From positions 352,001-416,000 of the forward strand of contig CAWJKZ010000014.1 of assembly GCA_963843575.1 (NCBI GenBank): DNA of 64,000 nt. The letters are read 5' to 3'. The position numbers and the translations under genes are program-made. The notes under the pieces are model-generated. The model did no database searches. It saw nothing but the letters and a program-made list of their open reading frames with translations, and was not told the origin of the DNA. Shown here in pieces: positions 1 through 64,000 of the stretch (position 1 is its first letter; every line of letters starts with the position of its first letter). Origin of the DNA: an uncultured Acidobacteriota bacterium (GTDB lineage Bacteria > Acidobacteriota > UBA6911).

Positions 1-938
1 CCCCTCCACCCGGCGCATCGATGACAAACTGCGGCACCGCGAACCCGGTGGTGTGGCCGCGCAGCGCCTGCATGATCTGCAGGCCCAGCTCGACGCGGGC
101 CCGGAAGTGGTTGGTGCCGCGCGTCAGGTCCGCCTGGTAGAGATAGTACGGGCGTACCCGCATCATCAGGAGCTTGTGCATCAACTCCTTGATGATCTCC
201 GGGTCGTCGTTGACGCCCTTCATCAGCACGGTCTGGCACCCGACCGGGATGCCCGCGTTCGCGAGCCTCTCGCACGCCTCCCTGGCCTGCGGCGTGACCT
301 CGCGCGGGTGGTTGAAGTGCGTATTGAGGAAAGACCGGGTGGTACTTCTTGAGCATGTTGCAGAGGTTGTCGGTGATCCGGCTCGGCAGCACGCAAGGGA
401 ACCTGGTGCCGATGCGGATGATCTGAACGTGCGGGATCGCCCTCAGGCTGGAGACGACGTGCTCCAGCTTCTGGTCGCTGACCATCAGCGGATCCCCACC
501 CGACAGGAGCACGTCGCGGATCTCCGGGTGAGACCGGATGTAGTCGAGTCCCATCGCGATCGTCTTGTCGGTCACGTCGCTGGCGCGGCCGACCATGCGC
601 TTGCGGGTGCAGAACCGGCAATACATCGGGCAGCGGTCGGTGATGAGCAGCAGAACGCGGTCGGGATAGCGGTGCGTAAGGCGCGGGACGGGGCTGTCCT
701 CGTCCTCGTTGAGGGGATCCTCGAGCGCTTCCTCATCCTGCAGCTCGTTGATCGAGGGGACAGACTGTTTCCAGATCGGGTCCCCCTTGGCCTGGATGAG
801 GTTGTAGTAGTAGCGCGGGATCCGCATCGGATACACCTTGCGCACCTCGTCTATGTCGTCGACGTCGGCGTCGAAATCCTGGTCGACGGTCTCGCCCTTG
901 GTGACGCTGTTTCTCAGATCGAGCATCCATTGTTCCAT
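1..938 (-). CDS. kamA: KamA-family radical SAM lysine 2,3-aminomutase (runs off the left edge; 1-nt indel near 330)
   Basis: Manual translation from ATG at 938: [12 protein letters not shown]...[28 protein letters not shown] (CxxxCxxC)...[11 protein letters not shown]...IRIGTR; after the frameshift NTHFNHPRE...GVND...RPYYLYQAD...[21 protein letters not shown]. Not listed in the ORF track. Confidence 0.92.
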
Positions 939-953
939 GTTCAAAGTAGCTCC

Positions 954-1460
954 TTAACCGGGAAAGTCTTTTGACAAAGATCAGCTTATCGTCGCCGGCG
1001 GCGTAGAAGTCCCGTATCCGCGAGGCTTCCTCATACCCCAGTCGACGATAGAACCCGACGGTGTTGCCGTATGATTCCTTGGATGAAGTCTCGATCACCA
1101 GGAGTCGTCCCCCTTCGCCGTGCACGCGTGCCTCGACGTGGGCGACGAGCGAGCGGCCGAAGCCGAGCCCCTGGACGGCCGGGTGCGTCGCGATCCAGTA
1201 CAGATCGTAGGTGCCGTGCGTCAGCGGCGTCGGCCCCCAGCACGTGTATCCGCGGACCTGTCCGGCACGGTCCACCGCCACGTCCGCCCTGTAATCCTGC
1301 TGAGCGCTGTCCCTGAGATAAATATCGACGAGTTCGAGAGCGCAGGCGATCTCGGCCCTGCTGAAGTTGCCGACCTGCTCGACGATCGTCGGCCACGGCG
1401 CCCCGGTCCCGGGGCACCATCAGGCCGGATGCGTATGGGTGGGTCCGTTTCAGAATGCAT
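954..1460 (-). CDS. GNAT-family N-acetyltransferase (apparent indels near 1400 and 970)
   Basis: ORF 733..1281 contains [35 protein letters not shown] (acetyl-CoA motif Q/RxxGxG) and VGFYRRLGY; start MHSETD at 1460 overlaps the upstream stop; the probable true end is FVKDFPG* at 954. Confidence 0.85.
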
Positions 1461-2489
1461 ACACGGCGGCGGCCACCTTCGTGCCGCGCTCCAGTGCGAA
1501 CTGGGTGATGCGCACGACCATTTCGGCGTAGCTGTAACCGGCGGCGCGCGCCGCCCGAGCAAAGCCGGCCTTCGGCGAGATGTCGGGATTCGGGATTCAC
1601 CTCGAGAACATAGATGTTGCCTCGCGCGTCGGAGCGCATGTCGACGCGGCCGTAGTCGCGGCAGCCGACGCACTGGTAGCTGCGCAGCGCGATGTCCTTG
1701 ATCCGGGTCTCGAGCCGCTTCGACAGATCGGCCGGACAGATCGGCACCGTCCCGATGTACACCGGGCTGTCCTCGTCCCACTTGGCGCGGTAGCTGACGA
1801 TGCGCGGCTCGCCCTCGGGCAGGGTCGAGAAGTCGATCTCGGAAATGGCGAGCACCTCCGGTTCCCGGTCCCCCATGATCGAGACGTTGAACTCCCGCCC
1901 GTCGAGATACTCTTCGACCAGGGCGTCCTGCTTGTAGACGTCGTGGATGTAGGCCACCTGCCGCTCGAGGTGCGCCAGGTCGTAGCAGACCGACCCGGCG
2001 TTGATCCCCAGACTCGCGTCTTCGTGCACGGGTTTGACAATGACGGGGAGCCGCAGCCCGGCTGCGCACCTTCTGACCTGGGGAGTGCAGGTACCCCTTG
2101 GCCGCCGGAAGGCTTGCCGCGCGCAGGATCTGCTTGACGTAGAATTTGTTGAGCGCCAGGCCGAGCGCAAACGGTCCCGATCCGGTGTACGGAATTCCGA
2201 TGAGCTCGAGCAGGCCCGCGACCGACATCTCCAGCTCGGAACGCCCGTTGATCTCCTCGCAGAGGTTGAAGATGAACTTCGGCGCGATGCGGATGATGGT
2301 CTGGACGAGCTCCTTCGAGAAGTGGTCGACCGAAAGCACATAGGGGCTGAAGCCCGACTCGCGCAGGCTCTCTTCAATGGCACCGACCTCTTCGCGCAGG
2401 ATGGTCGACGGGTACACCTTTTCCTGGCACCCTTCCACCTCGGAGATGTTGGCGGCGTTGTAGAGAACCAGGCAGTCGTGTCGTCCCAT
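1450..2489 (-). CDS. D-Ala-D-Ala-ligase-like ATP-grasp protein 2 (indels near 2065 and 1595)
   Basis: Joined from ORFs 1221..2810 and 1031..2383: [58 protein letters not shown](NPDIS); ATG overlaps the upstream TGA (TGATG). Confidence 0.88.
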
Positions 2490-3514
2490 CACCCCATCCC
2501 GTAACGCTTGCAGCCGATGTCCAGAACCGTGTTGATCAGTTGTCCGTAGCTCATCCCCGCAGCGCGGGCCGCCTTCGGGAAACAGGAGTTCTGCTCCGGT
2601 CGCGGGAGTATTCCGGGCAGAGGATTCAGTTCGATAATATGCGGACGGTTCAGAGCATCCAGCCGCACGTCGATGCGGCACCAGTCGCGGCACCTCAGGA
2701 CCCGGTAGGCTTCGAGGCAGATCCGTTCGATCTCTGCCTGCAGTTCGGGGTTCAACTCCGCCGGACATGAGAAGATTTCCAGCGGGTTGTCCGTCTGGTC
2801 CCAGATCCACTTGGCCTCGTAGGAATAAATGGGGTTCACTCCACCCGGCAGGGAATCAAATTTGATCTCCACGATCGGGAGCGCACGTGTTTCGCTGCCG
2901 TTGCCGATGATTGCGATCGTGAACTCACGCCCCGGCAGATACTCCTCGACGAGTGCCGGTTGCCGGTAGGTGTCCAGCAGCCAGGAAACGCGGTCGCGCA
3001 TTTCCTGTCGCGTCCTGGCAAAGGAATTGTCCCGGATCCCTATGCTGGAGCCCTCGTGCAGGGGCTTGACCATGAGCGGGTAGTGCAGGCTGTTGAAAGA
3101 GAAGTTCTTTTCCGCGATCACCCGGAAACGGGCTGTCGGCAGTCCGTGGTAAGCCAGGACTTCCTTGGCGCGCGCCTTGTCCAGGCAGAGGTTCAGCGTC
3201 AGAGGATCGCTGGCCGTGTATGGTATGTCCAGGAATTCGAGGATGGAGGGGATATGCCCTTCACGGCAGGGACCGTGGCTCCCTTCCGCGATGTTGAACA
3301 CGATCGCCGGACGCGAGATCCGGAGCGCTTCGTAGGGGTTGTCCGCCGCATCGATGCGGATGACCTCGTGCCGTTCGCCGAGCGCCACCGCCACCGCATC
3401 GATCGTTTCGGCGTCGTCCCACTCGGCCTGTACGTCGCAGATGCTACTGGGGGGCTCCTGTGCAGCTTCTTCCGTTTCCCCCCTTTTCAAGTTGTACGTC
3501 AGTCCGACTCTCAT
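2489..3514 (-). CDS. D-Ala-D-Ala-ligase-like ATP-grasp protein 1
   Basis: 341-aa ORF with FNIAEG, IPYTASD, DKARAK, VKPLHEGSSIGI, LVEEYLPGREFT, YSYEAKW, CRIDVR, IELNPLPG. Confidence 0.92.
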   Translation of the reverse strand: MRVGLTYNLKRGETEEAAQEPPSSICDVQAEWDDAETIDAVAVALGERHEVIRIDAADNPYEALRISRPAIVFNIAEGSHGPCREGHIPSILEFLDIPYTASDPLTLNLCLDKARAKEVLAYHGLPTARFRVIAEKNFSFNSLHYPLMVKPLHEGSSIGIRDNSFARTRQEMRDRVSWLLDTYRQPALVEEYLPGREFTIAIIGNGSETRALPIVEIKFDSLPGGVNPIYSYEAKWIWDQTDNPLEIFSCPAELNPELQAEIERICLEAYRVLRCRDWCRIDVRLDALNRPHIIELNPLPGILPRPEQNSCFPKAARAAGMSYGQLINTVLDIGCKRYGMG

Positions 3515-3538
3515 CCCACCCTCGCTTTTCGCTCAGTT

Positions 3539-3567
3539 GATATAAGGGAATCGCAATTGCTTGTCAA
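3539..3567 (-). promoter_or_regulatory. Putative sigma70 promoter of the ATP-grasp/GNAT/KamA operon
   Basis: TTGACA-17 nt-TATATC on the minus strand, about 25 nt upstream of the ATG. Confidence 0.55.
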
Positions 3568-3663
3568 GATTTATTTCAACCTTCTGACACAACATGCAGG
3601 GGGCATGGCCTCCCATGGGTACCAAATCTTGTATGGGCAGCTGTCCAAGCAACAAGCATTCCA

Positions 3664-3683
3664 TAATTAGAATATTCTGATTA
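3664..3683. promoter_or_regulatory. AT-rich 20-bp palindrome, candidate transcription-factor operator
   Basis: TAATTAGAATATTCTGATTA, dyad symmetry with one mismatched pair, in a divergent intergenic region. Confidence 0.4.
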
Positions 3684-3773
3684 GTGGCAGTCGGATTCCC
3701 CTTTACCCTCGAGATTTTGCCTCCTCCCGGATCCCTCTATCGGTTATAATGACGCCCTGTTCAGGCCACTACA

Positions 3774-4310
3774 TTGAATATTGGAACTTTGATCTCCGGA
3801 TCCCGGCCCGACACTGCCCGCGCCCGCGCCGCCCTCGGCTTGCTCTGGGGAGGGATTCTCGCCGTCGCCGTGGCTGCCCCCTGGCTCAAGGCCGCCGGTC
3901 ACGGAACCGCGGCTGCGGCCCTGTATCTGCTCACCGCGCCGGTCTGTCATCAGAATCCGGACAGGTCTTTCTCCTGTTGTGGTTACGGCTGGGCCCTCTG
4001 TCATCGCTGCTCGGGCATCTACCTCGGCCTCTGCCTCGGGGCCCTGCTCTCCCCCCGGCTTTCGGGCGTCTGGTACGAGACCCAGTGGCGCAGGGCGTGG
4101 GTGCTCCTGGGACTTATTCCACTGCTGCTGGATGCGTTGCTTCCATTCGTCAACATCTGGGTAAATACACCGGCCAGCCGCGTCCTTTCCGGGCTGGCCT
4201 TCGGTCTGGCGACCGGCACGCTGCTGGTCCCTGCGCTGGCTGAATTGCTGGCAGGGTCTCGCGCTGGTTTGCGCGCGGCTGCCGCTCCGGATCCTCGAGG
4301 AGGCTTCTGA
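3774..4310 (+). CDS. DUF2085-like membrane protein
   Basis: Hydrophobic segments plus CHQNPDRSF...LCHRCSGIYLG motif. Confidence 0.75.
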   Translation: MNIGTLISGSRPDTARARAALGLLWGGILAVAVAAPWLKAAGHGTAAAALYLLTAPVCHQNPDRSFSCCGYGWALCHRCSGIYLGLCLGALLSPRLSGVWYETQWRRAWVLLGLIPLLLDALLPFVNIWVNTPASRVLSGLAFGLATGTLLVPALAELLAGSRAGLRAAAAPDPRGGF

Positions 4311-4948
4311 TGAATCAGGAAGGCATGTTCAAGCCCGCTTTGATAGGCGGGGTTTTGCTGGGCGTCCTCTCCGCGTTACCGGTTGTCAGTGCCCTCAACT
4401 GCCTGTGTTGCGCGTGGGTTATCGCCGGCGGCGTGCTGGCGGCGAACCTCTACGTGAAGTCGGCCCCCCTGCCCGTGACGCTCGGGACGGGCGCCCTGAT
4501 CGGTCTGATTGCCGGTGCGGTCGGGGCCGTGGTTGACACCATCTTTTCCATACCCATGCACCTCCTCCTCACAGGCATGGGATTCGGCGTCGGCCAACTG
4601 CGCGAAGCCATCCAGCAGGTCCCCATGGCCCCCGAAGCCCGCGATACCCTGCTCAAGGTGTTGGGCGGCGGCGGGGTCGGGATCTTCTTCGTGCTTCTTT
4701 CCGGGGTCTTCAAGCTGTTCATCTACAGTATCATGGCGATGATCGGCGGCACGCTCGGGGTGGCGCTATTCGAGAAACGCAAAATCGGCATGCAGCCGCC
4801 GGCAGTGATCCCTCCGGCCTACCAGCCGCCGCCGCGAGCGACCTTGCCCCGCCGCCTCCGCCGCCTCCGCCGGCCGATCTTACTTGAGCCGCCGCCGCAG
4901 ACAGGTTTGCCCCGGCCGGGGAACGTATGCAGGGCAGGCAGCATGTAA
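4310..4948 (+). CDS. Hypothetical multi-pass membrane protein with Pro-rich tail
   Basis: RBS GAGGAGG; TGATG overlap with upstream gene; about 4 TM segments, NCLCC motif; tail probably frameshifted near 4835. Confidence 0.7.
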   Translation: MNQEGMFKPALIGGVLLGVLSALPVVSALNCLCCAWVIAGGVLAANLYVKSAPLPVTLGTGALIGLIAGAVGAVVDTIFSIPMHLLLTGMGFGVGQLREAIQQVPMAPEARDTLLKVLGGGGVGIFFVLLSGVFKLFIYSIMAMIGGTLGVALFEKRKIGMQPPAVIPPAYQPPPRATLPRRLRRLRRPILLEPPPQTGLPRPGNVCRAGSM

Positions 4949-5039
4949 CAGGTAGTGGACTTCCGCCTTCCTTTGGGGACGGCACAGCATGTGTCGCCCC
5001 CTCGGCCTCCTCCCACTTCGGGGCTTCCAGCTTCCGTCT

Positions 5040-5939
5040 CTAGAAAACGGAATTCAGCCCGGGGAGTGGCCGCACGAGATCCTCGGTTTCTATCTGAATG
5101 GTGGTGTGTTCGATGTGATACTTGTCTCTCATGAGGCTGCTCAGCGTCGAGAGCACGGCCCCGGCATCGTTGCCGCGCCGCAGCACGACGTGGCAGCTCA
5201 TGGCAGGCATGTGGGAGGTGATCGACCAGACGTGAAGGTCGTGCACGGAGACGACTCCCTGGACGGAACCGAGATCGGCCAGGATGCTGGGGATGTTCAG
5301 GTGGCGGGGGGTCCCTTCCAGCAGCACGTCGACGCTCTCGTGGACGAGGTTCCACGAGCTGTAAAGTACCAGCAGCGCGACGATGACCGAAATCAGCGGG
5401 TCCGCCAGGTACCACTGCCAGAAAACCATGATGACGCCCGCGAGAATGGCCCCGACCGAGCCGAGGGTGTCCCCCACGACGTGCAGAAACGCCCCCCGGA
5501 TATTCAGGCTCTCGCGCTGCGACCTGTGCAGCAGTGCCGCGGTGGCGAGGTTGGCGCCCAGCCCGAGGGCGGCCACCGTCAGCATCTGGCCGCCCTTGAC
5601 GACAGGCGGGTCCATGAACCGCTCGTAGGCCTCGTAGAAAATGTAGACCGCGATGAGGACGAGCAGGACGCCGTTGGCGAGGGCGGCCAGGATCTCGGCG
5701 CGCACGTAGCCGAAAGTCATCTCGTGGGTCGCGGGCCGCGCCGAAATCTTCAGGGCCAGCAGGCTCATGGCGAGCGCCGCGACGTCGGTCAGCATGTGTG
5801 CGGCGTCGGCGATCAGGGCGAGGCTGTTGGTGTAAAAGCCGGCGACCAGTTCCACCAGGAACCAGCTGCACGTTATTGCCAGCGAGAGCGCAAGCGCCTG
5901 CCTGCCGCTGCGCGGATGGGAATCAGCTTGATCCGTCAT
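5040..5939 (-). CDS. Cation diffusion facilitator (CzcD/ZitB-like Zn/Co/Cd efflux)
   Basis: SLALIADAAHMLTD, TFGYVRAEILAA, GAFLHVVGD, VHDLHVWSIT, HTTIQIE. Confidence 0.93.
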   Translation of the reverse strand: MTDQADSHPRSGRQALALSLAITCSWFLVELVAGFYTNSLALIADAAHMLTDVAALAMSLLALKISARPATHEMTFGYVRAEILAALANGVLLVLIAVYIFYEAYERFMDPPVVKGGQMLTVAALGLGANLATAALLHRSQRESLNIRGAFLHVVGDTLGSVGAILAGVIMVFWQWYLADPLISVIVALLVLYSSWNLVHESVDVLLEGTPRHLNIPSILADLGSVQGVVSVHDLHVWSITSHMPAMSCHVVLRRGNDAGAVLSTLSSLMRDKYHIEHTTIQIETEDLVRPLPGLNSVF

Positions 5940-6053
5940 TGGGACGACTTTGGTGCACAGGGTCACGGCCCGTTGCGGCTGTCCGTGGCCCGAGGGTGAC
6001 TTGCCTGGATACGGGGGAGGGCCGTTGGCTCCTCCCCCGCGCTTGAAGAGAGC

Positions 6054-6527
6054 TTAGCCGCCGGCCTGCTTGGCTGCCAGATCGCCGATGACCGGGATCA
6101 TGAACCTCTCGCCGTTGTAGGCCTTGAACATGAGGAAGAGCCACAACCCAAGGACGGCCAGCCACACGAGCATCCCGATCAGGCCGAACAACGTCATGAG
6201 AAAGCCAAAGGGAATCAGCCAGAACAGGTTGGTCCACACGATCCAGAACACGGTCATGGCGACGCTGAAGAAAATCGACTGGAAGGCGTGAAACCGCACG
6301 AAGCGGTCGTTCTTGTAGGGCTCCAGCACGAGGAAGATGATGCCGGTGATAAACCCGAGGACGTAGCACAGCAGTCCCGCGACGTTCGGGGACATCGCCG
6401 TTCCCGCAGGCGCGTTCGGCACCGGGGGGGGCGCGCCCTGGGGCGCCGCGGCCACCGGCGCGCCGCATTTGCTGCAAAAAACCGTTCCCTCGTTCACCTG
6501 GGCTCCACATTTCCCACAAAATGCCAT
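6054..6527 (-). CDS. Zinc-ribbon + DUF4870-like membrane protein
   Basis: MAFCGKCG...FCSKCGAP followed by NVAGLLCY...FVRFHAFQS...KAYNGERFMIPVIG; RBS AGGAG. Confidence 0.8.
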   Translation of the reverse strand: MAFCGKCGAQVNEGTVFCSKCGAPVAAAPQGAPPPVPNAPAGTAMSPNVAGLLCYVLGFITGIIFLVLEPYKNDRFVRFHAFQSIFFSVAMTVFWIVWTNLFWLIPFGFLMTLFGLIGMLVWLAVLGLWLFLMFKAYNGERFMIPVIGDLAAKQAGG

Positions 6528-6700
6528 TTTGGCTCTCCTGCGAAAAGAAGACGTGAGCGGTTCACCCGACGTACCGCAATGTAATGCAATGGCTTGCTCT
6601 TGCAGAAACAAGGTGCATGGCGCGTACTGAGATCCAATAGCACAAAGCGCGTGCGACATACAATGCATTTCGTACATCGGCGGCACGCGCCCGCGCGGCG

Positions 6701-9166
6701 CTACAACAAAGAGAGCGGATCGACGTCGACGTGCACGTCCTTGACGGCGACCCTGTGCGCGGCCAGCGCCTCGAAGGCTTCGCCGAGGATCGGGATGTGG
6801 CCGGAGGCGCCGGGGGACTTGAGCAGCACCTGGACGCGGTGTTTGCCGCGCAGTTTCTCGAGCGGCGCAGGTGCGGGGCCCAGCACCTGCAAGGGCTCGC
6901 CCGGCCGGCCCGCGCAGGCGTCTTTCAGAGCCCTGGCCACGCGCTCCGCCAGGTCGAACGCCTTCATATAGCTTTCATTGGCGACCAGGAACTGCACGAG
7001 AGACCGGAACGGCGGGTATCCCATGAGCCTGCGGAAGTCCAGCTCGTGGCGGAAGTAACCGGCATAGTCCTGCTGCCGCGCGTACTTCAGCGCATAGTGG
7101 TCGGGGTACTGCGCCTGGATCACCACCCTGCCGGGGACGGCTCCGCGGCCGGCCCTGCCGGCCACCTGGGTCAGGAGCTGGAACGTGCGTTCGGCGGAGC
7201 GGAAATCCGGGAAGGCGAGGCTGGCGTCGGCGGCGAGGACACCCACGAGGGTCACGTTGGGGAAGTCGTGCCCTTTGGCGACCATCTGGGTTCCCACCAG
7301 AACATCGAGGCCGCCCGAGGCGAAATCGAGCAACGTCTTGCGCAGTGCGCCGCGGCGCCGGGTGGTGTCGCGGTCCAGGCGGGCGACGCGGGCGGAGGGC
7401 ATCAGGGTCCTGACGACCTGTTCGAGCTGTTCGGTGCCGACGCCGGCGAAATATATGTAGGGTCCGCCGCAGCTTCCGCACGCGGCGGGCACCGTCGTTT
7501 CACCGCCGCAGTAATGGCACACCAGGTTCCCCTCAGCCTGGTGATAGGTCATGGAGATGCTGCAGTCCGGGCAGGTGTAGACGTGACCGCAGCTGCGGCA
7601 GAACAGCGTTCGCGAATACCCGCGCCGGTTGAGCAGGAGGATCGACTGCTCCCCGCGCGCGAGCCGCTCGCGCAGTTCCGCCTGGAGTGCCCGCGACAGG
7701 ACGTGCCGCTTGCCGACCTCCTGGAACTCCCTCCCCATGTCGACCACCTGCACGTCGGCGAGCGGGCGCGCCTCGACGCGCTCGGGCAGTCCCAGGAGCC
7801 GCATCGCCCCGGTGGAAGCCTCGTGGAAGGTCTCGACCGACGGGGTCGCCGAGCCCATCAGGAGCAGCCCGCCCGATTGCCCCATCCTCTGCCAGGCCAC
7901 CTCCCGGGCGTGGTAGCAGGGGGATTCGTCCTGTTTGTACGAGGCGTCCTGCTCTTCGTCGATGACGATGAGCCGGATCGCATCCAGCGGCGCAAACACC
8001 GCCGAACGGGTCCCTACCACCACCCCGGCTCCCCCGCTGCGAATCCTGTTCCACTGGTCGAACCTCTCGCCGGGGGACATCCCGCTGTGCAGGAGGGCGA
8101 CCTGAGCGGGGAAATGGGAGACGGCGATGCGGCTCAGCATGGGGGTGAGGCCGATCTCGGGGACGAGCAGCAGCGCTCTTCCGCCGGACCGCAGCACGTC
8201 GGCGATGAGACGCAGGTAGATTTCGGTCTTGCCGCTTCCGGTGACCCCGTGCAGGAGGCAGCGCTGCGGCCGGCCCGTGGCGACCATTTCCCTCAGTTCC
8301 GCCAGCGCCCGCTCCTGGGCCTCGGTCAGGATGACCAGCTTGCGCTCCGGGACCGTGCTCAGGTCCAGCGGCAGGCGGGACAACGGCGCCGGGTAGATTC
8401 TTGCCAGCCCCCTGGATTCCAGCGCTCTGGCGACGCTCGCGCTGCAGCGCGAGGCCTCGAGGGCCTCCTTCAGGAGCAAGGGAGGATTGCGGCCGAGCAG
8501 AAACTCGTGCAGCCTCCGCTGCGCGGACGGAAGGCGGGGCGGGGACACCGCGGTCGCGGGGAGCGCGGCGATCGCAAGTTGTTCCTTGGTGTCGACACGG
8601 GGGCGGGCGACCTCGACCTCCACGTCGACGAGCGAGGCACGGGCCAGCGCGTCGATGCAGCGCGCCGCGTCGGCCACCTCGCTGCGGGCGGCCACCTCCG
8701 CCTCCGTGAGACTGCCGGCAGCTGCCAGCGTCTCCAGCACCTCGATTTCCGCCGGGCGCAGGCCCGGGGGGCGAAGCCCGCCCGCGAGGAGTTGCGCGAT
8801 GCGGGGGCGGATCCGGACGCGGCGCACCCCGGACACCTGGGTTCCCGCGGGGAAGAGCGCCTTGAGCACTTCGCCGGGAGGGCTGAAGTACCGCTCCGCG
8901 ATCCACAGGGCCGTCTCGACGAGCGACGGGGGAATGACGGGGGCGGCGTCGAGCAGCTCCCGGATGGGTCTCAGTCGGAATTCCCCTCCGGGCGGCTGGT
9001 CCGACAGCCCAATGATGAAACCCGTCAGAAGCTTGCGCCCGAAGGGGACGAGCACCCGCATGCCGACCGCGGCGCGGCCCCGCAGCGGTTCGGGAACCGC
9101 GTACGCGAACGACTTGCGGATCGCCACCGCGACGGCAACATCGGCAAAGGCGGGCATAGGCAGCAT
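6701..9166 (-). CDS. priA: Primosomal protein N' (replication restart helicase)
   Basis: LLHGVTGSGKTEIY, VGTRSAVF, DEEQD, GSATPS, LNRRGY, four CxxC, GTQMVAKGHDF, QVAGRAGR. Confidence 0.97.
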   Translation of the reverse strand: MLPMPAFADVAVAVAIRKSFAYAVPEPLRGRAAVGMRVLVPFGRKLLTGFIIGLSDQPPGGEFRLRPIRELLDAAPVIPPSLVETALWIAERYFSPPGEVLKALFPAGTQVSGVRRVRIRPRIAQLLAGGLRPPGLRPAEIEVLETLAAAGSLTEAEVAARSEVADAARCIDALARASLVDVEVEVARPRVDTKEQLAIAALPATAVSPPRLPSAQRRLHEFLLGRNPPLLLKEALEASRCSASVARALESRGLARIYPAPLSRLPLDLSTVPERKLVILTEAQERALAELREMVATGRPQRCLLHGVTGSGKTEIYLRLIADVLRSGGRALLLVPEIGLTPMLSRIAVSHFPAQVALLHSGMSPGERFDQWNRIRSGGAGVVVGTRSAVFAPLDAIRLIVIDEEQDASYKQDESPCYHAREVAWQRMGQSGGLLLMGSATPSVETFHEASTGAMRLLGLPERVEARPLADVQVVDMGREFQEVGKRHVLSRALQAELRERLARGEQSILLLNRRGYSRTLFCRSCGHVYTCPDCSISMTYHQAEGNLVCHYCGGETTVPAACGSCGGPYIYFAGVGTEQLEQVVRTLMPSARVARLDRDTTRRRGALRKTLLDFASGGLDVLVGTQMVAKGHDFPNVTLVGVLAADASLAFPDFRSAERTFQLLTQVAGRAGRGAVPGRVVIQAQYPDHYALKYARQQDYAGYFRHELDFRRLMGYPPFRSLVQFLVANESYMKAFDLAERVARALKDACAGRPGEPLQVLGPAPAPLEKLRGKHRVQVLLKSPGASGHIPILGEAFEALAAHRVAVKDVHVDVDPLSLL

Positions 9167-9191
9167 GCAGCCGGGATTGGAGGCGTCAGGG

Positions 9192-9965
9192 TCAACGGGG
9201 CGCACGGAGGTAGTCGCGGACCATCCGCATATCCTCCCACACCTTCCGCTTCTCATTGGGATTACGCAGCAAGTACGCCGGGTGGAAGGTCGGCATGAGC
9301 TTCACGCCGCGGTAGTCATAGAATCTCCCGCGCAGACTGGAGATCGGAGCCTTCGTGCGCAGCAGCGTCTGGACGCCGTAGAGCCCGAGCGCGCAGATCA
9401 CCTTGGGCTTCACGGCGGCGACCTGCCGGAACAGGAACGGCTCGCACGCCGCGACCTCGTCCTTTTCGGGGTTCCGGTTCTCGGGCGGCCGGCATTTCAG
9501 GATGTTGCAGATGTAGACATCCTCCCGACGCATGTCGATCGCTTCGAGGATGCGGGTGAGCAGTTGTCCCGCGCGGCCGACGAAGGGGAGGCCCTGCTCG
9601 TCTTCGTCCGCGCCCGGGGCTTCCCCGACCAACATCAGCTCGGCCGCGGGATTCCCCGAGCCGAAAACGATGTGCTTCCTCCCGCCGGCGAGCTTGCAGC
9701 GCCGGCAGTCGCCCAGGTCGCCGCGTATCCCCTCCAGGGACTCCTGCGGGCCTTCGGGCTCGGCAAACATCGTCGGGGGAGGCACCGCCGGAGCGCGGCG
9801 GGCTTCCGGCGCGGCGGGGGCCGCAGGCGCGGGACGGCGCGGCTCCGCGCCGCGGGGCTGCACCGCCGGCCTCGGGGCGCGGCGCGCCACCCATTTGCCG
9901 CCGATGTCCTGGTAGAAGCGGAGGTGGTTGATGATCTCCTCGCCCAGCCGCCGTCTGTCGTTCAC
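9192..9965 (-). CDS. Family-4 uracil-DNA glycosylase (Fe-S)
   Basis: CRRCKL, VGEAPG.DED.QG.PFVGRAG, NILKCRPPENR, TFHPAYLLRNP; GTG start overlaps the era stop. Confidence 0.93.
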   Translation of the reverse strand: MNDRRRLGEEIINHLRFYQDIGGKWVARRAPRPAVQPRGAEPRRPAPAAPAAPEARRAPAVPPPTMFAEPEGPQESLEGIRGDLGDCRRCKLAGGRKHIVFGSGNPAAELMLVGEAPGADEDEQGLPFVGRAGQLLTRILEAIDMRREDVYICNILKCRPPENRNPEKDEVAACEPFLFRQVAAVKPKVICALGLYGVQTLLRTKAPISSLRGRFYDYRGVKLMPTFHPAYLLRNPNEKRKVWEDMRMVRDYLRAPR

Positions 9966-10852
9966 GTCCCCACCCCCAGGTCGTCCAACACGGAATCGTT
10001 GTCGCGCCACTTGCGGACCGTCTGAACCCGCAGGGCGAGGAATATCCTGCAACCGAGGAGTTCTTCGATGTCGCGGCGGGCCGCCATCCCGATCTCCTTG
10101 ATCTGGGAGCCTGCCGCGCCGAGGATGATCCCCTGCTGCGACCTCTTCTCCACCAGGATGTCGGCCTCGACCACCACGAGCTTCTTCGACTCGCGTTGGC
10201 TCTCGTCGAACTTCCGGATCAGCACCGCCGTCGCATACGGGAGTTCCTCGCGCGTGCGCGCCAGGATCTTCTCGCGGATGAATTCGGACGTCAGGAAGCG
10301 CTCGGTGCGGTCCGTGACCTGCTCGGGATCGAAAAGCGGGTCACCCTCCGGCAGGTAATCAAAAATCTTGTCTACCAGCAGCCCCAGGTTCTCACCCGTG
10401 CGCGCCGACAGGGGGATGAGCTCGAGGAATGCGTATTCCGCGCCGTAGCGTTGCAGGATCGGAAGCAGCTTCGGCTTCGCGACGCGGTCTATTTTGTTGA
10501 TCGCCAACAGGGCGCGGGCGCCGGAGGCCTTCACCGTCTCCAGAACGAAACTCTCGCCCGCCCCGAAGGCGATCGAGCCGTCGACCAGGAGAATGACCAT
10601 GTCCATTTCGCGCAGCGCGTCCGTCGCGGTGCGCTGCATGCGCTGGTTCATCCGGTAGCCCGGCTTGTGGATCCCCGGCGTGTCCGCGAACGCGATCTGC
10701 CCGCGTTCCTCGGTCAGGATCCCCAGGATGCGGTGCCGCGTCGTCTGGGGTTTGTTCGACACAATCGAGACTTTCTGACGCACCAGCGCATTGAGGAGGG
10801 TCGATTTCCCCGAGTTGGGCCGTCCGACGATCGCTGCGGTCCCAGATTTCAT
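9962..10852 (-). CDS. era: GTPase Era
   Basis: GRPNSGKSTLLN, KPQTTR, DTPG, NKID, IREK...ELPY, KH-like C-terminus. Confidence 0.96.
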   Translation of the reverse strand: MKSGTAAIVGRPNSGKSTLLNALVRQKVSIVSNKPQTTRHRILGILTEERGQIAFADTPGIHKPGYRMNQRMQRTATDALREMDMVILLVDGSIAFGAGESFVLETVKASGARALLAINKIDRVAKPKLLPILQRYGAEYAFLELIPLSARTGENLGLLVDKIFDYLPEGDPLFDPEQVTDRTERFLTSEFIREKILARTREELPYATAVLIRKFDESQRESKKLVVVEADILVEKRSQQGIILGAAGSQIKEIGMAARRDIEELLGCRIFLALRVQTVRKWRDNDSVLDDLGVGT

Positions 10853-10865
10853 CACCCCGCCCATC

Positions 10866-12068
10866 TCAGTTCCGCGCGGGCGCGCGCAGGCGCGCACCGT
10901 GCAGCGAGAGTGCCATCTGCAGGATGCGCTCGGCGATTGCGGACTTGCTCTGGTCCGTGAGGGTGAGGACGCCGCCGGTCTCGTCCAGGATGTGGACCGT
11001 GGAGGAATCGGCACCGAAAACACCCTGGGACACGTCGTTGGCGACCACCAGGTCGAGGTTCTTGCGCGCCATTTTTTCCCGGGCGTGGTCGGCCGCGTCG
11101 CGCGTCTCGGCGGCGAACCCGACCAGCACCTGCCCCTTCTTGGCCGCGCCGAGCAACTCCAGGATGTCGTCGTTCGCAACGAGCGGGAGCGAGATCTCGC
11201 GCGGGCCCTTCTTGATCTTGTCCGCCGCATAGTCGCGCGGCCGGTAGTCGGACACGGCCGCGGCCTTCACCACGATATCCGCACCCGGGTAGTGTTGCAG
11301 CACGGCCTCCTTCATCTCGGCAGCCGTGCGGACCGCGACCAGACGCACGCCGGCCGGGGGGCGCAGCGCGGTCGGGCCCGAGACGAGGACGACCTCCGCC
11401 CCTTGCGCGACGGCCGCCTCGGCGACCGCATACCCCATTTTCCCCGAGCTGCGGTTGGACAGAAAGCGGACCGGGTCCAGGTCCTCGACGGTCGGCCCCG
11501 CCGTCACCAGGACGGTCAAGCCGGCGAGCGCCCGCCGCCGCGCCGCGACCTGGAGGATTCGGGCAACGATGTCCTCGACCTCCGCCAGCCTCCCTTCCCC
11601 TTCCATGCCGCAGGCCAGCCTCCCCGATTCCGGGTTGACGAAGCAGTGACCGCGCTCGCGCAGCATCTCGATGTTGCGCCTCACCGCCGGGTGGTTCCAC
11701 ATTTCCACGTTCATGGCCGGGGCGAGCACCACCGGGGCGGGGCACGACAGGTAAAGCGTCGAGAGGAAATCGTCGGCAACGCCGTGTGCGAACTTGCCCA
11801 GCACGTTCGCGGTGGCGGGGACGACAGCCAGAACGTCTGCGGATTGGGCAAGGCTGATGTGGCGGATCTCCAGGTTCAGCCCGCGCGAGAACATGCCGGT
11901 GACGACCGGATTGCCCGAGAGCGATTCAAACGTCAACGGGCCGACAAACCGGGATGCGGAACGCGTCAGGACGACATGCACGGAGGCTCCCGCCTTCTGC
12001 AACCCACGCATGACTTCGACCGCCTTATAGGCCGCGATGCAGCCGGTCACTCCCAGCGCGATTCTCAA
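10866..12068 (-). CDS. coaBC: Phosphopantothenoylcysteine decarboxylase/synthase
   Basis: GVTGCIAAYKA, APAMN, TAGPT.E.LDPVRFLSNRSSGKMGY, AAAVSDY, VGFAAET. Confidence 0.97.
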   Translation of the reverse strand: MRIALGVTGCIAAYKAVEVMRGLQKAGASVHVVLTRSASRFVGPLTFESLSGNPVVTGMFSRGLNLEIRHISLAQSADVLAVVPATANVLGKFAHGVADDFLSTLYLSCPAPVVLAPAMNVEMWNHPAVRRNIEMLRERGHCFVNPESGRLACGMEGEGRLAEVEDIVARILQVAARRRALAGLTVLVTAGPTVEDLDPVRFLSNRSSGKMGYAVAEAAVAQGAEVVLVSGPTALRPPAGVRLVAVRTAAEMKEAVLQHYPGADIVVKAAAVSDYRPRDYAADKIKKGPREISLPLVANDDILELLGAAKKGQVLVGFAAETRDAADHAREKMARKNLDLVVANDVSQGVFGADSSTVHILDETGGVLTLTDQSKSAIAERILQMALSLHGARLRAPARN

Positions 12069-12083
12069 GGGCCACCCGCAGTG

Positions 12084-12275
12084 TCAGGGCTGTTCCAGTT
12101 TCACGATTTCAAACGCCACCAATCCCTGCTCGACTTCCATCATGGCGATGTGGGCGGGCTTGTTCGACTTGCTCTTGACCTTCGGCTTCGCGTTGTTCTG
12201 CAGCTGCTTGGCCCGTTCGGCCGCGATGATGATGAAGCGGTACTTGGAGCCGATGTTGTCAGGGATGGTCTGCAT
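12084..12275 (-). CDS. rpoZ: RNA polymerase omega subunit
   Basis: SKYRFIIIAAERAKQL...A.MEV; position between gmk and coaBC. Confidence 0.92.
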   Translation of the reverse strand: MQTIPDNIGSKYRFIIIAAERAKQLQNNAKPKVKSKSNKPAHIAMMEVEQGLVAFEIVKLEQP

Positions 12276-12894
12276 CCAGTCCTCCAAAAGTGGCGATGAT
12301 GATCCGGGCGGCGGCCGCGCGCGCGCTCAGGCGGCAGCGGGAGCCCAGAATGATGGCCTTGAGCTCGTCGATGGACCGGTTGAGCTCCTGGTTAACGATC
12401 AGAAAGTCGTAGTCCCGGTACGACCTGATCTCGCTGCACGCGATGCGCAGTCTCTGTTCGATGACGTAGTCCTTGTCCAGCTTGCGCGCCTCGAGACGCT
12501 CGCGCAGCACCGGGTAGGAGGGGGGGAGGATGAAAATGCTCACCGCCTCCGGCCGCTTCTCCCGAATGCTGCGGGCCCCCTGGACATCGATGTCCAGCAG
12601 CACGTCGTCGCCGCGGGCGAGGATCTCGTCTATGCAACTCCTGGAGGTCCCGTACAGGTTGCCGTAAACCTCCGCCCACTCGAGCAATTCTCCGCCGGCG
12701 ATGAGCCCGTCGAACTCGGACCGGCTGACGAACCGGTATTCCACCCCGTCCCGCTCCTGTCCGCGTGGCGCGCGCGTGGTGTAGGAGATCGAAAACTTCA
12801 GGCCGGGCACCGATTCGAGCACGCAGCCCGCCAGTGCGGACTTGCCCGCCCCCGAAGGCCCCGAGACGATGAACAGGATCCCGGTCCGCGTCAT
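12259..12894 (-). CDS. gmk: Guanylate kinase
   Basis: SGPSGAGKS, SYTTRAPR..E.DGVEY, GNLYGT, LDIDVQGA. Confidence 0.97.
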   Translation of the reverse strand: MTRTGILFIVSGPSGAGKSALAGCVLESVPGLKFSISYTTRAPRGQERDGVEYRFVSRSEFDGLIAGGELLEWAEVYGNLYGTSRSCIDEILARGDDVLLDIDVQGARSIREKRPEAVSIFILPPSYPVLRERLEARKLDKDYVIEQRLRIACSEIRSYRDYDFLIVNQELNRSIDELKAIILGSRCRLSARAAAARIIIATFGGLDADHP

Positions 12895-12895
12895 A

Positions 12896-13780
12896 TCACT
12901 CGACGTTCTGAGCCTGCTCGCGCAGCTTTTCGATGTCTGATTTCAGTGCGATCCCCAGCCGGGTGATCTCGAGATGCGAGGCTTTCGACAGGATCGTGTT
13001 GACCTCGCGCTGCATCTCCTGCAGCAGGAAATCGAGCTTCTTGCCGGCCTGTGCACCGCTGTCCATCATGGACGCGTACTGTGCGACGTGGCTGTCCAGC
13101 CGCGCGATCTCCTCGGAGATGTCCGACCGGTCGGCCATGAGGGCGACCTCCTGGGCCAGGCGTTGAGGGTCGACGGCGTTCGGGGGGAGGATCTGGGACA
13201 ACCTTTCCCTGAGCTTCCTGCCGTATTCCTCGACGGCGGCCGGCACGTGGTCCCGGATCTCGTCCGCTTTCGCGCGCATGGACTCCAGGTGGCGCGCCAT
13301 GTCGGCGCGCAGGGCCTCCCCCTCCTGGCCGCGCATGCGCACCAGCGCCTCCAGCGCCTGCCGTACGCCCGCCAGCACAGGCTCCGCCACCCCACGGTCC
13401 GGCGTCGCGTCGGCCTCCGCCTCCGCATTGCCTACGACACCCGGAAGGCTCAGCAGCGTCTTGAGGTCGAGCGCGTCGTCGAGGCTGAACTCGTCGCGCA
13501 GCCGCGCGGCCGCTTCCAGGTAGCTGCGGGCCATCGAAGCGTTGACCACGCAGTCCGGCGTCGTGTCGCGGCCGATCGTCACGGTGAGGTCGACGCGGCC
13601 CCGCGCCAGCGCCCCGCGGACGAGCTGCTGTATTTCGCTTTCCAGGTAGGCGTGCTCCCGCGGCACTCGAACGTGCAGATCCAGAAACCGGTGGTTGACG
13701 GTCCGGATCTCGACCACCACCCTGACATCCTCGGTTTGCGCCGAGCCGGTCCCGTAACCCGTCATGCTCTGGATCATCGA
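12896..13780 (-). CDS. yicC: YicC/YloC-family endoribonuclease
   Basis: SMTGYG, EIRTVNHRFLD, DISEEIARL, GKKLDFLLQEMQRE.NT, EKLREQAQNVE. Confidence 0.95.
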   Translation of the reverse strand, partial: SMIQSMTGYGTGSAQTEDVRVVVEIRTVNHRFLDLHVRVPREHAYLESEIQQLVRGALARGRVDLTVTIGRDTTPDCVVNASMARSYLEAAARLRDEFSLDDALDLKTLLSLPGVVGNAEAEADATPDRGVAEPVLAGVRQALEALVRMRGQEGEALRADMARHLESMRAKADEIRDHVPAAVEEYGRKLRERLSQILPPNAVDPQRLAQEVALMADRSDISEEIARLDSHVAQYASMMDSGAQAGKKLDFLLQEMQREVNTILSKASHLEITRLGIALKSDIEKLREQAQNVE

Positions 13781-13873
13781 CATCCCACCATGCAAGAAAA
13801 TCAGGTTATATTATCGCAAGATGATGCATATGTAAAGCACAGGCAACACGTTATGGCGAGGAACGTACGGCGG

Positions 13874-15725
13874 CTACTCGAGGGCCACCCGGGTCGCCTG
13901 CAGCGCCGGCGAAGTACCGGGCAGGGTTTCCTGCCCCTGAAGCCTGCAAAACCGGCTGTACAACCCGTTGGACTCGAGCAGGCCCTCGTGGGTGCCGATC
14001 TCCCTGATGCGCCCCTGGTCGAGCACCACGATCACGTCCGCGTTGCGGATCGTGGAGAGGCGGTGCGCGATAACGAAGGTGGTCCGGTCCTGCATCAGGT
14101 TGACGAGCGCCCGCTGGACCACTTGTTCTGACTCCGAGTCGAGCGACGATGTGGCCTCGTCCAGGATCAGTATCGGCGCGTTGCGCAGCACGGCGCGGGC
14201 GATGGAGAGGCGCTGCCTTTCCCCGCCGGACAACCTCTGGCCGCGCTCGCCGATGACGGTGTCGTACTTCATCGGCAAGGCCATGATGAAATCGTGGGCG
14301 AAGGCCGCCTGTGCCGCCGCGATGATCCGCTCCTCGGACGCGTCGATGTCGCCGTACGCGATGTTGCGGCGCACGGTGTCGTTGAACAGAAACGTGTCCT
14401 GGCTGACGATCGCGATGCTGCGGCGCAGCGACGCCTGGGTATACTCGCGCACGTCCACCCCGTCGACCAGAACGGCTCCGGCGGCGACATCGTAGAAGCG
14501 CGGGATCAAGCTGACGAGCGTCGACTTCCCGGAACCGCTGCTGCCGACCAGGGCGATCACCTGGCGGCGGCGCACCCTCAGGTTGATGTCGTGCAACACC
14601 CGCGTGCCACCGCTCGCGTCGCGGTAGTGGAAATGCACGTCCCTGAACTCGATCGACTCCCTCAGCCCGCGCGAACTCGCGGGCGCCGGGACGGTCCTGG
14701 ATCTCGACGTGCGTGTCGAATACCTCCATGATGCGCGACGCGGAGGCAAACGCGCGCTGGAACTGGATATGCATCCGGCTCAGCTTCCGGATGGGATCGT
14801 ACATCCGGAACAGGGAGAACAGGGAGCCCCCGAACAGCCCGAACGTCAAGGTGCCAGCTTCGATGCGGTGGTGCGCGTAGTAAAGCAGCGGGACGAAGGA
14901 AACGACGCCAAGCAACTCCATGAGCGGCGAGTTCATGAACAGGATGCGGGCCGCCCTCATGTTGCTGCGGAAGAGGGCGGCCGCGGACTGGTGGAATCGC
15001 TCCTTTTCGTGCTCCTCCATGACGAAGGACTTGACCACCCGCACCCCGCTGATCGCCTGCTGCAGCAGGTCGTTGAGCGCCGCGATGTTCTCCCTGCTCC
15101 TGAGACTCACGCGCCGTATGCGGCTCCCCATCGACAGGGTGAGCCCCAGGGCCGCCGGCGCGATCAGCAGCGACACCACCGCCAGCTTCCAGTCGATGTA
15201 CAGCACCCACACCACGAGCGAGGCCAGCAGCACGGTTTCGCGGAACAGTTCCGCCACCGAGGTCGAAACCGCCTCCTGCACCTGCTCGACGTCGCTGCTC
15301 ATCCGCGACATCAGGCGTCCGGTCGAGTTCAGCGCAAAAAATCCCATGGACTGGCGCAGCACGTGATCGTAGAGGTCGTTGCGCACATCCATGACGACGC
15401 CCTGCCCCACGTGGCTCATCCAGTAGTTCGAGTAATACAGCGCGAGACCCTTTAGAAGCGTCAGACCGACGAGCGCGAGCGACAGCTGCGTGAGTTTCGA
15501 TCCGGGGAGCAGCGAGAGACTCCGGCGCAGCAGCTCGAGCTTCCCCGATGCCACGGCGGGCGCGGCGGCACCAGCGCTGGGGATGAGCACTTCGTCGAAC
15601 ATGGGGATGGCGAGCGCCGTCGTGAGGACTTCGAACAGACCCGCAAAAACAAGCAGGATCAGCGACGCGGTCAGGAGCGAAAGGTACGGCCGGACGAATG
15701 GGAACAGCCTGCGGAAGTCGTTCAT
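13874..15725 (-). CDS. msbA: MsbA-like ABC exporter (TM domain + ATPase; indel near 14660)
   Basis: TM domain in ORF 13851..15725 (TGRLMSRMSSD); NBD in ORF 13874..14749 (GSSGSGKST, LSGGERQR, ILDEATSSLD, IAHRLST). Confidence 0.85.
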
Positions 15726-15802
15726 GGCTCGGGTCCGAAACCCGCGATTCTAGGCCTTCGGAACTCGCGAGTCAATGGAAAGGCCGGGGGCCGGGCGCTG
15801 CG

Positions 15803-18106
15803 TTACCGGTCGCGGCGGTGCCCCATACCGCTCTGGCCCCGGTTCGGAGACGATCCGAAGCCCGGACTCCCGCCGCGCATCCCCGAGCCGCCGAAGCCCG
15901 CGGAGGGGGCGCGCGCCGGTGGCGCCGTAATGTTACCGCGGGGGGTGTACCCGCCGCCCCTGCCCCAGGAGGGCGCAGATTGCGGGGCGGGAGCCGGCGT
16001 GTACCGGGCGGCCGGCGCCCCCGAATCCTGCCAGCGGCCCGCCTGCGGGAACCGCTGCACGCCGCTGCCGGCGCCGCCGTCGAAGCTGCGGTACTGCGGC
16101 GCCGGCGTGGCGCGGTCCGCCGGTGCACCCATGTTCTGCCAACGGTCCGCGTCCGAAAACCGTTGCGTGCTGCTGCCCGCGCCGGCGTCGAGGCTGCGGT
16201 ACTGCGGCGCCGTGTACGTCCGCGGCGCGTAGCCGAACGAGTGGCCGCCAGGATCGGAAGCCCTGGATTCCTGCCGCGGCCGCTCCGGCTGTCGTCGCTC
16301 CAGCCCCGGGGACGGCGTGCGGTCGATCCTCGGCGACGCCGCAGGTGCACTTTCCATGCGCCGCGGGGTCGCGTCGGGGCGGATGGTGGAACCCGGCGAC
16401 GTGTCCCTGCGCCCGCGGTCGATCACACCATCGGTCGCATTCCGGGGCGAGGGGGACTCCATCCTGCGCACGCCGGACGAGCCTTCCCCGGCCTGGTCAC
16501 GCCCATAGGGCCGGTAACCCTGGGTGCGCGGATTCTGCGGTGCCGTCTGGGTGGGTTGAGCGCCAGGCGCCGGTTGCGGGTTGTCGGGGGTGCGACGGTT
16601 CCAGATACTCGAACCGCCGGTACCCGCGCCCTCGCGTGAATTGCCGGGGACGGAGTAGATGCGCGATCCGCCCGACGGATCCGCCACACCCGCGCCCGCC
16701 GCATTGCGGCCGTCGTAGCGGGATCCCGCGGGGTTGGCCGCGTTCGGGGTCGTAATCCGCAGGAAGCGGTCGGGCCCCGAGGGGCGAACGGACGGCTCGG
16801 AACGCACCACAACAGCCCTCACCTCGCTGGAAGCCGGGCGCACGGCCTGGCGATCCGGCGCTGCTGCGAAGCTGCGGGCCCCGGGCTGCAGGCTCAGGCG
16901 ATCGGTCACCATGCGCCCGCCGCGCCACGGCTCGTCGGCGCCGGACACCGGGGCGATCCGGCTGCGGGCGCCGAAGCTGTCGTTCAGGAACTGGTCGGTG
17001 CGCACCGTGCGGAACGCCCCGGGGATGTGACGGTTAAACAGGTCGTCGGGTGAGCGGCGTTGCGCCAGCCGCAGGTTGTTGAGCTGGTAGCCGTAGTTGC
17101 CGCGATAATAAAAGTTGTTTACGTTGTAGTAGTCCCCGGGGCCAAGCGGCACCCAGGAGACCCAGGATGGGCCGTTATAGAACCGGACCAGGCCAGGCGA
17201 CCAGAAATTGAAGCCGAACGATGCGCCGGGGAGCCAGCACCACCCGAAGTTCGAGTGCCGGTACCACCGCCCGTAATGGTAGGGCAGCCAACCCCAAGGC
17301 TCGTAGGACACCCATGTCCAGCCCCACAGCGGGCGATAGACCCAGCGGCCTTCCCAGTATGGAGACCAGTCGGCGGCCACCTGGGACGGCACCCAGGCCG
17401 CACCATATTCGACGTCCACCCAGCGGCCGTACACGTCCAGGTCGCGCACTCCCGAATACACCTGGTCGGGGATGTAGCGCCGGCTCTGCAAGGGGGTCAG
17501 TTCTGCGTTGCGGCGGTCGTTCCACTCGTCCCATTCGTCGCGGCCGTCGTAGCGCGACAGGACGTTGGTCCCCTGCTCGCCCGGGGTGGCGTGGATGAGC
17601 TCTCCGGCCTCCGCACGCCGCGTGAAACTGTTGCTGGCCCCTTCCAGTTCCCCCTTGCGGACAATCCCGTCGCTGTCGCCGTTGTCGGCGACGTCGAAAC
17701 GGTAGACTCCCTTCTTGACCGTGTTGAAGGCCGCGGCGGGCGTGTTGATTTCGAAATCGAGGCCGCTCTGTACCGTCAGGGTGCTGAGGCCGACCAGCAG
17801 GCGCAGCTGGACGAGGTCGTCTCTCGTCGAGAGGATCTCGACGTCGGTCTTCTCGGCCAGCCGCAGGATGGATCCGTCGTCAAACTCTATCTCCGCCCGG
17901 CCGTCGGCGCCCGTGTACACCCTGTCGGCCGGCTGCAACGGCATGTTGACGCTGGCGGCAGACCAGTCGACGTCACCCGAGTGCTGCAAGCTTACATGGC
18001 CGTCGATGTAGGACAGCCGCGCGATCCTGTACTCGGCGGTGTCGGAATACGCCGCCGCGCCACCGAACCAGAGCACCAGAAGCACGAAGGATAGCCTGCG
18101 GATCAT
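15803..18106 (-). CDS. Secreted FecR-domain / DUF6600-like protein with long low-complexity tail
   Basis: Signal peptide MIRRLSF..AAAYS; ARLSYIDG...NMPL...TGADGRAEI (FecR-like); WSPYWEGRWV...WGWTWVSYEPWGWLPYHYGRW...WSPG; R/P/G-rich tail. Confidence 0.8.
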   Translation of the reverse strand: MIRRLSFVLLVLWFGGAAAYSDTAEYRIARLSYIDGHVSLQHSGDVDWSAASVNMPLQPADRVYTGADGRAEIEFDDGSILRLAEKTDVEILSTRDDLVQLRLLVGLSTLTVQSGLDFEINTPAAAFNTVKKGVYRFDVADNGDSDGIVRKGELEGASNSFTRRAEAGELIHATPGEQGTNVLSRYDGRDEWDEWNDRRNAELTPLQSRRYIPDQVYSGVRDLDVYGRWVDVEYGAAWVPSQVAADWSPYWEGRWVYRPLWGWTWVSYEPWGWLPYHYGRWYRHSNFGWCWLPGASFGFNFWSPGLVRFYNGPSWVSWVPLGPGDYYNVNNFYYRGNYGYQLNNLRLAQRRSPDDLFNRHIPGAFRTVRTDQFLNDSFGARSRIAPVSGADEPWRGGRMVTDRLSLQPGARSFAAAPDRQAVRPASSEVRAVVVRSEPSVRPSGPDRFLRITTPNAANPAGSRYDGRNAAGAGVADPSGGSRIYSVPGNSREGAGTGGSSIWNRRTPDNPQPAPGAQPTQTAPQNPRTQGYRPYGRDQAGEGSSGVRRMESPSPRNATDGVIDRGRRDTSPGSTIRPDATPRRMESAPAASPRIDRTPSPGLERRQPERPRQESRASDPGGHSFGYAPRTYTAPQYRSLDAGAGSSTQRFSDADRWQNMGAPADRATPAPQYRSFDGGAGSGVQRFPQAGRWQDSGAPAARYTPAPAPQSAPSWGRGGGYTPRGNITAPPARAPSAGFGGSGMRGGSPGFGSSPNRGQSGMGHRRDR
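15993..16210 (-). repeat. Intragenic tandem duplication, 2 x 108 nt (36 aa)
   Basis: GCTGCGGTACTGCGGCGC at 16085 and 16193; peptides PQYRSLDAGAGSSTQRFSDADRWQNMGAPADRATPA / PQYRSFDGGAGSGVQRFPQAGRWQDSGAPAARYTPA. Confidence 0.85.
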
Positions 18107-18349
18107 ACACACCTCCACGGGTGCCAGGGTTAGCCATCTAAGGACTTCACATATATGCAGATGCAAGTCCGGGCGCGAAGTGTCAGGCGGAGGATCGAAA
18201 CGGTGACCGCACCGAGGCTCGTCCCGATGGGAGCTAAACCAAACCCTGCGTTCCAATTATCGCACACCTGCCGGAGGGGATCAATCCAGCCGGCGCGGCT
18301 CGGCACCGTCACGGTCCCGCCCGGCCGCGTCGTGCGACGAGCGTCCATC

Positions 18350-20156
18350 TCAGGTGGCCCTGGCCCCGGATCCCCGAACCTCCCGGGCAAACGGTCCGAG
18401 GTCCCATCCGATCAGGGGCTGAACCGCGTCGATCAGGTACTCGCCGATCTCCCTGGCTGTGATGAAGTGCATCGCCTCGGAGGCTATCCGGCGGCAGTCG
18501 TCCAGGGACAACTGGCCGATGACGCGCCTGACAGTGGGGATCGAGGCGCAGTTCATGCTGAGTTGCCTGAACCCCATGCCCAGCAGCAAAACGACGAAAA
18601 ACGGGTTTGAGGACATCTCGCCGCATATCCGCGCAGGTTTTCCCAATCGCGCGGCAACGGCCGCGATGTGGCCCAGGCAATTCAAAACTGACGGGTGCAG
18701 CGGCTGGAAAAGGTGGGAGACTTGCGGATTGCTCCGGTCGACGGCGAGCAGGTACTGGATGAGGTCGTTGGTGCCGACGCACAGGAAATCCACCGCTCCC
18801 GCGATGGACTCGAGGGACAGCACGGCCGACGGGATCTCGATCATGGCACCGACCGGCACCCCGCCCCCGATGATGCCGGAGGCCGCGCCTATGCCCGCCT
18901 GGATCCTGCCGATGGCCGAGCGGACCTCCCACACCTCTTCGACGCTAGAAACCATCGGCAGCACGATTTCGACATTCCCTTCGGCGCCAGCCCGCAGGAT
19001 GGCCTCGAGTTGCGGTCCCAGAAGCCGCCCCCCGCCTCTGAGACTCAGGCGGATGCCTCTCAATCCCATGCTCGGATTCGGCTCCGAGACGGCGTCGGGA
19101 CCCGTCCCGACCTTGTCGGCACCGAAGTCAAGGGTGCGAATGGCAACCGGGTAGGGGTGCATTTCCCTCGCGAGCATGCGGTAGGTCTCGAGCTGGGCTT
19201 CCATTCCCGGGAAACCTCGCGGATGCCCGAAGAACAGGAACTCCGAGCGGAAGAGTCCGATCCCCTCGGCGCCATAGCGCTTTGCCACGTGCACCTCGCT
19301 CGGCAGTTCGGTGTTGGCACGCAGGCTCACCCCCGTGCCGTCCCTGGTGCACCCGCCGCCGTTGAGCTGCGCCGCGGGCTGGCCCGCGTTGTCGGCCTGA
19401 GCCAGCTGCGCCTGGAGCGAGTCGAGACGTTCCGCCCCAGGGTTAACGACGAGTTGCCCTTCATCGCCGTTGACCAGCACCATGTCTCCGGTGCCGATGG
19501 CCGCGAGCGACCCGCGCGCCTCCATGACGGCCGGTATGCGCAGGCTGCGCGCGATGATCGCGCTGTGCGAGGTGCGCCCGCCCGCTTCGAGCACCAGCCC
19601 GCGCACCTTGTTCAGATCCATTGCGGCGAAGGCCGAGGCGTTGAAGTCGCGCGACACGATGATGAGGTTGTGTGGCAGGGGGGCCCAGTGGATCGGTTCG
19701 TCCCCGGAGAGATTCTGCAGGATGCGTTCTACCACGTTCTCGATGTCCGCCCACCGTTCCCGGAAGTACTCGTCGTCGAGCGAGGCATAGGCCTGGCGGA
19801 TGCGGTCGGTGGCGTCGCGCACGGCCCATTCCGCGTTGGCCCGGTGCCGCCGGATCAGGTCGGCGATCTCCGCGATCAGGGTCCGGTCCTCGAGCATGAG
19901 CAGGTGGACGTCGAGGATGAAGCTGTGTTCCGGGTCCACCTTTTCTTCGAGCCTGGCCTTGAGAATCTCGAGCTGCTCCCGTGAAACCTGGACGGCCCGC
20001 TGCATGCGCCGGACTTCGTCCTCCACGCGTTCCGGGTCGACGAGGAGCTTCAGGATCACCCGGTTGTGGCTGTCGAGCTTGAGCGCCTGCCCCATACGCC
20101 ACTCCCGGAGATACCCCGTTTCCCTTAAGGACTCGTTCAGGCTTCGTGGCGATCAA
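18350..20156 (-). CDS. ptsI: PTS enzyme I (indel near 20095)
   Basis: LKGNGVSPGVA N-terminus, GGRTSHSAIIAR (phospho-His), GIGLFRSEFLF, IRTLD.G.DK, NPSMGLRGIR, GTNDLIQY, ICGEM. Confidence 0.95.
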
Positions 20157-20428
20157 TTTTCCTCTCCGAACTTGGCGGCGAACAGACGGCAGATGGCCTC
20201 GCCGGCCTCCACCTCGTCCTCGCCGCTGACGGTGACCACGATGCGGGTCCCCTGCGAGGCGGCGAGCATCAGGATGCCGAGGATGCTTTTCGAGTCGATC
20301 TGTTGCGGTGCCCCCTCCCGGCACAGGTAGATGCTGCTGGCATAGCACGAGGCCAGCCGCACGAGACGGGCGGCGGCGCGCGCGTGCAGCCCCAGCCTGT
20401 TGCCTACCTCCACCGTGTGCCGGATCAT
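20153..20428 (-). CDS. ptsH: Phosphocarrier protein HPr
   Basis: GLHARAA (His15), DSKSILGILML (Ser46). Confidence 0.95.
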   Translation of the reverse strand: MIRHTVEVGNRLGLHARAAARLVRLASCYASSIYLCREGAPQQIDSKSILGILMLAASQGTRIVVTVSGEDEVEAGEAICRLFAAKFGEEN

Positions 20429-20823
20429 GAACCCAGGAACTCGCTTGCCGTGGAAATGCTCGACCGCCCCTGATCGCGCACGGTGCGCGCGAGCGACTCG
20501 AGGCTCTCCCCTTCCTTCTGGCTCGTCAGCTTGATTATCATGGGGAGATTCACGCCGGTCACGACGTCGATCCGCCCCGGGTCGTGGAAGGAAAAAGCGA
20601 TATTGGACGGCGTGCCGCCGAACATGTCCGTCAGGATCAGGACTCCGGAGCCGGACTCCACCTCGGTGATCCGCCTTTCGATGTCCTTCCGAGCGTCGTT
20701 GACGTCGTCGTGCCAGCCTATGGAAACCGCCTGGATGTGGGAGATGTCCCCCACGATCATCTCGGCAGCCGCCACCAGCTCCTGGGCCAGGTGCCCGTGG
20801 CTCACCACCAGTGCGCCGATCAT
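20425..20823 (-). CDS. PTS mannose-class EIIA domain protein
   Basis: ALVVSHG.LA, VLILTDMFGGTPSN, VTGVNLPM. Confidence 0.93.
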   Translation of the reverse strand: MIGALVVSHGHLAQELVAAAEMIVGDISHIQAVSIGWHDDVNDARKDIERRITEVESGSGVLILTDMFGGTPSNIAFSFHDPGRIDVVTGVNLPMIIKLTSQKEGESLESLARTVRDQGRSSISTASEFLGS

Positions 20824-20838
20824 ATGCATCCCCGAAGA

Positions 20839-20869
20839 TTAGGGTCTGTTACTGAATGACAGACCCTTA
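20839..20869. mobile_element. Minimal MITE / IS scar: 10-bp inverted repeats flanked by a TTA duplication
   Basis: TTA-GGGTCTGTTA-CTGAA-TGACAGACCC-TTA (IRs match 9/10). Confidence 0.5.
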
Positions 20870-20879
20870 GGTTCTGCCT

Positions 20880-21743
20880 TCACCGGGATTCGTCGCGGTG
20901 AAGGATCCGGACTGTGGCCTTTTTCAGCTTCATCTGCCTCGCCAGCTCCTCGGCCACGAACACGGAGCGGTGCCGACCCCCGGTGCACCCGATCCCGACC
21001 GTCAGGTAACTTTTGCCTTCACGCACGTAGAACGGAACGAGATACCGCAGGAACGACGCCACGCGGCGCACGAAACCCGCCGTTTCGGGGAACTTGCGCA
21101 TGTAACGCGCCACCTTGCGGTCGCGCCCCGAGAGCGCCCTCAGGCCGCCGACGAAATAGGGGTTGGGCATGAAGCGCACGTCGAACAGCAAGTCGGCCTC
21201 GAGCGGTATCCCGTGCTTGTAGCCGAAGCTCAACAGGGTCACACCGAGACCGGCCGACCGGGGACGGGCGCGAAATTTGCTGGTCACCAGGGCCTTGACC
21301 TGGTGAATCGAGTAATCCGACGTGTCCACGATGACGTCGGCGACGTCGCGAATCTTGCGCAACCGCCTGCGCTCCAGGTGGATGGCGTCGCGAATAGGCC
21401 TTTCGGCGGTCAGCGGATGGGGTCGCCGGGTCTCGCTGAAGCGGCGCACCAGCACGTCGTCGCGCGCTTCGAGGTAGAGCACGAAGATCCGAAAGTCATT
21501 CTCGCGCAGAAGCGCCAGCGTCTTTTCCAGATCGCGCAGCCGCTCCCCCGCCCGGACGTCGATGACCAGCGCCACGCGCTCGACTTCGCCGCCGCTGACG
21601 TGGATTCCCTCGATGAACTTCGGGATGAGCTGCACGGGCAGGTTGTCGATGCAGAAGAATCCCATGTCCTCGAAAGCCTTCAGCACGGTGCCCTTACCCG
21701 AGCCGCTCATTCCCGTGACGACGACCAGGTCCTGCAGACTCAT
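20880..21743 (-). CDS. rapZ: RNase adapter RapZ (YhbJ/YvcJ)
   Basis: VTGMSGSGK, FCIDNLP, RRFSETRRPHP, SFGYKHG, DVRFMPNPY, GCTGGRHRSV. Confidence 0.96.
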   Translation of the reverse strand: MSLQDLVVVTGMSGSGKGTVLKAFEDMGFFCIDNLPVQLIPKFIEGIHVSGGEVERVALVIDVRAGERLRDLEKTLALLRENDFRIFVLYLEARDDVLVRRFSETRRPHPLTAERPIRDAIHLERRRLRKIRDVADVIVDTSDYSIHQVKALVTSKFRARPRSAGLGVTLLSFGYKHGIPLEADLLFDVRFMPNPYFVGGLRALSGRDRKVARYMRKFPETAGFVRRVASFLRYLVPFYVREGKSYLTVGIGCTGGRHRSVFVAEELARQMKLKKATVRILHRDESR

Positions 21744-22729
21744 GACGCTCCGTCCGGCTCCGTGCTGCGGGTTCCCTCCCGGGGGGGCGCATCCCCCGAC
21801 ATTCTCAGCAGCGCCCGCGACGGCTGGTAACCGCGCTGTCGCAGGAGCTGTATCCGGGCCGCGATCTCGACGAGGGTAGCGACGTTTCTCCCGGGCGCAA
21901 CCGGCATCACGATCAGCGGAACCGCAATCCCCAGGAACTCCAGGTGCGATCGATCGAGCCCCAGCCGGTCGTAGTCGGCATCGGGGTGCCATCGCTCCAA
22001 TCGTACGGCAAGGTCAAGAGAATGAGCGGCGCCCGTGGCTGAAATACCGAACAGGTCCTTGATGTCGATCACCCCCAGGCCGCGCAACTCCATGTGATGA
22101 CGGAGCACCGCGCCCGCGCAACCGATGAGACGGTCCGTCCCTCGGCGGATCAACTCGACGGCGTCATCGGCAATCAGCCTGTGTCCCTTGAGAATAAGCT
22201 CGAGCGCACACTCGCTCTTCCCGATGCCCGAGGGCCCGAGCAGGAGCACCCCCAGCTCAAACACCTCGACCAGCACGCCGTGAACCGTGAAGTGCGGAGC
22301 GAGGCGTTCTTCCAGGTACGCGGTGATCCGCGCAACGGCCAGCGAACTCACCACCGCCGTGCGCAGCAGCGCGATCTTCTCCCTTACGCTCAACTCCAGG
22401 AGACCGTGGGGTGCCTCCAACCCCTTCAAGAGCACGATGCAGCAAATCCCCGTCCCCGCGAGGCGTTCGAGCGCGGCCGCGCGCCCCGCCGCGTCGAGCA
22501 TCCGCAGGTAGTTGATTTCGCTGGCACCCATCACCTGCACGCGATCGGGATGGATGTAGCCCGTGAAGCCGGCCAGGGCCAAGCCGAGTTTCTGAATGCG
22601 GGCGGAACGGATTTCCCGGGCCAGGCTCTCCCCGCCGTGCAGTATCTCGAAATCGAGGTGGGTCTCGCTGGCCGACGCGAACTCGCCGACGGCGACGGTT
22701 TCCCCCTCAGGCCGCACAGGATCAGTCAT
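21740..22729 (-). CDS. hprK: HPr kinase/phosphorylase
   Basis: GLALAGF, HGVLV, GPSGIGKSECALEL, LIADD, ELRGLGVID, VAPGRN. Confidence 0.96.
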   Translation of the reverse strand: MTDPVRPEGETVAVGEFASASETHLDFEILHGGESLAREIRSARIQKLGLALAGFTGYIHPDRVQVMGASEINYLRMLDAAGRAAALERLAGTGICCIVLLKGLEAPHGLLELSVREKIALLRTAVVSSLAVARITAYLEERLAPHFTVHGVLVEVFELGVLLLGPSGIGKSECALELILKGHRLIADDAVELIRRGTDRLIGCAGAVLRHHMELRGLGVIDIKDLFGISATGAAHSLDLAVRLERWHPDADYDRLGLDRSHLEFLGIAVPLIVMPVAPGRNVATLVEIAARIQLLRQRGYQPSRALLRMSGDAPPREGTRSTEPDGAS

Positions 22730-22781
22730 AGCCGTGGCCGGCTTGCGCGCGCCGGCCCCCAATGTCGAGACTGGGAAGCGG

Positions 22782-23318
22782 TCAGGCGTGAATCAGGCCC
22801 AGAGACCCGTCCTTGCGCCGGTAAAGCACGTTGACGTCCCCGGACTCGACGTTGCGGAAGACCACGAAAGGGTAATCCGAGTGGCCGAGTTCCAGGACGG
22901 CCTCTTCGACGGCCATCGGCTTCTTGTGGGCCTCCTCGTCGAGGATGCCGCCGCCGCGCCGGGCCGAGGTGCGTTTCGCCGCCGTTGTCCCCGACTTTTC
23001 GGCCACGGACTTTGCCTTAGCCCTCTGCCTGTTGGTCTCTATCCTCTTGCTCTTGTGTTTCAGGGTCTGGCGCTGCAGCTTTTCGATGGCCCTGAGAATC
23101 GAGGCGTACATGTCGTCGGTTTCGCCCTTGCAGGTCAGGTCCAGCAGCTTGGACTTGAGCAGGAGCTCCGCTGTGTGGCGGTCCTTCTCCACACCGATGA
23201 TGACGTGAAAGCTGGCATCCTCCCCCACAATCCGGCCAAATTTCCGGATTCGCTTCAGCACATAAGATCGGATTGCCGGAGTGATGACGACGTGCCTGCC
23301 CGTGATCTCCACGTTCAT
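22782..23318 (-). CDS. hpf: Long-type ribosome hibernation promoting factor
   Basis: MNVEITGRH...DMYASI...KPMAVEEA...VNVLYRRKDG. Confidence 0.93.
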   Translation of the reverse strand: MNVEITGRHVVITPAIRSYVLKRIRKFGRIVGEDASFHVIIGVEKDRHTAELLLKSKLLDLTCKGETDDMYASILRAIEKLQRQTLKHKSKRIETNRQRAKAKSVAEKSGTTAAKRTSARRGGGILDEEAHKKPMAVEEAVLELGHSDYPFVVFRNVESGDVNVLYRRKDGSLGLIHA

Positions 23319-23405
23319 CGTGCTGTTCCCTCTGAAAAGGATCGGGTGCTTGTCCGCGCCCCGGGATTTCGTGCAGCGGCGGGCGCCCGGTTCTTCCGGG
23401 CCACG

Positions 23406-24863
23406 TCAGAACAGATAACCTATCTTCCGCTCTCGCGAACCAGGTATCTGCATTTGTTCCCGGTATTTAGCGACGGTGCGTCGAGTGATATACATGTTTT
23501 CGCGCCGGAGCAATTGCCCGATCTGATTATCCGAGTACGGCTTGGCCTTGTGCTCGTTTTCAATGAGCTTCCTGATCTTCAGCTTTACCTGGACAATCGA
23601 GAGTTCCTCGCCATCGGGGCTCTCGACCCCCATCGTGAAGAACTTCCGCAGTTCCATGACCCCTTGCGGCGTGTCCACATACTTGTTTGTCACCACGCGG
23701 CTGATGGTAGAGCTGTGAACACCGAGTTCGCTGGCGACATCCTTGATGAGCATCGGGTGCAGGGCCGACGGCCCCTGCTCGAGGAATTCCCTCTGCCGGT
23801 TCACGATGCAGGCACAGACCTTGTAGATCGTCTGCTTGCGCTGGTTGACGCTGCGCAGCAGGTCGACCGCCGAGCGGAACTTCTCCCGCAGAAAGGTCTT
23901 GGTCTCTCCGGAAACTCCGTTGCTTTTCAGCAGCTCCTTGTATCCGGCGTTGAGGCGGAGCTGAGGCATGCCCTCGTCGTTCTGAAGAATCACGAACTCG
24001 TCGCCCACCTTGGCGATGGTGACCTCGGGCTGCACGTAGGTGGCCTTCTGGCCGTTGTACTTCTGGCCCGGCTTCGGGATCAGATGCTTGATGACGTCGA
24101 CGGCCTTGAGCACATCGTCGAAGGTCGAGCCGGTCTTGGCGGCAATTTCCTTGAACTTGTGATTCTCGAGCAGCGCCAGATGCTCCCGGACAATGGCGCC
24201 GGCCAGGGAGTCCTGCAATCCCATGCTCTCCAGCTGCAGCAGCAGGCACTCCCGCAGGTCCCGGGCGGCGATGCCGATGGGGTCGAGGGCCTGGACAGCC
24301 TTCAGCGCGGCTTCGGCCTCTTCGGGCGTGCACCCGGTCAGGCCGCACAGTTCATCGAGGGTCAGCAGCAGATAGCCGTCATCGTTGATGTTGCCGATGA
24401 TCTCCCCGGCGATTTCAACGATCCTGGGCGTAGCGTCCGACAGGCCCAGCTGCCATTCGAGGTGGTCCTGCAAGGAGGGCGGTCGAACCAGGAACGTCTC
24501 GAAGGAGGGTCGTTCCGAGTCTTCGACCTCACGGTTCTTATACCCGGTGTCGAGATATTCATCAAAAAAGTATCGGAAATCGATTTCATCAAACGAGTCG
24601 CGCTCCCCGGTTTCGGCGGCTTCGGTGCGGGGCGGTTCCTCGGCGGGCCGTTCCTCGGTGACCCCGGCCTCCTTGGGCACTTCCGTTTCCACAACCTCTT
24701 CCAGGATAGGGTTTTCCATCAATTCCTGGTTGAGCATCTCCTGCAATTCCAGTTTGTTCAATTGCAGCAGCTCGATCTTCTGGAGCAGGGACGGGGTCAG
24801 AGCGAGCCTCTGGCTGAGCCTGATGTCCAGAGATTGCCGCAAGTGTTGTCTGCGAGTGTTCAT
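23406..24863 (-). CDS. rpoN: RNA polymerase sigma-54
   Basis: Q/L-rich region I, ENPILE, ARDLRECLLLQL, HSSTISRV, RpoN box RRTVAKYRE. Confidence 0.97.
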   Translation of the reverse strand: MNTRRQHLRQSLDIRLSQRLALTPSLLQKIELLQLNKLELQEMLNQELMENPILEEVVETEVPKEAGVTEERPAEEPPRTEAAETGERDSFDEIDFRYFFDEYLDTGYKNREVEDSERPSFETFLVRPPSLQDHLEWQLGLSDATPRIVEIAGEIIGNINDDGYLLLTLDELCGLTGCTPEEAEAALKAVQALDPIGIAARDLRECLLLQLESMGLQDSLAGAIVREHLALLENHKFKEIAAKTGSTFDDVLKAVDVIKHLIPKPGQKYNGQKATYVQPEVTIAKVGDEFVILQNDEGMPQLRLNAGYKELLKSNGVSGETKTFLREKFRSAVDLLRSVNQRKQTIYKVCACIVNRQREFLEQGPSALHPMLIKDVASELGVHSSTISRVVTNKYVDTPQGVMELRKFFTMGVESPDGEELSIVQVKLKIRKLIENEHKAKPYSDNQIGQLLRRENMYITRRTVAKYREQMQIPGSRERKIGYLF

Positions 24864-24867
24864 ACCG

Positions 24868-25596
24868 TCAGATCAATCTGAAATTCTCGCCGAGATAGAC
24901 CTTCTTAACCTCTTCGTCGCTCGTCAGTTCCTCCGGAGAACCATCGCGTAAGATCTTACCGTCGTTTATTATATAGGCACGGTCGGTGATATTCAAAGTC
25001 TCCCTGACGTTGTGGTCTGTGATGAGAATCCCGATGTTCCGAGCCTTGAGGCGCCCGATGATCCTCTGGATGTCGAGCACCGCAAGCGGGTCGATACCGG
25101 CAAACGGTTCGTCGAGGAGGACGAACTTGGGGGTCAGAACCAGTGCCCGGGCGATTTCCAGCCGGCGCCGCTCGCCCCCTGATAGCGTATAGGCACCCTG
25201 CCCGCGCAAGTGTTCGATGCCAAACTCCTTGAGAAGATCCGTCACGCCTATCTGGAGTTTTTGCGGTGTTCCCGGGAGTGTTTCCGCTATGCTGCGGAGG
25301 TTTTCATCAACTGTGAGCTTTCTGAAGACCGAGGGTTCCTGCGGAAGGTAACTGATGCCGCAGCGGGCCCGCTGATACATCGGCACCGACGTGATGTCGT
25401 CGCCGTTGAAGATCACCTGACCGCTGTCGGGGGCGATGAGCCCAACAATCATGTAGAACGTCGTGGTCTTGCCCGCGCCGTTCGGACCGAGCAGCCCAAC
25501 CACCTCACCCTGGAGCAGTTCCAGATTTACCTCATCCACCACCCTTCTGCCCCGATAGGACTTGCTCAGTCCACGGGTCTTCAATTTGCTTGTCAT
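24868..25596 (-). CDS. lptB: LPS export ABC ATPase
   Basis: [68 protein letters not shown]. Confidence 0.97.
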
Positions 25597-25636
25597 TTAG
25601 AAATAATTCATAATAAATAACATAAGTCGCTGAATT

Positions 25637-28123
25637 TCAACGGTTTTCGAGGAGAATCCTATCATCCGAGGTAAAGAAAGTCAATCGACGCGCCTGCGAC
25701 TTTCCTCGGGCGGGATCGCGGATTTCGGCAAGGTTGCCCGTGACCACGAATTTTCCCGGCGCAAGGTAGTATTCACCCTGATCGCCCTTGGCCTCCCGTC
25801 CGGCCTGCAGGATGTTCAGCTTCCCCCGCGCGGTCGCCCGTTCGATCCGCCTCCCTTCGGCGTCGAAGGCGGCGTCCAAGCTGTCGGAGGAAAGGCGGAG
25901 GTCCTCGGACTCGAGCGTGACTTCTCCCGAGTAGTGGATCGTGTTTTCTTTCTTGGCGTATTTGAGCTGCGCGGCGCGGATGAGCATGGGCTTCGACTCT
26001 CTTCCTTCGGCGCGCGGCGGCGGGTTCTTTCCGGCGGAGTTCGCCGTTCCCCGGCGGACGACAAGGTGTCGGACCTGTCCCTGGGCTTCGACCTGGTCGC
26101 CGGAGTCCCTGATCTCGAGGGTCTCTGCCTGAAGCTGGCTGCTTTCCGACAGCATCTGGACGGAACCGGCGTATCGGGCGCGTGAGTCGGCGGTCCAGTA
26201 CTGCATGTGTTCGGCCGTAACGACGCTGGGGGCGGAACCAGCCGTGGTCGCTCCGAAGGGCGTGTTCTGCCCGGCGCCCCTGGTCCCGAGAACGGATCGG
26301 ACGCGGCGTTTCACCGTCAGGATTTTGCCTCTCTCGTCATACTCGATCGTCTCGCCGGTCGTCGTGCTGCCGGCATCGACGATCCGGGGCGACTCCCGCA
26401 GCAGCAGGGCGCCGGTGCGGGCATCGTAGTCACCGCGGCCAGCGGTTGCCGACCTCGCGCCGTCCTGGTAGCTGAAGGCCCCCCATTGTGCCAGGGACTC
26501 GGCGCTGCCGTCTTGCGGGGCAAAGGTCGCTTTGATGTTGGCGCTGGACGTTTGGATGTCCTGGGCGGGGGCTTCCTGGGCGGGATCGGGCGGCCTCCGG
26601 TAGAAGACGCGCACGTTGCCTGCCCCGGTGAACTCGCGCAGGCGGTTTACGCCCGGGAAAAACAGGAAGTGCACGGTGTCGGCATGCAAACGACGAAATT
26701 CGGTCCGGTCGGCCTGTGCCGCCTGCAGCCCTTCCAGCACCACGTTCCCGGTGGCGTCCCCCGACTCCAAGGCTATTCCGGATTCCGCATAGCGCAGCAC
26801 CAGTCCCGAAGCCGTGAGACTCCGTCCAGCCTGGGTCTGCTTCCCTTTCTGGTCCGTCACGGGCGCCGACGTCCACTGGACGCTCCCTTGCGCATCAAGT
26901 TGCCGAGGGACGTTGCGCTGTTCGTAGGTGCCGAACCGGAGCCGCAGGTCGTCTGCCCTCAACTCGTCGGAGGTCCCCTGTTGCGCGCCCCGTGTCGACA
27001 TGCGGGCCCCTCCCCAGACATGGACCTGCTCGAGGAGGTTTCCCCCGGGGACGAAACCGGATTCGAGCCGGTTTCCCGACACGCTCGTCGACTCCGCCCC
27101 CCGGGTCAGCGTGAACTCGACGCCAGCGCTGCTGTCTATCTTGAGGGGCAGACCCCGCTCCACGTCCATCTGCACGTGGATTTCACCCCCCTGGAGTTGC
27201 TGCCGGCCGGAGTCGGAATCGGAGGAGAACCGCGCGTTCCCGAACACATCGATGCGCTCGAGGGCTCCGGGCGGATCCACGATTCTGAAATCGATGCGGT
27301 CGCCCTGGAGGAGGCGGCGGTCGGCGTCGTTCTTCGATTCGTAGGAGGCGTTGCCTTGGGACATGAGCGACGTGAGACGTTTGCGGTCGGCCGTGAAGCG
27401 TGCCTCGATGTCGTCGCCGGAGAGCGACGAGGTCTCTGAATCGAGATGCGACCGCCCGCGGAAAACGATCAGCAGGTCCGATTCGGAGTAGTACCCGGCG
27501 TCGGACGTCACGTGCACGTTTTCGACCGCATGGGTGCCATCCGGACGGGCGATGGGCCGCTGCAGTACGAAATCCAGGTCTCCCTTCAGGTCGAGTATCC
27601 GGCGCGTGCTGTCGTAGCGCGCCGATTGAGCTCGTCCCCTTGCCTGCTCCGACTCGAACAGCAATCCGTCATTGGTCTCGCCGATGTTGTTCGGCATATC
27701 GTAAAGAAGCGTTTCCGTCCTGAGCACCACGCCGGTGCCGACGGCGATCCTGACGTCGTGCTGAAAACGGGCCCTGCGCCCCTCGCGGTCGTACTCGGCA
27801 TTGCGGCTGCGGATCTGGTTCCGAACCGATCCGTCCGGGTTGAAGTCGAACGCCTCGATCCCTTGCAGCAGGCTTTTGCCCTGACGCGTTTCGAGCAGTT
27901 TCTCGGCGCGCAGCCTGAAGCGTGTGACGCCGTTTTCGTTCTCCGAGTATTCGATGGAATCCGCGGACCGGATCATCTCTGAGCTGAGGATCTGGGCCGT
28001 CCGCTGGACCATGCGCGCGCGCGCGCGCCAAGTCTGCACCCAGTTGATCGCAACCGCCACGAGGACCACGGCAATCAGGGCGATCAGGGAGCGGCGAAGC
28101 AGTTTTATGCCGGTGAGGTGCAA
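25637..28123 (-). CDS. Very long LptC/LptA(OstA)-like periplasmic LPS transport protein
   Basis: 828 aa; N-terminal TM helix, repetitive beta-rich segments, LptA-like C-terminus (..YSGEVTL...ATARGKL...KFVVTGN); directly upstream of lptB. Confidence 0.75.
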   Translation of the reverse strand: MHLTGIKLLRRSLIALIAVVLVAVAINWVQTWRARARMVQRTAQILSSEMIRSADSIEYSENENGVTRFRLRAEKLLETRQGKSLLQGIEAFDFNPDGSVRNQIRSRNAEYDREGRRARFQHDVRIAVGTGVVLRTETLLYDMPNNIGETNDGLLFESEQARGRAQSARYDSTRRILDLKGDLDFVLQRPIARPDGTHAVENVHVTSDAGYYSESDLLIVFRGRSHLDSETSSLSGDDIEARFTADRKRLTSLMSQGNASYESKNDADRRLLQGDRIDFRIVDPPGALERIDVFGNARFSSDSDSGRQQLQGGEIHVQMDVERGLPLKIDSSAGVEFTLTRGAESTSVSGNRLESGFVPGGNLLEQVHVWGGARMSTRGAQQGTSDELRADDLRLRFGTYEQRNVPRQLDAQGSVQWTSAPVTDQKGKQTQAGRSLTASGLVLRYAESGIALESGDATGNVVLEGLQAAQADRTEFRRLHADTVHFLFFPGVNRLREFTGAGNVRVFYRRPPDPAQEAPAQDIQTSSANIKATFAPQDGSAESLAQWGAFSYQDGARSATAGRGDYDARTGALLLRESPRIVDAGSTTTGETIEYDERGKILTVKRRVRSVLGTRGAGQNTPFGATTAGSAPSVVTAEHMQYWTADSRARYAGSVQMLSESSQLQAETLEIRDSGDQVEAQGQVRHLVVRRGTANSAGKNPPPRAEGRESKPMLIRAAQLKYAKKENTIHYSGEVTLESEDLRLSSDSLDAAFDAEGRRIERATARGKLNILQAGREAKGDQGEYYLAPGKFVVTGNLAEIRDPARGKSQARRLTFFTSDDRILLENR

Positions 28124-28300
28124 GCCATCTCCTGTGCGTTTTAGCCAAAAGCGAAGTATAGGGGTCCGCAGCGGAGCGAGTCAACGAAGGGCGGGGTCAC
28201 CGGAGAGGCCGCGGCGCACCGTTCGCTTTCGCCGGCGCGGAGCCGCGGGCACGGCGCTCATCGATCAGGTCCTTCCGGGCGGCCTTCCCGGCATGGCAGG

Positions 28301-29032
28301 TTACTTCGGCAGGGACCGCGCATAATAGTTGAGCGGCGTGACCTGTCTGGAGGGAACCTTGACCTGCCAGATATAGGGCACGTCTGCCTTGTCGGCAACC
28401 TGCGTGAACGTGAGCCGAACGAGAAAAGTCTCCTCGTCCGTTCTGGCTGCCGCCCATTCTTTGAACCGCAGTGCCGGATCCTTCCCCTGGATCATGCCCG
28501 CCACGGTTTCGCTCAACTGCACCAGCAGGTCGAAAGCCTCCCGCTCGATCTTGCCCTGGCGGTAGACGGGTTCCGCATCCGCCGCGCTCCCCCGGTCTTC
28601 CCCGGACGAATCGGAACCCGCAGGCGCCGCACCTGTTTGAGGCAAGGTCACCACGGGGGGCCGAGCCCCGGTTCCGTAGACCCGGTCGGCCGAGGGGATG
28701 AAGTAGGGTGCGGCGTTCGCACGGGGCAACACGGGGATTTCGTACTCCTTGGGAAACTCGCTCGTGTTTTCGCCTACACGGGCCATCAGGGGGGGAGGCC
28801 CCTGGCCTGGCCGGAGCGCGTCTTCCAAGACCTGCACCCGGGTCGACAGGCGCTGCCTGAGCGCCGGAACCCCAACTATCGGCAGCCCGGCCGCCGCGAC
28901 AAAGACCAGCAGCCCCAGGTAAAACCAATACCTGAAGCGCTCCGCCCGAGCCTGGCGGCGACTCAAGAACAAAGGGCGCGAGCGCAGGCCGAACGCCTGC
29001 GACTTCAGATCCTCGTTGTCCCTGTCGGCCAT
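28301..29032 (-). CDS. Hypothetical bitopic membrane protein
   Basis: 243-aa ORF with RBS GGAGG directly after prfB; one TM (YWFYLGLLVFVAAAGLPIV), Pro-rich linker. Confidence 0.65.
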   Translation of the reverse strand: MADRDNEDLKSQAFGLRSRPLFLSRRQARAERFRYWFYLGLLVFVAAAGLPIVGVPALRQRLSTRVQVLEDALRPGQGPPPLMARVGENTSEFPKEYEIPVLPRANAAPYFIPSADRVYGTGARPPVVTLPQTGAAPAGSDSSGEDRGSAADAEPVYRQGKIEREAFDLLVQLSETVAGMIQGKDPALRFKEWAAARTDEETFLVRLTFTQVADKADVPYIWQVKVPSRQVTPLNYYARSLPK

Positions 29033-29043
29033 GGACCCTCCCC

Positions 29044-30160
29044 CTATTTTGCCGCCAAATCGCGCTTTCGGCCTTCGCGGTAGACCAGGTACTGGTAAAT
29101 GAAGCCGTCGATGTCGCCGTCGAGCACGCGATCGGTGTCCGAGCTCTCGTACTTGGTGCGATGGTCCTTCACCATCCGATACGGGTGAAGTACGTAGGAC
29201 CGGATCTGGCTCCCCCAGGCGATGTCCAGCTTCGAATCCTCCACCGCCTGAAGTTCCTTGCGCTTCTTCTCGAGTTCCAGATCATAGATTCTGGCCCGGA
29301 GAATCTTCCGGGCCATCTCCCGGTTCCGGATCTGCGAGCGCTCGTTCTGGCAGGAAACCACGATCCCTGTAGGGAGGTGGGTGATGCGGACAGCCGAATC
29401 GGTGACATTCACGTGCTGCCCCCCCGCCCCGGAAGACCTGTAGGTGTCGATGCGCAGGTCCTTCTCCTCAATCTTGACCTCGATCTCATCGTCGATGTCG
29501 GGGTAGACGAAAACCGAGGCGAAGCTCGTGTGACGGCGCGCGGCGGCGTCGAAGGGCGAGATCCGGACCAGGCGGTGCACTCCGATTTCGGCCGACAGGT
29601 TCCCGAAGGCGAACTCCCCCTTGACCAGGAAAGTCGCCGACTTGATCCCCGCCTCTTCCCCCTGCTGATAGTCCAGCGTTTCGGTGGCGTAGCCCGAGCG
29701 CTCGGCCCAGCGCAGGTACATGCGGACGAGCATCTCCGCCCAGTCCTGGGACTCTGTCCCCCCCGCCCCCGGGTGGATGGTCACGATCGCATCGGCGCGA
29801 TCGTGCGGGCCCGACAGGAGCATCCGGATCTCGGTGTGCTGGACTTCGTGATCCAGGCGTTCCACTTCGCTCCGGAGATCGGGGAGGACATCCTCCCCCT
29901 CCGAAGCCAGCTCGAGCAGCGCCTTGAGGTCCGCTGCGTCCCGCGCCAGCCCGGCATCCAACTCCACGTCCACCTCGAGCCGCCGGCGAGCCTGCATCGT
30001 GACCTGCGCGGTCTCCTGGTTGCTCCAGAACTCCGGATGAGCTACCTTCTTTTCGAGTTCGGCAAGCTCCGCGCGCTTCCGATCCGCGTCAAAGATAACC
30101 CCGTATCTGACCGATCTTCTCTTCTATGGCGGCAGCCTTGTCGCGCAGCTCTTCCAACAT
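29044..30160 (-). CDS. prfB: Peptide chain release factor 2 with programmed +1 frameshift
   Basis: MLEELRDK...IRGYL then CTT TGA C at 30094-30088; main frame has GAGGTESQDW, SPF, GGQ, RSQIRNR, WGSQIRSY. Confidence 0.97.
30088..30102 (-). promoter_or_regulatory. prfB programmed frameshift cassette
   Basis: GGGGT-TAT-CTT-TGA-C: internal SD-like sequence, slippery CTT-T and UGA stop. Confidence 0.93.
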
Positions 30161-30239
30161 GCCCATTCCTCTTTCTGGGTTGCCGTGTACCAGTGTTGTT
30201 TCCCGCGTCGTGAAAGGAGGGGCCGGGATTCCCCTGGGC

Positions 30240-31782
30240 TCATCGGCCCCTCTGCTGCCTGCTTCGGAGCCCGAGACAGCGGAACCACAACAAAATAGAA
30301 ATGATAGCACAGACGATGCAGAACCAGTCGCCGTATCGGGTGTAAACCGTCCGGGTGGAAATGAACGCAAATCTGCCGATACAGACATCCTCCTTCAGCA
30401 GTGCGGTGGCGGTCTGAATCCGGCCGGTCGGTTCGATGACGGCCGAGATCCCCGAATTGGCGGCGCGCAAGAGGTAGCGCCGGTTCTCGAGCGCTCGCCA
30501 TCGGGCAATCTCCAGGTGCTGGTACGGAGCGGCCGTGGCCCCATACCAGCCGTCGTTGGTCAGGTTGAGGAACAGCTCGCTCCCCCGACACGCGAAGTCC
30601 CGCGAGACCTCGGGAAAGACTGCCTCGAAGCAGATTATGGCGCTCGCCAGGTGCCCGTCCAACCGCGCCGTGACGTATTCGGTGCCGGGGTGGAAGTCGC
30701 TCACATCCTTTGTGATCGACTCGGCGAAGAACAACAGGCGCCTCAGCGGCACGTATTCTCCAAAGGGGACCAGGTGGAGCTTATCGTAGCGCGCCACTTC
30801 CCTGCCGTGCCGGTCAAGAAAATAGGCACTGTTGTAATAGCGGCGGCTCGGCCCGTCGGCGGACTGGGCGATGTTGTTGAACACGACCCCGAGCGGGAAG
30901 CGGCGCGCCAGTTCCTGCATCGAGGCGCGGTAGTCCGCGTCGTACTGGAAGGTCAGGGGCGACGGCGACTCCGGTAGGACGAGGAGGTCGACGCCCGCGG
31001 GCAGCGCCGCCGCCATCCGGGGATACTCGTGCAGGAATTTCGACGCCAGCGCCTCCCCGGTCTCGTCCAACGACAGGTTCGCCTGCAGCAACGCGGCCCG
31101 GCGGTCCGGCTTGACTTCGTCCCACCGCCGGATCGCCCGCCCGCCGTACAGCAGCGCAGCCGCGCAGAGAGCGGCCGTGACAACGGACGGCCACAGGGCG
31201 GCGAAAGAGCGCAGCCTGCGGCGGTAGATCCACAGCCGGCACAGGGCCGTGTTCGAGGCGGCGACCAGGAAGGAGACGCCGTAGACCCCGGTCAAGTCGG
31301 CGATCTGTATCATCCGCGGATAGTCCGTCTGTGAATACCCGGTCAGCAGCCACGGGAAGCCGCCGAAGAAGTATGTAATTGCTGGCATACTCCAGCGCGA
31401 CCCAGACGCACGGGAAGGCGAGCAGCCAACGCTCGCCGTCACGAGCCATCATCGAGCGCAGCAAGGCGCACGCAGCGGTGGGGAACGACGCCTGCATGAC
31501 GACGAGCAAGCCGAACAGCACCCAGGACAACGCGACCGGGATTCCCGCCGTAGCGGGCCAGGACAGGCGGGATCCAGATGCAGCACGGCAAGGTGCCGCA
31601 CGGCGCCGGCCATCAGACCGCAGACAGCGGCGTCGCGGATGCTGCGGCGACCGCACCACTGCCAGCAGCAGCGGCCCAAACGCGAGCCAGGCCAGATAGC
31701 CCTGGTCGACGCGAGGAAAAGACGCGAACTGAAGAATGCCGGAGAGAGCCGGCAGCAGGAATAATCGTGCGGTCGGAGACAC
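30240..31782 (-). CDS. lnt: Apolipoprotein N-acyltransferase (several indels at 31370-31640)
   Basis: GFPWLLTGYSQ, GVYGVSF, LPES, YYNSA, YDKLHLVPFGEYVP, ICFEAVFP, NLTNDGWYG, RAANSGIS. Confidence 0.93.
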
Positions 31783-31789
31783 GGGGTCG

Positions 31790-32440
31790 TCAGGGGTTCG
31801 TCTTTATGAACGAGCCCAGCCCGTCCTTTTTCAATCGCAGCTGCATCGCGGCGGCATCCGCGCGGCTCGTGAACCTGCCGACCTTCAGCAGGAACAGCGT
31901 GTTTGGCGCGACCGGCGCTTCGATCAGCGGGTCGTACCCCTTGGACTTCAGGACCGCCGCCTTCGCCTCGACCTCCCGCCGCTGGCGGAACGCGCCGACC
32001 TGGACGGAGTAGGTCTGGCCGAGCGCCGCCTGTTTCGGGGCGTTGGGCTTCGGCTTCGCCGCGGGCGCCGGCTCCGGCGGGGCCGTCGGCGCGGCGGAAG
32101 GCTGGACGACGGTCTTGACGGGTTCCGGTGGCGGCTCGAGCCCTCTTGCCGCCTCGCCGGGCTTGTTCACCCTCTTGTACCAGTCGAGCTGCTCGCGCAC
32201 CGGGCGGTCCCCTTCCGGTTGGGCCGGCGCGCCGTCACTCCCGAGCGCCTGTTGCTGGGGTTGGAGTGCCGCAGGCGTCGACGGGATCACCCGGGCTTCC
32301 AGCCCGACCGCCTGCCGCTTCCCCTCCACGAAACCGATGACGAAAAAACAGCCGCAGACGGCGACCAGAACGAAGAAGCCGACAATGAGCCTCCGGTTGT
32401 CCAGAACGAATTCCATGCCCCTGTCCATGCGCTGGTCCAT
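31790..32440 (-). CDS. SPOR-domain membrane-anchored protein
   Basis: N-terminal TM, Pro/Ala linker, YSVQVGAF...LKVGRF..RADA. Confidence 0.88.
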   Translation of the reverse strand: MDQRMDRGMEFVLDNRRLIVGFFVLVAVCGCFFVIGFVEGKRQAVGLEARVIPSTPAALQPQQQALGSDGAPAQPEGDRPVREQLDWYKRVNKPGEAARGLEPPPEPVKTVVQPSAAPTAPPEPAPAAKPKPNAPKQAALGQTYSVQVGAFRQRREVEAKAAVLKSKGYDPLIEAPVAPNTLFLLKVGRFTSRADAAAMQLRLKKDGLGSFIKTNP

Positions 32441-32453
32441 GTTGCTCCACCCG

Positions 32454-33206
32454 CTATTTTTCGAGCCAATGGCGGATTATATCCACGGGCACCGGGAAAA
32501 TCACCGTGGTGTTCTTCTCGACGCCGATCTCGGTCAGTGTCTGCAGGTACCGCAATTGCAGCGCCACCGGCTCCCTGTTGATCACGGCCGCGGCGTCCGC
32601 GAGCTTTTCGGCTGCCTGGAACTCGCCTTCGGCGTGGATGATCTTGGCCCGTTTTTCGCGTTCCGCCTCGGCCTGCTTGGCCATCGCGCGCTGCATCTCC
32701 TGAGGCAGGTCGACCTGCTTGACCTCGACCAGTCCGACCTTGATGCCCCAGGCGTCGGTGTGCTGGTCGAGGATCTCCTGGAGCTTGACGTTGAGCTTCT
32801 CGCGCCTGCTCAGCAGGTCGTCGAGATCCACCTCGCCCAGCACCGAACGCAGCGTGGTCTGGGCGAGCTGGGAAGTGGCGTACAGGTAGTTTTCGACCTC
32901 CACGATCGCCCTGGGCGCGTTCATGACCCGGAAATAGACGATGGCGTTGACCTTCACGGATACGTTGTCGCGCGTGATGATGTCCTGCGGCGGAACCTCC
33001 AGCGTGATGGTCCGGAGGCTCACGCGCACGATCTTGAACACCGGCCAGAACACGAAGAGCAAGCCTGGCCCCTTCGCCTCCGGGATGAGCCGGCCGAGCC
33101 GGAACACCACGGCGCGCTCGTATTCCCTCAGGATGTTGACGGTGCTCCAACCGTACAGCAGAACGATGCCGATGGCGAACAGCCAGGGCACATTGGACTG
33201 GTCCAT
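32454..33206 (-). CDS. SPFH/stomatin-like (slipin) protein
   Basis: [53 protein letters not shown]. Confidence 0.95.
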
Positions 33207-33246
33207 GACACCCTCACTTTGATGCCGTCAGATTAGCCGCGCTGTC

Positions 33247-34552
33247 TTATTTCAACTCCTCTACCTCGAGGGTCAGATCCTGAACGGCCTTGACCCTGAC
33301 CCGCGCGCCGGGCGGGATCGGCGTCCGGGCCTGCGCGGTCCAGTACTCGCCCCTCACCTTGACCCGCCCGGATCCATGGATCTCCGTGTCGGCGATCCCG
33401 ACGAGCCCGATCATCCCGGATGCACCCGTAGTGACGCGCTGCCGCAGCGACTTCACCACGGCCACCAGCAGCAGGATGAAAATCAGCGCGAACGGCACCG
33501 CAACCGACACCGCGGTCCCCAGGCCGATGCGAACCGCCGGGTCCGGAGTGTCGACCAGGATCAACATTCCTATTATCATGGCGACCAACGCCCCCAAAGC
33601 CGAGCACCCCGAACCCCTGGACCTTGACCTCCGCGACAAATAGCCCGACGGCGAGCAGGATCAGCAGCACACCCACGTAGTTGATCGGAAGGAACGAAAA
33701 GCCCAGGATGGACACGAGCAGGCAGATCCCGCCAACCACACCGGGCGCGACGAAACCGGGATGGGTGAACTCGAAATAGAGCAGGATCAGGCCGGCCACG
33801 CCCAGCAGCAACGCCAGGTTGGGCTGAGCCACGGTAGACAGGAACTTCTGGCGCGACGACATCGGGTAGTCCACCACTTCCTGGCCGCGGGTGGACAAGG
33901 AGCGTTCCTCCCCGGAAAAAAGGTGGACTTTGTAGCCCTCGAGCCTCTGGAGCAGCTCTCCCTCATCGCGCGCCACCAGATCGATCAGGCGAAGGTCCAG
34001 AGCCTCGGCCTCCGTGAAGGACTTGCTGTCGGTGACACCCTTCTCGGCCTCCGCCACGTTCCGGTTGCGCTTCGACGCGATGCTCCGGAGGAAAGCCGTG
34101 GCGTTGCTCGTGATTTTTTCCGTGAGCGTCTTGCCCGCCTCCCCGCCGCTGACCGGGAAACCGCCGATCGCCATGAGCGGGTGAGCCGCCCCGGTGTTGG
34201 TCCCGGGGGCCATGGCCGCCACGTCGGCCGCCAGCAGTATGAAAAAACCGGCCGAGGCGGCCTTGGCCCCGCTCGGCGTCACGTACACGACGACCGGGAC
34301 CGTGCTGCCCAGCATCTTCGTGATGATGTCCTCCATCGATCCGGCAAACCCGCCGGGGGTCTGCAGCCGGATCAACAGCAGTTCGGCCCGTTCCGATTGC
34401 GCCCGGTCGATGGCCCCCACGACAAACTCTGCACTGATGGGATCGATGGCGCCGTTCAGGTCGATGCGCGCGATCTTACCCCATGCGCCGCGGGTGCATC
34501 CGCCGGCGAGAACCAACAGAGACGCTACGCAGAGGCGCGCTAGGGAGGACAT
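33247..34552 (-). CDS. NfeD-family membrane-bound ClpP-class protease (indel near 33590)
   Basis: LQTPGG, GAKAASAG, MAPGTNTGAAHP, EK..N, TM region, C-terminal OB domain G.VKVRGEYW.A in ORF 33247..33639. Confidence 0.92.
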
Positions 34553-34714
34553 GGCCTGGCCTGTCTGGAGTGGACATCATAGCACACGACAGCCGGCCAA
34601 AAACCAACCGAGTTCCGGGATGGGGGCGCGCAATTCGGCGCCGAGGCACCGGGCTGTTTCGGCCGTGGGACGCAGTGAAAGCGGCGCGAGGCGGCCGAGG
34701 CGCCGCACTCCGGA

Positions 34715-35614
34715 TTACTTCAGGATGGCCGCCTGCTTTTCGGCGTGGTAGGAGGAGCGGACCAGAGGGCCCGACTCGAAGTGGCGGAAGCCCAGCGAAA
34801 GCCCGTAGTCGCGCAGCTGGTCGAATTCCTCGGGCGTATAGAACCGCTCGACGGGCAGGTGGTCCCGCGTGGGCTGCAGGTATTGTCCGAGCGTCACGAT
34901 ATCCACACTCGCGTCGCGGAGGTCGTTGAGGCTCTCCAGCACCTCGTCCCTGCGTTCGCCGAGGCCGAGCATGATGCTCGATTTCGTGGTGAGGTCCCCG
35001 CCCAGCGCCTTAGCCTGGCGCAACAGGTCGAGCGAACGGCGGTAGCGGGATCCGGCGCGTGCCGCCGGGTACAGGCGCGGCACGGTCTCGACGTTGTGCG
35101 CCAGGACGTCCGGTCTGGCACCGACCACGACCTGCAGGGCCCCGCCGTCGCCCCGGAAGTCCGGGATGAGGACCTCGATGCGGATGGCCGGCGAGGCCAG
35201 GCGCGTCAGCCGGATGGTTTCGGCAAAGATGCCGGCCCCGCCGTCCTTCAGGTCGTCGCGGTCCACCGAGGTGATCACGGCGTATCTCAGGTTGAGGCTG
35301 GCGATCGCCTCGGCAACCCGCCGGGGCTCGTCTGTGTCGTATTCCGGCGGTCGTCCCGTCTTCACCGCGCAGAACTTGCAGGCCCGTGTGCAGACGTCCC
35401 CCAGGATCATGAAGGTCGCGGTGCCGGCCCCCCAACACTCGCCGATGTTGGGGCAACGCGCGTCCTCGCACACGGTGTTGAGCCGATGCCCGCGCACCAG
35501 GCCCTTGAGCCGAAAGTACTCCTCTCCTTGCGGCAGACGCACCCTGAGCCAATCGGGACGTGCGGGGCGCCGCGCGGGGGCTGCATCGACGATCTTGAAC
35601 GGGTCCGATCCCAT
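34715..35614 (-). CDS. lipA: Lipoyl synthase
   Basis: VCEDARCPNIGECW, CTRACKFC, HNVETV, GQYLQP, VRSSY. Confidence 0.97.
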   Translation of the reverse strand: MGSDPFKIVDAAPARRPARPDWLRVRLPQGEEYFRLKGLVRGHRLNTVCEDARCPNIGECWGAGTATFMILGDVCTRACKFCAVKTGRPPEYDTDEPRRVAEAIASLNLRYAVITSVDRDDLKDGGAGIFAETIRLTRLASPAIRIEVLIPDFRGDGGALQVVVGARPDVLAHNVETVPRLYPAARAGSRYRRSLDLLRQAKALGGDLTTKSSIMLGLGERRDEVLESLNDLRDASVDIVTLGQYLQPTRDHLPVERFYTPEEFDQLRDYGLSLGFRHFESGPLVRSSYHAEKQAAILK

Positions 35615-35665
35615 AACGATTGTTTACCACATCCGCGGCGCCCGTGAACAGGCCCGCATTCCGCT

Positions 35666-36508
35666 TCAGAAGGTCCTGTAGGAGCCGAGCACCCGGAAGA
35701 AAAGGGTCATCTCCCTGAGATGACGGAGGGCGTTGGCGCATTCGCGGCTGCGCACGTCGCTGTGCAGGTCGAGGTAGAAGAGATATTCGAACGGCTTGCC
35801 GTGGATCGGACGCGATTCGATCTTGGTCAGGTCGATGCTGCGCAGCGCGAAAACCGAGAGCGCCTTAAACAGGGCCCCGGGCTCGTTCTTGAGTCCGAAC
35901 ACGACCGTCGTCTTCTCGCCCCCCTGCGGGAAGCGCCCGCGAGGCGCCAGAGCCAGAAAGCGGGTGAAGTTCTCGCGGTTGTCCTCGATGTTGCGCCGGA
36001 GGATCTTCATGCGGTAGATCCGCGCCGCGTCTGCCGACGCGATTGCCGCGGCCCCGGCCAGCCCGCGCTCGCTGATCGTCTTGACCGCCCCGGCCGTGTC
36101 GTAGAAGGAAACCTGCTCCGCCCTTTTCATCGAGCGCAGGAATTTCCGGCACTGCGCCAGGGCGACCGGGTGCGAATAAATCTGCCGGATGTCCGACAGC
36201 CGCGTGCCGCGCAACGCGATCAACTGGTGCTCCACCCGGACATAGGTTTCCGCCACGGCCTGAAGCGCGTGCGTCACCAGCAGGTCGAAGTTCTGGTGGA
36301 TGCTTCCGGCGAGCGAGTTCTCGATGGGGATCACCGCGAGGTCGGCACGGCGCTGCGCCACGCGGGCGAACACGTCGTCGAATGTCGCCGACGGGACCGG
36401 CTGGATTGCCTGGCCGCAGATCTGCACGCTCGCGCGGTGGCTGAAGGCCCCCAGTTCGCCCTGGAAGGCGACGCTTGTGCCGGGTTTCGCCCCTAGGGTC
36501 CTCTTCAT
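35666..36508 (-). CDS. pheA: Prephenate dehydratase (PDT + ACT)
   Basis: AFQGELGAFS, PIENSLAG, SHPVALAQC, NFTRF, LTKIESRP. Confidence 0.93.
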   Translation of the reverse strand: MKRTLGAKPGTSVAFQGELGAFSHRASVQICGQAIQPVPSATFDDVFARVAQRRADLAVIPIENSLAGSIHQNFDLLVTHALQAVAETYVRVEHQLIALRGTRLSDIRQIYSHPVALAQCRKFLRSMKRAEQVSFYDTAGAVKTISERGLAGAAAIASADAARIYRMKILRRNIEDNRENFTRFLALAPRGRFPQGGEKTTVVFGLKNEPGALFKALSVFALRSIDLTKIESRPIHGKPFEYLFYLDLHSDVRSRECANALRHLREMTLFFRVLGSYRTF

Positions 36509-36678
36509 GATCGACCAGCCGCCGCGGGCCCGGAAATGAGTTGCGCCTGCACCATGCACCCGACCGCCCTGTGGATCGCGGCGCCGGTGTCGGGGCGGCC
36601 GACCGCAGCTCCGAGCACCTCCGGCCCGATACCGCCGCCCGGCTGGATGCTCACAGAGCTAGTCTCGGGGGTACTCAT
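36505..36678 (-). pseudogene. Collapsed remnant of a LeuB/isocitrate-dehydrogenase-family gene (57-aa ORF)
   Basis: Manual translation MSTPETSSVSIQPGGGIGPEVLGAAV... resembles the family N-terminal motif PGDGIGPEV; sits directly after leuA; TGA overlaps the pheA ATG. Confidence 0.6.
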
Positions 36679-36704
36679 CGTTCCGCAGTCCCGTGCAATA
36701 CCGA

Positions 36705-38258
36705 TTATGCGCCCGCACCCTCCGCGCGTTCCTGATGCTCCGCCAGCGCCGCCTGATAATGCGCCATCTTATTGAGGCATTAAGATATGCTCGCGCGCTC
36801 GCGTCCACGATATCGGTGCTGGCCGCCTTGCCGATAAACGAGACCTTCCCAAAATCGACGCGCATGAAGACCTCGCCCACGGCGTCCTTGCCGCGGGTGA
36901 CGCTGTGGACGCTGTACTCCATCAGCCTCCCGGCAATCCCCGTAACCCGGTCGATTGCCTTCAGGGCGGCATCCACCGGTCCGTCACCGATGGACGAGTC
37001 CCGCAGCTGCTGCCCCTCCTTCTCCAGCACGACCGTGGCCGTGGCGATGATCTGATTGCCACCGCTGGATTGGATGTACTTGAGCCTGTAGAGCTCAGGG
37101 ATAACCCGCAGACCGTCGCGGACGATGACGACCAGGTCCTCGTCGTACACCTCTTTCTTCTTGTCGGCGACTTTCTTGAAAAGCGTGTAGGCCTTCTCCA
37201 GTTCCGGCTGGGTCAACTCGAAACCGAGATCCTTGTACTTGAGCTTCAGGGCGTGGCGCCCCGAATGCTTACCCATCACCAGCTTGTTGTCCTTGATGCC
37301 AACGGTCTCCGGCTTCATGATCTCGTAGGTCGACTTATCCTTCAGAACGCCGTCCTGGTGGATTCCGGCCTCGTGCGCAAAGGCATTCCGCCCAACTACT
37401 GCCTTGTTGGCTTGCACGATCAGCCCAGTCAGATTCGTCAGCAGGCGGCTCGAGGGGTACAGCTCCTGGGTGGCAATTTCCGTCCCCGCCTGGAAAAAAT
37501 TCCTGCGCGTGTGCAGCGCCATCACGATCTCTTCCAGCGACGCGTTGCCTGCGCGCTCGCCGATGCCGTTGATCGTGCACTCGACCTGCCGGACGCCGTT
37601 CTGGATCGCCACGAGCGAATTGGCCACCGCCAGGCCCAGGTCGTTGTGACAGTGCACCGACAGGACAGTCTTCCCGATGTTCGGCACGTGCGAGCGCAGG
37701 TATCGGATCGTCTCCGCGAATTCCGACGGAATCGGCGTAGCCGACCGTGTCCGGGATATTGACGACGCCTGCCCCCGCCTCGATCACCGCCTCTACAACC
37801 TGGCAGAGATAGTCGAGGTCGCTGCGCGAGGCATCCTCGGCCGAGAACTCGACGTCGGGGCAAAGCGATTTTGCATAGAGCACCGCCTGCCGGGCGTCCT
37901 CGAGCACCTGCTCCCGGGTTTTCTTCAACTTATGCTTCAGATGTATGTCAGATGTTGCGATAAATGTGTGAATTCTTGGTTTTGCTGCGTGCCGGACCGC
38001 ATCCCAGCAGCGGTCGATGTCGAGTTTGCTGGCACGCGCCAGGCCTGCGATGGTGACACTTCGGATCTCCTCCGCAACCCGCTTCACGGATTCGAAGTCG
38101 CCATCGGATGAGATGGGAAAGCCGGCCTCGATGACGTCGACCCGCAGCTTCTCGAGTTGCCGGGCGAGTATCAGCTTCTCCTCGATATCCATGCTTGCGC
38201 CTGGAGACTGCTCGCCGTCTCGCAACGTGGTGTCAAATACATATATGCGGTCTGTCAT
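36705..38258 (-). CDS. leuA: 2-isopropylmalate synthase (indels near 37735 and 36775)
   Basis: [70 protein letters not shown], regulatory domain GDGPVDA. Confidence 0.95.
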
Positions 38259-38297
38259 GAGGGATTCCTTTCCCCAGCGGGGTACGCCGATCGCCGT

Positions 38298-38325
38298 ATC
38301 TTAGACTGCCGACAGGGATAGTCAA
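38298..38325 (-). promoter_or_regulatory. Putative sigma70 promoter of leuA
   Basis: TTGACT-16 nt-TAAGAT, about 40 nt upstream of the ATG. Confidence 0.45.
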
Positions 38326-38356
38326 GTGCAATTCAAAACAAGTGAGGCCAGGCTTC

Positions 38357-38531
38357 AGAGGCTGCCCAACGGTTGAACCGCCCGCCCTGCCCGTAAAACA
38401 AGTGGTTCCGGGCTTCAGCCCGGACGTCTTTTGATCTGATCTATTTGGCGACGGGCGCACGTTCTGCGACCGCCGTCCGGGCTGAGGCCCGGACCGACGT
38501 GTATTTTGTTTGGATCCGTTGGACAGCCTCT
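38357..38531. mobile_element. MITE-like element with 16-bp terminal IRs enclosing an inverted REP-like doublet
   Basis: AGAGGCTGCCCAACGG (38357) / CCGTTGGACAGCCTCT (38531), 15/16 match; internal TCCGGGCTTCAGCCCGGA (38407) and GTCCGGGCTGAGGCCCGGAC (38475). Confidence 0.6.
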
Positions 38532-38566
38532 CGAGCCGGGGCTCAGTGCCCGGTGGCCGCGCGTAT

Positions 38567-39805
38567 TCAGCTGATGTAGCTGGCGTTTATGTCCACATAC
38601 TCACGGCTGAGATCGCACGTCCACACCCTCGCGCCGTGCTTTCCCTCGGCGAGATCGATCCCGATCCTGACCTCTTTGGCCTTCAGGGCGCGTTCGGCCC
38701 GGGCGCGCGAGGCTGTGACGCCGGCCCCGTCGCGGAAGATGGGGATGCCGGCGATGGTGAGGGTGATCTTACCGGGATTGAAGGGGACGCCGCTGTATCC
38801 GGCGGCGCACAGGATCCGTCCCCAGTTCAGCTCTTCCCCGTACAGTGCGGTCTTGACGAGCGGCGAGTGCGCGACGGTCTTGGCCACGGTCCGGGCGGCC
38901 TGGAAAGTCGGAGCTCCACGGACGGTGATTTCGACGAGTTTCGTTGCCCCTTCGCCGTCTGCGGCGATGCGCTTGGACAGCTCCTCGCACACCCGCTCGA
39001 GGCCGCGTTCGAAGTGGGCAGCCCAGCGCCCGTCCACGCGGCCGGAGGAGGCGCCATTGGCGATAATAAGGACGGTGTCGTTTGTCGAAGTGTCCCCGTC
39101 GACGGTTACGCAGTTGAACGTGCGGTCGACCACGCGCCGCAGGATGCTTTTGAGCTGCGAGGGGGGCATCTGGACGTCGGTGGTGAGTATGGCGAGCATC
39201 GTGGCCAGATTCGGATGAATCATCCCGGATCCCTTCGCCATCCCCCCGATGCGGACGATCTTCCCGCCGATGCGCCCCTCGACCGCAAAGGTCTTCTCGC
39301 GCGTGTCGGTAGTCATGATGGCGCGCATGGCACAGGCCCCGCCCCGGGAACTGAGGGCGGACACGGCGGCAGCGATACCCGACAGCATCTTCCTGACCGG
39401 GAGAGGCTCGCCAATAACCCCGGTGCTTGCCACGGCAACCTGGCTGGCCGGGATACCGAGGAGAGAGGCAAGGCTGTCGACGGTGGTCGCGGCATCGCGC
39501 AAACCCTCGTCGCCAGTGCAGGCATTGGCGCATCCCGAGTTAACCAGGGCAGCCCGGATGTGCCCGCGCGAGGACTGCAGGTGTTTCCGGGTGAGCGCGA
39601 CCGGGGCGGCCTGAACCCGGTTCGTCGTGAAGACCGCCGCCGCCGATGCCGGTTGCGAGGAGAACAGGACGGCCAGGTCGAGCCCGGCCTTCTTGATCCC
39701 CGCCGCAACCCCTGAGGCGAGGAAGCCTTGCGGGGCGGTAATTCCTCCTCGAACGGATTTCCAAGGCAGCCGTTTCGCACCGGTCCGGGGGAGTTCACGT
39801 TTCAT
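38567..39805 (-). CDS. argJ: Ornithine acetyltransferase / N-acetylglutamate synthase
   Basis: VFTTN, NSGCANACTG, STGVIGE, MTTDT, KGSGMIHPNLATML, DGDTSTND, DGEGATK, WGRI, YVDINASY. Confidence 0.97.
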   Translation of the reverse strand: MKRELPRTGAKRLPWKSVRGGITAPQGFLASGVAAGIKKAGLDLAVLFSSQPASAAAVFTTNRVQAAPVALTRKHLQSSRGHIRAALVNSGCANACTGDEGLRDAATTVDSLASLLGIPASQVAVASTGVIGEPLPVRKMLSGIAAAVSALSSRGGACAMRAIMTTDTREKTFAVEGRIGGKIVRIGGMAKGSGMIHPNLATMLAILTTDVQMPPSQLKSILRRVVDRTFNCVTVDGDTSTNDTVLIIANGASSGRVDGRWAAHFERGLERVCEELSKRIAADGEGATKLVEITVRGAPTFQAARTVAKTVAHSPLVKTALYGEELNWGRILCAAGYSGVPFNPGKITLTIAGIPIFRDGAGVTASRARAERALKAKEVRIGIDLAEGKHGARVWTCDLSREYVDINASYIS

Positions 39806-39852
39806 AAGCGGGGCGCACCATCGATAGTTCGTTTCGGGAGACGGATCCTGGC

Positions 39853-41106
39853 TCAAGCCTGCCTGGACACCGCTTTTTCGCGCTCGACCTCCGTCAGGAC
39901 GGCATCCAAGGTTGACAGGAACAGGTCCAATTCGCCCGTCGAGACGATGTAGGGGGGTAGCAGACGTAGAACGGTCTCGTGTGCGGCGTTGGCGATCACG
40001 CCGCGGCGCAGGAGCCGCTGCACCACGTCCCGGGCGGAGGCTCCGAGTTCCGCGCCGATCATAAGGCCCATGCCCCGCACCGCGCCGATCAGGGTGTGTT
40101 TTTCGGCCAGGGCCTTCAGTCCCGTCACGAGATAATCGCCCATCGTGCTAACGCGGTCCAGCAGCTGGTCCTCCTCCATTATGTCCAGCACCTCGAGCGC
40201 GAGCCGACACGCCAGGGGTCCTCCGCCGAACGTGGTGCCGTGGTCCCCCGCCTTCAGGCTTTCGGCGACGCGGGCGCTCCCGAGCACGGCTCCGAGCGGG
40301 TAGCCCCCGGCCAGCGACTTCGCCAGCGTCACCAGATCGGGGCGGATGCCGAAGTGTTGAAAAGCAAAAAACTTGCCCGTGCGCCCCATCCCACTCTGAA
40401 TTTCGTCCACGACGAGCAGACTGCCGTACCGGTCGCAGAGCCGGCGGGCCGCGTGGAGGAATTCCCGCGGCAGCGGCACTATGCCGGCTTCGCCCTGTAT
40501 CGGTTCGAGCACAAGCGCGCACACCTCGTCGTGAAACGCGTGTTCCAGGGCCTCCACGGTAAAGTCCTCGACCACGGAGACGCCGGGCAGAAGGGGGCGG
40601 AAGGGCTCCTGGTATTTCTCCTGGGCCGTGATGCTCAGCGCGCCGAGCGTCCTGCCGTGGAAGGAGTTCTTCAGGGTCAGAATTGCGCTCTTTTGCGCGT
40701 TCCCTTGCGACCGCGCGTAGGCGCGCGCGATCTTCAGCGCCCCCTCGATGGCTTCGGTCCCGCTGTTGGTGAAGAAGACCCGCGACATGCCCGAGATCAG
40801 CGTGAGCCGGCGCGCGAGCACGCCCTGGAACGGGTGGTAAAACAGGTTCGAGCAGTGCACGATCTTCTGCGCCTGCTCGATCAACACCCGGGTGAGCCGC
40901 GGGTGATTGTAGCCGAGCGCGTTGACGGCGATACCGGCGAGCATGTCCAGGTAGCGGCGTCCCTGAAGATCGTAGACGAAGGCGCCGGCCCCGTGCGAGA
41001 CGAAGAGGTCGTAACGCTTGTAGGTCGGAAACAGGCACTCCTGTTCGAGCGCCGCGATCTCGGCCTCGCTGAGTTTCAGGTAAGGGTCGGGCTCAGGAGT
41101 CTGCAT
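39853..41106 (-). CDS. argD: Acetylornithine aminotransferase
   Basis: GIAVNALG, NSGTEA.E, SFHGRTLG, EPIQGE, DEIQSGMGRTG, AKSLAGG, HGTTFGG. Confidence 0.93.
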   Translation of the reverse strand: MQTPEPDPYLKLSEAEIAALEQECLFPTYKRYDLFVSHGAGAFVYDLQGRRYLDMLAGIAVNALGYNHPRLTRVLIEQAQKIVHCSNLFYHPFQGVLARRLTLISGMSRVFFTNSGTEAIEGALKIARAYARSQGNAQKSAILTLKNSFHGRTLGALSITAQEKYQEPFRPLLPGVSVVEDFTVEALEHAFHDEVCALVLEPIQGEAGIVPLPREFLHAARRLCDRYGSLLVVDEIQSGMGRTGKFFAFQHFGIRPDLVTLAKSLAGGYPLGAVLGSARVAESLKAGDHGTTFGGGPLACRLALEVLDIMEEDQLLDRVSTMGDYLVTGLKALAEKHTLIGAVRGMGLMIGAELGASARDVVQRLLRRGVIANAAHETVLRLLPPYIVSTGELDLFLSTLDAVLTEVEREKAVSRQA

Positions 41107-41890
41107 GGATGCACGTTCCTTCCGTCAGGGTTCCGCTGACGAACGAGTTGAGGATTCCCGGGGTTGCACCGGGCAGGATGTACACGGCAGCGACACCGCA
41201 GTTCAAGGCCTCCAGACAGGAGCTCGTCTTTGGGAGCATGCCCCCGGAGAGAGCGCCTTCGCGCGTCATCGCGGCGACCCCTTCACGGGTGAGGCTGCGG
41301 ACTACGGCTCCCGTCGCGTCCTTCACCCCGGGGACGTCGGTGAGGTAGACGAGGGCCTCGCACCCGGTACCCCAGGCACAGACGGCGGCCATCTGGTCGG
41401 CATTGACGTTGAAGAGCTGCCCGTCGTCGCCGTACCCTATGCTCGAAACCACGGGGACCAGTCCGCCGCCGTGCAGCAGCTTGAACAGCGCCCGGTTGAC
41501 CGAAACCGGCTGCCCCACGTAGCCGAGGTCGGGAGGATATCCGGGCGACCCCGCCACGGAGCGGCAGCGGACCGCGGCTCCGTCGGCGCCGCAGATCCCG
41601 ATGGCCGAGCTGCCCATGACCTGCAGATCGGCCACCAGCGATTTGTTGACCTCGCCGGCGAGGACCATTACAGCGACGGCGAGAGTCTGGGCGTCGGTAA
41701 CCCGCAGCCCCTCCACGAAACGCGAGGGGATCTGCAGCTCGGCGAGCCGCCGGCTCAGGCTTTTTCCGCCGCCGTGGACGAGTATGATCTCGTGGCCGTC
41801 CCGTTCCAGTTCCGCGACCTGCGCGAGGATGGCGCGGCACAGGGTCGGCTCCTCCAGGAGGCTCCCGCCCAGTTTAACCGTGAAGCGCAA
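41093..41890 (-). CDS. argB: Acetylglutamate kinase
   Basis: VKLGG, VHGGG, GLRVTD, DLGYVG, NVNAD, TDVPGV, GGMLPK. Confidence 0.96.
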   Translation of the reverse strand: MRFTVKLGGSLLEEPTLCRAILAQVAELERDGHEIILVHGGGKSLSRRLAELQIPSRFVEGLRVTDAQTLAVAVMVLAGEVNKSLVADLQVMGSSAIGICGADGAAVRCRSVAGSPGYPPDLGYVGQPVSVNRALFKLLHGGGLVPVVSSIGYGDDGQLFNVNADQMAAVCAWGTGCEALVYLTDVPGVKDATGAVVRSLTREGVAAMTREGALSGGMLPKTSSCLEALNCGVAAVYILPGATPGILNSFVSGTLTEGTCIHADS

Positions 41891-42926
41891 GGCTCTCCCC
41901 CTCCCACAGGCCCGTGTCCTGTTCGAGTTCGTGCATCAGGTTGAAATTCTGGACCGCCTGGCCGGCGGCCCCCTTGACGAGGTTGTCGATCGCGCAGAAC
42001 AGGACTCCCCGGCGTCCCCCGCAGGTCAGTCGCCAGGCGATGTCGCAGAAGTTCGAGTGTACGACCGCCCGCAGCTGCGGCAACCGCGAGGCGCCCAGGA
42101 TGCGGACGAAGGGGTGCTTATCGTACCGGCGGTGGAACTCCGTCTCCAGCTCCTCGGAACCTATCGGCCGGTCGAACTTCACGTAGATGGTCGACAGCAT
42201 TCCTCGGTTGACCGGCAGCAGGTGCGGCACGAAGGTGAAGTTGTCGCCATCCCACCCGAGTTCCTGGCAGATTTCCGGGGCGTGCCTGTGGGTGATGGGG
42301 CTGTAGGGCCGGAAGTCCTCGGAAACCTCGCCGAAGAGCATGTCCACGCGGGCGGCGCGGCCGGCCCCGGTCACGCCCGACTTCGAGTCGCAGAAGATGT
42401 CGGACCCCGCCTCGAGCAGCCCGGACTTCACCAGGGGCAGGAGCGGCAGCAGCACCGAGGTCGGGTAACATCCCGGGTTGGCGACCAGGCGTGCCGCCGC
42501 GATCGCCTGGGCGTTCCACTCGGGCAGGCCGTAGACGGCCTGCTGCAGCAGCGCGCGGGCGGAGTGTTCGAAGCCGTACCACCGGGCATAGCTCTCGGGG
42601 TCGTGGAGGCGAAACGAGCCGCTCAGATCGACCACGCGGATTCCCTCGGAAAGGAACCGGGGCGCGAGCCGATGGGACACCTCGTTGGGCGTGCACAGGA
42701 ATACGGTGTCGACTCCGAGCGCGACCGCGACCGCAGGGTCCTGCGGCAGGCACTCCAGGTCCGACAGGCCGCGCAGTTCGGGGTGGATGTCCGCCAGCGG
42801 CTTGCGCCCCGTCGATTCAGAAGCCATGACGGCGCGGCAATCCATGCCGGAGTGGCGCAACGCCAGCCGGATGAGCTCGAGCCCCGAGTAGCCGGAAGCC
42901 CCGACGACGGCGACGGGAAATCTCAT
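41874..42926 (-). CDS. argC: N-acetyl-gamma-glutamyl-phosphate reductase
   Basis: VGASGYSG, DLSGSFR, YGLPE, ANPGCYPT, SGVTGAGR, HRHAPEI, IDNLVKGAAGQAVQN. Confidence 0.97.
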   Translation of the reverse strand: MRFPVAVVGASGYSGLELIRLALRHSGMDCRAVMASESTGRKPLADIHPELRGLSDLECLPQDPAVAVALGVDTVFLCTPNEVSHRLAPRFLSEGIRVVDLSGSFRLHDPESYARWYGFEHSARALLQQAVYGLPEWNAQAIAAARLVANPGCYPTSVLLPLLPLVKSGLLEAGSDIFCDSKSGVTGAGRAARVDMLFGEVSEDFRPYSPITHRHAPEICQELGWDGDNFTFVPHLLPVNRGMLSTIYVKFDRPIGSEELETEFHRRYDKHPFVRILGASRLPQLRAVVHSNFCDIAWRLTCGGRRGVLFCAIDNLVKGAAGQAVQNFNLMHELEQDTGLWEGESLALHG

Positions 42927-43366
42927 GAGAGGCATTCCTCGATGCGCTGCAACACCTGCTTGCCCTGCCGGGGGCTGCGCAGGAGCACGAACACCGTGTC
43001 GTCCCCCGCGACGGTGCCGATGATTTCGGGCCACTGGGCGGAGTCGAGCACGACGCCGAGCGCGTGACCGTTGCCCGGGGAGGTCTTGAGCACCACGATG
43101 TTGCCGGAGGAGTCGGTGCACACAACCAGCTGTTGCAGCGAGCGCCTCACGTGGTCGGGTCCCGCCGGGGCGTTCGCCCCCGTGGCGTGGTGGTAGATCC
43201 CGCGGATTTTCACCAGCCCCAGTTCCCTGACATCGCGCGAGAGGGTCGACTGGGTCACCTCGATCCCCTGGCCCCGGAGCAGTTCCGAGAGCCTCTCCTG
43301 GCTGGCGACGGGCAGCCGGCGCACGATCTCCACGATTCTCGCCTGCCGCGCTCTCTTAGAGATCAT
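42923..43366 (-). CDS. argR: Arginine repressor
   Basis: SQERL, VTQSTLSRDVRELGLVK, LKTSPGNG, GTVAGDDTV. Confidence 0.96.
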   Translation of the reverse strand: MISKRARQARIVEIVRRLPVASQERLSELLRGQGIEVTQSTLSRDVRELGLVKIRGIYHHATGANAPAGPDHVRRSLQQLVVCTDSSGNIVVLKTSPGNGHALGVVLDSAQWPEIIGTVAGDDTVFVLLRSPRQGKQVLQRIEECLS

Positions 43367-43375
43367 AGCGGTGGT

Positions 43376-43429
43376 TCCATATTTATGCAGCAAAAGCGCT
43401 AATTATACAGAGGGCGGCCCTCGCGGCAA
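43376..43429 (-). promoter_or_regulatory. arg operon promoter with tandem ARG boxes
   Basis: TTGCCG-16-TATAAT overlapped by TGTATAATTAGCGC (43409-43396) and followed by TGCATAAATATGGA (43389-43376). Confidence 0.7.
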
Positions 43430-43460
43430 GAGGAAATCGGGCCGGGCCCGGGGGGTCGCG

Positions 43461-45044
43461 TCACACGCGCGCCACCCGGGCCGCTCTCACCTGCGGCAGC
43501 GCCTGTATCTCGCGCAGCAGGCCGACCGGGATCTCTGAGTCGACGTTCACGACCCCGACCGCCTCCTTCGCCTGCTCGCTGCGTCCCAGCGCGAAGTTGG
43601 CGATGTTTATGGCGTGGTCGCCCAGGATCGTCCCCACGCGCCCAATCACCCCGGGCGTGTCGAGGTTGCAGATGATGAGCATGTCCCCCGACAGCGGGGC
43701 GTCCACGTCGATGCCGTTGAGGGAGACGAGGTGCAGGTGGTTTTTATGCAGGACGGTCCCCTCGACCCACTGCTCCCCCGCATCGGTCTTCAGCTTGACC
43801 GAAATCAGGTTGCTGTAGCTACGCTCGCGGGTGCTGCGGGTTTCGAGGAAGTGGATGCCGCGTTCCTTGGCCGTCGTCAGCGCGTTGACGAGGGTGACGC
43901 GTTCGGACAGGATCGGCTTGAGGACGCCGACCAGGATGGAGCTGCAGATCAGCGGCGTGTTCAGCTCCGTCAGCTCGCCGTAGTAGCGCACGCCGACTTC
44001 CTCCATCCTGCCGTTGGAGAGCTGGCTGGCGAAGCTCCCCAGCCGCTGTCCGAGCTCGAGATAGGGGGCGATCGTTTGGTATTCCGACAGCGACACAGAT
44101 GGGAAGTTCACCGCGTTGCGCACGATGCCGCCGACGAAGTAGTCGCGCACCTGCAGCGCCAGATCAACCCCCACCTTCTCCTGGGCTTCCACGGTCGACG
44201 CCCCGATGTGCGGCGTCGTGACTGTATTGGGCAGAGCGATGAGCTCCGGGTTGGGTTTCGGTTCGCCCGCGTAGACGTCCAGCGCGGCGCCGCCCAGGCG
44301 CCCCGACTTCAGGGCGTCGACAAGCGCCCCCTCGTCGACCAGGTCGCCCCGCGCGGCATTGATCAGGAAGGACCCCGGCTTCATCAGCGCCAGGGCCTCC
44401 GCGTTGATCAACTTGCGCGTGGACGGGTTCAGGGGAGCGTGCAGCGTCACGATCTCCGACTGCCGCAGCAGGTCCTCGAGGCTGACGAGTTTCACACCGA
44501 GGTCGCGGGCCACCGAATCGGAGACAAACGGGTCGAAGACGAGCACGTGGGTCTTGAAGCCCTGGGCCCTCTTGACGACCTCGGTGCCGATCTTGCCGAG
44601 CCCGACCACGCCGAGCACCTTGCCGTGCAACTCGGTCCCCATGAACTTCTGCCGCTCCCAGCGGCCGCCTTTGACGGACCCGTCGGCCTGCGCGATCTTG
44701 CGCAGCAGCGCCAGCATCAGGCCCATTGTGTGTTCGGCGGCGCTGATGCTGTTGCCGGCCGGGGTGTTCATGACGATGAGGCCGCGCCGTGTGGCCGCCG
44801 GCACGTCGATGTTGTCGACGCCCGTGCCGGCCCGGCCGATCACCCTCAGCATCGGTGCGGCTTCCATGAACGCGTCGGTGACCTTGGTCTTGCTGCGCAC
44901 CACCAGGGCTTCCGCAGTCGCGAGCGCGCGCTGCACCGCTTTCGGGTCGTCCCCGTACAGCTCGATCACCTCAAAACCTGCCTCGGCCTTCAGGGCGTCG
45001 ATCCCCGCCGGCGATATCTCTTCCAAAACCAGGATAGCTGTCAT
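43461..45044 (-). CDS. serA: D-3-phosphoglycerate dehydrogenase (ASB + ACT type)
   Basis: GRAGTGVDNID, NSISAAEHT, GLGKIG, INAARG, PHIGASTVEAQ, DTPGVIG...INIA. Confidence 0.96.
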   Translation of the reverse strand: MTAILVLEEISPAGIDALKAEAGFEVIELYGDDPKAVQRALATAEALVVRSKTKVTDAFMEAAPMLRVIGRAGTGVDNIDVPAATRRGLIVMNTPAGNSISAAEHTMGLMLALLRKIAQADGSVKGGRWERQKFMGTELHGKVLGVVGLGKIGTEVVKRAQGFKTHVLVFDPFVSDSVARDLGVKLVSLEDLLRQSEIVTLHAPLNPSTRKLINAEALALMKPGSFLINAARGDLVDEGALVDALKSGRLGGAALDVYAGEPKPNPELIALPNTVTTPHIGASTVEAQEKVGVDLALQVRDYFVGGIVRNAVNFPSVSLSEYQTIAPYLELGQRLGSFASQLSNGRMEEVGVRYYGELTELNTPLICSSILVGVLKPILSERVTLVNALTTAKERGIHFLETRSTRERSYSNLISVKLKTDAGEQWVEGTVLHKNHLHLVSLNGIDVDAPLSGDMLIICNLDTPGVIGRVGTILGDHAINIANFALGRSEQAKEAVGVVNVDSEIPVGLLREIQALPQVRAARVARV

Positions 45045-46198
45045 AGACGGTCTGCCTCTTCACGATAGAATTCCAGTGCCGCGCGCGTCCCGGAGCCCAG
45101 TCCGATGCCGCAGCCCGACTCCGTCAGGGCCAGTTCCAGGCAGCCGAGAATCCCGATCGTTTCGAAAAAGTCGAAGTAACCCAGGTGCCCTATCCGCAGC
45201 AGGTAAGGCTTCATGCTCCCCTGCCCCCCGGTCATGTGCACGCCGAACCGGGAGCGCATCGTCGAGAGGATGCGCGACGGCTCGATGCCCGGGACGAAGG
45301 CTGTGACCGCGTTTCCGGGGCGGCGCGGGAAGATCTTCATGCCCCAGCGGCTGACGGCGGCGCGCGTGGCGCCCGCCTGCAGCGCCGCGTTGGCAACCAG
45401 GTTGTCGACCCCGCCTCCCTCGAGAATCAGGCGCAGCGCCCGGTCGAGCCCCTGAACGATCGAGATGGCCGGCGTGTAGGCCGTCTGCGCCTCCCGCTGC
45501 GCCTTGCGTTCCTTGGCCAGATCGAAGTAGTACCGGGGGCGCCGGCACTTCTCGACGCGCTTCCAGGCGCGCTCGCTCAGCGAGATCATGGCCACGCCCG
45601 GCGGCACCATGAAGGCCTTTTGCGACCCGCCGACGACGACGTCCAGCCCCCAGGCGTCCGTCTCGAGCGGCATGGTGCCCAACCCGGTGATCGCGTCGAC
45701 CACGAGCGCGGTATGCTCCCGGCCGCGGACGAGCTTGCCGATGGCCTCCAAGTCCATCGCGGCCCCGGTCGACGTCTCGGTCGCCTGCACGAAGACGGCA
45801 GCGTAGTCTTTTCCGGATTGAAGTTCCTGGGCGACCTGCTCGGGTTCGATCGATTCGCCGTAGGGGACCTGGATCACGTCCGCTTCGAGGCCATAGGTCT
45901 TGGCGAGCTCGGTCCAGCGCTCGCCGAATTTCCCCGCAACGCCGACCAGGACGCGGTCGCCGGGGTCGGTCAGGTTGACGACCGCGGCCTCCATGGCGCC
46001 GCTGCCGGAGGAGGAAAGCACCAGCACCTCGTTTGCGGTCTTGTAGACCTGCTGCAGTCCTTTCTGCACGCGGCGGAACACCGCCTTGTAATCCTCCTTG
46101 CGATGGTGCATCGGGGCGACGAGCGCCTCGACCATCGCTTCGGGGAGGAGGGGGGTGGGACCCGGGGTAAACAGTCGCGGCTTGTTTAATGGCTTCAT
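45041..46198 (-). CDS. Class-V PLP aminotransferase (serine-pyruvate/alanine-glyoxylate family; probable phosphoserine aminotransferase)
   Basis: FTPGPTP, SGSGAMEAA, GKFGERW, ETSTG, VDAIT, GSQKAFMVPPG, RIGHLG; stop overlaps the serA start. Confidence 0.9.
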   Translation of the reverse strand: MKPLNKPRLFTPGPTPLLPEAMVEALVAPMHHRKEDYKAVFRRVQKGLQQVYKTANEVLVLSSSGSGAMEAAVVNLTDPGDRVLVGVAGKFGERWTELAKTYGLEADVIQVPYGESIEPEQVAQELQSGKDYAAVFVQATETSTGAAMDLEAIGKLVRGREHTALVVDAITGLGTMPLETDAWGLDVVVGGSQKAFMVPPGVAMISLSERAWKRVEKCRRPRYYFDLAKERKAQREAQTAYTPAISIVQGLDRALRLILEGGGVDNLVANAALQAGATRAAVSRWGMKIFPRRPGNAVTAFVPGIEPSRILSTMRSRFGVHMTGGQGSMKPYLLRIGHLGYFDFFETIGILGCLELALTESGCGIGLGSGTRAALEFYREEADRL

Positions 46199-46306
46199 GG
46201 CAGCGGCTCCGTCTGGATTATACGATGTGTTCAAACGCAGCTGAGGTCGCGGAGTATAACACATTCCCGAGCGTTCTCCGGGCATTGTCCTGCACTCACA
46301 GACCCA

Positions 46307-46413
46307 AAAAACTTGTCACGGAAGACACGGAAGAAACACGGAGGACACGAATGAGCATATTTTGTATTTCCGTGCTTTCCGTGTTTCTTCCGTGTCTTCC
46401 GTGACAAGTTTTT
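46307..46413. repeat. Long palindrome with perfect 36-bp arms built from CACGGA sub-repeats
   Basis: AAAAACTTGTCACGGAAGACACGGAAGAAACACGGA (46307-46342) and its exact reverse complement (46378-46413). Confidence 0.92.
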
Positions 46414-46516
46414 GTTTGTGTTTCGCATATTCACGGGCCGCGCACTGTGTCCGAACTTGATCTCGGGCCTGCGTTGCCTTAAGGTTCGTATTCTGCGCGC
46501 GGGGTGCGGCGGTCCT

Positions 46517-47800
46517 ATGTATTTCCTTTACTCGGTTCTGCTCGGGATCGGGGCGGTTCTCACGAGCCCGTATTGGCTCGTCAAGGCGCTCCGTGAGCGC
46601 AAGTACCTGGACAATGTCCTCGACCGCCTGAGCCTTGGGATGGCCGGCCTGCCGGAGGTCCCGACCCGGCCGCTGTGGATTCACGCCGTCTCGGTCGGAG
46701 AGGTGCTCGCCGCGAAGCCGTTGTACGCCAGTCTCCGCGAGGCTCGGCCGGAGATCCCGGTCGTCGTTTCCACCGTGACCGTCACGGGGCAGGCGCTGGC
46801 CCGCAAGGAATTCCCTCAAGCCGCCGCCATCATCTACTTTCCGTTCGACTGGGATTTCTGCGTCCGGCGCTTCCTGGCGCGGCTCGACCCGAGGGCGGTC
46901 GTGCTGCTCGAAACCGAGCTGTGGCCCAACTTTCTCCACAACTGCAACAGCCGCGGCATCCCCGTGTTTCTCGCCAATGGCAGGATCTCGGAGAGATCGC
47001 ACCGGCGCTACCGCCGGGTGCCGCGGGTAATGCGGGCCATGCTCTCGCAGGTGAGCTTGATCGCCGCGCAGAGCGCCGAGGACCGGCGCAGGTTCATCGA
47101 CCTGGGCGCGGTCGAAGAGCGCGTCCACACCACCGGCAACCTGAAGTTCGACTTTCCGCCGCCGCCCGTGGACTGCGACGCCGAGGGGCTGGGAGTGATC
47201 GCACGGGTGCTGGGCGTCACGCCCCAGACACCCGTCGTCGTCGTCGGCAGCAGTATGAAGGGGGAGGAGGAGCTCTTCGTAGGCGCCTTCAGGGAGGTGC
47301 GGCGGCGCTTTCCGAATGCCCGTCTCATCCTGGCTCCCCGTCACCCCGAGAGGTTTGACGAGGTCGCGGAGCTTCTCGGGCGGTCGGCGCTCCGGTTTGT
47401 CCGCCGCAGCCGTGCGGCGGACGCGGCGGACGGCGCGGCGGACCTCCTGCTGCTCGACACGATCGGCGAACTGCGCTCCGTGTACCGGCTGGCCTCGGTC
47501 GCGGTCATTGGCGGGAGTTTCGGCCCCTTCGGGGGGCACAACCTGCTCGAGCCAGCCGCGCTCGGCAAAGCCGTCATCATCGGACCCAGGATGTCCAATT
47601 TCAGCGACATGGCTGCGCTCTTCGTGCGCGAGCAGGCGGTCCGGCAGTGCGCCCCCGCAGAGCTCGCGGCCGCGCTCGGGGAACTGTTCGCCAACGACAG
47701 GGCGCGCGCCCTGCTGGGCCAGCGGGCCAGCCTCGTGTGCCGGCAGAACCAGGGAGCCGCCGCGAGCACACTTTCCCTGCTTACGCCCTGTTTGGGTTGA
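46517..47800 (+). CDS. waaA: Kdo transferase
   Basis: WIHAVSVGE, ETELWPN, NGRISERS, GNLKFD, APRHPERF, DTIGEL, GGHNLLEP. Confidence 0.96.
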   Translation: MYFLYSVLLGIGAVLTSPYWLVKALRERKYLDNVLDRLSLGMAGLPEVPTRPLWIHAVSVGEVLAAKPLYASLREARPEIPVVVSTVTVTGQALARKEFPQAAAIIYFPFDWDFCVRRFLARLDPRAVVLLETELWPNFLHNCNSRGIPVFLANGRISERSHRRYRRVPRVMRAMLSQVSLIAAQSAEDRRRFIDLGAVEERVHTTGNLKFDFPPPPVDCDAEGLGVIARVLGVTPQTPVVVVGSSMKGEEELFVGAFREVRRRFPNARLILAPRHPERFDEVAELLGRSALRFVRRSRAADAADGAADLLLLDTIGELRSVYRLASVAVIGGSFGPFGGHNLLEPAALGKAVIIGPRMSNFSDMAALFVREQAVRQCAPAELAAALGELFANDRARALLGQRASLVCRQNQGAAASTLSLLTPCLG

Positions 47801-47803
47801 ACA

Positions 47804-48850
47804 ATGTACGAGCCTCCTCGCTGCCTAGACCCGTTGCTCTGGGCCCCGGGTGTGCTCTATGGGGCCGCCGCAGCTTGCCGGAACCGTTTGTACTCGGCGG
47901 GGGTCCTGCGGGTCCGGAGGCTTTCCCGCCCCGTGATCAGCATCGGCAATCTCACGATGGGAGGGGCCGGGAAGACCCCGCTCGCGCTCCGCACGTGCGA
48001 GATCGTGCTCAAGCTCGGCGCGACGCCGGTCCTGCTCAGCCGCGGGTATGGCCGTTCCACGGCTGCCGCGCCGCGCATCTCTCCGCCGGGGGAGCCGTCG
48101 TCGGCCGACGCCGCCCTGCTGGGGGATGAACCCGCCGTCGTGCGCCGTCGTTGCCCCGATGCCTGGGTGGGGGTGGATGCGGACCGCTACCGCGCCGCGC
48201 GCGCCATCGAGGGCCGATGCCGCCGCCCGGTATTCATCCTCGACGACGGATTCCAGCACAGAAGCTTGTATCGCGACCTCGACATCGTCGTGATCGATGT
48301 CACTCAGCCCTTCGAAACCAACCGCATCCTGCCCCGCGGCTCGCTGCGCGAGCCTCTCTCCGGGCTGCGCCGCGCCGACGTCGTTCTGCTCAACGGACCC
48401 GCCGGGACGACGGTCTGCCCCGGCCCCTGGCTCGCACCCGGTGCTATGATTCTCCGGTGCACCCAGGAGATCAGTTCCGTGGTGCGCTTTGAGGCCTGGA
48501 TGGCGCGCGCCGACGACGCGGGAGCCCCTCCCCGTCGACGCCCCGTCTTCCTGGTCGCCGCAATCGGCAACCCGGAGCGCTTCCGGCGCGACGCCTGTCA
48601 GGCGGGGATGGAGGTGCGCGGCGCCAGGTTTTTCCGCGATCATCGCGCGCTAGACGCCGCGCGCTGGCAGTCGTGTATCGAAGAGGCGACGCGCGCGGGG
48701 GCCGCGGCGCTGCTGACGACGGAAAAGGACGCCGTCAAGCTCGACCGGCCGCCGGCGTTTCCCTTGTACGTCGCCGTGCAGGAGACCCGCATGCCAGAGC
48801 AGTCGCTTCTCGAGCGTACGCTCGAATCGGTCGTCGGGGCGGGCGCGTGA
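47804..48850 (+). CDS. lpxK: Tetraacyldisaccharide 4'-kinase
   Basis: VISIGNLTMGGAGKTP, LSRGYG, GDEP, LDDGFQH, PRGSLREP, TTEKDAVK. Confidence 0.96.
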   Translation: MYEPPRCLDPLLWAPGVLYGAAAACRNRLYSAGVLRVRRLSRPVISIGNLTMGGAGKTPLALRTCEIVLKLGATPVLLSRGYGRSTAAAPRISPPGEPSSADAALLGDEPAVVRRRCPDAWVGVDADRYRAARAIEGRCRRPVFILDDGFQHRSLYRDLDIVVIDVTQPFETNRILPRGSLREPLSGLRRADVVLLNGPAGTTVCPGPWLAPGAMILRCTQEISSVVRFEAWMARADDAGAPPRRRPVFLVAAIGNPERFRRDACQAGMEVRGARFFRDHRALDAARWQSCIEEATRAGAAALLTTEKDAVKLDRPPAFPLYVAVQETRMPEQSLLERTLESVVGAGA

Positions 48851-50046
48851 ACACCATCGATCCCGCCAAGATCGACCGCGTGCTGATCCGCGGCACGAAC
48901 TGGGTCGGCGACGCCGTGATGTCGGTGCCCGCACTCCGGGAGATCCGCCGCATTTTCGGCGGCGCCCGGATCTCGCTCATGGTGCGCCCCTGGGTGCGCG
49001 ACGTGTACTCGGCCGTCGATTTCGTCGACGAGGTCCTGGAGTACGACAAAACGGGGCCAGACCGCGGCTGGCGCGGCGCACTGCGGGTCGGGCACCAACT
49101 CCGCGCGCGACGTTTCGACCTCGCGATACTGCTTCAGAATGCGTTCGAGGCGGCATTCATCGCCTGGTGGGCCGGGATCCCCCGTCGGCTCGGATACGCG
49201 CGGGACGGGCGCGCCCTGCTCTTGACGCACGCCCCCGCCATAGACCCGGCGGTGCGCAAGGTTCACCAGTGTCACTACTACCTCGGAATCCTTTCCGGCG
49301 CGGGCCTGCTGCGGCAACGCCACTGGGAAACGACACCCAGCCCCCCTTCGATCTCGATAGGAGTGAGAGAATCCGACCGCGAGGCGGCCCGGGGCATGCT
49401 GCGCGCCGGCGGGGTCGAACCGGGGCACCTGGTCGTGGGCATCAATCCCGGGGCCTATTACGGAGGCGCCAAGCGCTGGCTATCGGAGCGCTACGCGCGG
49501 GTCGCCGACCTGCTCGCGGCCAGGCACGGCGCGCGCATCGTGATCTTCGGCGCCCCCAGCGAACGGCGCATCGCCGACGAGGTGGCCCGCCTGATGACCA
49601 CGCCGGCGCTGGTGCTCGCCGGCCGGACCACGCTAGGCCAGCTCATGGGCCTGATTGCGGAATGCGGGCTCCTGATCACCAACGATTCCGGCCCGATGCA
49701 CCTGGCCGCCGCCCTGGGCACGCCCCAGCTCGCCATTTTCGGCTCGACCAGCGAGATCGCCACCGGCCCCCTCAGCCCGCACGCACGGGTCGTCAAGAAG
49801 CAGGTCGACTGCAACCCCTGCTTCCTGCGGGAGTGTCCGATCGACTTTCGCTGCATGACGGGAATTTCGGTGGACGAGGTGGCGGCGGCGGCCTCCGAGA
49901 AGCTGGACGCAGCCGCGCGGATCTTGAGGATGAAAACCATCGCGGCCGGAAGCACGAGCCTGGGCCCGGAAGCATCCCCCCGGACATCCGATAGCCCCAC
50001 TCCGTTTCCGGCCCGCGATGTTCTCCTGAGTCGTTCGATAGCATAG
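48847..50046 (+). CDS. waaF: LPS heptosyltransferase II (GT9); true end may be near 49930
   Basis: GTG start overlaps the lpxK stop; NWVGDAVMS, NPGAYYGGAKRW, TNDSGPMHLAAA, CNPCFLREC. Confidence 0.9.
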   Translation: MNTIDPAKIDRVLIRGTNWVGDAVMSVPALREIRRIFGGARISLMVRPWVRDVYSAVDFVDEVLEYDKTGPDRGWRGALRVGHQLRARRFDLAILLQNAFEAAFIAWWAGIPRRLGYARDGRALLLTHAPAIDPAVRKVHQCHYYLGILSGAGLLRQRHWETTPSPPSISIGVRESDREAARGMLRAGGVEPGHLVVGINPGAYYGGAKRWLSERYARVADLLAARHGARIVIFGAPSERRIADEVARLMTTPALVLAGRTTLGQLMGLIAECGLLITNDSGPMHLAAALGTPQLAIFGSTSEIATGPLSPHARVVKKQVDCNPCFLRECPIDFRCMTGISVDEVAAAASEKLDAAARILRMKTIAAGSTSLGPEASPRTSDSPTPFPARDVLLSRSIA

Positions 50047-50186
50047 TGCCTTGGCCCGTTACCTTCTGTGATCCGTGTCACCCGGTTCGAGGAATCGCCG
50101 GCCGCGCCCGCGTCACCGCCAGGATGCATTTCCGTTGTGGGCGGGGCCTGTTCTTTGTTAAATTCACTGGTTTTCCGGAGCATGCG

Positions 50187-50767
50187 ATGCATCGAGCCGT
50201 CTTTCTTGACCGCGACGGGACGATCAACGAGGAAGTGGGATACGTCAACCACATCTCCCGGTTCAGGATGCTTCCCTGGTCCGCGCAGGCCATCCGCTCT
50301 CTGAACGAAGCCGGCTTCAAGGTGTTCCTCTTCAGCAACCAGTCCGGCATTGCGCGCGGTCACTTCCCTGAATCGCTGGTCCGGGAGGTGCACGCCGGCA
50401 TGGCCCGAGGAACTCGCCCGCGGGGGCGCGCATCTCGATGCGGTGTATTATTGCCCGCATCACCCGGAGGGGCGGGTCGACGAGTTCCGGCGGGTTTGCG
50501 ACTGTCGCAAGCCGAAAGCCGGGCATGCTCCTGCAGGCCGCACGCGATTGGGACCTCGACTTGGGCGCCTCTTTTGTCGGTCGGGGATAAGTATCTGGAT
50601 ATTCGGACCGGCCAGGCCGCCGGAACCCGCGGGCGTGCTGGTGCTGTCCGGTTACGGGCGGGGCGAAGCGCGAATATGAAAGGCACTTGTGGCCCCGCCC
50701 CCCGGATCACGTCGCCGAGCACGTGCTGGACGCCGCCGGGTGGATAATCGAGCGATTTCGCAGATGA
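50187..50767 (+). CDS. gmhB: D-glycero-D-manno-heptose-1,7-bisphosphate phosphatase (several indels)
   Basis: [29 protein letters not shown]...CDCRKP, VGDK..DI split over frames. Confidence 0.88.
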
Positions 50768-51768
50768 TGCGCGAACAACTGCTGTCGATCATCGATGGTT
50801 TCCACGAGTCAGGGCCGCGGTGGTGGGCGACCTGATCGCCGACGAGTTTCTCTACGGCGAGATCTCGCGTATATCGCGCGAGGCCCCGGTGCTGGTCGTG
50901 CAGTACAACGAGCTGGTGCGCGTTCCGGGCGGAGCCGGCAATGCCGCCAACAATCTTCTCGAACTGGGGTGGCCGCGTCTCCATCATCGGCGCTGTCGGC
51001 CGCGACGAAGCGGGGCGGGAACTCGCTGCCCAGCTGAAGTCCAAGGGCGCCGACACGTCCGACCTCCGCGGGTGGCGGTCCTATCGCACGCCGGTAAAGA
51101 CACGCATTCTGGCTGGCGCGCATCACTCCGCGCCCCAGCAGATCGTGCGCGTGGACCGTATCGGTCAACTCGACGATTGGTGCGTCCCGGAAAACCGTCG
51201 CGGCCGCGCTGGCCGAGAGCGACGCGTCGTCGTGAGCGACTACGGCTGCGGGACAGTCTCCGATGCCCTCCTCGGCCAGGTGCGCCGGGAGGCGCTGCGA
51301 CGCCGCATCCCGATCCTCGTCGACTCGCGCTTCCGCATGTCGGAGTTCGAACGGGTCACCGCCATCACACCGAACATCACCGAGCTGGAGGCCGCGACCG
51401 GGACCTCGATCGGAAGCGACACTCCCCTCCTGCACAAGGTTGGACGGGCCGTGCTCAACAGGCAGAATCTCGGCTGCCTTCTGGTCACCCAGGGGCGCTT
51501 CGGCATGACGCTCTTCGAGCGCCGCAGGCCTCCGCTCCACATCCCGATTTACGGGAGCGACGAGGTCGCCGACGTCACGGGCGCGGGTGACACCGTGATC
51601 GCCGTCTTCGCGCTTGCGCTCGCCTCCGGCGCCTCTCCCTGCGACGCCGCGCGCCTCGCCAACTACGCCGGGGGCATCGTGGTGATGAAGCGAGGGACGG
51701 CCACGCTTGAATCGGGACGAGCTCCGGTCCGCAGTCAACCGCGACCTGCCCTGAGCGCCGGCCCATGA
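50764..51768 (+). CDS. Heptose-7-phosphate kinase HldA/RfaE1 (several indels)
   Basis: [69 protein letters not shown]. Confidence 0.88.
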
Positions 51769-52253
51769 ATCCCTCCGACAAGATCAAAACGCCGCGCGAG
51801 CTGGTCCCGATCGTCCGGCGCGCCCAATCCTCCGGCCGGAGGGTCGTGTTCGCCAACGGCTGCTTCGACCTACTGCACGTCGGCCACGTGCGCTACCTCG
51901 AGGGGGCCAAGTCCCTCGGCGACCTCCTGCTGGTGGCGATCAACAGCGATGCGTCCGTGCGCGGTCTGAAGGGTGAGGGGCGTCCCCTCCAGCCTCAGAA
52001 CGACCGCGCGGAGATGATCGCCTCGATGGAGGCAGTGGACTACGTCACCATCTTCGATTCGCCGACCGTCGAGCCGCTGCTGATCGAGATCCGACCCGAC
52101 GTGCACGCCAAAGGAACCGACTACACGCGCGAAACCGTTCCCGAACGCGAGACGGTCCGCGCTTACGGCGGCCACGTGGAGATCGTCGGAGATCCCAAGG
52201 GCCACTCGACCCGCGATCTGATCCGGAGTATCCTTCTCAAGTTCGGCTCATGA
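51765..52253 (+). CDS. Heptose-1-phosphate adenylyltransferase HldC/RfaE2
   Basis: FANGCFDLLHVGHVRYL, AINSDASV..LKG..RP, KGTDY. Confidence 0.93.
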   Translation: MNPSDKIKTPRELVPIVRRAQSSGRRVVFANGCFDLLHVGHVRYLEGAKSLGDLLLVAINSDASVRGLKGEGRPLQPQNDRAEMIASMEAVDYVTIFDSPTVEPLLIEIRPDVHAKGTDYTRETVPERETVRAYGGHVEIVGDPKGHSTRDLIRSILLKFGS

Positions 52254-53318
52254 CAGCACCGCGCGCGATCCTCATTGTCCGGCTCAGCTCTCTCGGGGAC
52301 ATCCTGCACACCCTCCCCGCGTTTCAGAGTCTGCGTGACACCTTCCCGCACGCCCGCATCGACTGGCTGGTCGAGCAAAGGGTCCGCTTCCTGCTCGACG
52401 CCGTCACGGGAATCGACCGCATCCATGCCGTCGACACCCATTCCCTGAAGACCCGTCCCTGGCATCCGGGCGCGTGGGGCCGGCTGTGCTCGGTGGTCCG
52501 CGCCTTGCGCGAGCGTCGCTACGACATCGCCCTGGACTTCCAGGGATTGATCAAGACGGGCCTGCTGACCGCAGCCTCGGGCGCAAGGCTCCGCGTGGGT
52601 TTCACCCGGGAACTCGTGCGCGAGCGTCCCGCCCACCACTTCTACAACCGCCGGGCCGGGAATGGCAAGCCGGCCCATGTGACCACGCTGAACCGCAGAC
52701 TCGCCGAGGCTGCCGGCGCCGCACCCGGCCAGGCCCGGGTCGAGCTGCACATCTCAAAGCTGGACCGCGATTATGTCGAAGGAACGCTTCGGCAGGAGCA
52801 ACTTCGGGATTTCGTCGTCATCAATCCAGGGGGGGGCTGGCCCACCAAGCGGTGGAGCCCGCGAAGGTACGGGGAGCTTGCCGCGCTCATTCACACGGGC
52901 ATGGGGTTGCGCGCCGTCGTAACAACCGGGCCCGGGGAGGACGAATTGTTCGAAGCAATCGCGGCGCAGGCCTCGCAGGCCCGGCCCTTTCACGCCCGCT
53001 TTTCCTTCCTTCAGCTGGTGCCGCTGCTCGAGAGGGCGCGCTTGATGGTGGCGGGAGACACGGGACCGTTCCATCTTGCCTGCCTGGTCGGCACCCCGGT
53101 CGTCGCCATCCTCGGCCCGACTTCCCCACTGCGCAACGGTCCATGGTCCACCTCGGACAGCTCGGTCGTTGCGCCAGCTCACCTGCAGCTTCTGCCACCT
53201 GCGCTGCTGCCCCACCCAAAACGAGTGCATGGACATTTCGGTGGACGAGGTTTTTCGCGCCGTCGACCTGCGCCTGAAGCGATTGCCGGGCCCGGAGCGC
53301 GAAGGTGGTGCGGCGTGA
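52250..53318 (+). CDS. waaC: LPS heptosyltransferase I-like GT9 (indel near 53170)
   Basis: IVRLSSLGDILHTLP, LDFQGLIKT, PTKRW, GDTGPFHLA, GPT.P.RNGP. Confidence 0.85.
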
Positions 53319-54143
53319 AGAGACTGGCGCTTCCGGCAGCATTCCTGGTTGCCCTCTGCTCCATCGCCCGCCCGGCCGGGCCTGCCGAGCCAACCCGGGA
53401 GGCCGCCCATCTCGCGTCTTTCGACGTCGCGGAAAAGACCGTCTACCACGTCGAGTGGAACCCGCCGTGGTACCTCTTCTTCCTCCCGCAGATGGAGGCG
53501 GGCGAGGCCGAACTCAGCGTGGCGAGGCGAGGTCGATCCCCAGGGCAGAAAGGTCCTGCAGATCGTATTCCAGGCGCGCTCGAGCGGCACGCTGGTCAGA
53601 CTCGCCGGGATGAAGATCGATGATCGGTTCGAGTTCCTGACCGACCCTGACACGTTGTGCACCATGAAGGTCAGCAAGAAGATCCTGGAAGGCAAGCGGC
53701 GCCGGAGCATCGACGTCGAGTACCTCCCCGACACCAACCAGCTCCACATGGTGGAAACGGACCTGGCGGTCGCGCCCCCCAAGGTGAAACGCGACATGGT
53801 GAAGGACGACGTCCCGAAGTGCGTCAGGGACCTGTTCTCCGCTCTGTTTTACGTCAGGAGGCTGGAGTTCTACCCTGGGGCCGCTCACAAGTCGCTCGTC
53901 GGCGACGACGACAAGTTCAAGGAGGTGATGTCGCGCGTCGAGAAGAGCGAAACGGTCGTCACCCCGAGCGGGACCTACGCTACCTGGCGTGTCGACACGG
54001 TCGCCCTTGTCGGCGGGTTGTTCAAAGAAGGGGGCCAGTTCAGGCTCTGGCTCACGGCTGACGAAAAGAAACTCCCCGTGCAGTTCGAAGCGAAGGTTAA
54101 TATCGGAACGGTGACCGGGAAGCTGAAGTCGGCGGAGTTCTGA
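53315..54143 (+). CDS. DUF3108-like secreted protein (indel near 53520)
   Basis: Signal-peptide-like N-terminus; E...Y.V.W....AG.A.L; DLFSALFYVR; E.V.TPSG.Y; LWLTADEKKLPV. Confidence 0.7.
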
Positions 54144-54149
54144 ACGGAG

Positions 54150-54534
54150 GCTTGCCGGAGCCGTCCATAAGCCGAATCCTGTGTCCCTGCGTGAAGCAGG
54201 GCGGCAATCATTCATCTGGTCCCCGGATCGCTCCGGGGTTCAAGCGGTCTACCCAAAAGCGTCGGACGAGCCGCCCTTAATCCCTTTCGGGATGCGCTTT
54301 TCTATTTGACCTTGCTCCGTGTGGGGTTTGCCCTGCCGCCCCTGTTACCAGTGGCGCGGTGCGCTCTTACCGCACCTTTTCACCCTTACCCCGCGAACGG
54401 GGCGGTATGTTTTCTGTGGCACTTTCCGTAGGGTCGCCCCTCCCTCGCGTTACGAGGCACACTGCCCTGTGGAGTTCGGACTTTCCTCGGCCCGGAGAAG
54501 CTGGGCCGCGATTGCCTGTCCGACTCCGGCAAGC
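54150..54534 (-). ncRNA. rnpB: RNase P RNA (type A)
   Basis: Minus strand GAGGAAAGTCCG, GGAAAGTGCCACAGAAA, GGTGAAAAGGTGCGGTAAGAGCGCACC, GGCAAACCCC..GGAGCAAG, AGATGAATG, ACAGGATTCGGCTTAT; P1 helix GCTTGCCGGAG/CTCCGGCAAGC. Confidence 0.97.
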
Positions 54535-54539
54535 ACTTC

Positions 54540-54568
54540 ATGATACATCTCCGCTCGAAGCAGGGCAA
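54540..54568 (-). promoter_or_regulatory. Putative rnpB promoter
   Basis: TTGCCC-17 nt-TATCAT just upstream of the RNA 5' end. Confidence 0.6.
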
Positions 54569-54573
54569 CGGCA

Positions 54574-55626
54574 TCAGACCTGTTTGGCCTTGGTGTCGCC
54601 GGCAGGAGGCGCGGCCGCAGCAGGCTTCCGCAGCCCGAGCATCTCGCGCACCTTGACGTCGAGCGCAGCCGAGACGTCCTTGTGCTCGCGCAGGAAGAGC
54701 TTGGCGTTTTCGCGGCCCTGGCCGAGCCGCTCGCCCTTGTACGAGAACCAGGCCCCGCTCTTTTCGATGAGCTTCTTGTCCACGGCCAGGTCGACAAGGT
54801 CCCCCTCGTAAGAGATCCCCTGATTGTACAGGATGTCGAACTCTGCTTCACGAAACGGCGGTGCCAGCTTGTTCTTGACGACCTTGACCCGCGTGCGGTT
54901 GCCCACGACCGCGTCGCCCTCCTTGATCGACCCGATCCGCCGGATATCGACACGGATGGACGAGTAGAACTTCAGCGCCCGGCCGCCGGTGGTCGTCTCG
55001 GGATTGCCGAACATGACCCCGATCTTTTCCCGGATCTGATTGATGAACACCAGGCAGGTGTTCGACTTCGACACGATCGCGGTCAGCTTGCGGAGCGCCT
55101 GGGACATGAGGCGCGCCTGAAGACCCGGGAGCGAGTCGCCCATTTCGCCCTCCAGTTCGGCCTTGGGCACCAGGGCCGCCACCGAGTCGACCACCAGGAT
55201 GTCGATCGCGCCGCTGCGCACCAGGACCTCGGCGATCTCCAGGGCCTGTTCTCCGCTGTCGGGCTGGGACACCAGCAATTCGTCGGTGTTCACCCCGAGC
55301 ATCTTGGCGTACTTGGCGTCCATGGCGTGCTCGGCGTCTATGAAGGCGGCGGCACCCCCGTCGGCCTGGGCATGGGCAATGGCGTGGAGGGCGAGCGTGG
55401 TCTTGCCGCTGGACTCGGGGCCGTAGATCTCCACCACGCGCCCTTTAGGGAACCCCCCCACTCCCAGAGCCGCATCGAGCGATATCGAACCCGTCGAGAT
55501 CGCCTGGAAACCGACCGGCTCGGGACGGTCCCCCAACCGCATAATGGAGCCCTTGCCGAACTGCTTTTCGATCTGGGTCAAGGCGACGTCGATCGCCTTG
55601 TTCTTGCTCATCCGGTCATCTGACAT
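54574..55626 (-). CDS. recA: Recombinase A
   Basis: [59 protein letters not shown]. Confidence 0.99.
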
Positions 55627-56536
55627 CGGTTTTTCCTTCCATTGTGCGGTAATCGTAGAACCCGCGCCCCGTTTTCCTGCCCAGTCGCCCCGCGTTCACC
55701 ATTCGGACCAGGAGGGGGCACGGCCGGTATTTCGGGTCGCCCAGTCCCTCGTGCAGAACCCGCATGATGCTCAGGCACACATCCAGCCCGATGAAATCGG
55801 CCAAAGTCAGGGGCCCCATCGGGTGGTTCATACCCAGCTTCATCACAGTGTCGATCGCGTCCCGGTCCGCAACACCCTCCATCAGCGCAAACACCGCCTC
55901 GTTGATCATCGGCATCAGAATCCGGTTGGCAACGAACCCAGGGTAGTCCTGCACTTCGACGGCCGTCTTGCCAAGATCGGAAGCGATCTCCAGCACCCGT
56001 CGGGCGGTGTCCTCCGAGGTGGCGAGCCCGCGGATGACCTCGACGAGCTTCATGACCGGGACGGGGTTCATGAAGTGCATCCCGATGCAGCGGTCAGCCC
56101 GGGTGGTTGCGGTCCCGAGCCGGGTGATCGAAATGGACGACGTGTTGCTGGCCAGTATCGTTTGACTCGGGCACAGCCTGTCCAACTCCCGGAAGACGCC
56201 GGTCTTGAGCTCCAGGTCCTCGTTCACGGCCTCGATCACGACGCCATACGCGGCCAGGCCGCCGAGGCCAACGGCCGGGACAATCCGGGCCAGGATCTCC
56301 GCCTGCGCGCCTTCCCCGAGAACGCCCTGGGCAACCAATCGGGCCACGCTGCTGCCGATACCGTCCACAGCACGGTCCAGCAGGTCCTGCCGCACGTCGC
56401 ACAGGTGCACGCGGTATCCCGCCTGCGCAAACACCTGGGCGATGCCGCTCCCCATGGTCCCGGAGCCCACGACCCCTATCGCTCCCCGCTCCGAAGCCCC
56501 CAATCCCGCCTCCAGTTTCGATCCCGACACGCCCAC
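55616..56536 (-). CDS. hbd: 3-hydroxybutyryl-CoA / 3-hydroxyacyl-CoA dehydrogenase
   Basis: [65 protein letters not shown]. Confidence 0.92.
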
Positions 56537-56840
56537 AGCCCGCTTATCTTGTTAAACTGCCACCGCGAGGAATTGAGCCGGGAATTGTGTTGCGCCGCGA
56601 GCGCAGGCTCGGCACGCCGCTAAAACACGCGGCCACGAGAACTGATTGAGTCGAAGGTGCTTAAGTTCCCGGACCGCACCGGCACGGCTGCCTGCGAGTC
56701 CCGCGCTCATCCTACCACGGCAGGATCGCCTCGGCGCGCGCAATCTGCCGCAACCGGAAATGCGGGCTGTGAACGGATGTTGCATTGCCGCACCGCACTC
56801 TCTACAATTTACGGTCCCACACTGCAGAAAGGAGAAGGCA

Positions 56841-57653
56841 TTGGAGAGCACAAGCACGGCGGCACAGAATTGGGCCTTGATTCTCGGAGCTTCGAGCGGT
56901 TTTGGCGCCGCCACGGCCTGCGCGCTTGCCCGCAGCGGGTTTCACATTATCGGCGTGCACCTCGACCGCAGGGCGACTCTTGCGGCCGCCGAGCGGATCG
57001 TCGAACAGGTCCGGGCCGAGGGACGCAAGGCGCTCTTTTTTAACGTCAACGCCGCCGACGCGGAGCGCCGCGCCGAAGTGGTGCGGGCGGCAGGCCGGGA
57101 GCTTGCCGCCACCCCGGGATCCCGTGGCGTGGGCACGTTCGTGCACTCCCTGGCCTTCGGCACCCTCAAACCCTACATCGCGCGCGACGGCGATTCGGCC
57201 ATCAAGCCGGCCGACATGAACATGACCGTCGACGTGATGGCGCACAGTCTCGTCTACTGGGTCCAAGACCTGTTCGCTGCGGGACTGCTCCTATCCGGAT
57301 CCAGGATTTTCGCGATGACGAGCGCCGGGGGACACCGGGTCTGGCCATCCTACGGCGCCGTCTCGGCCGCCAAGGCCGCGCTGGAATCCCACATTCGACA
57401 GCTTGCCTTCGAGCTCGCTCCCTACGGCATCAGCGCCAACGCCCTGCGCGCGGGGGTCACCGAAACCCCGGCGGCCCGAAAAATACCCGGAAACGAGCGC
57501 ATGTTCGCGCGCGCGCTCGAGGCCAACCCCGGGGGCCGGCTCACGACCACGGAAGACGTCGCCGAGGTGATCGTGTCGCTCAGCCTCTCCCGTGGCACGT
57601 GGCTCACGGGCAACGTGATCGGGGTGGACGGGGCGGAGGACCTCGCGGGCTGA
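56841..57653 (+). CDS. SDR oxidoreductase, FabL/FabI-like enoyl-ACP reductase
   Basis: TTG start with RBS AAGGAG; LGASSGFG, YGAVSAAKAALES (YxxxxxxK), GVTETPA, NPGGRLTT.EDVA. Confidence 0.8.
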   Translation: MESTSTAAQNWALILGASSGFGAATACALARSGFHIIGVHLDRRATLAAAERIVEQVRAEGRKALFFNVNAADAERRAEVVRAAGRELAATPGSRGVGTFVHSLAFGTLKPYIARDGDSAIKPADMNMTVDVMAHSLVYWVQDLFAAGLLLSGSRIFAMTSAGGHRVWPSYGAVSAAKAALESHIRQLAFELAPYGISANALRAGVTETPAARKIPGNERMFARALEANPGGRLTTTEDVAEVIVSLSLSRGTWLTGNVIGVDGAEDLAG

Positions 57654-57707
57654 TGCGGGGACCGGCTGGGTCCGGACGGCGGCATGCGATCGGCGCCGTG
57701 TTCTCCA

Positions 57708-57736
57708 TTGACTCCCGGGCGCCGGGCTGTTAGCAT
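57708..57736 (+). promoter_or_regulatory. rpmB promoter
   Basis: TTGACT-17 nt-TAGCAT with extended -10 TGn; RBS AGGAG downstream. Confidence 0.65.
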
Positions 57737-57761
57737 TTAAGTTTTTTGACAGGAGTGTGCC

Positions 57762-57953
57762 ATGCCCCGGCAGTGTTACGTCTGCGAGAAGACGCCCGTT
57801 TTCGGTCGCACTGTCTCGCACGCCCACAACGTCAGCCCGCGCAAGTTCAACCCCAACCTTCAAAGCGTCCGGATCCTGGAAAACGGTTCGGTGAAGCGGG
57901 TTCGCGTCTGCACGCGATGCCTGCGGTCGGGAAAGGTGCAGAAGGCCGTCTAA
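57762..57953 (+). CDS. rpmB: 50S ribosomal protein L28 (Cys-containing form)
   Basis: CYVCEK.P.FG..VSHAHN...RKFNPNLQ...VCTRCLRSG. Confidence 0.96.
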   Translation: MPRQCYVCEKTPVFGRTVSHAHNVSPRKFNPNLQSVRILENGSVKRVRVCTRCLRSGKVQKAV

Positions 57954-58327
57954 GCCAGCGCCACGGCCTCGATCTCGACCATCACCTCCCTGGGCAGACG
58001 GGCGACCTGAACCGTTGCCCGCGCCGGCCTGGTGGCGCCGAGATATTCTGCGTACACCCGGTTCATCTCGGGGAAATCGTCCAGGTTTTTCAGAAAGACA
58101 GACGTTTTCACGATCCTGTTCAACCCGCTCCCGGCCGCATCGAGAATCGCAGCCAGGTTTCTCATGACCTGGTGAGTCTGCGCCGCGATGCCTCCCGGAA
58201 CGACGGCGCCCGTCGCCGGATCAATCGGGATCTGGCCGGACACGAAGACGAACCCGTTGGCGCGCACCGCCTGCGCGTACGGCCCGATCGGCATGGGCGC
58301 GCGATCCGTTTCGATCTCCTCCTGCAT
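57950..58327 (-). CDS. RidA/YjgF enamine deaminase
   Basis: AP.PIGPYAQA, VSGQIP.DP, MN.VY..Y....PAR..V.V..LP....VEIEA. Confidence 0.93.
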   Translation of the reverse strand: MQEEIETDRAPMPIGPYAQAVRANGFVFVSGQIPIDPATGAVVPGGIAAQTHQVMRNLAAILDAAGSGLNRIVKTSVFLKNLDDFPEMNRVYAEYLGATRPARATVQVARLPREVMVEIEAVALA

Positions 58328-58379
58328 ACGGTTCCTCCATACACGCGCCGCTGATGGCGGCGAGGCAGCACGGCGCATC

Positions 58380-60539
58380 CTAGGGTATCTTGCTGACGCG
58401 CTCCACGTCCCTGATCCCGCGGATGGCCTTCAGAACCTGCACCACCTTCTGCAGGTGGCGCACGTCGTTGATCTCGACCGTCAGCTCCACGGTCCCGTTT
58501 CCCCCGTCGGTCGACGAGCGGGATTCCCGAATGTTGGTTTTCAGGTTAGAAATCGCCGAAGTGATGTCGGCGAGTATACCCTGCCGGTCCTCGACGGCAA
58601 TCGAAAGCCGGACGTTGAACAGTTCCTCTCCCGAATCGGTCACCCACTCGACGTCCGTCATGCGGTCGGACCCCAGGAAACTCACGAGGTTGGGACAACC
58701 GGTCGTGTGAACCGAGATGCCCTTGCCCCGGGTGATGTATCCCACGATCTCGTCTCCGCGGATCGGGTTGCAGCACTTGGCCCGGTAGACGAGGAGCCCG
58801 TCCTGACCTTTGACGACGATTGGGGTCTCCCCCGGTCGCCGCAGCACCTTGTTGACGACGGTGGCGATTGTCGACGGTTTCGCCTTGGCTTCGCTGGGCG
58901 CCAGATCGGGGTAGAGGGCGCTGAGAATCTGCCGGGGAGCGATCCTGCCGAAGCCTACCTCGGGGTAGAGATCCTCGACGCGCTGGAGTCCCTGGTCTGC
59001 CAGGATGCGGGGCAGGTCGGGCTGGTCCATGGCTTTCTTCCAGCTCGTCTTATACTTCCGCGCCTCCTTTTCCATGAGCTTGCGCCCAAGTTCGGAGGCA
59101 TCCTCTCCTTCCCTTTGGTTGATCCAGTGTTTTATCTTGCTGCGCGCCCGGGCCGTCGAGACAAACGACAGCCAGTCGCGGCTCGGGCCGGAATCCTTCG
59201 ATGTGAGCACCTCGACAATCTCGCCGTTCTTCAGCTTCTGCCGGAGCGGGACGATCCTGCCGTTGACCTTGGCGCCGACGCAGTGGTGCCCCACCTCGGT
59301 GTGAATCGAATAGGCGAAATCCACCGGGGTCGCGTCGCGCGGCAGCGTGATGACCTCTCCCATGGGCGTAAAGCAATACACCTCGTCGGGGTAGAGGTCC
59401 ACTTTGAGGTTGCTGAGGAATTCGCGTGGATCGCTGATTTCGCTCTGGGAGTCGATGAGCTGGCGCAGCCACCTGAACTGTTCCTCTCCTTCGACAACCC
59501 CCAGCTTACCCTCCTTGTACTTCCAGTGGGCGGCGATCCCTTCCTCGGCGATGCGGTGCATCTCCTGGGTGCGAATCTGGATTTCAAACGGTTGCCCGTT
59601 CTTGCCGATCACGGACGTGTGCAGCGACTGGTAGAGGTTCGGTCTGGGGATGGCAATGTAGTCCTTTATGCGCCCCGGCACCGGCTTCCACAGGTTGTGC
59701 AGGATGCCGAGCACGGTGTAGCAGTTCTTGACCGTGTCGGTGATCACCCGGATCGCAAAGAGGTCGAACACCTCGTCTATGCCGATCTTCTGGCGCCTCA
59801 TCTTGTTATAGACGCCGTAGATCCTTTTGATGCGGCTCTCGAGGCGCGCGGGAATGCGATGCTCGGCGAGCTCGCTTTCGATGACCCGCATGGTCTCGTC
59901 GATGAAGTCCTTGCTCACGGCGCGCCGAGCGTCGATGAGCGCCACGGTGCTCTGGTAGGCTGCGGGGTCAAGGAAACCGAAGGCCAAGTCTTCGAGTTCC
60001 CCGCGGATTTTCGCCATGCCGAGCCGGTGTGCCAGCGGGGCGTACACCTCGAGGGTCTCGAGCGAGATTCGTTCGCGCCGGTCCGGGGACAGATACTGGA
60101 GGGTTCGCATGTTGTGGAGCCGGTCGGCCAGCTTGACGAACAGGATCCGGATGTCGCCCACCATCGCCAGCAGCATCTTGCGGAAGTTTTCGGCCTGCTT
60201 CTGGTGGCGTGAGGTGAAATGAACCTGCGAGATCTTGGTGACGCCGTCGACGATCTGGTAGACCTGCTCGCCGAACTGTTTTTTGAGTTCGTCGGGCGAC
60301 ATGAGGGTGTCTTCGAGCACGTCGTGGAGCAGACCGGCCGTCACCGTCACGACGTCCAACTTTATTTCGGCCAGGATGTTGGCGACTTCGAGGGGGTGCG
60401 TGAGGTAGGGCTCGCCGTTCATGCGCACCTGCCCCTTGTGGTACTTGGCGGAAACCACGTACCCGCGCCGGATCAGCTCGATCGGCGCATCGGGATGGTA
60501 GCGCAGCACTCGTTCTGCGAGGTCCTCATAACGGATCAT
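58380..60539 (-). CDS. rel: Bifunctional (p)ppGpp synthetase/hydrolase (long RSH)
   Basis: GEPYLTHP, LLHDVLEDT, KLADRLHNMRT, KDYIA.P..N.YQSLHT, EIQIRT, GIAAHWKYK, TGS, CC.PI.GD, ACT. Confidence 0.96.
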   Translation of the reverse strand: MIRYEDLAERVLRYHPDAPIELIRRGYVVSAKYHKGQVRMNGEPYLTHPLEVANILAEIKLDVVTVTAGLLHDVLEDTLMSPDELKKQFGEQVYQIVDGVTKISQVHFTSRHQKQAENFRKMLLAMVGDIRILFVKLADRLHNMRTLQYLSPDRRERISLETLEVYAPLAHRLGMAKIRGELEDLAFGFLDPAAYQSTVALIDARRAVSKDFIDETMRVIESELAEHRIPARLESRIKRIYGVYNKMRRQKIGIDEVFDLFAIRVITDTVKNCYTVLGILHNLWKPVPGRIKDYIAIPRPNLYQSLHTSVIGKNGQPFEIQIRTQEMHRIAEEGIAAHWKYKEGKLGVVEGEEQFRWLRQLIDSQSEISDPREFLSNLKVDLYPDEVYCFTPMGEVITLPRDATPVDFAYSIHTEVGHHCVGAKVNGRIVPLRQKLKNGEIVEVLTSKDSGPSRDWLSFVSTARARSKIKHWINQREGEDASELGRKLMEKEARKYKTSWKKAMDQPDLPRILADQGLQRVEDLYPEVGFGRIAPRQILSALYPDLAPSEAKAKPSTIATVVNKVLRRPGETPIVVKGQDGLLVYRAKCCNPIRGDEIVGYITRGKGISVHTTGCPNLVSFLGSDRMTDVEWVTDSGEELFNVRLSIAVEDRQGILADITSAISNLKTNIRESRSSTDGGNGTVELTVEINDVRHLQKVVQVLKAIRGIRDVERVSKIP

Positions 60540-60637
60540 GGCGCCTGTTCGTACAGTTTACCATTATAGAGGAAAACGCCCCGACCATTAAGGCCCGAGC
60601 CTGATGCCGGCAGGGCGGAAGGGGCGGCGCCAAATGC

Positions 60638-60662
60638 AAAGGGGGGCCGAAATGGGCCCCCC
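60638..60662 (-). terminator. Putative intrinsic terminator after the TonB/TPR operon
   Basis: Minus strand GGGGGGCC-CATTTC-GGCCCCCC followed by TTTGCATTT. Confidence 0.6.
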
Positions 60663-60686
60663 CTGAAGCGGCTGAAAGCGGCGGGA

Positions 60687-61475
60687 TTACTTGCCAAGTT
60701 TCTTTGGTTTCTTTGCCTCTTCCTCCTGCGCCTTCAGGCGAAGCGCGAGCGACTTCTGGGCCACCATGTCGGCCTTCCGGATCAGCTCGTTTTTCGCTTT
60801 GTCGTCCTTCTCGAACTTCGCCTTTTCTCTCCACAGCAGATTCTGGTACTCCATCGCGTCGAAGTAGTCCGGCCGGATCTGGATCGCCTTGTCCAGAACC
60901 TGGAGTCCTTCGTCGATGTCGTTCAGAGTGTGCGTTTTTTCCTCGGCGTTTAGGAATTCCACGTTTTCGCCCTGCAGGCCGGTCTTCTTGAGGGAATCGT
61001 CGAAGTTGATCACCGCGATGCGGTATAGCGCTTCCGCGTTCTGCGGGTCGATCTCCTGGATCTTCCGGCACCACTCCTTGGATTCGTCGTATCTTTTCAG
61101 CTGATAGTACAGGCTGGCGATGCTGAGCATCGCGTTGATGTTGGGAGTGGGACTGGATTTGTCGCTCTCGATGACGTCCTTGAACGTAGCGATGGCCTTC
61201 TCCGCCATCTCGTTGCTCTTGGGATCAGGAGAGCCCGGCACAAACTGAGAGGTGTAGGTGGTCGCCAGGTACATGCGCGCAACCTGGAATGTGGGATCCA
61301 GCCGTATGGATTCCTCGAAGAATTTCGCGGCTTCGTCGTATTTCTGTTCTGTAAAAGCTTTCACGCCTTTATTCAAGCTGTCGCGCGCCCGCAGCTTGGT
61401 CACGAAGCCGCAGCCTGACAGGGGCAGAGCCGCAATGATCACCAAAACGGCCAGCCACTTAGCATTGACCTTCAT
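60687..61475 (-). CDS. TPR-repeat lipoprotein
   Basis: Lipobox-like LSGC after a hydrophobic stretch; TPR-like helices (YDEAAKFFEESIRLDP, DPQNAEALY, IRPDYFDAM). Confidence 0.8.
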   Translation of the reverse strand: MKVNAKWLAVLVIIAALPLSGCGFVTKLRARDSLNKGVKAFTEQKYDEAAKFFEESIRLDPTFQVARMYLATTYTSQFVPGSPDPKSNEMAEKAIATFKDVIESDKSSPTPNINAMLSIASLYYQLKRYDESKEWCRKIQEIDPQNAEALYRIAVINFDDSLKKTGLQGENVEFLNAEEKTHTLNDIDEGLQVLDKAIQIRPDYFDAMEYQNLLWREKAKFEKDDKAKNELIRKADMVAQKSLALRLKAQEEEAKKPKKLGK

Positions 61476-61517
61476 TATGGCCTCCAAACAAATTAATTGA
61501 CTGCGCGAGCGAGCACA

Positions 61518-61931
61518 TCACCGAATCGCTTCGATGATCAGTCCAATATCGCCGACACCAGCCCCTTTTGCGATGTCGATGACTTTGACGACGTCGCCAT
61601 ACGGCAGCTTCGGGCTGGCGCTGATGAACATGTTCTTGTTTGCCCTGGCGCTGTAGATTTCCTGGAGCTTGGCGCCGAGTGATCCGATATCGGTCAGATC
61701 CTGGTTGATGGCTATCTGGGCGCTTTCGCCGACCGAGACCACGATGACGCTGGGATCAACCACGGCCTTTACATCTTCGGGCGCGGGTTGAGGCACCTTG
61801 ACATCCAAGTCCATCTGCCGGACGGGCGTGATAACCATGAAGATGATGAGGAGCACGAGAAGGATATCAATGTAAGGGGTGATATTGATATCGGACTTCG
61901 GCCCCTTCTTTGAACCAACTGCCATTGACAT
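61518..61931 (-). CDS. exbD: ExbD/TolR biopolymer transport protein (second copy)
   Basis: DINITPYIDILLVLLIIFMV, YGDVVKVID. Confidence 0.93.
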   Translation of the reverse strand: MSMAVGSKKGPKSDINITPYIDILLVLLIIFMVITPVRQMDLDVKVPQPAPEDVKAVVDPSVIVVSVGESAQIAINQDLTDIGSLGAKLQEIYSARANKNMFISASPKLPYGDVVKVIDIAKGAGVGDIGLIIEAIR

Positions 61932-62178
61932 AAGATGTCACTCCCTTTTCACTGAGAAGCGGTCGCCCTCAAACAACGCGGGATCACGGACCACCGTTGT
62001 GACGGTGATCTATTACCGCACGCATCTGCTTCGCGGGTGGCGGCCGGGGTTCCTGGAAAACGGTCCCCGGCCGGCTTCACGATACCGACGACGCCGCGTG
62101 CGCCCCGACCTGTGTGGCGGCACGTCTATCCGCGCACCGCGACAAGGATCATCACACAAACAGGGCCCAATCGGGTAC

Positions 62179-62601
62179 TTACTCTTTTTCTTTCTCGGTC
62201 ATCAAACCGATGCGCTCGACACCTGTCTTCCGGCACTGGTCGACGATCTGGACCACACGACCATACGCGACGGCGTTGTCCGCCTTCAGGTAAATGGTCT
62301 TGTTGATCTCGCCGCTCGAGAATCGCTTGACGAGAAAATCCAACAGGTCGTTTTCCGTAACCATGGTCTTGGACAGATAGATGCGCCCTTCCCGGTTCAA
62401 GGCCACCACGACTGCATCCTTGCTGTCCGCTTCGGGCGCGTCGAGGGGGTTCTTGGCTTTGGGCAGGTTGACCGTAATACCCGATTGCAGCAGCGGCGTC
62501 GAAATCATAAAGATGATCAGCAACACCAGCATGATGTCCGCCATCGGCGTAACATTGATGTCGGCGTTGACGTTGCTTCGCCCTAAGTTTCGCTTAGCCA
62601 C
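62179..62601 (-). CDS. exbD: ExbD/TolR biopolymer transport protein (first copy)
   Basis: DINVTPMADIMLVLLIIFMISTP, LKAD..V.YGRV. Confidence 0.93.
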   Translation of the reverse strand: MAKRNLGRSNVNADINVTPMADIMLVLLIIFMISTPLLQSGITVNLPKAKNPLDAPEADSKDAVVVALNREGRIYLSKTMVTENDLLDFLVKRFSSGEINKTIYLKADNAVAYGRVVQIVDQCRKTGVERIGLMTEKEKE

Positions 62602-63274
62602 CGATCTGTCCCCGTTTCTTCAAGAAATAATCAATCAACTCGGACGCGGAATTGTCCATCTCGACCGTGAAGGTCTCGATCTTGTTGGTGAAGAAGTTGA
62701 AGGCCATCACGGCGGGAACCGCCACGAACAGACCGAACGCCGTCGTCACCAACGCCTCGGCAATACCGCCCGCGACCGCCGCGATACCAGCAGTTTCCTC
62801 GGTCTTCATGCCCTGGAACGCATTGATGATGCCGATGGTCGTCCCGAACAGTCCGACGAAAGGGGCTACCGATCCGATGGTCGCCAGACCACCCAGACCC
62901 CGTTTCAGGTCCTCGATGCCGATCGCCGTCGCTCTCTCGAGCGCCCGCTTGGCGGCTTCGATCGTCTCGCCGGGAATTTCCTTGCTCTTGGAGTGCGCCT
63001 GCAGTTCATGAAGCCCCGATATCAGGACCTTAGCCAGATGGCTCTTGTTGTTCTGTTCGCCCAGGGCGATCGCCTCGTCGATCTTGCCTTCCTTCAGGCA
63101 TTCCGCCACCGCGGGGGTGAAGACCCGGGACTGCTTGCGGGCTGCCCGATAGGTGATCCACCTTTCGATCATGACGCTGATCGAGTAGGCCGACATGATG
63201 CCGAGAATCACCACGACACCCTTGGCGATTCCGCCCATCGAACTCCAAAGTTCTACTATGTTCATTTGTCCCAT
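62594..63274 (-). CDS. exbB: MotA/TolQ/ExbB proton channel protein
   Basis: LATIGSVAPFVGLFGTTIGI, VAGGIAEALVTTAFGLFVAVPAV. Confidence 0.93.
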   Translation of the reverse strand: MGQMNIVELWSSMGGIAKGVVVILGIMSAYSISVMIERWITYRAARKQSRVFTPAVAECLKEGKIDEAIALGEQNNKSHLAKVLISGLHELQAHSKSKEIPGETIEAAKRALERATAIGIEDLKRGLGGLATIGSVAPFVGLFGTTIGIINAFQGMKTEETAGIAAVAGGIAEALVTTAFGLFVAVPAVMAFNFFTNKIETFTVEMDNSASELIDYFLKKRGQIGG

Positions 63275-63311
63275 CGAATTTATCTAACCTCCGACTAAAG
63301 TTTGGCCAAGA

Positions 63312-64000
63312 TTATCTCAGGTTGAAAATAACAGTCACGGTAGCGATAACCGGAACCGGCTCCCCATTGAGCAAGGTCGGTGAATATTTCCATTGCTTCA
63401 CGGCACGGACCGCCTCGTCATCCAACAGCGGATGACCCTTCAGCACGCGCAACTCGGACACGTTGCCATCCTCGTCTACCGTAACCTGGAGGATGACGAC
63501 GCCCGAGACACGCGCTCGCTTCGCGAGCTCTGGATAAACGGGTTCAACTTTCTTGATGAGCTTGGACTCCTGAACGTTTCCGCCCACGCGAATCGGCTCT
63601 CGTTTCACAGGGCGCGGCGGCGGCGGTGGCGGTGGCGGTGGCGGAACCCCACCGAGCACACCCCCGACTACGCCTCCGGGGACCCCTCCTACCACTCCAC
63701 CCTGAACACCGCCGGGTATGCCGCCCACAACACCGCTGACGCCCACAACCGGAGGCTCATCCACCGGCGGCGGGATTTCTTTCGGAATCTCCGTCGGGGC
63801 GACGAACCTCGTTGGGTCGACCGTCACCCTCTGGGGCATCACCCGTGAGGGCGTCGGCGGCGGCGGTGGCGGTGGCGGTGGTGGCGGTGGCGGCGGCGGC
63901 GCGATCAGAAACGTCAGCAGCTCGCCTTCCGGGAGCACGTTGAAGAAGACCAACGGGATTATGACAATCACGATGATCGCGACAATGTGCAGAACGATCG
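63312..64000 (-). CDS. tonB: Energy transducer TonB (5' end beyond the window)
   Basis: TM helix, poly-Pro tracts, GGVxGG repeats, C-domain PVYPELAKRARVSGVV...AVKQWKYSP...NGEPV. Confidence 0.93.
   Translation of the reverse strand, partial: IVLHIVAIIVIVIIPLVFFNVLPEGELLTFLIAPPPPPPPPPPPPPPPTPSRVMPQRVTVDPTRFVAPTEIPKEIPPPVDEPPVVGVSGVVGGIPGGVQGGVVGGVPGGVVGGVLGGVPPPPPPPPPPRPVKREPIRVGGNVQESKLIKKVEPVYPELAKRARVSGVVILQVTVDEDGNVSELRVLKGHPLLDDEAVRAVKQWKYSPTLLNGEPVPVIATVTVIFNLR

What the first reader, a model, noticed from the sequence alone, without database searches (positions are those of the whole stretch)
1..3514. Candidate beta-lysine small-molecule pathway: two Ddl-like ATP-grasp ligases + GNAT + lysine 2,3-aminomutase
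Seen: four tightly coupled genes (TGATG overlap at 2489, overlap at 1450-1460, about 15-nt gap to kamA) behind a promoter with a perfect -35. The aminomutase has CxxxCxxC and the acidic residues in YQAD and VIDAPGGG. Established: these acidic residues mark lysine-type rather than glutamate-type 2,3-aminomutases, and aminomutase + GNAT (AblA/AblB) makes the osmolyte N-epsilon-acetyl-beta-lysine. No ATP-grasp ligase is needed for that pathway, for lysine fermentation or for EF-P modification, and no efp, epmA, kamD/E or mur genes are nearby in the window. Inference: the operon makes beta-lysine, ligates it in one or two ATP-dependent amide-forming steps and acylates it, giving a beta-lysyl peptide, polyamine conjugate or cell-wall modifier. 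I recall similar gene quartets in other bacteria but know of no defined product. The operon may continue beyond the left edge.
Basis: partly seen in the sequence, partly recalled or inferred. Interest (0 to 1): 0.78.

Follow-up and report, generated by a model that had tools for sequence, protein, structure and literature searches.

The report
Conserved beta-lysine ligase cassette, frameshifted copy
A four-gene cassette (a lysine 2,3-aminomutase, two relatives of D-alanine ligase and a small acetyltransferase) is conserved across several bacterial phyla with no known product, and this copy carries six single-base insertions that look like sequencing errors.

Summary
The four genes lie on the minus strand of 2-3514 in the stated order, with the stated junctions and a TTGACA -35. 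The second ligase (G2), the acetyltransferase (G3) and the aminomutase (G4) are broken by six +1 insertions at about 2055, 1595, 1422, 1387, 966 and 332. They are probably assembly errors: the broken genes show 0 private changes at 395 otherwise conserved sites, and at least three unrelated genes elsewhere in the window are split the same way.

The cassette is real and widespread. Of 80 related loci, 66 carry the full quartet in this order, across Acidobacteriota, Ignavibacteriota/Bacteroidota, Chlorobiota, Kryptoniota and Desulfuromonadales. Natural fusions join G1 to the aminomutase, G1 to G2, and G2 to the acetyltransferase. The aminomutase keeps every lysine-binding residue. Both ligases keep the ATP-grasp catalytic set but fail the Ddl cut-offs. 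The acetyltransferase is not AblB; its nearest solved relative is PDB 2R7H, of unknown function.

Best reading: L-lysine is converted to beta-lysine, joined by one or two ATP-dependent amide bonds, and N-capped into a small molecule. Only the beta-lysine step rests on specific residue evidence. Ten literature searches found no description.

The parts
3562..3567 (-). -35 hexamer TTGACA of the cassette promoter. A -10-like TATATC lies at 3544-3539 after a 17-nt spacer.
   Evidence: Read from the sequence. TTGACA is invariant in 8 of 8 acidobacterial loci. The tool's consensus scan reported 0 promoter-like sites.
3589..3632 (-). Conserved inverted repeat upstream of the -35: ACAAGAT (3632-3626) and ATGTTGT (3595-3589; ATCTTGT in six of the eight loci aligned). 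It may be a regulator binding site.
   Evidence: Invariant columns in alignment A4 of 8 loci. Not followed up.
2489..3514 (-). G1, a Ddl-like ATP-grasp ligase of 341 aa. It is the only intact ORF of the four.
   Evidence: Pfam Dala_Dala_lig_C scores 2.8e-36. The best Ddl model scores 201 bits against a 243-bit cut-off.
1450..2489 (-). G2, a second Ddl-like ATP-grasp ligase and paralogue of G1. It is read in three frames because of +1 insertions near 2055 and 1595.
954..1460 (-). G3, a small GNAT acetyltransferase (homologues mostly 155-205 aa). It carries +1 insertions near 1422, 1387 and 966, and the TAA stop at 956-954 is in frame only after the third.
2..938 (-). G4, a KamA-type lysine 2,3-aminomutase, codons 1 to about 312 of about 361. 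It carries a +1 insertion near 332, and its 3' end lies beyond the window.
2052..2057 (-). Insertion site 1: an extra T in GGGC[T]GCGG.
   Evidence: Comparison with L001 and four other loci, by eye. Frame arithmetic.
1593..1597 (-). Insertion site 2: GTGAA[T]CCCG.
1420..1424 (-). Insertion site 3: CCGGCC[T]GATGG.
1385..1389 (-). Insertion site 4: GCCGAC[G]ATCG.
964..968 (-). Insertion site 5: AAAAGA[C]TTTCCC. It removes the in-frame stop of G3.
330..334 (-). Insertion site 6: GGTC[T]TTCCTC.
   Evidence: NCBIfam AblA model positions 8-219 and 220-328 fall in different frames.

Best explanation
This is one copy of a widespread, self-contained four-gene cassette.

1. G4 (KamA type; radical SAM and PLP) converts free L-lysine to beta-lysine. 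This step is well supported by sequence.
2. G1, a diverged D-Ala-D-Ala-ligase paralogue, uses ATP to form an amide bond that involves beta-lysine. This is inferred from the minimal kamA+G1 pairs and from G1-KamA fusion proteins.
3. G2, an old paralogue of G1 that probably pairs with it as a Ddl-like heterodimer, adds a second amide bond. G3, a GNAT that is often fused to G2, caps a free amino group with an acyl group. This is inferred.

The product would be a small N-acylated beta-lysine di- or tri-(pseudo)peptide or amine conjugate. [quoted passage not shown] Its identity and role are unknown.

The six +1 frameshifts in this window are most likely assembly or sequencing errors, not gene decay.
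For: Synteny:
- 65 of 80 loci have the order G1-G2-G3-G4. One more has it with G1 split in two pieces.
- 3 of 80 are cut by contig ends but are consistent with the order.
- 3 of 80 lack or have only a remnant of the GNAT.
- 6 of 80 (labelled Nitrospinota) have kamA-G1 only, and 1 has kamA-G1-G2.
- Flanking genes are unrelated housekeeping genes that differ by lineage: recG and dnaG, or priA, kdsA, kdsB and pyrG.

Fusions:
- One search examined 12 of the 120 long G1 relatives listed. P0123 and P0124 are G1+KamA. P0121 and P0122 are G1+G2-like.
- 30 of 34 long relatives of G3 are G2-like ATP-grasp plus GNAT.

Aminomutase:
- 405 bits to 2A5H.
- The CxxxCxxC cysteines and the equivalents of R134, D293, D330 and K337 are invariant in 65 of 65 sequences.

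Ligases:
- K144, R255, D257, E270 and N272 equivalents are kept in both G1 and G2. K215 is kept in both. E15, S150 and S281 equivalents are kept in G1.
- G1 and G2 form two groups separated by a branch with 100% SH-aLRT support, and the same lineages recur in each group.

Predicted G1-G2 complex:
- Score 0.72, best of 3 controls 0.00. That mark was reached by 116 of 157 solved complexes and 2 of 215 mismatched pairs.
- Runs agree in at least 75% of contacts, and partner pLDDT is at least 84.
- Ddl homodimers are solved, so the pass may only reflect that likeness.

Frameshifts as errors:
- The window has 0 private changes at 395 invariant-or-one-off sites in G2-G4, against 2 of 183 in the intact G1.
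- All detected frame changes in the window are +1. At least three clean ones lie in unrelated housekeeping genes: lnt, nfeD and a leuA-like gene.
- L001 has two different insertions of its own in G2.
- In 65 of 80 loci all four genes read through without a break.
Against: - No experiment or structure links either ligase to beta-lysine, and the second substrate is unknown.
- One locus (L076) has G1-G2 without kamA, next to a pyruvoyl arginine decarboxylase and an agmatinase. Beta-lysine is therefore not the obligatory partner everywhere, or kamA lies elsewhere in that genome.
- G3 and G2 are dispensable in some lineages, so the product may differ between them.
- The full-length aminomutase homologue scores 489.8 bits, below the AblA equivalog cut-off of 525.4, and lacks the C-terminal part of clostridial LAM.
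- Six of the ten frameshifts fall within the first 2.1 kb of the window. The chance of that under a uniform rate is 2e-7. This clustering is unexplained and would also fit very recent inactivation of G2-G4.
- Several insertions are not in homopolymer runs.
- The fusion proteins come from metagenome gene calls, and some could be read-through artefacts.
Confidence: 0.55

Rival explanations
1. The cassette is genuinely being lost in this organism. G2, G3 and G4 are young pseudogenes and only G1 is still functional.
For: Six frame-breaking insertions lie within 332-2055 while G1 and the next 12 kb are intact. This clustering is far from uniform, with P about 2e-7. Several insertions are not in homopolymers.
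Against: - The window has 0 private substitutions at 395 conserved sites of the broken genes, and no nonsense codon in the correct frames.
- All six are +1 insertions. So are the four frame changes elsewhere in the window, at least three of which are in housekeeping genes that should be needed.
- The nearest relative, L001, has different insertions in the same gene.
- From recall, natural decay in bacteria is biased towards deletions and brings substitutions with it.
Confidence: 0.15
2. The ligases and the GNAT modify a macromolecule with beta-lysine rather than make a free metabolite. The target could be a protein, in the manner of EF-P beta-lysylation or RimK/RimI-type ribosomal protein modification, or a peptidoglycan precursor, in the manner of D-aspartate ligase.
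For: - G1 is highly conserved, 55-64% identical between phyla.
- The cassette sits among housekeeping genes.
- The best named matches of the GNAT are RimI-type.
- The ligases are Ddl relatives.
Against: - No efp, epmA or mur gene lies in the window or next to the cassette in any locus examined.
- The EpmB model scores 246.6 bits against a 369.3-bit cut-off.
- Both ligases keep the compact Ddl architecture, including the Ddl lid (omega-loop) region that carries K215. From recall, that architecture belongs to small-molecule ligases.
- Fusions of the GNAT to a deacetylase-like domain and to a methyltransferase fit small amines better.
Confidence: 0.15
3. [quoted passage not shown] The two ligases do something unrelated, such as ordinary D-Ala-D-Ala synthesis.
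For: The best NCBIfam model for G4 is AblA. A GNAT lies directly upstream. The aminomutase-plus-GNAT pair is an established pathway (recalled; cited in PMC9337991 and PMC3543383, passages read).
Against: - G3 gives no match to an AblB model and is about 165 aa and RimI-like.
- G4 is below the AblA cut-off.
- The GNAT is the dispensable part: it is absent from 3 acidobacterial/ignavibacterial loci and from the 6 kamA-G1 loci.
- G1 is fused to KamA and G2 to the GNAT.
- Both ligases fail every Ddl cut-off and carry W in place of Y216.
Confidence: 0.08

Closest known systems
AblA/AblB pathway for N-epsilon-acetyl-beta-lysine (methanogens, green sulfur bacteria, some Bacillota)
   Same: A KamA-type lysine 2,3-aminomutase is encoded next to a GNAT. 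AblA is the best-scoring NCBIfam model for G4.
   Different: G3 is a small RimI-like GNAT with no AblB match. G4 is shorter than AblA and below its cut-off. Two ATP-grasp ligases are integral to the cassette: they are fused to KamA and to the GNAT in some lineages.
D-alanine-D-alanine ligase (DdlB, PDB 2DLN/1IOV) and the Van ligases
   Same: The fold family and the whole ATP/Mg catalytic set are shared. The E15, S150, K215 and S281 equivalents are kept in G1. The predicted G1-G2 dimer uses matching segments of the two chains (about residues 57-125 of each); whether this matches the Ddl dimer was not compared.
   Different: - Scores are 201 and 154 bits against cut-offs of 243-246.
- Y216 is W in both. 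L282 is C in G1, with a 4-residue insertion before S281. In G2, S150 is A and G276 is D.
- G1 has invariant acidic residues beside the first-substrate site (the AEWD motif, and W-x-W-D after K215).
- There is no mur or ftsQ context.
Ngg/AsnO pathway for N-acetylglutaminylglutamine amide (recalled, not tested here)
   Same: The logic is shared: a GNAT and an ATP-grasp ligase, fused in one protein, make an N-acetylated dipeptide osmolyte. G2-G3 fusions exist here.
   Different: The ATP-grasp subfamily and domain order differ, there is no amidotransferase, and the amino-acid supply comes from an aminomutase.
PDB 2R7H, a GNAT of unknown function from Desulfovibrio desulfuricans (DDE_3044), deposited as 'putative D-alanine N-acetyltransferase'
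   Same: It belongs to the same family as G3. The profile E-value is 1.4e-47 over the whole length. The Foldseek TM-score is 0.88-0.90 at 39% identity.
   Different: No function, ligand or publication was found. A search for its locus tag and its neighbours' tags returned nothing relevant. Its gene neighbourhood could not be examined.
EpmB/EpmA beta-lysylation of EF-P
   Same: A short KamA-family aminomutase supplies beta-lysine to an ATP-dependent ligase.
   Different: The EpmB model is far below its cut-off (246.6 against 369.3 bits). The ligases are ATP-grasp enzymes, not aaRS-like. No efp lies nearby.

Membership tests
KamA family radical SAM protein (TIGR00238) | Score above the family cut-off of 199.2 bits | tested here: met
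   The full-length homologue L006 scores 318.8 bits. The two window fragments score 196.3 and 113.4 bits in separate frames.
KamA family radical SAM protein (TIGR00238) | CxxxCxxC cluster motif and the PLP lysine (K337 of 2A5H) | tested here: met
   CPMYCRFC is in the window. Both features are invariant in 65 of 65 homologues. The PLP lysine of the window's own copy lies just beyond the left edge.
Lysine-specific 2,3-aminomutase | R134 for the carboxylate and D293 and D330 for the epsilon-ammonium group (residue roles recalled from work on 2A5H) | tested here: met
   D293 and D330 are aligned in the window. All three are invariant in 65 of 65 homologues.
AblA equivalog (TIGR03820) | Score above 525.4 bits, with full-length C-terminal homology | tested here: not met
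   L006 scores 489.8 bits, L020 468.3 and L034 514.6. The match stops at model position 363-365 of 417.
AblB beta-lysine acetyltransferase | Match to the AblB GNAT model | tested here: not met
   No AblB model was listed for G3, at E up to 0.01 for the window fragment or up to 1e-5 for L006. The best match is RimI at 38.7-46.9 bits, below its 86.4-bit cut-off.
D-alanine-D-alanine ligase | Score above the NCBIfam Ddl cut-offs (243 and 245.65 bits) | tested here: not met
   G1 scores 201.1 and 153.3 bits. The intact G2 of L006 scores 154.2 and 135.9 bits.
D-alanine-D-alanine ligase | First-substrate triad E15-S150-Y216 and second-site S281/L282 (residue roles recalled) | tested here: not met
   In G1, E and S are kept, Y216 is W and L282 is C. 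In G2, S150 is A, Y216 is W and G276 is D.
ATP-grasp ligase, catalytically competent | ATP lysine and the Mg/phosphate ligands (K144, K215, R255, D257, E270, N272 of DdlB) | tested here: met
   These are invariant in 67 G1 sequences and 62 G2 sequences, mapped through the alignments.
EpmB (EF-P beta-lysylation) | Score above 369.3 bits, with efp or epmA in the neighbourhood | tested here: not met
   The score is 246.6 bits. No EF-P or EpmA-like family was found in the window or in the flanks examined.
GNAT acetyltransferase | GNAT fold with the acyl-CoA motif Q/R-x-x-G-x-G/A | tested here: met
   Pfam Acetyltransf_7 and Acetyltransf_1 match. The QGKGIG motif is conserved. The model has pLDDT 92.6 and matches GNAT structures.

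The most novel reading that the evidence does not exclude
A heterodimeric pair of Ddl-derived ligases, fed by a dedicated lysine 2,3-aminomutase, makes a previously undescribed class of beta-lysine-based cationic amides. These would be a peptide 'polyamine' or osmolyte, N-acetylated or in some lineages N-methylated. The cassette is common in soil and sediment bacteria of at least five phyla. In some lineages the amine-supplying module has been exchanged for arginine decarboxylase and agmatinase.
Probability: 0.35. Interest if true: 0.75.

Novelty: new variant of a known kind. Interest (0 to 1): 0.6.

Why it matters
Sixty-six of the best 80 loci carry the full quartet. None of the searches made here found a product, a phenotype or a paper. 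The cassette is annotated only as 'D-alanine-D-alanine ligase', 'GNAT' and 'KamA family'.

If the inference holds, abundant soil groups such as Acidobacteriota and Ignavibacteriota make an unknown beta-lysine metabolite. The D-Ala-D-Ala ligase fold would then have been recruited for a new ligation.

All four enzymes are soluble and small, and the GNAT family already has a crystal structure. The question can therefore be tested directly by expression and LC-MS.

The case also shows that annotation would fail on this window. Three of the four genes would be called pseudogenes because of probable assembly errors.

Tried and rejected
- **Riboswitch or leader RNA.** Rfam over 1-6000 at E up to 1 gave only a raiA match at 18.8 bits against a gathering score of 101.3. 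I treat it as chance.
- **Promoter scan.** The tool found 0 promoter-like sites and 2 terminator-like sites, fewer than in shuffles. The promoter claim rests on conservation instead.
  - Searches gave only listings of unrelated papers. 'Aminomutase' together with 'ATP-grasp' occurs in 3 papers, none on this cassette judging by title and abstract.
  - Searches found 0 papers. The phrase form 'lysine 2 3-aminomutase' appears not to match printed text, so searches are weak.
  - One search listed only taxon co-mentions.
  -, a search for DDE_3044, its neighbours' locus tags and 2R7H, found nothing relevant.
  - led to PMC3543383. The passages read describe only a canonical ablA/ablB pair in Pelobacter.
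  - In PMC9337991 (passages read), Na+ riboswitches sit before ablA, not before this cassette.
  - Subscription journals and supplements were not searched.
- **Cluster members.** The cultured carriers of G1 could not be named.
- **Plasmid collection.** 15 records hold G1-like ATP-grasp genes at under 60% identity (31-38% in the rows listed), on rhizobial and other plasmids. The two contexts I looked at (an MFS transporter, a dipeptide ABC transporter and an M81 peptidase; CapA and IS elements) are not the cassette.
- **Myxococcota double ATP-grasp proteins.** In these proteins of about 700 aa, both halves resemble G1 at only 32-40% identity. I do not count them as G1-G2 fusions.
- **ESM Atlas.** It returned only 'D-alanine-D-alanine ligase family' clusters.
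- **Extra conserved cassette gene.** No gene is conserved immediately up- or downstream across lineages.


Full report
**What is in the window.**
All four genes lie on the minus strand.
- G1 runs 3514..2489 and is an intact 341-aa ORF. It matches Pfam Dala_Dala_lig_C at 2.8e-36.
- Its TGA stop (2491-2489) shares one base with the ATG of G2 (2489-2487).
- G2 is a second Ddl-like ATP-grasp gene, but its homology runs through three reading frames: 2489-2067, 2059-1589 and 1596-1453. Its stop is at 1452-1450.
- G3 is a GNAT. It starts at ATG 1460, eleven bases before the G2 stop. It changes frame twice near its start and once near its end, so its TAA (956-954) is in frame only after the third shift.
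- G4 starts at ATG 938, behind an AAGGAG, 15 nt after that TAA. It is KamA-type. Residues 1-203 are in one frame (938-330) and the next 109 in another (328-2), where the window ends.
- NCBIfam places the two G4 pieces on AblA model positions 8-219 and 220-328, so the break is a clean one-base shift.

**The frameshifts.**
The closest relative found, L001, is 95% identical in G1 protein and 91% identical in DNA. Against it, the window has single extra bases near 1595, 1422, 1387, 966 and 332. A sixth extra base, a T near 2055, was found by comparing three-frame translations with L001 and four other loci. Frame arithmetic confirms that every change is +1.

Four observations argue that these are technical errors.
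- In the correct frames the window shows 0 private substitutions at 395 sites that are invariant or differ in one sequence only among 16-19 acidobacterial rows. The intact G1 shows 2 of 183. There are no in-frame stops in the correct frames.
- Pfam domains are split across frames elsewhere in the window too. The cases are lnt (about 31.36 kb), nfeD (about 33.59 kb), a leuA-like gene (about 37.72 kb) and probably an ABC exporter (about 14.67 kb). All four are also +1.
- L001 carries two different insertions of its own in G2.
- In 65 of the 80 related loci all four genes read through without a break.

Some evidence points the other way. Six of the ten breaks fall in the first 2.1 kb, with P about 2e-7 under a uniform rate. 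Several insertions are not in homopolymers. I cannot explain that clustering from the window alone. A poorly covered contig end is one possibility and very recent inactivation is another. I put real decay at about 0.15.

**Is the quartet conserved?**
G1 has thousands of close relatives, nearly all about 340 aa long. Of 8000 scored candidates, 7392 have E up to 0.001, and the best 120 are 72-89% identical. The only names sources give them are 'D-alanine-D-alanine ligase' and 'ATP-grasp domain-containing protein'.

A scan of one genome per species found at least 530 loci that encode a relative. The 80 best were fetched. Gene order in these 80:

| Gene order | Loci | Notes |
|---|---|---|
| G1-G2-G3-G4 | 65 | the full quartet |
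| Same, G1 in two pieces | 1 | L054 |
| Cut by a contig end, otherwise consistent | 3 | L008, L010, L047 |
| No GNAT, or only a remnant | 3 | L002, L003, L038 |
| kamA-G1 only | 6 | labelled Nitrospinota |
| kamA-G1-G2 plus an amino-acid permease | 1 | L080 |
| G1-G2 without kamA | 1 | L076 |

In L076, G1-G2 is preceded by an agmatinase and a pyruvoyl arginine decarboxylase, and followed by a methyltransferase and two glycosyltransferases.

The record titles name Acidobacteriota, Ignavibacteriota, Bacteroidota, Chlorobiaceae, Kryptoniota, Desulfuromonadales/Malonomonas, Nitrospinota, Syntrophaceae and others.

The flanks differ by lineage and are housekeeping genes. They are recG and dnaG in the Ignavibacteriota group, and priA, a CDF transporter, kdsA, kdsB, kdsD and pyrG in Acidobacteriota. 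The cassette is therefore self-contained.

In L001, kamA ends about 150 nt beyond the window's left edge, and nothing conserved follows it.

**Fusions.**
One search examined 12 of the 120 long relatives of G1 listed.
- P0123 and P0124 join G1 to a KamA domain.
- P0121 and P0122 join G1 to a G2-like domain.
- Seven proteins of about 700 aa, from Myxococcota and unnamed sources, have two G1-like halves at only 32-40% identity. I set these aside.

Of the 34 long relatives of G3, 30 are a G2-like ATP-grasp domain followed by the GNAT. Two carry a deacetylase-like PF00850 domain, one carries a methyltransferase and one has an unassigned N-terminal part. These proteins come from metagenome gene calls, so single cases could be read-through artefacts. 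The 30 diverse G2-G3 cases are unlikely to be.

**The enzymes.**
*G4.* The intact homologue of L006 aligns to the solved Clostridium lysine 2,3-aminomutase 2A5H over 343 residues, at 405 bits. The three cluster cysteines and the equivalents of R134, D293, D330 and K337 are invariant in 65 of 65 cassette aminomutases. The roles of these residues are recalled from published work on 2A5H. The window's own YQAD and VIDAPGGG align to D293 and D330. The protein is shorter than AblA or clostridial LAM and scores 489.8 bits, below the AblA cut-off of 525.4. NCBI would therefore call it only a KamA family protein.

*G1 and G2.* Both fail every Ddl cut-off. Both keep K144, K215, R255, D257, E270 and N272 in DdlB numbering, read off the alignment and checked against invariant columns. 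Both replace Y216 by W. G1 changes L282 to C and has extra loops. G2 changes S150 to A and G276 to D. G1 has invariant acidic residues next to the first-substrate site. That would suit a substrate with a second positive charge, but this is inference only.

A tree separates G1 from G2 by a branch with 100% SH-aLRT support, and the same lineages recur on both sides. The duplication is therefore older than the spread of the cassette. The tree used the quick method and was rooted at the midpoint for drawing only.

A complex prediction for G1+G2 of L006 passed. The score was 0.72 and the best of 3 controls was 0.00. That mark was reached by 116 of 157 solved complexes and 2 of 215 mismatched pairs. 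The runs agree in at least 75% of contacts and partner pLDDT is at least 84. Ddl homodimers are solved, so this may show only the family likeness.

*G3.* It folds confidently as a GNAT, with pLDDT 92.6. Its nearest solved relative is 2R7H, a structural-genomics GNAT of unknown function. It does not match AblB.

**Upstream region.**
TTGACA (3567-3562) is invariant in 8 of 8 acidobacterial loci. It is followed after 17 nt by TATATC in the window. Further upstream lies a conserved inverted repeat, ACAAGAT ... ATCTTGT. The tool's strict promoter scan found nothing, and no Rfam family matched.

**Interpretation.**
Shown by sequence: a lysine-type 2,3-aminomutase, two catalytically complete non-Ddl ATP-grasp ligases and a GNAT form one conserved, often fused unit.

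Inferred:
- beta-lysine is the substrate of G1;
- G2 adds a second amide bond;
- G3 caps an amine;
- the product is a small molecule.

The L076 variant (arginine decarboxylase and agmatinase in place of kamA, a methyltransferase in place of the GNAT) hints that the ligases handle cationic amines and that the last enzyme neutralises an amine. So do the GNAT fusions to a methyltransferase and to a deacetylase-like domain. These hints rest on one locus and three proteins.

[quoted passage not shown] Both are recalled from the literature. The cassette fails the membership tests for both pathways and for Ddl and EpmB.

**Novelty.**
None of the ten searches of the held library found this gene combination, but subscription journals and supplements were not covered. 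I rate it a new variant of a known kind. The enzyme families are known, the combination and product are not, and the window's own copy is probably damaged only on paper.

Noticed in passing
window 3589-3632 (minus strand): A conserved inverted repeat, ACAAGAT ... ATCTTGT (ATGTTGT in the window and in L001), lies upstream of the invariant -35. Its arms are about 30 nt apart and it is present in all 8 acidobacterial loci aligned. It may be an operator for an unknown regulator.
   Followed up: partly
window about 31333-31388, 33560-33615, 37701-37750, 14637-14713: Pfam domains of lnt, nfeD, a leuA/HMGL-like gene and probably a fused ABC exporter are split between two reading frames. All four shifts are +1, like the six in the cassette.
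   Followed up: partly
L001 about 11314 and about 11435: The closest relative, also labelled a MAG, has two single-base insertions of its own in G2, at sites different from the window's.
   Followed up: yes
L076 2812-9990: A Syntrophaceae-labelled locus has, tightly packed, an agmatinase, a pyruvoyl arginine decarboxylase, G1, G2, a methyltransferase and two GT4 glycosyltransferases. It has no kamA and no GNAT.
   Followed up: partly
proteins P0246, P0272, P0253: G3-type GNATs are fused to a deacetylase-like PF00850 domain (752 and 757 aa) or to a SAM methyltransferase (424 aa).
   Followed up: no
L081 (Rhizobium plasmid) and L082 (pNGR234a): More distant G1-like ATP-grasp genes (31-38% identity) sit on rhizobial symbiosis plasmids. 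One lies beside an MFS transporter, a dipeptide ABC transporter and an M81 peptidase. The other lies beside a CapA-family gene and IS elements.
   Followed up: partly
window 3774-4948 (plus strand): A DUF2085 membrane protein and a second predicted membrane protein with no Pfam match are transcribed divergently from the cassette. The same stretch of DNA is collinear in L001.
   Followed up: no
window 956-966 and L001 12546-12556: The window and L001 share GGTTAAGG at the end of G3, where other Acidobacteria have GGTAAGG or a different stop. L001 reads ...KRFPG*, whereas relatives read ...KRLSR* or ...KRFSR*. This suggests an older compensated shift at the C-terminus in this lineage.
   Followed up: partly
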